Positions 1-30,617 of a stretch of 30,617 bases of DNA are shown here, piece after piece; position 1 is the stretch's first letter; each line of letters begins with the position of its first letter. The notes beneath the pieces were generated by a model that did no database searches, was not told the origin of the DNA, and saw only the letters and a list, made by a program, of their open reading frames with translations. Source of the DNA: Bacteroidales bacterium (GTDB taxonomy: Bacteria > Bacteroidota > Bacteroidia > Bacteroidales > JALTDM01); NCBI GenBank assembly GCA_027073875.1, contig JALTEO010000066.1, forward strand, positions 1 through 30,617, given 5' to 3'. The translations under genes were made by a program, and so were the position numbers.

Positions 1-2
1 GT

Positions 3-1091
3 ACGCCGAATGAGTTAGCAGATAAGCATACTGTGGGTTTACAAGTTGTGGGTGGCAATGTGTCGTATCGTTCTAATAAGCATTTGAAACTAGGAACCAC
101 CATCGCCAATTATCAGTTCTCTTCAGATATAAACAAACCTGTGAAACCCTATAATCAATTTGAATTCAGGGGAAAACAATTGACCAACGGCAGTGTAGAT
201 TATCAGTATTCTTACAACCGGTTTTATCTGTTCGGCGAAGTTGCCGTGAGTGATAATGGCGGCGTATCGCAAATTCACGGTGCCAATATCTCACTGGCAT
301 CCAATTTTATGTTGTCCACACTTTACCGTAATTTTGGCAAGTCGTATCAAAGTATTTATGCCAGTCCGTTCGGTGAAAATTCCAAACCGGCAAATGAACA
401 AGGATATTATATTGGTGGCACAACCTATCCCTATAAAAATTGGGAGATTTCCGCTTATTACGATTTATTCCGTTTTCCGTGGTTAAAATACCGTACGGAT
501 GCACCTTCTTCGGGGTACGACTATTTGGCAAATATCATTTTCCATCCCAGTCGTGATTTAAATATGTATTGGCGATATCATGAAAAACTAAAATATCAAA
601 ATCAGGATGCCGATATTCCGGAAGTAATTACTTCCATTGTGCCGGTGAAAACACAACGGATTCGCTATCATATTAATTATAGAATAAACGATGTGTTGGA
701 ACTACGGAACAGAATTGAATTGTCTCGCTACCAAAAAGATACGGCTGCTGCAGAATACGGCTATATGATTTATCAGGATGTAATCTATAAACCTCGCCGT
801 TTACCTGTTACAGCGGCTTTTCGTTTTTCGTTATTTGACACCGACACTTACAATAGCCGCATTTATGCCTACGAAAATGATATTCTGTATGCTTTTTCCA
901 TTCCTGCCTATTACTATCGTGGCAAACGATTTTATCTGACATTGAAATATCACATTGCTCAAAATGTAGATTTGTGGCTACGATATTCGCAGTGGTATTA
1001 CGACAATAAAGCCGTTATTTCTTCGGGATTGAACGAAATACAAGGACACACCAAATCGGAAGTTAAGGCACAGTTGCGCATAAAATTTTAA
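3..1091 (+). CDS. C-terminal beta-barrel portion of a Bacteroidota helix-hairpin-helix (ComEA-like) outer-membrane protein, 5'-truncated by the window edge
   Basis: The frame is open from position 3 (TPNELADKHTVGLQVVGGN...). It is rich in Tyr/Phe beta-strands and ends in a beta-signal (KAQLRIKF). The SSRIYAYENDVLY-like stretch (NSRIYAYENDILYAFSIP) is typical of this family as recalled. Confidence 0.7.
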   Translation, partial: TPNELADKHTVGLQVVGGNVSYRSNKHLKLGTTIANYQFSSDINKPVKPYNQFEFRGKQLTNGSVDYQYSYNRFYLFGEVAVSDNGGVSQIHGANISLASNFMLSTLYRNFGKSYQSIYASPFGENSKPANEQGYYIGGTTYPYKNWEISAYYDLFRFPWLKYRTDAPSSGYDYLANIIFHPSRDLNMYWRYHEKLKYQNQDADIPEVITSIVPVKTQRIRYHINYRINDVLELRNRIELSRYQKDTAAAEYGYMIYQDVIYKPRRLPVTAAFRFSLFDTDTYNSRIYAYENDILYAFSIPAYYYRGKRFYLTLKYHIAQNVDLWLRYSQWYYDNKAVISSGLNEIQGHTKSEVKAQLRIKF

Positions 1092-1094
1092 TCT

Positions 1095-1112
1095 GCTTTA
1101 TTCATATAAGAA
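1095..1112 (+). repeat. GCTTTATTCATAYAAGAA post-stop motif, copy 1
   Basis: Starts 3 nt after the TAA at 1089-1091. Matches copies at 2397-2415 and 18038-18056 on the minus strand. Confidence 0.8.
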
Positions 1113-1219
1113 TACAAGAAATTGTGTAATGGAAAACAGATAATCAAAGCCACAGATGTAAAACATATTTAAAATTATCGCAACCTTTTGTAATCTCATT
1201 CGTATATATACTTGTATAT

Positions 1220-1332
1220 AAATAACACCGATTGCACATTCAATATAGTCCAATAAATTGTACTATTTTCATGTAGCATCGGCATTACACTAAATCTTTT
1301 TGGACTAATTTATAATTCATTTTGGTATAAAA
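1220..1332 (+). repeat. ~65-bp imperfect inverted-repeat element (TAACACCGAT...ATCGGCATTA) with shared flanks, copy 1
   Basis: 1223-1287 is a near-identical reverse complement of 11775-11836, with the core CAATAAATTGTACTATTTTCATGTAGCATCGG identical. TCTTTTTGGACTAAT (1295-1309) and TTGGTATAAAA (1322-1332) are also shared. Confidence 0.85.
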
Positions 1333-1340
1333 TATTCAGT

Positions 1341-2204
1341 ATGCGACAACTAAAAATAACAAAGCAAGTTACTAACCGTGATGATTTATCTATTGATAAA
1401 TATCTTCACGAGATTAGTAAATATGAGTTACTGACCGTTGAAGAAGAAGTTGCATATGCAAGAAGAATTAAACAAGGAGATGACGAAGCATTAGACAAAC
1501 TAGTGAAAGGGAATTTGCGATTTGTAGTCTCTGTCGCAAAACAATATCAGAATCAGGGACTTTCATTGTCGGATTTGATAAATGAAGGCAATCTTGGTTT
1601 AATAAAAGCAGCCCGTCGATTTGACGAATCCCGTGGATTTAAGTTTATTTCGTATGCCGTATGGTGGATTCGGCAATCTATTTTGCAGGCACTTGCCGAA
1701 CATTCCCGTATTGTAAGGTTACCACAAAATAAGCTGTCAACCATTAATAAAATTAACAAGGCATTTACCTCTTTGGAACAACAATTTGAACGCGAACCCC
1801 AAATTCAAGAAGTCGCTGAAAGTCTGGCAATTAGTCCAGAAGATGTAAAACAATCGTTATTAGATGTAAAACGAATGATCTCAATGGATGCCAAGTTGAA
1901 AGATGATGACGATTCAGGTTCTTACTACGATATTATTGAAAGTGAGGATATACCAAAACCCGATGCTACTTTATTAAAAGAATCTTTGAATAAAGAAATC
2001 GAACGGGTATTAAATACTTTAAGTCTCCGTGAATCGGAAATAATTAAACATTATTATGGGTTATTAGGTAATAAACCTAAAACACTCGAAGAAATCTCGG
2101 AAATGATAGGATTGACAAAAGAACGCATTCGTCAAATCAAAGAACGCACCATCTTAAAACTTAAAAATACTTCCCGCAGCAAATTACTGAAAAAATATCT
2201 GTAG
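1341..2204 (+). CDS. rpoD: RNA polymerase sigma-70 factor, short Bacteroidota RpoD/SigA type (possibly a paralog)
   Basis: MRQLKITK N-terminus, region 2 [12 protein letters not shown]...[14 protein letters not shown]...[14 protein letters not shown], region 4 [13 protein letters not shown]. 287 aa with no region 1.1. Confidence 0.93.
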
Positions 2205-2210
2205 AATTAT

Positions 2211-2232
2211 TCCGGAAAATTCACAGAATTTT
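2211..2232 (+). repeat. TCCGGAARATTCAYAGAATTTT motif, copy 1
   Basis: 20/22 identical to 14256-14277. Both lie just after the stop of a plus-strand gene. Confidence 0.65.
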
Positions 2233-2278
2233 TTATCCCAAACTTCCTTCCCCTTGAGTCATTCCGAACCCGCGTTTT

Positions 2279-2381
2279 TGTCATTCCGAATTTATTTCGG
2301 GATCTGATTGTTTAATAGTTCGATAATAAGATGCTGAAACCCCGAAATCAAGTTTCGAGGACAAGCAAGTTCAGTATGACA
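2279..2381. repeat. REPIN-like inverted doublet of TGTC-tagged REP arms, with a nested 26-nt hairpin insert (2341-2366)
   Basis: Left arm TGTCATTCCGAATTTATTTCGGGATCT, 23-nt spacer, right arm AGATGCTGAAAC[insert]AAGTTCAGTATGACA. The spacer is 21/23 identical to 17933-17955. It lies between convergent genes. Confidence 0.88.
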
Positions 2382-2396
2382 CTTTCTTTTTATTGT

Positions 2397-2415
2397 GTTC
2401 TTATATGAATAAAGC
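2397..2415 (-). repeat. GCTTTATTCATAYAAGAA post-stop motif, copy 2
   Basis: Located 3 nt downstream of the O-methyltransferase TAA (2419-2421). 18/19 identical to 18038-18056. Confidence 0.8.
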
Positions 2416-2418
2416 ATA

Positions 2419-3060
2419 TTATATCTTTTCCATAATCATCAACCCGTCGCGAATAGGTAAAATAAAATTACGAATATGTTTGTCGGCTTGTATCGTTTGG
2501 TTGAATTTTATGATGTGCCTCGTCTTTTTATCTTTTTGTTTTGCCGTTTCGTCAAACACTTTTCCGTTCCATAATACATTATCTGCCAAGATAATCCCTC
2601 CTGATTTTACTTTGGGCAATACGGCATTATAATAATCTATGTATTCATCTTTTTCGCCATCAATAAACACCATATCAAATTCCGCATCGATTTTTGGAAT
2701 TAATTTTTGTGCCTTGCCGAGTAATAATTCCACTTTGTTGTTCACGCCTGCTTTATCTACCCATCTTCGGGCTATTTCTTGCCATTCCGGATTGTAATCG
2801 ATGGAATAAATTTTGCCGTCTTCAGGTAATGCTTTTGCCATTGCAATAGTAGCATATCCTGTAAATGTCCCTATCTCTAAAACAGTTTCCGGTTTTATCA
2901 TCCGGCAAATAAACGACAAAAAAGCGGCTTGAGTCTTTCCTGAAATCATCCGGGGGTTAATTGTTTTCAGAAAAGTCTCTTTCTCGAGTGCATTCAGCAA
3001 ATCATCTTGTGGCGAAAGGTGTTGTTCAAGGTAGCGATTCAGAATGTTTTCGGAAATCAT
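2419..3060 (-). CDS. SAM-dependent O-methyltransferase (caffeoyl-CoA OMT / YrrM-like)
   Basis: VLEIGTFTGYATI SAM motif, FDMVFIDGEKDEY, GGIILADNVLWNG, RDGLMI. ATGA overlap with the upstream acyltransferase. Confidence 0.92.
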   Translation of the reverse strand: MISENILNRYLEQHLSPQDDLLNALEKETFLKTINPRMISGKTQAAFLSFICRMIKPETVLEIGTFTGYATIAMAKALPEDGKIYSIDYNPEWQEIARRWVDKAGVNNKVELLLGKAQKLIPKIDAEFDMVFIDGEKDEYIDYYNAVLPKVKSGGIILADNVLWNGKVFDETAKQKDKKTRHIIKFNQTIQADKHIRNFILPIRDGLMIMEKI

Positions 3061-4877
3061 CGGCTCGAAAAACTTTTATTGGGATTTATGGTAAGCGTAT
3101 TGAACCGTTCTAAAATCTGTGTGTCGTCAATTTCTTTTGACAAAGATTTTACAATATCTAACGGTACATCATACAGGTCGAGTAATAAAAGCCCGTCTAA
3201 AGCATCATTAAAGAGCGGGTCTAAATTGAATCCAATAATTTTCCCGTTCAGCTGTAAATATTTTTTTAGCAAAACAGGAAACCGTTGTTGTTGCGGCTCA
3301 ATGTCGTCAATAAATTTGTTTAGTTTGTTCAGATTGTCGCCAATGGTCTCAAAAATTACTTTGCTTTCAACACCTTTTGTATTGACCTTAAATTTTTTAC
3401 GGGATTTGATATGTTTAGCTAAATCATGATCGTAAAAATATTGTTTGATAAATTCAACAATCAGCCCGCGGGAGAATTTCGAGAAATTATTGCTAATGCT
3501 TACAGGTCCAATCAAATAGCGATAGTCTGTTTCGCTAAGCAAAAAGTACAAAATTCCTTTCCACAGCAAGAATAACGACAATGGTTTCTGTTGATAGTCC
3601 TGAGAAATAAATGACCGTCCTAATTCTAAAGACTCTTTTAGGTAAGGGTAAAACTTTTTGCTGAAGTTGAAAAGACTGTGAAGGTAAAATCCTTTAATAC
3701 CGTAACTTTTCATTATGTCATTGCCTTTCCCCACACGGTAAGCACCAACAATTTTTTTATTTTCTGCATCCCAAATAAAAAGGTGACAATAATATAAGTC
3801 ATACTCGTCTAAATCGTAACTTTTGTTAGTGCCTTCGCCCACAGCTCTAAAAGTTTGCTCACGCAACCGACCGATTTCATATAACAGATTCGGCATTTCA
3901 GTGCTGGGAGCACAATATACATCATAAGGTTCTCCTGAAAACAGATAATAATTCTTTTCTTTAAGTTTCTTTATTTCTTGTTCAAGAACAGCACTGTCAA
4001 CCGGTGGAATAATTTCTTCGGGGACAGCAATCTTAGCACTTTTAGAGTGTCTGAAAAAGCGGTTAATCTCAATGGTGGAACCAAGTGCAAAAGTTCTGGT
4101 ACGCAGATATTTGGTAAACTGTCCGATATCAGAAAACTGTTTTTGTGCTTTAACCGGCAACGGTGAGCCAATCCGCATCCGGACATTTTTGTTAAGTTTG
4201 GTAAATTCTGCCGGTGTTTTTCGCCAATTTTTCAATAGCGGAGGGAAATTATCCAACAAATAAAATAAATCTACATTTTTCCCGTAAAAATAAACAGAGA
4301 TAATCGGAATCTCCATTTTCTTGATTAAGGTAACGATATTTTCCTGCCACTGATTTTCATACGATTTAAAATTTTCGGATGCGTGTTCAAGGACATCGCC
4401 GGCAGGGAAAATTCCCAGTGAGTTACCATCTCTCACATATTGAAAAGCACTCTTGATGCCGGAAAAAAATGTGTCTTCGCCTTTGGAACGAATTATAGGA
4501 AAGAAAAGCTCATTTAAAGGGGGAATATTATCGTCAATCTTAGTAGAAAGCAGTTTAAAATCCGGTCTTATTTTTAAAATGGTGTGTAATAAAAGAAGTC
4601 CGTCTAACCCTACAAATGGATGATTGGCAATGACAATAAATGGACCTTCGGCAGGAATATTTTTAAGGTCGTTATCATCAATTTCTAACTTGACATTTAG
4701 TCGTTCTATCAGCAAATCCAAGTATTCCAAAGGATTTTTATTGGTGTTGGATTCGTGAAATTCTTTTATCTTTTTATTTTGCAACAACTGAAAAATCAAT
4801 TTAGAAGTTCCCGAACTGCCATAGCCCTTTATCTTAAGAAATTTTTTATAGTTGAAATTGTGTTTTGGTGTCATCAT
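3057..4877 (-). CDS. Two-domain acyltransferase: N-terminal PlsC-like plus C-terminal GNAT (OlsB/Acetyltransf_5) domain; OlsF-like amino-lipid synthase
   Basis: ANHPFVGLDG and IFPAGDV PlsC-type motifs. EIGRLREQTFRAVGEGT, DLDEYD, IVGAYRVG, LELGRSFI and PVLLKKYLQLNGK are GNAT/OlsB-type motifs. Confidence 0.82.
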   Translation of the reverse strand: MMTPKHNFNYKKFLKIKGYGSSGTSKLIFQLLQNKKIKEFHESNTNKNPLEYLDLLIERLNVKLEIDDNDLKNIPAEGPFIVIANHPFVGLDGLLLLHTILKIRPDFKLLSTKIDDNIPPLNELFFPIIRSKGEDTFFSGIKSAFQYVRDGNSLGIFPAGDVLEHASENFKSYENQWQENIVTLIKKMEIPIISVYFYGKNVDLFYLLDNFPPLLKNWRKTPAEFTKLNKNVRMRIGSPLPVKAQKQFSDIGQFTKYLRTRTFALGSTIEINRFFRHSKSAKIAVPEEIIPPVDSAVLEQEIKKLKEKNYYLFSGEPYDVYCAPSTEMPNLLYEIGRLREQTFRAVGEGTNKSYDLDEYDLYYCHLFIWDAENKKIVGAYRVGKGNDIMKSYGIKGFYLHSLFNFSKKFYPYLKESLELGRSFISQDYQQKPLSLFLLWKGILYFLLSETDYRYLIGPVSISNNFSKFSRGLIVEFIKQYFYDHDLAKHIKSRKKFKVNTKGVESKVIFETIGDNLNKLNKFIDDIEPQQQRFPVLLKKYLQLNGKIIGFNLDPLFNDALDGLLLLDLYDVPLDIVKSLSKEIDDTQILERFNTLTINPNKSFSSR

Positions 4878-4894
4878 TTTCTTTGCTCAGGTTA

Positions 4895-6064
4895 TTATTT
4901 TCTCCTTGTTGCTTTTTCCCAGCTTGCCGATTGGTTCCCCAAAAAATATCTAATCATTCCCCTAAAAGTGCTCCAATTCATCATAAAAATGTAAAACGGC
5001 ACGAATAGAAATTTCATCTTTGTTTTTTTATTTTGCAGTAACCATCCTAAAAGAACAAACCCATAAAATACAGCTTGCAAAATTAAGATTATTCCGTAAA
5101 TATCCAAATCTTTTTTAAGCCATACCAGCCAAATATTTAGCAATAAAATAACGGGTAATGCCAATGGCACAAAAAACCATCGCAGAAATTTATGTGAAAA
5201 ATACTGGAACGCATATACGGGATAGTAAAAAGGATTTAAAAATTTAGGATAACGGAAAACCGTTTGAAACCCGCCGGCAGCAATTCTTATTTTTCGTTTC
5301 ATCTCCTCGCTAATCGATGCTGATGCTTTCTCCATAGCATAAGCGTTTTTGGTATAACCGATTTTTAAGCCCTTTTCAATTGTTTTCAATGATAATACAA
5401 AATCATCGAGGAGTGTATCTTCGGGCATAGGAGTGAAAACATTTTTGCGAATGGCAAAGAGCTCTCCAACGACAGCAACGCTTGAGTAAAATGTTGCTTC
5501 GAGTTGTTTGAGCCACGATTCATATTTCCAATAGAAATTCTCACCACTGCCGGAAGCATCATCGTTTTCTTCTTTCATCACTTTCTTTTCGCCGGCAACA
5601 GCACCAATTTCGGGGTTGGCAAACAAACGAACCATTTCTTTCAACGCCTCTTTATTTAAAATTGTATTGGCATCACTACAAATAATTATCTCTGTATCAA
5701 TCAGTTCAACAGCACGATTCAAGGCGGCGGTTTTTCCGTTTCGTTTGTTGGAATGAAGTACTGTAATTTCGGGATAGGTTTTTAATTTTTCAAGTGTCCC
5801 ATCATCAGACCCGTCTGTAACCCATACCAAATGAAGTTTTTCTTTGGGATAATCCAGTGTGAGACTATTTTCAACTTTTGCATCAATAAAATCCCGTTCA
5901 TTATAGGCAGGCACCAAAAATGTAATATCGGGAAATACCGTTGTGTCGGGAAACGATTTTTTCTTTTTGAAAAGTAAGAATAGCCGCAACAAAAAGGCAT
6001 AGCCAAAATAAGAATAGAAAACGATAAGGATAATTCCCCAGAAAACGACTATTGCGGTTGTCAT
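4895..6064 (-). CDS. Membrane glycosyltransferase family 2 (PgaC/IcaA-like)
   Basis: VPAYNE, DGSDD, GKTAALN, SDANT (DXD-like), LLDDF and RKIRIAAG. Has N- and C-terminal transmembrane segments. Confidence 0.9.
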   Translation of the reverse strand: MTTAIVVFWGIILIVFYSYFGYAFLLRLFLLFKKKKSFPDTTVFPDITFLVPAYNERDFIDAKVENSLTLDYPKEKLHLVWVTDGSDDGTLEKLKTYPEITVLHSNKRNGKTAALNRAVELIDTEIIICSDANTILNKEALKEMVRLFANPEIGAVAGEKKVMKEENDDASGSGENFYWKYESWLKQLEATFYSSVAVVGELFAIRKNVFTPMPEDTLLDDFVLSLKTIEKGLKIGYTKNAYAMEKASASISEEMKRKIRIAAGGFQTVFRYPKFLNPFYYPVYAFQYFSHKFLRWFFVPLALPVILLLNIWLVWLKKDLDIYGIILILQAVFYGFVLLGWLLQNKKTKMKFLFVPFYIFMMNWSTFRGMIRYFLGNQSASWEKATRRK

Positions 6065-6081
6065 AGATTCAGGATGATTCT

Positions 6082-6777
6082 CTAAATGAAAATCATAGTA
6101 AGACCAACAGAAATCGGAACAATATCCGGTGTAAACTTTTTCTCAAACAGAGTTGATAACGAATAATTGATGTTCAATCCAAGTTTACCGTAAAAGACTT
6201 TAGCAAATACACCGTAATGCAGTTTATTCAAATACGGAATATTATATTCCTTGAATTTAGTTGTTGTGCCTGTATTGAGACAACGATATTCGTCGCCTGA
6301 ATATTTGTGATAACTTTTTAGCATATAACCAATCTTCCCGCCAAATGTAAATTTAAAATTCTTTTGGTGAATATTATTCTTTGTGCGGAGGCGAAACTCA
6401 AGCGGTACATCAACAAATACAGTTGCTAATTTATTCATATTGAATTTAATAGAATCGTTAAATGTTATAAAAATAGGTTTGTCATTAAGACTGCTTATGT
6501 AAGCATTGTATTTAATATTTTGACTGCTTAATCCTAATCCTGCCGCCATACTGAAATGTTTTTTCTTCCCAAAGAGCGGATGGAGATACGACAAAATAAA
6601 TTCGGCGGAAGTAGGTTTCAATTTAATATTACTCGGGTAATTCATCCACGATAGCCAGTTAATGTCCAAAACAATTTGCTCGTTCATCATTTTAGCTGTG
6701 CTATCAATTTGATTCTGCGAAATACCCGAAAATGTGATTATTACAATGCCGGCAAGTAACAACAATATTTTCTTCAT
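6082..6777 (-). CDS. Outer-membrane beta-barrel (porin family) protein
   Basis: Signal peptide MKKILLLLAGIVIITFSGIS, VDVPLEFRLR, amphipathic strands and a terminal ISVGLTMIFI. Confidence 0.75.
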   Translation of the reverse strand: MKKILLLLAGIVIITFSGISQNQIDSTAKMMNEQIVLDINWLSWMNYPSNIKLKPTSAEFILSYLHPLFGKKKHFSMAAGLGLSSQNIKYNAYISSLNDKPIFITFNDSIKFNMNKLATVFVDVPLEFRLRTKNNIHQKNFKFTFGGKIGYMLKSYHKYSGDEYRCLNTGTTTKFKEYNIPYLNKLHYGVFAKVFYGKLGLNINYSLSTLFEKKFTPDIVPISVGLTMIFI

Positions 6778-6838
6778 AGATATTTATTTTGATGTTAGTA
6801 ATTTATTTTCTTTGAATTAATCAAAGAAAAATAATAAA

Positions 6839-6846
6839 CAAATATA
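6839..6846 (-). promoter_or_regulatory. Bacteroidota -7 promoter element for the beta-barrel/GT2/acyltransferase/OMT operon
   Basis: TATATTTG on the minus strand matches TAnnTTTG, about 60 nt upstream of the ATG at 6777. Confidence 0.55.
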
Positions 6847-6878
6847 CGGAAGTATTTTTATACAGAATTTTTAAGCTG

Positions 6879-7853
6879 TTATTTTTTATCAGTAATCCAA
6901 AAATCAGCTAAGGCAATGGCAGTAACCGACTCAATAATAACGGGAATCCGCAAGGCAATACACAGGTCGTGACGACCGCCAATTGTCATCTTTTCAACTT
7001 TTCCGGTTTCAAAATTGTAAGATGCCTGTGGTTGTGGTGTGCCGGCAGCAGGACGAACAGCCACCCTAAATGTTAAGTCGTTACCGTTGGAAATACCGCC
7101 GTTGATACCGCCGGAATGATTGGTTGCCGTTTTGCCTTGTTCGTTAATAATCATATCGTTGTATTGGCTGCCTTGCATTTTAGCGGCATCAAAACCTTCG
7201 CCAAATTCAATAGCTTTAATCCCTGGAATGCTAAATACCAAATGGCTGATAACCGATTCTATGGAATCGAAAAACGGTTCGCCCAGCCCAACAGGCATAT
7301 TAGTTACTTTACATTCAATAATACCACCTATGGTGTCTTTTCGTTCGATGGCTTCCGTTATGGCTGCATCAATATTGGAGTTGCCTGCAATTTCTGTTAA
7401 TTCGGCACGGATAATAATATCGGGAATTATTTTTTTAGCAATCACTCCGGCAGCAACCAACCCAAGTGTTAAGCGACCCGAGAAATGTCCACTGCCACGG
7501 TAATCTTGAAAACCACGATACTTTTTCTCTGCCACAAAATCGGTGTGCCCCGGTCTCGGATGTTTTTGGAATTGAGCATAATCCGAAGAATTGGTATTTT
7601 CATTTTTAAAAATTATGGTAATTGGCGTGCCTGTTGTATATCCGTTGAAAACACCGCTTAATATTTCAGGATGGTCGCTTTCTGTCCGTGGTGTTGTGCC
7701 TTTCTGTCCGGCTTTTCGTCGTTGCAGGTCGGCATCAAAATCTTTTTCCGTTAACGGAATCCCCGGTGGGCAGCCATCTACAACTACGCCAACAACCGGT
7801 CCGTGTGATTCGCCGAAAATGGTTAGTCTGAAATTCTTGCCAGATGTGTTCAT
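6879..7853 (-). CDS. aroC: Chorismate synthase
   Basis: FGESHG, DLQRRK, HPRPGHTDF, GSGHFSGRLT, SIPGIKAIEFG, NHSGGINGGISNG, GRHDLCI. Confidence 0.96.
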   Translation of the reverse strand: MNTSGKNFRLTIFGESHGPVVGVVVDGCPPGIPLTEKDFDADLQRRKAGQKGTTPRTESDHPEILSGVFNGYTTGTPITIIFKNENTNSSDYAQFQKHPRPGHTDFVAEKKYRGFQDYRGSGHFSGRLTLGLVAAGVIAKKIIPDIIIRAELTEIAGNSNIDAAITEAIERKDTIGGIIECKVTNMPVGLGEPFFDSIESVISHLVFSIPGIKAIEFGEGFDAAKMQGSQYNDMIINEQGKTATNHSGGINGGISNGNDLTFRVAVRPAAGTPQPQASYNFETGKVEKMTIGGRHDLCIALRIPVIIESVTAIALADFWITDKK

Positions 7854-7887
7854 TGCAAAAGTTTAGAGTTCGTAAAGGTAAATGCTT

Positions 7888-9102
7888 TTAAGGTAATTCT
7901 GTCTCAATTTTGTTCAAATCTACAAAGAATTCAGGATATGATTTATTGACTGTCTCTTTGTTCTTGATAATTATTTCATTTTCTGAAACCAAATTTAATA
8001 CGCCTGCCATCATTGCAATGCGATGGTCGTGCTGTGAATCTATCGTACAACCTGAGATTTTCCCGCCTGTAATTTTCATCAAATCATCATTAATTTCTAC
8101 GGAAATACCTGCTTTTGACAATTCGGTTTTTAGCACTTCGCCACGATTGCTTTCCTTGTGTTTTAACCGCGAAACGCCTTTGATGGTTGTTGTTCCTTCG
8201 CAATTTGCGGCTAATGTTGCCAACGGCGGGAACAAGTCCGGACAATGTGTGGCATCAAATGTAAATGCTTGTAATTTTTTCCGCCTGACTTCAACAATAT
8301 TATCTTGTAACCGAATCTTCGCTCCTGCCATTTTCAGAGCATCAAGTATTTTTTTGTCTGCCTGCAACGAATTGCCGGAAAGATTTTTTACGGCTACTCC
8401 TCCGGTAAGTGCACCGGCAACCAGTAAAAAAGCAGCACCACTCCAATCGCCCTCAATCGTATATTCCTCAGGATGATATGTTTGATTACCTTTGATGAAA
8501 AATTGTTGATAATTAGTGTGTGATATTTCTACCCCGAAATGCCGGATAATGTTCATCGTCATATCAATGTATGGAATACTTTTCAGATTTCTAACCGTAA
8601 TTATCGAATTGCCGTCAACAAGGGGCAACGCTATTAGTAACCCTGTTAACAGTTGAGAACTTACCGAGCCGTCAATTGTGATTTCTCCTGCATTTAGTTT
8701 TTTGCTGATAGTTAGTGGCGGAAAACCGTTATCGGTAGTTACGCTAACACCTAATTGGACAAGAGATTCTCCCAGGAATCCTATGGGACGGGATTTTAGC
8801 GTTCCTTTGGCAGAAAGCTGTATTTTTTCTCCTGATAATGCAAAAATAGGTGCAAACATACGCAGAGCCAGCCCAGATTCTTCTGCTGAAAATAAACTTT
8901 CCGTAATTTTAATACCTTCGGATTGAATAATTAGTTCCCTATTTTCCTCAGTGATTTTGGCACCCAATCCTGCAATAAGGTTTTTGACAGCCATTGTGTC
9001 GTCGCACCACGAGACATTGTGTAGTACGGTTTTTCCTTTTGCCAGCAAAGCAATTGCCAATGCTCTTTGCAGATAACTCTTTGATGCGGGAGCTTGTATC
9101 AT
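7888..9102 (-). CDS. aroA: 3-phosphoshikimate 1-carboxyvinyltransferase (EPSP synthase)
   Basis: PASKSYLQRAL, ESGLALR, SSQLLTGLL, EGDWSGA, CPDLFP, RLKHKESNR, QHDHRIAM, KSYPEF. The N-terminus is unusually short. Confidence 0.95.
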   Translation of the reverse strand: MIQAPASKSYLQRALAIALLAKGKTVLHNVSWCDDTMAVKNLIAGLGAKITEENRELIIQSEGIKITESLFSAEESGLALRMFAPIFALSGEKIQLSAKGTLKSRPIGFLGESLVQLGVSVTTDNGFPPLTISKKLNAGEITIDGSVSSQLLTGLLIALPLVDGNSIITVRNLKSIPYIDMTMNIIRHFGVEISHTNYQQFFIKGNQTYHPEEYTIEGDWSGAAFLLVAGALTGGVAVKNLSGNSLQADKKILDALKMAGAKIRLQDNIVEVRRKKLQAFTFDATHCPDLFPPLATLAANCEGTTTIKGVSRLKHKESNRGEVLKTELSKAGISVEINDDLMKITGGKISGCTIDSQHDHRIAMMAGVLNLVSENEIIIKNKETVNKSYPEFFVDLNKIETELP

Positions 9103-9761
9103 TTTATTTTCGTTTCAGCATTTATAATGTTCACTAACTTTTCTATTGTTGCTTTGTCAAATTGTCCGGGAGCTGTTTCTTTTCCTTGTTCCTGCGAGAC
9201 ATAAGTAAATTCCGCACCGAGAAATAACGATGCCAGACGCGAAATTTTGCCTTTTTCGCCCATACAAAAAGCTATCAGGTTCGTGTTGTTACGATATAAC
9301 GAAAGCACGGTAGCTATGTCTTGTTCTGTGTCAGCCATTGTTACGACCTTAATTTTCCACGGGTTAAATTTTCTGCCGGCATCAATTATTTTTTGTAATT
9401 CGGATAATGCCGGCGTTGTTGTAAAATTGTGATAAGAGATAATGATCTGACAATTTCTTTTTTTGGCATATTTCAGCATATCTTTCTGAAAATCAGTATT
9501 GGAATCTATCTCAATGTCTATATAATCTGTGCCTAAATCAATTACTTTTTTTAATAAGTCTTTTTTTTCGGTATCGTTTTTTTCTTCGGAGCGATAGGTT
9601 GCAATAAATTTTGTTTTTAGTGCGAATAATTGCTTTAACTCGTGGTCGGAAAAATGAATTAAATCCAGACGCAACTCTGCCAATTTAGTATCTTTTGCTG
9701 CCTGATAACAAGCGGCAAAATTATTTTCTGAAAGCGTTACACAAAATTTATTTTCGGTCAT
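9099..9761 (-). CDS. aroD: Type I 3-dehydroquinate dehydratase
   Basis: ELRLD, YIDIE, ISYHNFTTTP (catalytic His), KIKVV (Schiff-base Lys), FCMGEKGKISRL, TAPGQ. Confidence 0.92.
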   Translation of the reverse strand: MTENKFCVTLSENNFAACYQAAKDTKLAELRLDLIHFSDHELKQLFALKTKFIATYRSEEKNDTEKKDLLKKVIDLGTDYIDIEIDSNTDFQKDMLKYAKKRNCQIIISYHNFTTTPALSELQKIIDAGRKFNPWKIKVVTMADTEQDIATVLSLYRNNTNLIAFCMGEKGKISRLASLFLGAEFTYVSQEQGKETAPGQFDKATIEKLVNIINAETKIK

Positions 9762-9765
9762 TTAT

Positions 9766-9934
9766 TTTTTATTTTGTTGAGATTCTTCATGAGTTCCTTC
9801 GCTTTGCTCAGGATGACATTTGTAAATGGTGTTTGTTGTCATACTGAGCTTGTCGAAGTATCTATTTCTCTTACATTTCATTTTACTCATTTGAGATTCT
9901 TCACTTCGTTCAGAATGACAAATCATTTGGGTTT
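9766..9934 (+). repeat. 169-bp direct repeat, copy A
   Basis: Matches 10412-10580 at an offset of 646 with 3 mismatches (9790, 9830, 9831). Confidence 0.93.
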
Positions 9935-10098
9935 ATACCGTATTTAATTACGAAGTTGTCATGCTGAGATTGTCGAAGTATCTATTTCTTTTATATTTCA
10001 TTTTACACATTATTGAGATTCTTCACTCCACTGCGTTCCGTTCAGAATGACATTTATGAATGGTATTTGTTGTCATACTGAGCGAATGCGAAGTATCT
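9780..10098. repeat. BIME-like array of six alternating inverted REP arms
   Basis: AGAT...TGACA arms at 9780-9818, 9894-9920 and 10016-10052 alternate with TGTCA...TATCT arms at 9837-9863, 9957-9983 and 10071-10098. Confidence 0.92.
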
Positions 10099-10464
10099 AT
10101 TCAATTTTATCATTTAAAAATTTCCATTCCGGATTAAATTCATTGATTAATTTATCTTTTTTATTTCTTTTCCAACCTTTTAATTGTTTTTCTCTATCAA
10201 TGGCGTGCTCAATAAATTGAAATCTCTCATAATAAACTAAATATATTGTATTGTATTTACCTGCAAATGTTTTCTTTTCCCCTTCTGAATCCTGTTTGTG
10301 TTCATATAGTCTTCTACTCAAATCATTTGTTACGCCAATGTATAGAACTTTCTTATATTTATTAGTAAGCATATATACGAAATAATTATGTGTTCCTATT
10401 GGTTTCATTTGTTTTTATTTTGTTGAGATTCTTCACGAGTTCCTTCGCTTTGCTCAGGATGACA
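10071..10464. mobile_element. Putative GIY-YIG/REP element: nuclease gene flanked by inverted TGTC-tagged arms
   Basis: The arrangement TGTCA...TATCT [gene] AGATT...TGACA has the same geometry as the empty doublets in this window. Mobility is inferred, not shown. Confidence 0.55.
10097..10408 (-). CDS. Small stand-alone GIY-YIG nuclease (YhbQ/UPF0213-like)
   Basis: YFVYMLTN...LYIGVTNDLSRRLYEH, AIDREKQLKGW (catalytic Glu), NPEW. 103 aa. GC is 80/312 (about 26%) by hand count. Confidence 0.92.
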   Translation of the reverse strand: MKPIGTHNYFVYMLTNKYKKVLYIGVTNDLSRRLYEHKQDSEGEKKTFAGKYNTIYLVYYERFQFIEHAIDREKQLKGWKRNKKDKLINEFNPEWKFLNDKIE

Positions 10465-10580
10465 TTTGTAAATGGCATTTGTTGTCATACTGAGCTTGTC
10501 GAAGTATCTATTTCTCTTACATTTCATTTTACTCATTTGAGATTCTTCACTTCGTTCAGAATGACAAATCATTTGGGTTT
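10412..10580 (+). repeat. 169-bp direct repeat, copy B
   Basis: Matches 9766-9934 with 3 mismatches. Confidence 0.93.
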
Positions 10581-10626
10581 TCGTATTAATTACGAGACTG
10601 TCATACTGAGCGAATGTAAAGCATCT
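10426..10626. repeat. BIME-like array of four alternating inverted REP arms
   Basis: Arms at 10426-10464, 10483-10509, 10540-10566 and 10599-10626. The last arm overlaps the aroB TAG. Confidence 0.92.
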
Positions 10627-11653
10627 ATTCATAATTCAAAATATCCGTTTTAAGTTCATCAATACTTATGCGTTCCACAATTGCCTCACCAATTTTTTTA
10701 ATCATTACAAAATCAATAAAATCGCTGTTTCGTTTTTTATCTTTCGTAATGGCATCAGCCAATTTTTTTCTATCAATATTTGTTGATGTCGGCAGTCCAA
10801 GATTATTTAACAGCATTTTAATTTTTTCGACATCTTGTTGTGAGATATATCCTTTTTTGGCAGATAAATGAGCAGAAAACATCATCCCTATACTGATTGC
10901 CTCACCGTGTGATAAATCGGAATGCTTTTCTATGGCGTGTCCCAGAGTATGACCAAAATTTAATTTTTTCCGTTCGCCCGATTCTTTTTCGTCGCGGTTA
11001 ACGATGGTTGCTTTTATTTGCACATTGCGATAAACCAAATCTGTAAAAAATGATTGGTTAAATGCTAAGATATTCTGTTGGTTATCAATAATTTCAGCAA
11101 ACAATTCTTCGTCGGCAATCAGGGCGTGTTTGATAATTTCACCAAATCCTGAACGGATTTCTTCCGGGGGCAAGGTTTGTAGCATTTCAGTATCGCAAAT
11201 AACAAATTGCGGCTGATTAAATGTCCCGATAATATTTTTATACGACAAGAAATTAACACCGTTTTTCCCGCCAACAGAAGCATCTACCTGCGAAAGCAAT
11301 GAGGTAGAAACAAATCCGAAATCAATGCCACGCATAAAAACCGATGCAACAAAACCGGTAATATCGCAAACCACACCACCGCCAATACCTACCAAAAACG
11401 AATGCCTGTCGGCTCCTAATTCTATTAATCTTGAAATGATAAACGACAATGTTTCAAGCGTTTTTGTTTTTTCTCCGGCTTCAACTACAATAACAGGAAA
11501 CTGACTAAACCGATTACCATACAGCCGGTTAAGGTTAGTATCTGTAATGACAATAATTTTTCTATCGGGCAAATATTTCTTTAAATTTCCAATTTGCTCA
11601 CCGATTAGCAACTGTGAATCTCCGAATTTCCCGTAGATAGATAATACTTTCAT
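10625..11653 (-). CDS. aroB: 3-dehydroquinate synthase
   Basis: GEKTKTL, GIGGGVVCDITGF, QVDASVGGKNG, EIIKH, LNFGHTLGHAIE, HGEAISIG, DKKR. Confidence 0.96.
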   Translation of the reverse strand: MKVLSIYGKFGDSQLLIGEQIGNLKKYLPDRKIIVITDTNLNRLYGNRFSQFPVIVVEAGEKTKTLETLSFIISRLIELGADRHSFLVGIGGGVVCDITGFVASVFMRGIDFGFVSTSLLSQVDASVGGKNGVNFLSYKNIIGTFNQPQFVICDTEMLQTLPPEEIRSGFGEIIKHALIADEELFAEIIDNQQNILAFNQSFFTDLVYRNVQIKATIVNRDEKESGERKKLNFGHTLGHAIEKHSDLSHGEAISIGMMFSAHLSAKKGYISQQDVEKIKMLLNNLGLPTSTNIDRKKLADAITKDKKRNSDFIDFVMIKKIGEAIVERISIDELKTDILNYE

Positions 11654-11660
11654 TATGCAA

Positions 11661-11668
11661 CAAAGATA
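11661..11668 (-). promoter_or_regulatory. -7 promoter element of the aro operon
   Basis: TATCTTTG on the minus strand, 7 nt upstream of the aroB ATG. Confidence 0.65.
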
Positions 11669-11751
11669 TTTATTTTTTTAATTTAGGGGAGTTCTAATCT
11701 GAATTTCAAAAGTTTTGCAATGCTGGAAGCCGGCTCTTTTCAGTGTCTGTT

Positions 11752-11839
11752 TTTTATACCAAGTCTTTTTGGACTAATACCGATGCTACATGAAAATAGT
11801 ACAATTTATTGAATATTGAATGTGTAATCGGTATTATTT
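11752..11839 (-). repeat. 62-bp element with perfect 10-bp terminal inverted repeats (TAATACCGAT 11775-11784 / ATCGGTATTA 11827-11836) and shared flanks, copy 2
   Basis: Reverse-complement match to 1220-1332. Lies in the divergent aroB/gcvT intergenic region. Confidence 0.85.
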
Positions 11840-11883
11840 TCCAAAACATTTTCTCAAACAGAAAATTAATTCACAGGAATAAT

Positions 11884-11891
11884 TACATTTG
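11884..11891 (+). promoter_or_regulatory. -7 promoter element for gcvT-murI-protease
   Basis: TACATTTG matches TAnnTTTG, 34 nt upstream of the ATG at 11926. Confidence 0.65.
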
Positions 11892-11925
11892 CTTTTCCAA
11901 AAATTAAATTAAAAATTTGACAATA

Positions 11926-13014
11926 ATGAAAAGAACAGCATTATTTGAAGTACACCAAAAATTAGGTGCCAAGATATTACCGTTTGCAGGGTTTGAAATG
12001 CCTATAAAATATACAGGCGACATTGAAGAACATGTAACTGTCCGCAAGGGGGTTGGTGTTTTTGATGTGTCGCACATGGGCGAGTTTTGGGTTGAAGGAC
12101 CCGATGCACTTAAATTTGTGCAGTGGGTTACTTCTAACGATGCGTCAGTTCTTTTCGATGGCAAAGTGCAGTATTCTTGTTTTCCTAACGGGAAAGGTGG
12201 CATTGTTGATGACTTGTTGGTTTACCGTTTTGCCGAAGACAAATATTTGTTGGTAGTGAATGCAGCTAATATTGAGAAAGATTGGAACTGGTGCAACAGC
12301 CAAAATAAATTTAATGTTAAGTTGACAAATGCTTCGGACGAAACATCACAATTGGCAATTCAGGGACCTTTGGCACTGAAAGCCATGCAAAAATTAACCG
12401 ATACGCCCGTTGAAGATATGGAATATTATACTTTCAAAGTGTTGTCGTTTGCAGGAATTCCCAATGTATTATTTTCAACTACAGGTTATACCGGAGCCGG
12501 TGGATGCGAAATTTATTTCCCGAATGAATATGCTCAGAAAATCTGGGATGCCGTATTTGAAGCAGGAAAAGAATTTGACATCAAACCTATTGGCTTAGCG
12601 GCTCGTGATACTTTGCGACTGGAAATGGGATATTGCCTTTATGGTAATGATATTGACGATACAACTTCGCCTATTGAGGGTGGTTTAGGTTGGATAACAA
12701 AATTTGTGGACCACAAAGATTTTATTGATAAAGATTATTTGTGGAATCAAAAACAAAATGGTGTTACCAAAAAATTGATTGGTTTTACGATGATAGACAG
12801 AGGCATTCCCCGTCATGGATATGAGATTGTTGATGCTGAAGGCAATAAAATAGGGCATGTTACTTCCGGCACTATTTCGCCAATGACGAGAGAAGGTATA
12901 GGTATGGGCTATGTACCTTCTGAGTTCTCAAAAAAGGATTCTGAAATTTTTATCCATATCCGCAATAAAAACCTGAAAGCTAAAGTGGTAAGACCACCAT
13001 TTTACAAGGGATAG
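11926..13014 (+). CDS. gcvT: Glycine cleavage system aminomethyltransferase T
   Basis: [55 protein letters not shown]. The ATG at 11926 is preferred over TTG 11917. Confidence 0.97.
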
Positions 13015-13018
13015 AAAC

Positions 13019-13828
13019 ATGGCAGTTGGCAATAATAATCCTATCGGGATTTTTGATTCCGGCGTTGGCGGGCTTTCCGTTCTCAAGGAATTAAAACGGT
13101 TATTGCCTTTTGAATCATTTATTTATTTTGCCGATAGTGCACATGCTCCTTATGGAGAAAAAACACCGGAAGAAATTTACCGGTATTCTAAAACGATTGT
13201 AGATTTTTTTTTAGGCAGAAAAGTTAAATTAATAGTGGTTGCCTGCAATACTGCAACTGCTCATGCTATCAGAAAATTACGAAAACAATATGCTATTCCT
13301 TTTGTAGGAATGGAACCTGCCGTAAAACCGGCTGCCCTTCATACAAAAACAGGACATATCGGCGTATTGGCAACTGCCGGCACTTTCCGTGGAAAACATT
13401 TTACCAAAACAACAGAAACCTTTGCCAAAGGCATTCAGGTTCATACACAGGTGGGTGAAGGTTTGGTAGAAGCCGTTGAACAAGGAAATTTTAATATTTC
13501 CGGCACAACCGAAATGTTACGAAAATATATTGTTCCGATGCTTGAGCAAGGAATTGATTTTCTCGTTTTGGGATGTACACATTATCCGTTTTTGTGTGAA
13601 CAGATAAAAGAAATTACCGGACAACGGCAAATAGAAATTATCAATCCCGCAGAACCGGTAGCACATCAAACAAAAAATCTATTATTTAGCTTTAATCTGG
13701 AAAGTAGCGGTGATATGCCGCCAAAATATCAGTTTTTTACGACAGGAAAGGAAAAAGTACTCAAAAATCTAATTACGCAAATTGGAATTCACGATAGTTT
13801 TGAAATCTCCGAAATATCGCCACTTTAA
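13019..13828 (+). CDS. murI: Glutamate racemase
   Basis: FDSGVGGLSV, PYGEK, VACNTAT, VLGCTHYP (both catalytic Cys present). Confidence 0.97.
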   Translation: MAVGNNNPIGIFDSGVGGLSVLKELKRLLPFESFIYFADSAHAPYGEKTPEEIYRYSKTIVDFFLGRKVKLIVVACNTATAHAIRKLRKQYAIPFVGMEPAVKPAALHTKTGHIGVLATAGTFRGKHFTKTTETFAKGIQVHTQVGEGLVEAVEQGNFNISGTTEMLRKYIVPMLEQGIDFLVLGCTHYPFLCEQIKEITGQRQIEIINPAEPVAHQTKNLLFSFNLESSGDMPPKYQFFTTGKEKVLKNLITQIGIHDSFEISEISPL

Positions 13829-13829
13829 A

Positions 13830-14255
13830 ATGCAAACAACCTTAAAACTAATTCGTGTTCCCATTCCCGAAAACGGATTGCATCTTTTGATTAAAGCCAA
13901 AATTGGCAGACGATTTTATTTCCTGATTCTTGATACGGGAGCATCCGAATCGGTTTTAGACAAAAATTTACCTGCAAATTTATTCTCTTCAATTGAGATA
14001 AACGACGACGCACAGACTTATGGCATCCAGTCGGAAAATATAAAAACGGAAATTGGTGTTGTAAAAACATTTGCTTTGGGAGCACTTAAACTAAAAAACC
14101 AACCGTTTCATTTAGTAGATTTATCACAGATAAACGAGCTTTACGGCAATTTTATTGATTATCGTATCAGCGGGCTGATAGGTAGTGATTTTCTTAATCA
14201 ATTTCAAGCTACGATTAGCTATAAAACAGGCAAGTTGATATTGAGAAAATTCTAA
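13830..14255 (+). CDS. Retropepsin-like (single-domain) aspartyl protease
   Basis: LILDTGAS and GLIGSDFL motifs. The ATG at 13830, 1 nt after the murI stop, is more plausible than the 13782 start. Confidence 0.85.
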   Translation: MQTTLKLIRVPIPENGLHLLIKAKIGRRFYFLILDTGASESVLDKNLPANLFSSIEINDDAQTYGIQSENIKTEIGVVKTFALGALKLKNQPFHLVDLSQINELYGNFIDYRISGLIGSDFLNQFQATISYKTGKLILRKF

Positions 14256-14277
14256 TCCGGAAGATTCATAGAATTTT
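14256..14277 (+). repeat. TCCGGAARATTCAYAGAATTTT motif, copy 2
   Basis: 20/22 identical to 2211-2232. Immediately follows the TAA. Confidence 0.65.
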
Positions 14278-14299
14278 ATCTTAAACAATAGTCAATTAT

Positions 14300-14337
14300 A
14301 GATTCTTCACTGCCCCTTCGCTTTGCTCAGAATAACA
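14300..14337. repeat. Solo REP arm of the aro-array family
   Basis: AGATTCTTCACTGCCCCTTCGCTTTGCTCAGAATAACA closely resembles 9780-9818 and 10426-10464. Confidence 0.8.
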
Positions 14338-14346
14338 AAACCAAAA

Positions 14347-14362
14347 GTTTTGCAAATGTCTC
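14347..14362 (-). repeat. IS/MITE-end-like motif GAGACATTTGCAAAAC
   Basis: 15/16 identical to GAGACCTTTGCAAAAC at 17837-17852. A partial third copy (CAAAAGTTTTGCAA) is at 11707-11720. Confidence 0.55.
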
Positions 14363-14371
14363 AGGATTTCC

Positions 14372-15886
14372 TCATTCTTCATTGAGTTTTAAAATTTCCT
14401 CTAAAAATTTGCGATTATTTGACAGTCGCGGCACTTTATTCTGTCCTCCCAATTTCCCGCGTTTTTGCAACCATCGATAAAAAGTTCCGGGTTTTACCAC
14501 ATCAATTGTTAGCTTTTGAATTGATAAGTCTTTATATCGCTTAGCTTCATAATCGGAATTTACTGATTTCAGGGCATTATCGAGTAAATCGGCAAATTGT
14601 TCTAAATCTTTGGGCGGTGTAACAAACTCTATTGCCCATTGGTGTCTGCCTTTTTGTTTTCCGTTCATAAACACCGGAGCAACAGTATAATCAGCAATAG
14701 CGGAATTTGTTTCCTTTGTTACTATTTTCAGGGCTTCTTCAGCATTATCAACCATTAGTTCTTCACCAAAGACATTGATATAGTGCTTGATGCGTCCCGT
14801 GATTTTTATTTTATGCGGGTACAGAGAAGTAAATTTTACGGTGTCACCAATTAAATAACGCCACAAGCCACCGTTTGTAGAAATTACCATGGCATAATTT
14901 TTCTCTTTTTCTACCTCTGCAATGGTTAGTGATCTATAGTTTTCGTTTTCCAGTTCGTCAAAGGGAATAAACTCGTAAAAAATACCGTAATCCAAAATCA
15001 AAAACATATCGTCTTTTGACAAATCGTCTTGTAGTGCAAAAAATCCTTCAGAAGCATTATAGGTTTCCAAGAAGTTCATTTTCTCCGATGGGATAATTTC
15101 TTTGAATTGTTTTTGATAGGGCAGAAAACTGACTCCTCCGTGGATAAATACTTCCAAATTAGGCCAAACATCTAACAAATTGTCTTTGCCTGTAATTTCA
15201 AGGATTCGTCGCATCAACACCAGCGTCCACGACGGAACACCTGCAATACTTGTTACATTATCGTTGATAGTTTCCCGTGCCATTTTCTCCATCTTCTCTT
15301 CCCAGTCAGCCATCAATGCTGTTTTAAGCTTCGGGGTTCGTATTATCTCAGCCCAGAATGGCAGATTTTGAATAATTACAGCGGACAAGTCGCCATAGTA
15401 GGCATCATTATTTATTTCGTTTATTTGGTGTGATCCGCCAATGGCGAGACTCTTGCCATCCAAAACCTTGGATTCCGGAAATTGCGACAGATATATTGCC
15501 AAAATATCTTTCCCTCCGCGAAAATGACAATCGTTTAACGCATCTTCAGTAACAGGAATAAGCTTGCTTTTATCCGAGGTAGTCCCGGACGATTTAGCAA
15601 ACCAACGCGTTGTGCCGGGCCATAAAATATCAGATTCGCCTTCAAGAACTCGTTGAATCATTGGCTTCAACTCATCGTATGAACGAACGGGAACTCTTTC
15701 TTGAAATTGTGAAATGGTTTTAATATCACTAAACCCATATTTTTTACCAAATTCAGTATCTTTTGCTTTATCAATTAAATTAAAAAAAACTTCTTGCTGA
15801 AATTCAACCGGATATTCACGCATCAGTTCAATTTGTTTCATCCGCTTGATGGATAGCCACGAATACAAAGAGGTAAATAGGGGCAT
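14372..15886 (-). CDS. GH3 auxin-responsive-promoter family protein (acyl-acid amido synthetase-like)
   Basis: FAKSSGTTSDKSK, ETYNASEGFF, LWRYLIGDTV, FGEEL, LGGQNKVPRL. Confidence 0.92.
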   Translation of the reverse strand: MPLFTSLYSWLSIKRMKQIELMREYPVEFQQEVFFNLIDKAKDTEFGKKYGFSDIKTISQFQERVPVRSYDELKPMIQRVLEGESDILWPGTTRWFAKSSGTTSDKSKLIPVTEDALNDCHFRGGKDILAIYLSQFPESKVLDGKSLAIGGSHQINEINNDAYYGDLSAVIIQNLPFWAEIIRTPKLKTALMADWEEKMEKMARETINDNVTSIAGVPSWTLVLMRRILEITGKDNLLDVWPNLEVFIHGGVSFLPYQKQFKEIIPSEKMNFLETYNASEGFFALQDDLSKDDMFLILDYGIFYEFIPFDELENENYRSLTIAEVEKEKNYAMVISTNGGLWRYLIGDTVKFTSLYPHKIKITGRIKHYINVFGEELMVDNAEEALKIVTKETNSAIADYTVAPVFMNGKQKGRHQWAIEFVTPPKDLEQFADLLDNALKSVNSDYEAKRYKDLSIQKLTIDVVKPGTFYRWLQKRGKLGGQNKVPRLSNNRKFLEEILKLNEE

Positions 15887-15900
15887 CTGAGAATTTTTAA

Positions 15901-15908
15901 CAAATTTA
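15901..15908 (-). promoter_or_regulatory. -7 promoter element for the GH3 gene
   Basis: TAAATTTG on the minus strand, 14 nt upstream of the ATG. Confidence 0.6.
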
Positions 15909-15984
15909 CAATAATTTCCTATTCTTTTTTACATAAATTCTTTTTTAATCGTAATTTTATCCCCAAGAACATAAAATAATGGTA

Positions 15985-15992
15985 TAATTTTG
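15985..15992 (+). promoter_or_regulatory. -7 promoter element for the 598-aa gene
   Basis: TAATTTTG matches TAnnTTTG, 28 nt upstream of the ATG at 16021. Confidence 0.55.
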
Positions 15993-16020
15993 TGTTTCTT
16001 TGTAACATTAAAACTTAGCT

Positions 16021-17817
16021 ATGGCAAATCAACAATTCGGGCATTCATTTCATATTCCGGTGATGGGAATCGGATATTCTATTGATACCGCAGTTAAAGT
16101 TGCTCCTTTTGGTATCTCTTCCGTTATTTCGTTAGTTGATGATTTATTGTTTGAGAAAATGCGGGAGTTTTATTGCCAACAGATGAATATTCCTTTTAAC
16201 CCAATTGCCAAGAAAGAAGAAGACTTTAGGGCAAAACGCATCACAGCATACCTTGACTTAATTAATGATGTTGTAACAGAGAAGTTTGAAAGTTTAAAAC
16301 ACGATTTCTCAACCCAGAAGAATAATATAAAAAAGTATTTTGACCTTTTACCCGAAAATTCCATACTCAAACAGAGTTATCTAAAGTTGGAATCTGCCGG
16401 ATTATCGTTACAAGAGATTTGGCAAAACCTGAAAGATAAATTGGTAATGGGAAATATTGATGTCAATATTATGACCAAACTGGATAAAGAGAATTTTAAA
16501 AACGGTCAGAAATTACCTGTTTATTATAATGATGCTCATTCGGCATTAAGGGGGTTTGCCAAAAGCAAACTCCGGTCGTCCATTGTCTTATCGGCAGGGA
16601 TGAACCGCCGGCTTTATACTTATTTTGAGGAACTTGATGATTTCTTTCCTGATGAGACAGGTGTGATGAAAAAGAAAATTACGCTGAAGGTTACTGATTT
16701 TCGTTCGGCAATGATACAGGGAAAGTTTTTTGCTCAGAAAGGGTTGTGGGTTTCCGAGTTTCGTGTGGAATCGGGATTGAATTGCGGTGGGCATACTTTT
16801 CCTTCCGATGGTATTTTGATGGGACCTATCTTGCAGGATTTTAAGGAAAGACGACAAGAACTCGTTGAGATGTTTTTTAAAGCATATCGCGAGGCACTTC
16901 TAAAAAAAGGAAAACCGGCACCGGAAGAACCATTTCCTATTCATATCACCGCACAAGGTGGCGTAGGCACTCACGAAGAACACGCATTTCTGATGGATTA
17001 TTACGGACTGGACTCTGTTGGTTGGGGAAGTCCTTTTTTGATGGTTCCTGAAGTTGTTAATATAGATAGAGGTACACTGGACTTATTAAAAAATGCCAAA
17101 GAAGAAGATTATTATTTAAGTGATATTTCACCTTTGGGTGTAAAATTCAACTCCATAAAAGGCAATACTAAAGACTTGGAAAGGCAAGAATGGATTAATA
17201 AAGGAACTCCCGGCAGTCCGTGTCCAAAACAGTATTTGGTGTCTAATACCGAATTTTCCGAGGAGCCCATTTGTGTTGCTTCCAGACAATATCAAAAACG
17301 GAAGATTAAAGAGTTGAATACAAAGAATTTATCTAAAGAAGCATATCAAAAACAATTTGAAAAAATTACAGAGAAATCTTGTATTTGTGTTGGTTTGGGA
17401 ACAGCAGCATTGATGGTCAACAAATTGGATTATTCTACCGAAGGTCCGGGTGTTTCTATTTGTCCGGGTCCTAATTTGGCATACTATTCCAAGGAACTAT
17501 CACTTCAACAGATGGTTGACCACATTTATGGAAGGAAATGTGTAGAAATTAAACCCAACAGACCTAATTTTTTCCTGAAAGAATTATCTGTCAATTTCAA
17601 CCATTTGAAAGAAAAAATTGAGAAGTTCAAAGAAAGTAAAAATGCTGCTGACGAAAAATCGCTTAAAAATTTCTATCAAAATTTACATAAGAATTTGGAC
17701 TATTATAAAACCTTATTTGAAACAGTTTTTCCTTCCTATTTCGGTGAAAATATCTCTTTGGCTAAGGATTTAGAAAAATATTATCAAGAATTGAATGTCA
17801 TAGGAGAAGTAATTTAA
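16021..17817 (+). CDS. Conserved hypothetical protein; probable FMN TIM-barrel (nitronate monooxygenase/FabK-like) with a C-terminal Cys cluster
   Basis: Long ORF with its own promoter. Motifs HIPVMG, ESGLNCGGH, ITAQGGVG and DSVGWGSPFL parallel NMO/FabK motifs. Cys at 401, 418, 454, 456 and 481. Confidence 0.6.
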   Translation: MANQQFGHSFHIPVMGIGYSIDTAVKVAPFGISSVISLVDDLLFEKMREFYCQQMNIPFNPIAKKEEDFRAKRITAYLDLINDVVTEKFESLKHDFSTQKNNIKKYFDLLPENSILKQSYLKLESAGLSLQEIWQNLKDKLVMGNIDVNIMTKLDKENFKNGQKLPVYYNDAHSALRGFAKSKLRSSIVLSAGMNRRLYTYFEELDDFFPDETGVMKKKITLKVTDFRSAMIQGKFFAQKGLWVSEFRVESGLNCGGHTFPSDGILMGPILQDFKERRQELVEMFFKAYREALLKKGKPAPEEPFPIHITAQGGVGTHEEHAFLMDYYGLDSVGWGSPFLMVPEVVNIDRGTLDLLKNAKEEDYYLSDISPLGVKFNSIKGNTKDLERQEWINKGTPGSPCPKQYLVSNTEFSEEPICVASRQYQKRKIKELNTKNLSKEAYQKQFEKITEKSCICVGLGTAALMVNKLDYSTEGPGVSICPGPNLAYYSKELSLQQMVDHIYGRKCVEIKPNRPNFFLKELSVNFNHLKEKIEKFKESKNAADEKSLKNFYQNLHKNLDYYKTLFETVFPSYFGENISLAKDLEKYYQELNVIGEVI

Positions 17818-17836
17818 GCCAAAAAAATCACAGAAT

Positions 17837-17852
17837 GAGACCTTTGCAAAAC
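17837..17852 (+). repeat. IS/MITE-end-like motif GAGACCTTTGCAAAAC
   Basis: Inverted counterpart of 14347-14362. Confidence 0.55.
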
Positions 17853-17880
17853 CTAAAAGAAACTGTCATTCTATGTTTGC

Positions 17881-17982
17881 CGTCATTCCGAACTTGCCTG
17901 TCCTCGAAATACTTTTCGGGGGTTCGGAATCTGATTGTTTAATCGTTCGGTAATAAGATGCTGAAACAAGTTCAGCATGACG
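17881..17982. repeat. REPIN-like inverted doublet of CGTC-tagged arms, with a nested 25-nt hairpin insert (17896-17920)
   Basis: CGTCATTCCGAACTT[insert]GGTTCGGAATCT, 23-nt spacer, AGATGCTGAAACAAGTTCAGCATGACG. Homologous to 2279-2381. Confidence 0.88.
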
Positions 17983-18004
17983 CTCTTTTTTCCGCTTTGC
18001 ATCC

Positions 18005-18056
18005 CTTTATTCATCGCACATTCATACAGTTCATAAGGTTCTTGTATGAATAAAGC
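18005..18056. repeat. Inverted repeat CTTTATTCAT...ATGAATAAAG containing post-stop motif copy 3
   Basis: Perfect 10-bp inverted repeat (18005-18014 / 18046-18055). Ends 3 nt after the kinase TAA on the minus strand. Confidence 0.75.
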
Positions 18057-18059
18057 GGG

Positions 18060-19115
18060 TTAAGAACTACTCTTTTTTAAAGTAAAGCCGAAAGTAGTTC
18101 CTACGCCGACGGTACTGCGTACATGAACAGATTGATTGTGTGCTTCTACAATGTGCTTAACGATAGACAGACCAAGTCCTGTACCGCCTGAAATTCGCGA
18201 ACGGTCTTTATCCACTCTGTAAAATCGTTCAAAAAGGTGTGGTAAATGTTCTTTTGGAATACCTATTCCGTTATCAGAGACTTCCACTAGCAGATTTTTT
18301 TCCATATCGTAACAACCTACCTGCGTTTCGCCTCCTTCTTTGCCGTAACGAATAGAATTGGAAATTAGATTAAAAAGGACTTCCTTGATTTTTTCCTTAT
18401 CGGCTTCTACCATAAATCCCGTGGAACAGCTTTTTTTAAATTTCAATGAAATATTTTTATCTTTTGCCTGATAAGAAAGTGCATCAAAAACTTCACTAAC
18501 AACATCATTTACACGAAACGATGAATGGATTAGTTGAATTTTCCCTGTCTCTAAAGAAGTAATGGTTTCCAAATCTTTGATGATGGAATTCATCCGCGAA
18601 ACATTTTTAGATGCTTTTTGCAAATAGCTTATATTAATTTCCGGATCATCTAGTCCGCCATCAATCAGCGTTTCTATATACCCTTGAATATTAAAAATCG
18701 GCGTTTTTAGTTCGTGCGACACATTGGCTAAAAATTCTTTACGGAAATTTTCCATTTGTTTTAATTTATCGATTTCCTGCTTTTTTGTTTCTGCCCATTT
18801 TTCCACTTCTTCTGCCTGTGTTTCAAAAACATCACTCGACATCTTGATTCTCAATGTTTTTGGTTCATCTTTGGTAACCTTAAAATCGTAAATAGATTTG
18901 TAAATAACTTTTATCTTTCGATATATAAACCGTTGCAGCATAAAGAAAAAGATGATAAACGAAAAAATACCGACTAATAAGAAAACGAAAAACCCATTCA
19001 GAAAATCCACTTTTGACAAAACAACCCATCCATAAGCCAATACGCCCAAAAACGCCAAAGAAGCCAATAGAAATGAGCTAACTAAAACAACTTGTAACGG
19101 GGTAGGATTTTTCAT
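18060..19115 (-). CDS. Sensor histidine kinase, PhoR-like
   Basis: Two N-terminal TM helices, H-box FLANVSHELKTP, N-box NLISNSIRY, DNGIGI, FERFYRVDK, GTGLGLSIVKH. Confidence 0.93.
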   Translation of the reverse strand: MKNPTPLQVVLVSSFLLASLAFLGVLAYGWVVLSKVDFLNGFFVFLLVGIFSFIIFFFMLQRFIYRKIKVIYKSIYDFKVTKDEPKTLRIKMSSDVFETQAEEVEKWAETKKQEIDKLKQMENFRKEFLANVSHELKTPIFNIQGYIETLIDGGLDDPEINISYLQKASKNVSRMNSIIKDLETITSLETGKIQLIHSSFRVNDVVSEVFDALSYQAKDKNISLKFKKSCSTGFMVEADKEKIKEVLFNLISNSIRYGKEGGETQVGCYDMEKNLLVEVSDNGIGIPKEHLPHLFERFYRVDKDRSRISGGTGLGLSIVKHIVEAHNQSVHVRSTVGVGTTFGFTLKKSSS

Positions 19116-19258
19116 CTGTTTATTTTTAGTTTAAAAGTTTGTAAAGTTAAAAGTTCATAATTTATATGTTCAATTATTCAATTACCACATTATCCATTTG
19201 TGGCAAAGGGATCCTCCCGAAGGAATCCCGTTGGGGCTTTAGGATAATTCCTAATTGA
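19116..19258 (+). repeat. Intergenic direct repeat, copy 1, with a 22-nt nested insert (19215-19236)
   Basis: 19116-19214 matches 19420-19518 (95/99). After the insert, 19237-19258 matches 19519-19540. Confidence 0.9.
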
Positions 19259-19328
19259 AACAATCATTCCTTTGTATGTTTTAAAATTAATCATGTCAAT
19301 TTCATTTGTTTATTTTTAGTTTATAAAA

Positions 19329-19395
19329 TGTCACTCCTACGGAGCTATTTCCCGTGTTTGTTTTTTTCTACAAACATAACGCACCTATCGGTGCT
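19329..19395. repeat. Two tandem GTAG-type REP hairpins
   Basis: TGTCACTCCTACGGAGCT (19329-19346) and CTACAAACATAACGCACCTATCGGTGCT (19368-19395). CTAC is GTAG on the minus strand. Confidence 0.65.
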
Positions 19396-19419
19396 TAACA
19401 ATTTTCAATTCATATTTAC

Positions 19420-19540
19420 CTGTTTATTTTTAGTTTAAAGGTTTGTAAAGTTAAAAGTTCATAATTTATATGTTCAATTATTCAATTACCACATTATCCA
19501 TTCGTGCCAAAGGCATCCCTTCGGGATAATTCGTAATTGA
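19420..19540 (+). repeat. Intergenic direct repeat, copy 2
   Basis: Counterpart of 19116-19258. Followed by short ATAATTCGTAATT tandem units. Confidence 0.9.
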
Positions 19541-19635
19541 TAATTCGTAATTAATAATGTGTGTTTTAAGTCAATCATAAATATTTCGTTTGTCAGAAAA
19601 ACAAAAATAATAAAAACCGGTTAATATTCAGAAGC

Positions 19636-20331
19636 TTATTGCTGATTAAAAAACCGGTACCCAATGCCTTTTACGGTTTTAATTACATTATTGCCCAATT
19701 TCTGACGAATTTTACGAACATGGACATCAATTGTACGGTCGCCCACAATAGTGGTATCGCCCCATATTTCCGAATAGATTTCTTCGCGATGAAAAACCTT
19801 ATTGGGATTAGATGCCAACAAACTTAGTAATTCAAATTCTTTTTTGGGCAAAAATATCTCGGTTTCATCTTTTATCACAATATATCGTTCATGGTCAATA
19901 ATGATATTTCCGGTTTTTTGAGGTTCCTTCTTTTCTTTTTGGCGAATTTCAATATTTGATTTTTTCCTTCTTAACAACGACTTTATTTTTGATACTAAGA
20001 TTTTAGGTTTTATTGGTTTGGTAATATAATCGTCGCCACCGGCTTCGTAAGCTGCAATTTGGGAAAAATCTTCTCCCCTTGCCGATAAGAAAGCAATGAT
20101 AATATGTTGGTTATTTGTGTCTTTTCGTATTTCTTCACATGCTTCTATGCCATCCATTTCAGGCATCATAACATCCATCAAAATCAGGTCAGGACTAAAT
20201 TCTTTAGTTTTTTCAATGGCTTGGACTCCATTATGAGCTGTTGCTACCTCATAGTTTTCTTTTGAAAGATTATAGGATAAAAAATCTAAAATGTCAGGGT
20301 CATCATCAACCAATAAGATTCTGTGTTTCAT
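19636..20331 (-). CDS. OmpR/PhoB-family response regulator
   Basis: ILLVDDD, LMDVMMP (phospho-Asp), DDYITKP, KEFELL, RTIDVHVRKIR, TVKGIGY. The ATG at 20331, 1 nt after the upstream stop, is preferred over 20364. Confidence 0.94.
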   Translation of the reverse strand: MKHRILLVDDDPDILDFLSYNLSKENYEVATAHNGVQAIEKTKEFSPDLILMDVMMPEMDGIEACEEIRKDTNNQHIIIAFLSARGEDFSQIAAYEAGGDDYITKPIKPKILVSKIKSLLRRKKSNIEIRQKEKKEPQKTGNIIIDHERYIVIKDETEIFLPKKEFELLSLLASNPNKVFHREEIYSEIWGDTTIVGDRTIDVHVRKIRQKLGNNVIKTVKGIGYRFFNQQ

Positions 20332-20332
20332 C

Positions 20333-20749
20333 TTAATTCTTTTTCTTTTTCCCGAAAAAGCCAAACCGTTTTTTAGGGTTCATTAATTCCTGTTCCTTTT
20401 TTGCCATTTCTTCATCGGGATTTAATATATGCCATATCTCTCCCCATTCTGGAAGTCCGCCAATGTTCTTATCATCAATATACACATCGGCATCTATTTT
20501 ACGGCTTGTGGTTTCTTCTTCGTAAACTTCTTCGGGATAGTTTCGGTTAACAGCATAAAATTCTACACCATTTTTACGGCAAAATTCTATAGCATCGTTT
20601 AGTTCCTTTCCTGTCCGGTAGGTCCACAGAATCAATTGATGTTTTTTTTGTAACATTCGTAGTGTCTCAAATGCAAACAAACGGGTTTTGCCAATTTCGG
20701 GATAAGCATGCTCTACAATAGTTCCGTCAAAGTCAACTGCTATTCTCAT
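20333..20749 (-). CDS. HAD-superfamily phosphatase (BT0820-like)
   Basis: IAVDFDGTIV (DxD motif I), LILWTYR, RKIDADVYIDDK. Confidence 0.87.
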   Translation of the reverse strand: MRIAVDFDGTIVEHAYPEIGKTRLFAFETLRMLQKKHQLILWTYRTGKELNDAIEFCRKNGVEFYAVNRNYPEEVYEEETTSRKIDADVYIDDKNIGGLPEWGEIWHILNPDEEMAKKEQELMNPKKRFGFFGKKKKN

Positions 20750-20775
20750 ATTGTTTACACTTGGGTTTCAGGATA

Positions 20776-20783
20776 CAAAAATA
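20776..20783 (-). promoter_or_regulatory. -7 promoter element for the HAD phosphatase/response regulator
   Basis: TATTTTTG on the minus strand, 26 nt upstream of the ATG. Confidence 0.55.
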
Positions 20784-20833
20784 TGGTAAAGAAATTAATT
20801 CTGACGATGTTTCGCCCAATTTATTTTGCCAAA

Positions 20834-23800
20834 CTATTGTGCTAAGCTAAACCGGACACTTACGCCAAAATCAGTATTGGATGTTTTAAAAGTAATTGAA
20901 GTTCTTGGATTATTTATTATTTTATCAAAGAAGATGCGAATATTAAATCGTGGTCCCAGTACATAATCAGCATAAGTCTTTAGGGTAAAAATGTTTTGTC
21001 CTGAAATTACTTGTGTGTTATTTTCTTCAATACGGTGTATCAGGTTCATTTGGTCACGAATACTTAAATCAATACGGATATTCAGGTCGCTTTTAAAACT
21101 TTTGGAAGTTCCACCTGATCCGATATTTATTTCCAAATCTTTGATGCGATAACCAGACCCTATAGTCCATTCATTTGTCCGCATTTCATTAATTTGTGCA
21201 TTGGTAACATTCATCGAAATACTCCGTGTTTTCTTTACTTCAATGCGGGTAATCAAACTGTTATTCCATGTAACATCAAAGTTAATTAACGGATTTAATT
21301 GCTCGTTGATTGATACTGTTGGGATTTCTTCTTTCGGATAAAAATTATTGACCAAATCGCGTACATAGCTAAGTCCGTCTTGCTCGTTGGGTTGGTAGTT
21401 CAAATTTTGCGAGTATGAATTAATAGAATAGGTAGAAGTGTAAGCGTGACTGATAGTTGCTGTTCGTACAAAATGTTTGACAAATTTAATTTTTGTCAGC
21501 CCGTTGTAATTTACTCGCCAATTAGGTCGCATATTCAAATAGCTTGGGAAAGTGCTTAGTGTAATATGATCGGGCGACCGTCCGCTGTAAGCAGCCATAA
21601 ACGCAGGAATCAACACTTCTTGCGAATACGGACCATAGCCGTCGGGGAAATTCGTTACGGGGTCATAGTTCTCAGAATTGTAACCTGTTTCTGAGTTAGC
21701 GGCTCGCTGTCGTGCCAGTCGTTTAGCAATAGTAATTCTATAATTGCGGAATTGTTCAAATACATCGGAGATATATACACCATTAACATTTTTAATGGGC
21801 TGAAATGCAGTGTTCCATGTATTATACGACATAGAGAAATTTCCGGAAGTCATCTTGTTTTGTGGTTGATATTCACCATCTTCATACGAAATATTTTCAT
21901 GGTTATTTTCTGATTTCCCCCAGTTTGCCATAAAATCTATTCGCAATCCTTTTACCGGCTCCATGGAGCTTCGCACATTAATTCTTTTATTTGAAGTAAT
22001 GGCTAAAGTTTGATAAAACAGCGTATCCTTTTTTAACCATTCGTTTTCCATGGCCGTATGAATAAAATTACTGTCCTGAACACCGGCAATAAACGGGATA
22101 CCCGGAGCATATATCCCATTAACTTTTTGTGTACCCATAATGTTTACGCCGGGCATATATCCGGGCAACATAGTTCCACTATTATCAGTGTAAGACACCT
22201 GAATATTTTTAACACTCATCATTAATAATGCCGTCCGTTCCAAAATTTGCTGCCACAATTCATCTTTTTTCTCCCGCATACCTGTTACTTGAATCTTAGC
22301 TCCTTTAATTGTCGTGTCCGGTGTGAAAGTAATTCTATTTTCACTAATAACTTTCATGATGCCTTTTACGGGTTTTCCGGCAGAATCGGTTACTAAAATA
22401 TCTACATCAATGGTTTTTAACTTGTGCAGGATAGATTTTGGGATACCCTTTTTTAAGTTAACATAAACAGGGTCGGCATTTTGTTTGGGATAATAAACTT
22501 TTTCTTTGGGTGGTTTTTTCTTTTTCCGGTTTTTTCGGTATTTCTGTTGAATTCGTTTTAGCACAGGGAAATTATTGTAAAAATTCAACATATTTGCTTG
22601 CGTGTTTATTTGCAGCGATTGTCCGTTACTAATTTTATTTCCCGGTTTCAATGAGTCAGCTAATTGTGGAGAAGCTTCCCATGTGTATCTGCCACCATAG
22701 CGGGTTGAAACACTTAGCCAATTAAATCCCGGCAATTTATTGATAGGTAGATTATAGCTTAAATTAAAATGATGCTGATAGTTGGTGGGTCGCCCGAAAT
22801 TTTGCAGGTGACTGAGAATGGTATCTCGTTTTTGAGCATAATCATCATCATCTTTGTTTATTCTCCCCGGCATTTCGTCAATGCGGGAATTATCATTAGC
22901 ACCAAAATCAAAAGTAATAGATTTGGTAAGCTTGTATTTCAGGTTATAGTTTCTGTTCCAAAAAAAGTTTTTGTTTACTGTGGTAGGAACAATAATATCG
23001 TATTCCGAAAGGTTACGAAGCTTCACTTCATTATAGTCGCGATTCAAATCTGTCATAAACGACAAATTCTGTGGCATCAGATAAAAGTTAAAATCGCGAA
23101 TAAACCGGAAATATTTTTTCCGTAGCAGTTTTGATTTTTTGAACGGGGCAAAATTTTTAGGATTAGCATTGAAGTTATAGTTTAATGCACCGCGGTAATT
23201 TTTCAAAAGATTATATTCTGTATTGATATTTCGTGTAAATGTCTCTGTATAAGCATAGGTAGTTGACCAGTTGGAAATACTGTAAATCTTTGGTTTTCCT
23301 TTAGCTTTGGCTATCTGAACATTTGTAAAATTCAAACTTTTTCGTTTGGTATAATCTTGTGCCCGCTGTTTAATTTTTTCCTTTTCCTTATCGGATAAAA
23401 GTGGATTATTCAGTGCCACTTTCAAAGGAATATCCGGATCTAACGGATTGTATTGCGGGTTACTAATGCGTTCGGAATAACCAAGATACATGGGAATCCG
23501 AACACCGGCCTTTTGTGGAAAGAATTTTCCCATCGATAAATTAGACGAGACATCATATTGATATACATCTTCCTTACTTCGTTCACTAACCTTTTTCTCA
23601 ATGCTGCCGAATCCGGGTTTACTGGTCATTCCTGAGAGGGTTACTGTTCCAAAATCGGCTAATTTTGCTGTAATTCGAGCATTTGCCGCCCAGCCGCCTT
23701 TTTCATTAAAGTCTGTGAGCCGCAATTCGTTGACCCACACCTCTACACATTTTCCTTTGCCATCGTCAGGTAATGGATTTAAGTCTTTCCGGCGATTCCG

Positions 23801-26800
23801 AATACCAATCATAATGGTTTTTACATTACTCATATTCGGATTTCCCATTATCGTAATGGTATTGTTGCCATCCATTACACGATACGGCGTTGTTAAACTA
23901 ACATTGCTACCACTGGTGTGCATAGCATCGTTCCGCTTTTGTTTTGCCGCTTGCAGTACTGCAAATTCCAAGTTTAATTCATTTTCTTCGGGCCAAACAA
24001 TATACTGGTCGTTTTCATCATCGTTATTATAGTTTCCTGCAGGTGTTACTTTCAGAGGAATTTCGTATTCGTAATAATTGTCCTGATAATCGGAACCCAT
24101 ACGGATAAAAACAGAAATATCATTGTCATTTATCGGTTCTGCTCCCGGAATACTTTCAGCATGGATAAACATTTTTATGCGTTTATATTGGCGGACATCC
24201 ATAAACACATTTTTATAAACGGCACGGGCATCACCATCAGCAAGTTCGCAGGTTCTTAGCATTAATGCTTGTTCGTTGAGTTGCCGTAGTTGTGGTTGCA
24301 TAGGGTCAATAACTCGTGAAATACCCGGAGGCAGAACATAATTAACCGGTTGTTTGTTGCTGTTTTCCTCAATGTTTACGGCAGACACATCAAATGCTGC
24401 ATTGGCAGGTTCATCCGGTTGGAATAGCCCGCCTTCCATCAGCGAGGCATCATATTTACGCCAGTCGTTTCGTACCAATTCCAGTGTCCCGAAACGCAAA
24501 ATAACCGAGTCGGAGAAGTTTTTTAGAAACATTCGAATAAAACGAATGGACTTAAAGTCTTTTATGGCACCTACGACTTTTTCGGGCTCCGAAATCGGGA
24601 TGCGGAAATGATACCAATTTACCGGATCACCGGTTTTATTTTTCCCAACAACTACATCGGTAATATAATTTTCGCCTACATGCATTTCCGACGGACGAAT
24701 CTGAACACGATATTGAAAATAATTTTCGGCTTCGCTCAAGGTATTGTCATTGTTAATATCCTCATCATCAGGAATTGAAGTACCTTGTGTAGGATAATTT
24801 TCAGTAGATTGCTCATCAGTAGGAGAGTTGCCGTCAGGTCCGTTGAATTTTTTATAGCGTTCCAAAATTCCAACTTTTGCATTATCGTAATCAGTACCAC
24901 GGAAATAATGAAAATCATCACTTGATGGGTCAGAAACAGTTTTTTGATAGGCAGCAGAATTTTCACCAAAAATATTTTTTACGGAATCAATATAATCAAA
25001 TCCGTAAATATTATCGGGGCCAAAAAATGATTGTTCGTCGGCATCCGACAAACCATCAAATCCAACATCTTGGTACTGGCGAGAGTTGGGGTCATTATCA
25101 AATCCATTTGTTACTGCTTGAACCAATGGTACCCGTCCCCAGACAGTTGTATCAACATTAATAACATTATCGGAAGTAGGTAAACCCTGCTCAAAAGTTT
25201 TTCGTGAGTCTTTCAAAATATCTTCAGAGATATCACCCAAGTTAAAATATAAATCACCTCCCGATTGAGTAGAGTCGTAAACAAATGGATCCATCAGCCA
25301 AAAATCAATAAATTCAATATTGGCAGCTTCAAAATCGTTAGTTTGCAATGGTCGCATAATACCTGCCCAACGCGATTGCGGATTATTTAACAAGCCATTG
25401 GAGTTCATACCGGCAGAGTAAGAAGAAGGAGTAATATCATAATTGTAGGGACCTTTCTCCTTTGGATAATAAGCTAAATTCAAAACTGCCAGTGTAGTAG
25501 GAAAATTAGAAGGACTTTGGCGGTTGGGGAAAAGCTCTTTTTCGTAAACTTCGCGGACAAAATGATTATTTTGTTCATCACTGTTTTTTAAATAATCCGG
25601 CGTTTCCGACTGGTTACGAACAAATAACGGGTCAATATTATACCATGCCAATTTTGCACGGTTAATGCCATAAACTATCCCCGAGGTATCTGCTTCAGGA
25701 AATAGATCCGGTTGATGTTGTGGTGTACTTGCCAGTACCCACGAATGAAAACTCTTAATATCAATAGATGTTTTACTTCCCTCAAAATCATCAATATAGG
25801 ATGTTCCCGTTTTGTCAATGGCTTTAGAATGACCGGGAATCAAATGAGCAAATTCACCGCTAATCGTAATATTTGACATAGCTTTGGTTTCCAGAAACGG
25901 TAATTTGTCAATCATTTTAGTCAAAAAACGCGAGTCGGTACGGTAAGTTCCATCCACACCCCAAATGGTGTTGGAAATAGGTTCATCACCAATATTTACT
26001 TTTTGTGTCAATGGGCGTTCCGTTAAATTCAGGATGGTAGCACCCAAATTGAAATCATTGGAAATATGATAATCTAAATGAGTTCCCATCAGTGTTTTGC
26101 TCTGGATACTAAACATCGTATTACTTTCCAGTGAAATTTTAATTGGCGTACCTGACTCCAATAAACCTTGATTAATGATTTTTACTCTACCGAGTGTGTA
26201 ATCAACGGTATAGTCTTGATTTTCAGTTAATTTTCTACCTCCTGCTGTAATCGTAACCGAACCCTGCGGAATATTAATGGCATTCAATGCAATGTCAGAC
26301 CCCGAAGATGATTGATAAGTTCCCGCAAGGAAAAACTTATTTTTTTCTGCGACCTGTTGGGCGGTATTTTGGGTAGAATCATATAACTCCTGATAGACAT
26401 ATTTGTTGGCTATGGTAGAGTCACCGGGATTATTCCCTATAATGGCTTTTTTCATATAACTGCCAAAGGGTTCCAGTACAGGAAAAATGATTTTTCCATT
26501 GGAAGAATTAACGGTAACGCCTTCAATAAAGTCAAAAACGCCATCGGGAAATGTGTCTAATTGTTGGTTAACATTATCGAGATTTAATACTTGAAGTAAT
26601 GCATCACCACTGATGGCTCCTTCTGACAAATAATTAACTGCTGTTCCTTTTTTATCATCCTGATAAAGCACATTAAGCTTAAAGTTAGAAGGATTAATTT
26701 GATAAGCACCAATGGCATAAATATTTTTCATCATTAAATCCCAGTTAGGCATTTGCGGTGTAAATGATGTTCCTTTTATAAGTTTCACAATCAGGGTCTT

Positions 26801-28306
26801 TGGAGCACTAATACCATCGCTTGAGAATTCACCTACTTGATATGTTTTTCCGCCGGCAGTATATTCGTAAGCTACAGCCAATACCTCATCGGAACTCAAA
26901 GCAGAATTTAACGAGATATATCCCAGCTTAGGATTAAACCGGTATTCCGAAGGCGATAATTTACGAGCAGATTCAATTTTCTCAAAATCAATGCCTGTGG
27001 TATATCCGCTGCCCTGAAGGACAGAAGTTGCAGTATTTAACTCTCTAACTTCCGGATGGAGTGAATCAATACTTACCAATGAGTTAGCTGAATCGGATGG
27101 GAAGATAGAATTATATTGTGGATTAGGTGTTACAACACTTGATTCTATTACATTTGGGTCGCTTTCACCTAAATCCATAAAAGCAACTATATTTCTTGAA
27201 TCTTGATAGTTGCCGCTTTTATTGGTTACCCACACCTCAATACGAGTAATATTTATCGGAGAAACAATAACAGGGAGATTTTTTAGTGCTTCGTCATAAT
27301 GTTCTTTGAAATAATGTGCCAAAAAATAGTGTTTGTTGGCTTCATATTGGTCAGCATATATCTTAAATTCTTGTGTTTGTGCTCCGCCTTTGACTTCGAT
27401 AACCTGCGATTTCCCTTTTTGTTGCGAGAAGATACTGGTAATGTCTAATTTCCCGAATTTCAATTTTGTTTTTATACCAAACAAATTCTGGCTTCCGGTA
27501 ATCAATGAACCGGTCAATGGCAAAGAAACATTTCCGGCCTCAATGGTTTGGATAATCTCGTCTTCATCGCCTTCGTAAGCTAATTTCATTTTATTTTCAA
27601 AATCAAAACTGGCTTCGGTATCATAATTGGCATTGATTTTTAACTTGGTACCAATTTGCCCGACCACATTCATTTGAATTTCTTCCTTGAAATCAAAAGT
27701 GGTGTTCCGCCTTAATTTTACAGGCAGAGCAGGATTTTCCGTTTTAGACGATTTGATACCAAAGGTCAACTTCGCATTTCCTTGTGGGCGAATATCAATG
27801 ACACTGGAACCAAATATTTTATTAAATGCATCACCACCAATATGTAACTGTGGTATCAGAGAATGGTTATTTTCAAAATTGGCATTGGCGGCCTTCATAT
27901 GCCAGTATTTTTTCATGGAATTTTCCAAATCAAACTTACGGTATTCGTCAAACGACATTACCTGCGGATTACGATAATTCAAGTTACCGATTTGTTCTTT
28001 GAAAATATATTGATTGGTTACCGGATCATAAACAATTTCGTTTTTATAATTTGACGGCATTGGTCCATATAACGGAGATGTCTCGTTAGAACCTGAAAAT
28101 GGTGTGCCTTCTTCTTCGGGAAAAGGAATAGGCAAAACGACTTTTCCGGTGTCGGAAGTCTGTGTTGTATCGTTTCCCGGAATTGTATCTGACGCAGGCG
28201 AAAACGAAGGTAAAAAACTCAATACGGCAGCATCACTACGGAATAGTATTCCCCATAACGAGATAAGAATAAAGCTGATACCGAGATATTTAAAAAATAA
28301 TTTCAA
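20834..28306 (-). CDS. sprA: Type IX secretion system translocon SprA/Sov
   Basis: 2490 aa. Motifs DIRPQG, YEGDEDEIIQTIEAGNVSLP, YIDDFEGS, NDFEAANIEFI, VWVNELRL and C-terminal FGVSVRFSLAQ. Lies downstream of ruvA. Confidence 0.96.
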   Translation of the reverse strand: MKLFFKYLGISFILISLWGILFRSDAAVLSFLPSFSPASDTIPGNDTTQTSDTGKVVLPIPFPEEEGTPFSGSNETSPLYGPMPSNYKNEIVYDPVTNQYIFKEQIGNLNYRNPQVMSFDEYRKFDLENSMKKYWHMKAANANFENNHSLIPQLHIGGDAFNKIFGSSVIDIRPQGNAKLTFGIKSSKTENPALPVKLRRNTTFDFKEEIQMNVVGQIGTKLKINANYDTEASFDFENKMKLAYEGDEDEIIQTIEAGNVSLPLTGSLITGSQNLFGIKTKLKFGKLDITSIFSQQKGKSQVIEVKGGAQTQEFKIYADQYEANKHYFLAHYFKEHYDEALKNLPVIVSPINITRIEVWVTNKSGNYQDSRNIVAFMDLGESDPNVIESSVVTPNPQYNSIFPSDSANSLVSIDSLHPEVRELNTATSVLQGSGYTTGIDFEKIESARKLSPSEYRFNPKLGYISLNSALSSDEVLAVAYEYTAGGKTYQVGEFSSDGISAPKTLIVKLIKGTSFTPQMPNWDLMMKNIYAIGAYQINPSNFKLNVLYQDDKKGTAVNYLSEGAISGDALLQVLNLDNVNQQLDTFPDGVFDFIEGVTVNSSNGKIIFPVLEPFGSYMKKAIIGNNPGDSTIANKYVYQELYDSTQNTAQQVAEKNKFFLAGTYQSSSGSDIALNAINIPQGSVTITAGGRKLTENQDYTVDYTLGRVKIINQGLLESGTPIKISLESNTMFSIQSKTLMGTHLDYHISNDFNLGATILNLTERPLTQKVNIGDEPISNTIWGVDGTYRTDSRFLTKMIDKLPFLETKAMSNITISGEFAHLIPGHSKAIDKTGTSYIDDFEGSKTSIDIKSFHSWVLASTPQHQPDLFPEADTSGIVYGINRAKLAWYNIDPLFVRNQSETPDYLKNSDEQNNHFVREVYEKELFPNRQSPSNFPTTLAVLNLAYYPKEKGPYNYDITPSSYSAGMNSNGLLNNPQSRWAGIMRPLQTNDFEAANIEFIDFWLMDPFVYDSTQSGGDLYFNLGDISEDILKDSRKTFEQGLPTSDNVINVDTTVWGRVPLVQAVTNGFDNDPNSRQYQDVGFDGLSDADEQSFFGPDNIYGFDYIDSVKNIFGENSAAYQKTVSDPSSDDFHYFRGTDYDNAKVGILERYKKFNGPDGNSPTDEQSTENYPTQGTSIPDDEDINNDNTLSEAENYFQYRVQIRPSEMHVGENYITDVVVGKNKTGDPVNWYHFRIPISEPEKVVGAIKDFKSIRFIRMFLKNFSDSVILRFGTLELVRNDWRKYDASLMEGGLFQPDEPANAAFDVSAVNIEENSNKQPVNYVLPPGISRVIDPMQPQLRQLNEQALMLRTCELADGDARAVYKNVFMDVRQYKRIKMFIHAESIPGAEPINDNDISVFIRMGSDYQDNYYEYEIPLKVTPAGNYNNDDENDQYIVWPEENELNLEFAVLQAAKQKRNDAMHTSGSNVSLTTPYRVMDGNNTITIMGNPNMSNVKTIMIGIRNRRKDLNPLPDDGKGKCVEVWVNELRLTDFNEKGGWAANARITAKLADFGTVTLSGMTSKPGFGSIEKKVSERSKEDVYQYDVSSNLSMGKFFPQKAGVRIPMYLGYSERISNPQYNPLDPDIPLKVALNNPLLSDKEKEKIKQRAQDYTKRKSLNFTNVQIAKAKGKPKIYSISNWSTTYAYTETFTRNINTEYNLLKNYRGALNYNFNANPKNFAPFKKSKLLRKKYFRFIRDFNFYLMPQNLSFMTDLNRDYNEVKLRNLSEYDIIVPTTVNKNFFWNRNYNLKYKLTKSITFDFGANDNSRIDEMPGRINKDDDDYAQKRDTILSHLQNFGRPTNYQHHFNLSYNLPINKLPGFNWLSVSTRYGGRYTWEASPQLADSLKPGNKISNGQSLQINTQANMLNFYNNFPVLKRIQQKYRKNRKKKKPPKEKVYYPKQNADPVYVNLKKGIPKSILHKLKTIDVDILVTDSAGKPVKGIMKVISENRITFTPDTTIKGAKIQVTGMREKKDELWQQILERTALLMMSVKNIQVSYTDNSGTMLPGYMPGVNIMGTQKVNGIYAPGIPFIAGVQDSNFIHTAMENEWLKKDTLFYQTLAITSNKRINVRSSMEPVKGLRIDFMANWGKSENNHENISYEDGEYQPQNKMTSGNFSMSYNTWNTAFQPIKNVNGVYISDVFEQFRNYRITIAKRLARQRAANSETGYNSENYDPVTNFPDGYGPYSQEVLIPAFMAAYSGRSPDHITLSTFPSYLNMRPNWRVNYNGLTKIKFVKHFVRTATISHAYTSTYSINSYSQNLNYQPNEQDGLSYVRDLVNNFYPKEEIPTVSINEQLNPLINFDVTWNNSLITRIEVKKTRSISMNVTNAQINEMRTNEWTIGSGYRIKDLEINIGSGGTSKSFKSDLNIRIDLSIRDQMNLIHRIEENNTQVISGQNIFTLKTYADYVLGPRFNIRIFFDKIINNPRTSITFKTSNTDFGVSVRFSLAQ

Positions 28307-28311
28307 TCGTC

Positions 28312-28893
28312 TTACTGATTTTTTAAAACTTCTTTAATTAAATCTTCTACCGAAATATCAGTATTCTCAACCAATATTTTTTCCACCGTTTTTTCAATTT
28401 GTTTCTTTGGAAAGCCCAAAGTAACTAAAGCACTTAACGCTTCTTCTTTTATTGTATTGTTAGAAACAGCTAAAAAATTATCATCAATCGACAATTTTCC
28501 GATTTTATCTTTCAAATCAACAATTAGCCGCTGGGCTGTTTTTAGTCCAATTCCCTTTACCTGTTTAATGAGTGCCACATTGCCTGAAGTAATGGCTTCC
28601 TGCAGTTCCATGGGGGTCATTGACGATAAAATTAACCGAGCCGTATTGGCACCAATACCACTGACGGAAATAAGATGCCGGAAAATAGTTCGTTCCTCGT
28701 CATTTAAAAATCCGTAAAGTGCATGAGTATCTTCACGAATAATCTCGTGGATAAAGAATTGTTGCTCCGAATCTTTTTTCAATGCCGAAAAAGTATTTAG
28801 CGAGATATTAATAAGATAACCGATATTGCCGGTTTCAACAATGGCAAATGAAGGATTTACCGTTACAATCTTTCCACGAATATATTCAATCAT
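28312..28893 (-). CDS. ruvA: Holliday junction branch migration protein RuvA
   Basis: MIEYIRG, IREDTHALYGF, LISVSGIGANTA, GIGLKTAQRLIVDL, EEALSALVTLGF. Confidence 0.97.
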   Translation of the reverse strand: MIEYIRGKIVTVNPSFAIVETGNIGYLINISLNTFSALKKDSEQQFFIHEIIREDTHALYGFLNDEERTIFRHLISVSGIGANTARLILSSMTPMELQEAITSGNVALIKQVKGIGLKTAQRLIVDLKDKIGKLSIDDNFLAVSNNTIKEEALSALVTLGFPKKQIEKTVEKILVENTDISVEDLIKEVLKNQ

Positions 28894-29020
28894 AATCAAA
28901 ATTTTAAAGGGTGCTAAAATACAAAATTCAACGACATTAGGATATTTAAAAGTTAACCATTGTGAATAATTCTGTTAGCAAGAAAATTTTCCTTTATAGG
29001 ATTCACGGATATTGTTCCCT

Positions 29021-29028
29021 TAAATTTG
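29021..29028 (+). promoter_or_regulatory. -7 promoter element for the autolysin gene
   Basis: TAAATTTG overlaps the TTG at 29026, which supports the ATG at 29044 as the real start. Confidence 0.6.
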
Positions 29029-29043
29029 GAAAAAATTTTGCCA

Positions 29044-30030
29044 ATGAAGCGAATCATTGTTGTGCTATTGTTTGGTGGGTTAATTATTAATACCTTTGCA
29101 CAAAAGATAACGCCCGAAGAATATATTGAGAGGTATAAAAAGGTAGCTATTGAAGAAATGAATATCTACGGTATTCCGGCAAGTATTACACTGGCACAGG
29201 GCTGTTTAGAATCCAATTTTGGCAATAGCACACTTGCCATTAAAGCTAATAATCATTTCGGCATTAAATGTCATAGTTCATGGACAGGCAAGAAAATATA
29301 TCAGGACGATGATAAGAAACACGAATGTTTCCGGCATTATAAATCAGCGTGGGAATCATTTCGCGATCATTCTAAATTCTTGAAAGCACAATCACGGTAT
29401 GAATTTTTGTTTGAGTATAAAATTACAGATTACAAAAAATGGGCTTACGGGCTAAAAAAAGCCGGTTATGCCACTTCGCCAACTTACCCGCAACGGCTTA
29501 TTGCCATTATTGAGAAATATAATTTGTCGCAATACGACAGGGGTTATAAACAACAACAGGGGCTGCTTGCTGAAAACCAAAAACCGAAACGAGAAAAGCA
29601 TCAAAAACACAAAAGAACAAAACGCAAGAGAACAACCACATCTAATGAGGATTTCTCTTTCAATCCTTTTGGCAGAGAGATAAAAACCAACAATCGTGTA
29701 AAATATTTGATTGCCGGCAAAAACGATTCATATTACAAAATAGCCGAGGAGATGGAAATGATGAAGTGGGAAATTTTTAAGTATAATAATTTGCCGAAAG
29801 ACGCAAAAATTATTCCGGGACAAATAATTTACTTACAGCCCAAACGCGTAAAAGCCGCTCGAGGACACGAAAAATATACCGTCAAAGCAGGCGATACGCT
29901 TTACAGTATTTCCCAAAAATTTGCCATTAAATTGAAATCCCTCCGCAAAAAGAATAATCTGTCGGAAACCGACACGGTGAAAGCCGGCGATGTATTGTGG
30001 CTAAGGAAACGGAAACCACCGGAAAAATAA
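29044..30030 (+). CDS. Peptidoglycan hydrolase: glucosaminidase (GH73) plus two LysM domains
   Basis: Signal peptide, GIPASITLAQGCLES, NNHFGIKCH, GLKKAGYAT, then LysM repeats (KNDSYYKIA..., YTVKAGDTLYSIS...). Confidence 0.93.
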   Translation: MKRIIVVLLFGGLIINTFAQKITPEEYIERYKKVAIEEMNIYGIPASITLAQGCLESNFGNSTLAIKANNHFGIKCHSSWTGKKIYQDDDKKHECFRHYKSAWESFRDHSKFLKAQSRYEFLFEYKITDYKKWAYGLKKAGYATSPTYPQRLIAIIEKYNLSQYDRGYKQQQGLLAENQKPKREKHQKHKRTKRKRTTTSNEDFSFNPFGREIKTNNRVKYLIAGKNDSYYKIAEEMEMMKWEIFKYNNLPKDAKIIPGQIIYLQPKRVKAARGHEKYTVKAGDTLYSISQKFAIKLKSLRKKNNLSETDTVKAGDVLWLRKRKPPEK

Positions 30031-30075
30031 AAAAAATTCTTGAATATGGAAAATTCAACTATATATCAGAACAGG

Positions 30076-30389
30076 TTTATTTTCAAACTATTAAGTGATT
30101 ATGTATGATAATTTGTGCAAAGTTTTTTGTCCACAGATGACACTAATTTTCACAGATTTAACTAATAATCTGAGCTCGAAATGATAAATGAATCACAGAA
30201 AACAAATAGGGATTACTAGTGGAATTATTCAGATTGATTCTTCCTCGTTCCTCGTCATCGCAATGTCGTTAATTTTATATCTTGCAGGTATTAATACAAA
30301 ATAAAGTAAAACTCGCGTCATTACGAAAGAGGCAAAGTAATCTCATATTTTTACCGTATACGATTTATTTTCAAACCATTAAGAGATTA
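30076..30389 (+). repeat. 26-bp direct repeats (30076-30101 / 30364-30389) enclosing degenerate REP arms
   Basis: TTTATTTTCAAAC(T/C)ATTAAG(T/A)GATTA, 24/26 identical. Inside are AGATTG...GCAATGTCG (30231-30268) and CGTCATTACG...TAATCT (30316-30343). Confidence 0.65.
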
Positions 30390-30406
30390 AGGTTTTATCT
30401 GCATTT

Positions 30407-30616
30407 CTACATATTGCTATCTTGCAAAAACTTATGTAGATTCCACGCTTGTATATGTTTTATGCCATTTTTATCGTCAAACTGAATGTCATCTAGTGAT
30501 AATACAATTTTAGTATAATTATCGTTTATAGATTCCAGTGCAGAATATTCTCTTTTTATTGTTTCTTCATCTATCATTAAATATGATACTTGAATATAAA
30601 TTGGTTTTGTGTTTTT
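30407..30616 (-). CDS. C-terminus of an AAA+ ATPase with a DUF4143 domain, 5'-truncated by the window edge
   Basis: Hand translation: KNTKPIYIQVSYLMIDEETIKREYSALESINDNYTKIVLSLDDIQFDDKNGIKHIQAWNLHKFLQDSNM*. The YIQV..ETI.RE...DNY.K motif is typical of AAA_14/DUF4143 proteins. Not in the ORF track because the start lies outside the window. Confidence 0.78.
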   Translation of the reverse strand, partial: KNTKPIYIQVSYLMIDEETIKREYSALESINDNYTKIVLSLDDIQFDDKNGIKHIQAWNLHKFLQDSNM

Positions 30617-30617
30617 T

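Follow-up and report, generated by a model that had tools for sequence, protein, structure and literature searches.

The aroB-aroD junction

The window, a 30,617-nucleotide stretch of Bacteroidales DNA, holds a small gene for a GIY-YIG nuclease at the junction between aroB and aroD (Table 1). The 103-residue product matches Pfam GIY-YIG PF01541 (E 2.8e-15, residues 8 to 83) and has no other domain. At 25.6% GC, the gene lies below aroD (34.7%), aroB (36.1%), and aroA (40.0%). A first-pass annotation of the same DNA had described a low-GC gene of this size and type interrupting the aro operon, and the open reading frame, the Pfam match, and the GC comparison bear this out.

Ten inverted arms in strict alternation surround the gene, six to its left and four to its right. 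All have a (T/C)GTCAT head followed by a 9-bp hairpin and then an ATC tail, and the heads fall at -9818, +9837, -9920, +9957, -10052, and +10071, followed by the gene and then by -10464, +10483, -10566, and +10599. The two arms next to the gene, + at 10071 and - at 10464, have their heads pointing outward, a geometry repeated in three empty doublets (9837-9920, 9957-10052, and 10483-10566). The alternation of the ten arms, the placement of the gene where a doublet has its spacer, and the presence of empty doublets inside the array had all been pointed out in the first-pass annotation, and the sequence confirms them. The arrays also run into the coding regions, the TAG stop of the nuclease gene being inside the tail of the final arm of the left array (10071-10102) and the TAG stop of aroB inside the tail of the final arm of the right array (10599-10630).

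The array brackets the gene in two copies, each extending from the stop codon of the preceding gene to the ATG of the following one, and the nuclease gene is therefore part of the aro transcription unit. A 169-nt direct repeat likewise brackets the gene (Table 1); when the two intergenic blocks are aligned, the match continues as far as the ATG of the gene that follows. This arrangement fits gain or loss of the gene via recombination between repeat arrays better than precise transposition.

For synteny, the locus was compared with a metagenome contig (L179), the closest relative found, whose AroD and AroA are 73% and 78% identical, respectively; five genomes of the same family (G001 to G005) were too distant for this purpose, with AroD only 27 to 33% identical and aroB not adjacent in their loci. 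In L179, the aroB-aroD spacer is 50 nt long and contains no arms and no nuclease gene. The window has the gene and its array where this relative has only that compact spacer.

Table 1. Positions of genes, hairpin arms, and repeats in the window
Feature	Position	Strand	Evidence or remark
aroD (type I 3-dehydroquinase), downstream of insert	9099..9761	-	Pfam PF01487, E 1.4e-40
Left hairpin array, nuclease stop codon to aroD start codon	9762..10096	.	Six arms
Left arms 1-3	9788-9818(-), 9837-9867(+), 9890-9920(-)		
Left arms 4-6	9957-9987(+), 10012-10052(-), 10071-10102(+)		
Single-domain GIY-YIG nuclease gene, predicted Ssn-type, 103 aa	10097..10408	-	ORF, Pfam, BLASTP
Right hairpin array, aroB stop codon to nuclease start codon	10409..10624	.	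Four arms
Right arms	10434-10464(-), 10483-10513(+), 10536-10566(-), 10599-10630(+)		
aroB (3-dehydroquinate synthase), upstream of insert	10625..11653	-	Pfam PF01761 + PF24621
Direct repeat, left copy, 169 nt	9766..9934	+	98% identity to 10412-10580
Direct repeat, right copy, 169 nt	10412..10580	+	98% identity to 9766-9934
Gene-less doublet, related arms	2279..2381	.	One arm broken by an extra small hairpin
Right half of MITE copy: one arm and inverted end GTTTTGCAAATGTCTC	14296..14362	-	
Left MITE end GAGACCTTTGCAAAAC, truncated T-headed arm, then C-headed doublet with insert in one arm	17837..17982	.	

Relationship to the Ssn nucleases

A family of single-strand-DNA nucleases, Ssn, was described by Chenal et al. 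(2025, Nat Commun 16:2388; PMC11893778). The activity is a site-specific cleavage of single-stranded DNA (ssDNA) adjoining NTS/SRM hairpins of the form CGTCATTCCCGCG...GCGGGAATC, with NTS given as CGTCATTCCCGCGMAVGCGGGAATCYRG, and there is none on double-stranded DNA or RNA (PMC11893778). The ssn genes are situated between NTS/SRM repeats in a repeat-gene-repeat layout, and an SRM is nearby in 71% of Ssn homologs (PMC11893778). The tested enzymes come from Neisseria and Wolbachia; SsnA of Neisseria meningitidis is assigned to CDD cd10448 (GIY-YIG_unchar_3), and its residues Y6, Y17, and E64 proved essential by mutation (PMC11893778). The premise of the first-pass annotation, that CGTC-headed REPs have no dedicated enzyme, is thus out of date.

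Among the criteria for membership in the family are a single-domain protein of at most 150 amino acids, a BLAST match to SsnA that has E<1e-10 and spans 75% or more of the length, a best CDD hit to cd10448, and an SRM within 500 bp on both sides. The window protein, a single domain, is well under that length. In BLASTP, 88 of its 103 residues align at 44% identity (E 6e-24) with a 95-residue Neisseria-genus protein (L159:1483-1767, - strand) that has canonical NTS copies at its flanks and was called SsnA-type from the Y6/Y17/E64 numbering and those flanks rather than from an accession number. In this alignment, Y6, Y17, and E64 of the SsnA-type protein correspond to Y12, Y23, and E73 in the window protein. 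NCBIfam returned only a sub-threshold match to a group I intron endonuclease. The ten arms that flank the gene are of SRM build, matching canonical NTS in their construction and not in the literal search motif.

The resemblance of the arms to NTS was seen in a gap-free alignment of the window arms with those of relatives and with NTS from Neisseria, Sphingopyxis, Thiohalobacter, and Anaerolineales, throughout which GTCA is invariant. The stems covary, with seven of nine pairs changed on both sides, and the observed values were reached in none of 500 shuffles. The published degenerate SRM motif matched none of the window's arms and gave four unrelated matches in the whole genome, because the stems of the window arms are AT-rich and carry a tandem G.A pair. 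Since such variants are missed, counts of SRM-type repeats in low-GC genomes are underestimates.

By sequence, then, the window protein belongs to the Ssn family. We consider it probable that the gene encodes an Ssn-family nuclease and that the surrounding arms are its cognate recognition hairpins, in a divergent SRM/NTS form. The features shared with SsnA and its locus are a single GIY-YIG domain of about 100 residues in which the catalytic Tyr, Tyr, and Glu are conserved; a gene between inverted hairpins that consist of a (C/T)GTCAT head, a stem, a loop of 3 to 5 nt, a second stem, and an ATC tail; hundreds of gene-less hairpin copies scattered between genes; and a patchy occurrence of the gene among relatives. 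The arms depart from this pattern in their AT-rich stems, in which a tandem G.A/A.G mismatch is conserved, and in their heads, mostly TGTC in place of CGTC. The genome also differs in having two paralogs with separate arm classes, and many of the arms reside within a MITE that has inverted ends and 5-bp duplications. As the pairing of enzyme and repeat was published in 2025, the locus is a new, somewhat divergent example of Ssn within a type of system already known. An enzyme partnering CGTC-headed repeats had by then been both identified and tested, and our main claim adds little to that.

That the gene instead encodes a housekeeping protein of the UPF0213/YhbQ type or a homing endonuclease standing on its own, with no link to the repeats, is scarcely credible: the only solved structures found by sequence speak for UPF0213 weakly (1ywl, E 7e-4; 1zg2, E 7e-3), but the Ssn-type similarity is far stronger, the window protein does not match the small UPF0213-like protein of N. 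lactamica at E<=0.1, the gene is patchy among relatives, the 103-residue catalytic domain is accompanied by no DNA-binding domain, and no intron or intein surrounds the gene.

Occurrence of nuclease and arms across genomes

A homolog of the nuclease is present in 11 of 41 related genomes, and 15 of 46 genomes of the genus Neisseria carry homologs (E 1e-15 to 1e-18). Within the order, five of the six closest homologs (in G028, G023, G040, G005, and G014) have arms of the same build beside them, with stems specific to each genome, and G028 has tandem gene-plus-arm units. Canonical NTS copies lie 50 to 140 nt from two further homologs (L101 and L102). Among the 41 relatives, a homolog was found in 7 of the 10 genomes with at least five arms and in 4 of the 31 with fewer (Fisher p 0.0013; p 0.045 when the genomes used in building the model are left out). 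Arm class also clusters on the nuclease tree, with 11 changes compared with a shuffled mean of 16.1, a value matched in 0 of 200 shuffles. The two nuclease paralogs of the present genome fall in different clades, each beside its own arm class; the second paralog is on contig C261, which carries a C-headed arm with a Watson-Crick stem. Nuclease and arms thus co-occur and covary across genomes.

The flanks of homologs and a comparison of nuclease and arm phylogenies were among the checks proposed in the first-pass annotation. Its central idea, a partnership between the small GIY-YIG protein and the (T/C)GTC-headed hairpins, is upheld by the Ssn homology, the arm-flanked homologs, and the way in which arm class tracks the nuclease tree.

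Arms are also found apart from the gene. Two relatives, G004 (34 arms) and G008 (17 arms), have arms and no homolog that we found, and N. lactamica and N. mucosa have NTS copies, their GIY-YIG proteins being limited to a small UPF0213-like one and UvrC. Given these genomes with arms and no detectable homolog, arms persist without the enzyme. A homolog was present at 2 of 120 random NTS-bearing loci, a figure that is uninformative because repeats far outnumber genes.

Arms in the genome and the MITE that carries many of them

The 2.2-Mb assembly reaches 84% completeness, with breaks at repeats. A SusD search for assignment to Bacteroidota gave no match. The genome-wide count of arms proposed in the first-pass annotation gave 119 copies at E<=0.1 with a profile HMM built from the arms (0 in the reversed genome) and 149 in a structure-based scan (22 to 33 in Markov shuffles), both above their controls. 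We place the total at approximately 140 to 200 arms, mostly in uniform inverted doublets of about 80 nt. There are 54 +/- arm pairs, whose heads are most often 79 nt apart, and the single pair in the genome with a long spacer (393 nt) is the one that encloses the nuclease gene. Heads among 144 distinct arms are TGTC in 85 and CGTC in 42. In the window, a covariance model located arms at 2279-2309, 14296-14337, and 17952-17982. Further arms had been suggested earlier in the regions of 2279, 14300, and 17881, in each of which the model places an arm, and at 30231-30343, where there is only a weak match (30316-30347, E 0.088).

Many arms are part of a 132-nt element that has 16-nt inverted ends (GAGACCTTTGCAAAAC) and, as its core, two predicted Ssn recognition hairpins. 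Its ends were found 126 times, against once in a reversed control. Perfect 5-bp target duplications flank 12 of 30 short copies, where 0.24 would be expected from mispaired flanks, and duplications of 3, 4, or 6 bp gave no signal. With inverted ends, a target duplication, and many short noncoding copies, the element qualifies as a MITE. The ends are specific to this genome, with 82 here and 0 to 2 in each of 40 relatives. Directly inside a MITE end lie 75 of 199 arms (approximately 38%), nearly all of them not C-headed.

It is possible, and we hold it tentatively, that the arms multiplied mainly as cargo of this MITE by conventional cut-and-paste transposition, with the transposase missing from the assembly and the Ssn nuclease doing no more than recognizing the hairpins. 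The inverted ends, the duplications, the share of arms just inside an end, and the restriction of the ends to this genome all agree with such a history. However, the C-headed arm class and the arrays beside both nuclease genes fall outside the MITE, and no long element was seen to combine these ends with a transposase gene: between widely spaced ends there are only housekeeping genes. The missing transposase means little, as the assembly is incomplete and broken at repeats. This history of the arms is compatible with the Ssn identity of the gene.

A different origin would make the nuclease and the gene-less doublets a mobile pair resembling RAYT and REPIN, in which cleavage of the hairpins drives the spread of both arms and cassette. 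The position of the gene in a doublet's spacer, the abundance and uniformity of the doublets, the lack of gene and array at the L179 site, the covariation of nuclease and arms, and the tandem units of G028 would all fit, and the analogy with RAYT and REP was raised in the discussion of the Ssn paper itself (PMC11893778). Nevertheless, we regard such a pair as rather unlikely. The nuclease cassette has no terminal inverted repeats or target duplication, and the direct repeat that brackets it points to recombination. To our knowledge, GIY-YIG enzymes hydrolyze DNA with no covalent intermediate and, alone, have no strand-transfer step like that of HUH transposases. The copies that do show a signature of transposition belong to the MITE, and its ends were not found around either nuclease gene. 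Arms occur, moreover, in genomes where no homolog was found. The first-pass proposal that the nuclease spreads the arms is not supported, in view of the many arms in the MITE and of those in G004, G008, and N. lactamica, where no homolog was found.

The MITE signature is not what is expected from a single-strand nuclease acting alone. That the Ssn nuclease helped to move the 132-nt element, in place of a conventional transposase that escaped assembly, strikes us as quite improbable; if true, the nuclease and the element would be an autonomous/nonautonomous pair run by a GIY-YIG enzyme.

The arms might also be ordinary REPs served by a RAYT-type Y1 (HUH) transposase, with the GIY-YIG gene among them by chance. 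Likeness to the RAYT/REPIN systems (as described in PMC11893778) lies in an enzyme gene flanked by inverted hairpins and in the same repeats dispersed genome-wide as intergenic inverted doublets, and the genome does have one Y1_Tnp match (C97:10-354, E 1.5e-24). However, the flanked gene here encodes a GIY-YIG hydrolase rather than a PF01797 protein, the sole match to which is that Y1 gene; its 3.2-kb contig holds no arm, and the Y1 gene is followed by different repeats, CTCC-TAC-GGAG and TCCC-TAC-GGGA hairpins. The arm head is (T/C)GTCAT and not of the GTAG type, and GIY-YIG homologs are flanked by arms in many unrelated genomes. We consider a chance association of this kind very improbable.

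The array as a whole resembles other repeat mosaics. NIME is the name for the dRS3-type mosaic arrays of Neisseria. Mosaic arrays are found as these dRS3 arrays and as the BIMEs of enterobacteria (cited in PMC11893778). The array at the aro locus shares with them the alternating inverted hairpins and two recurring kinds of spacer that fill an intergenic region, but it differs in enclosing the nuclease gene, with one copy of the array on each side of that gene.

Proposed activity and specificity

By analogy with the tested Ssn enzymes, the window protein would be a nuclease of ssDNA. It most likely binds the (T/C)GTCAT-headed hairpin in single-stranded DNA and would then cut the same strand at a fixed place adjoining the hairpin. 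Since it would cut a hairpin-bearing strand whenever that strand is single-stranded, any ssDNA with an arm would be a target, such as incoming transforming or conjugating DNA and the intermediates of replication and repair. An effect of the nuclease on recombination or gene transfer may follow. The hairpins that ride in a MITE with target-site duplications bear on how Ssn repeats multiply.

The preferred targets of the window protein are presumably the T-headed arms with G.A stems. In G000, G028, and G040, an R-x-K-K sequence in the C-terminal helix, replacing R-x-W-K, goes together with tandem G.A stems, and this change may be a determinant of specificity. Ssn specificity is of interest because these enzymes have been proposed as ssDNA tools, and the two paralogs of this genome, each with its own arm class, constitute a natural test of it.

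Features of the window and its genome
Feature	Coordinates	Strand	Remarks
aroB	10625-11653	-	First in gene order
GIY-YIG reading frame, 103 amino acids	10097-10408	-	Between aroB and aroD; Pfam GIY-YIG, E value of 2.8e-15
aroD	9099-9761	-	After the GIY-YIG reading frame
aroA	7888-9102	-	After aroD
MITE sequence in the window	14296-14362 and 17837-17982		
MITE copies elsewhere in the genome, examples	C55:1479-1611 and C237:183-314		

The nuclease gene and its surroundings

The window is contig C66 of an assembly of 2.2 Mb in 457 contigs, 84% complete and with 36% GC. GIY-YIG was the sole Pfam domain of the 103-amino-acid reading frame, which has a GC content of 25.6%, compared with 35 to 40% for the aro genes. 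Ten hairpin arms surround the gene, with heads at -9818, +9837, -9920, +9957, -10052, and +10071 on one side and at -10464, +10483, -10566, and +10599 on the other; this mapping bore out the arm coordinates and the strict alternation described in the first-pass annotation. The gene is also bracketed by a 169-nt direct repeat, at positions 9766 to 9934 and 10412 to 10580, that is 98% identical. When the two intergenic blocks were aligned in the direction of the genes, the duplication extended from the upstream gene's stop codon as far as the downstream gene's ATG, and the right block had one doublet (two inverted arms) fewer. The ATCTA tail of an arm contains the TAG stop for both aroB and the nuclease gene, and an AAAAA(T/C)AAATG leader precedes the start of both downstream genes.

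Relationship to the Ssn family

SsnA, a small GIY-YIG protein, binds single-stranded DNA and cuts it adjacent to the Neisseria repeat NTS, defined as CGTCATTCCCGCGMAVGCGGGAATCYRG, while double-stranded DNA and RNA are left uncut (Chenal et al. 2025, PMC11893778). In that study, Y6A, Y17A, and E64A mutants were assayed beside the wild type, NTS copies were found to flank ssnA, Ssn-related motifs (SRM) lay near 71% of Ssn homologues, the family was identified as CDD cd10448, and the discussion drew a parallel to IS200/IS605 transposases and REP/BIME repeats. The earlier premise that no enzyme is assigned to CGTC-headed repeats has therefore been overtaken. The partnership of enzyme and hairpin that had been proposed from the window was right, but it was not novel, as its central inference had already been published.

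Judged by its protein sequence and the build of its arms, the window system belongs to the Ssn/SRM kind as a new and divergent example. Homologues of its protein were sought across 46 genomes of the genus Neisseria and detected in 15 of them, with E values of 1e-15 to 1e-18; the loci listed from an exact NTS scan included no N. meningitidis. The protein chosen for comparison, a 95-amino-acid SsnA-type homologue at L159:1483-1767(-), has Y6, Y17, and E64 in agreement with the published numbering, and its gene has canonical NTS on both sides. By BLASTP, the window protein is 44% identical to it over 88 residues (E value of 6e-24), and Y12, Y23, and E73 align with its Y6, Y17, and E64. The window arms align without gaps with the NTS of Neisseria, Sphingopyxis, Thiohalobacter, an Anaerolineales MAG, and a gammaproteobacterial MAG, and GTCA is the same in every sequence aligned. 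None of the window arms matched the literal SRM motif, HGTCWYN(0-2)YYVSBRHN(0-5)WNVSBRGN(0-2)RNCYNB, because their stems are AT-rich and carry a G.A pair; the motif had only four matches in the whole genome, all unrelated. The exact Neisseria NTS motif was itself seen at more than 120 loci in many phyla, including Chloroflexota, Planctomycetota, and Nitrospirota. UPF0213 is a very unlikely identity for the window protein, as UPF0213 structures matched only weakly (E value of 7e-4) compared with the match to the Neisseria homologue.

Number and structure of the arms

The arms are genuine and structured, and there are many of them. A profile hidden Markov model built from the ten arms found 119 copies in the genome at an E value of ≤0.1 and none in the reversed genome, a structure scan for a (C/T)GTCAT head plus hairpin found 149 copies, compared with 22 to 33 in Markov shuffles, and a covariance model found at least 138. 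Each arm consists of a (T/C)GTC head, a 9-position stem starting with AT, a loop of 3 to 5 nt, a return stem ending in AT, and a C. Among 144 distinct arms, all four Watson-Crick pairs were seen at stem position 3 (TA in 90 and CG, AT, and GC in 14 each), the pair also switches on both sides at positions 4, 5, and 8, and positions 6 and 7 hold tandem G.A/A.G in about 90 arms and G-C/A-T in about 45. In a 24-sequence alignment from six genomes, both-sided changes occurred in 7 of the 9 stem pairs; the observed pairing values were reached by none of 500 shuffles, and pairing collapsed when the 3' partners were slid. Neighboring arms genome-wide form mostly inverted doublets with heads outward (54 pairs +/-, 11 -/+, and 5 in the same orientation) and a modal head-to-head distance of 79 nt, and the 393-nt spacer around the nuclease gene belongs to the only long-spaced pair. 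In each of the C-headed doublets at 2279 to 2381 and 17881 to 17982, the hairpin apex of one arm is split by an extra insert of about 25 nt, itself a small hairpin.

Association of nucleases with arm classes

Of 41 genomes from the same order, 11 have a homologue of the window nuclease. In all but one of the six closest (G028, G023, G040, G005, and G014), the gene lies beside arms built in the same way, with stem sequences that differ genome by genome, and homologues in L101 and L102 have canonical NTS 50 to 140 nt away. A homologue was present in 7 of the 10 genomes with at least five covariance-model matches versus 4 of the 31 with fewer (P = 0.0013), or in 3 of 6 versus 3 of 30 once the five genomes supplying model sequences were removed (P = 0.045), P values that overstate the case, given the non-independence of related genomes. 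Two arm-bearing genomes, G004 (34 arms) and G008 (17 arms), and the NTS-bearing N. lactamica and N. mucosa yielded no Ssn homologue.

On a maximum likelihood tree of 24 nucleases, arm class required 11 changes, compared with a mean of 16.1 for shuffled classes, and none of 200 shuffles was as low. The window protein groups with the G028 nuclease (support, 99/95), both with TGTC heads and G.A stems. A second paralogue in the window's genome, at C261:1189-1476 (L013) and 49% identical to the window protein, groups with the G005 and G014 nucleases (support, 93/90), all three with CTGAAC...TTCAG stems. It is flanked by CGTC-headed arms with wholly Watson-Crick stems, the class common to its relatives in those two genomes; the window's genome therefore holds two enzyme-hairpin pairs. 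Genome-wide, 88 arms have TGTC heads with G.A stems and 39 have CGTC heads with Watson-Crick stems. Neither the flanks nor the co-variation, the points open to computation, went against the pairing proposed in the first-pass annotation. The helix after the catalytic Glu reads R-x-K-K in the three G.A-arm nucleases (window, L002, and L004) versus R-x-W-K elsewhere, which may be a specificity determinant in this sample of three genomes, where two of the three nucleases are closely related.

Gain or loss at the aroB-aroD junction

The closest relative found, metagenome contig L179 (aroD 73% and aroA 78% identical), has an aroB-aroD gap of about 50 nt with neither an arm nor a nuclease gene in it; the 860-nt array with its gene is therefore lineage specific at the junction. 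The sequence immediately after the aroB stop there (L179:295-352) is TAAATCTACATTGGTGACAGG. Its faint likeness to a collapsed arm (ATCT tail ... TGACA head) may mean that it is a remnant or a target, or may be due to chance.

The closest homologue of the window protein, at 70% identity, is a pair of identical genes 706 nt apart in one array of G028 (C30:39451-39759 and 40157-40465, L002 and L012), where the detected arms all point in one direction versus alternating in the window. These twin genes and the 169-nt direct repeat of the window point to nuclease cassettes gained, lost, or amplified by recombination between repeat arrays, a mechanism that we infer.

Possible spread of many arms within a MITE

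Conserved flanking sequences, inverted relative to each other, border the commonest doublets. The resulting element is about 132 nt long, with 16-nt inverted ends GAGACCTTTGCAAAAC and a core doublet of T-headed Ssn-type hairpins. Its ends number 126 in the genome versus 1 in the reversed control, and they are specific to this genome (82, versus 0 to 2 per genome in 40 relatives). Perfect 5-bp direct flank duplications were observed at 12 of 30 short copies, compared with 0.24 expected from mispaired flanks, with no signal at 3, 4, or 6 bp. Just inside a MITE end sit 75 of 199 arms, almost none of them C headed. Much of the spread of the arms thus bears a classical MITE signature, one not obviously explained by a hydrolytic single-strand nuclease. 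No transposase gene turned up within a long MITE-ended copy in the fragmented assembly. The suggestion that the nuclease spreads the arms seems unlikely, given the many arms within this duplication-flanked element, the absence of MITE ends near either nuclease gene, and arms in genomes without a detected homologue.

Other GIY-YIG and Y1 loci

The window protein had no match at an E value of ≤1e-5 to eight small GIY-YIG genes in the complete genome G034, which belongs to the same order. Those genes (loci L168, L170, L173, L175, L177, and L178 among the records of this array) are open frames of 84 to 124 amino acids in head-to-tail tandem with a 343-nt period at C1:3904008-3906618. The window's genome has one match to a Y1 (HUH) transposase, at a contig end (C97:1-700, L162) with no arms nearby. 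After it, a unit of about 170 nt with small CTCC-TAC-GGAG and TCCC-TAC-GGGA hairpins (GTAG on the opposite strand) occurs twice, and gene and units may form a separate REP-like system.
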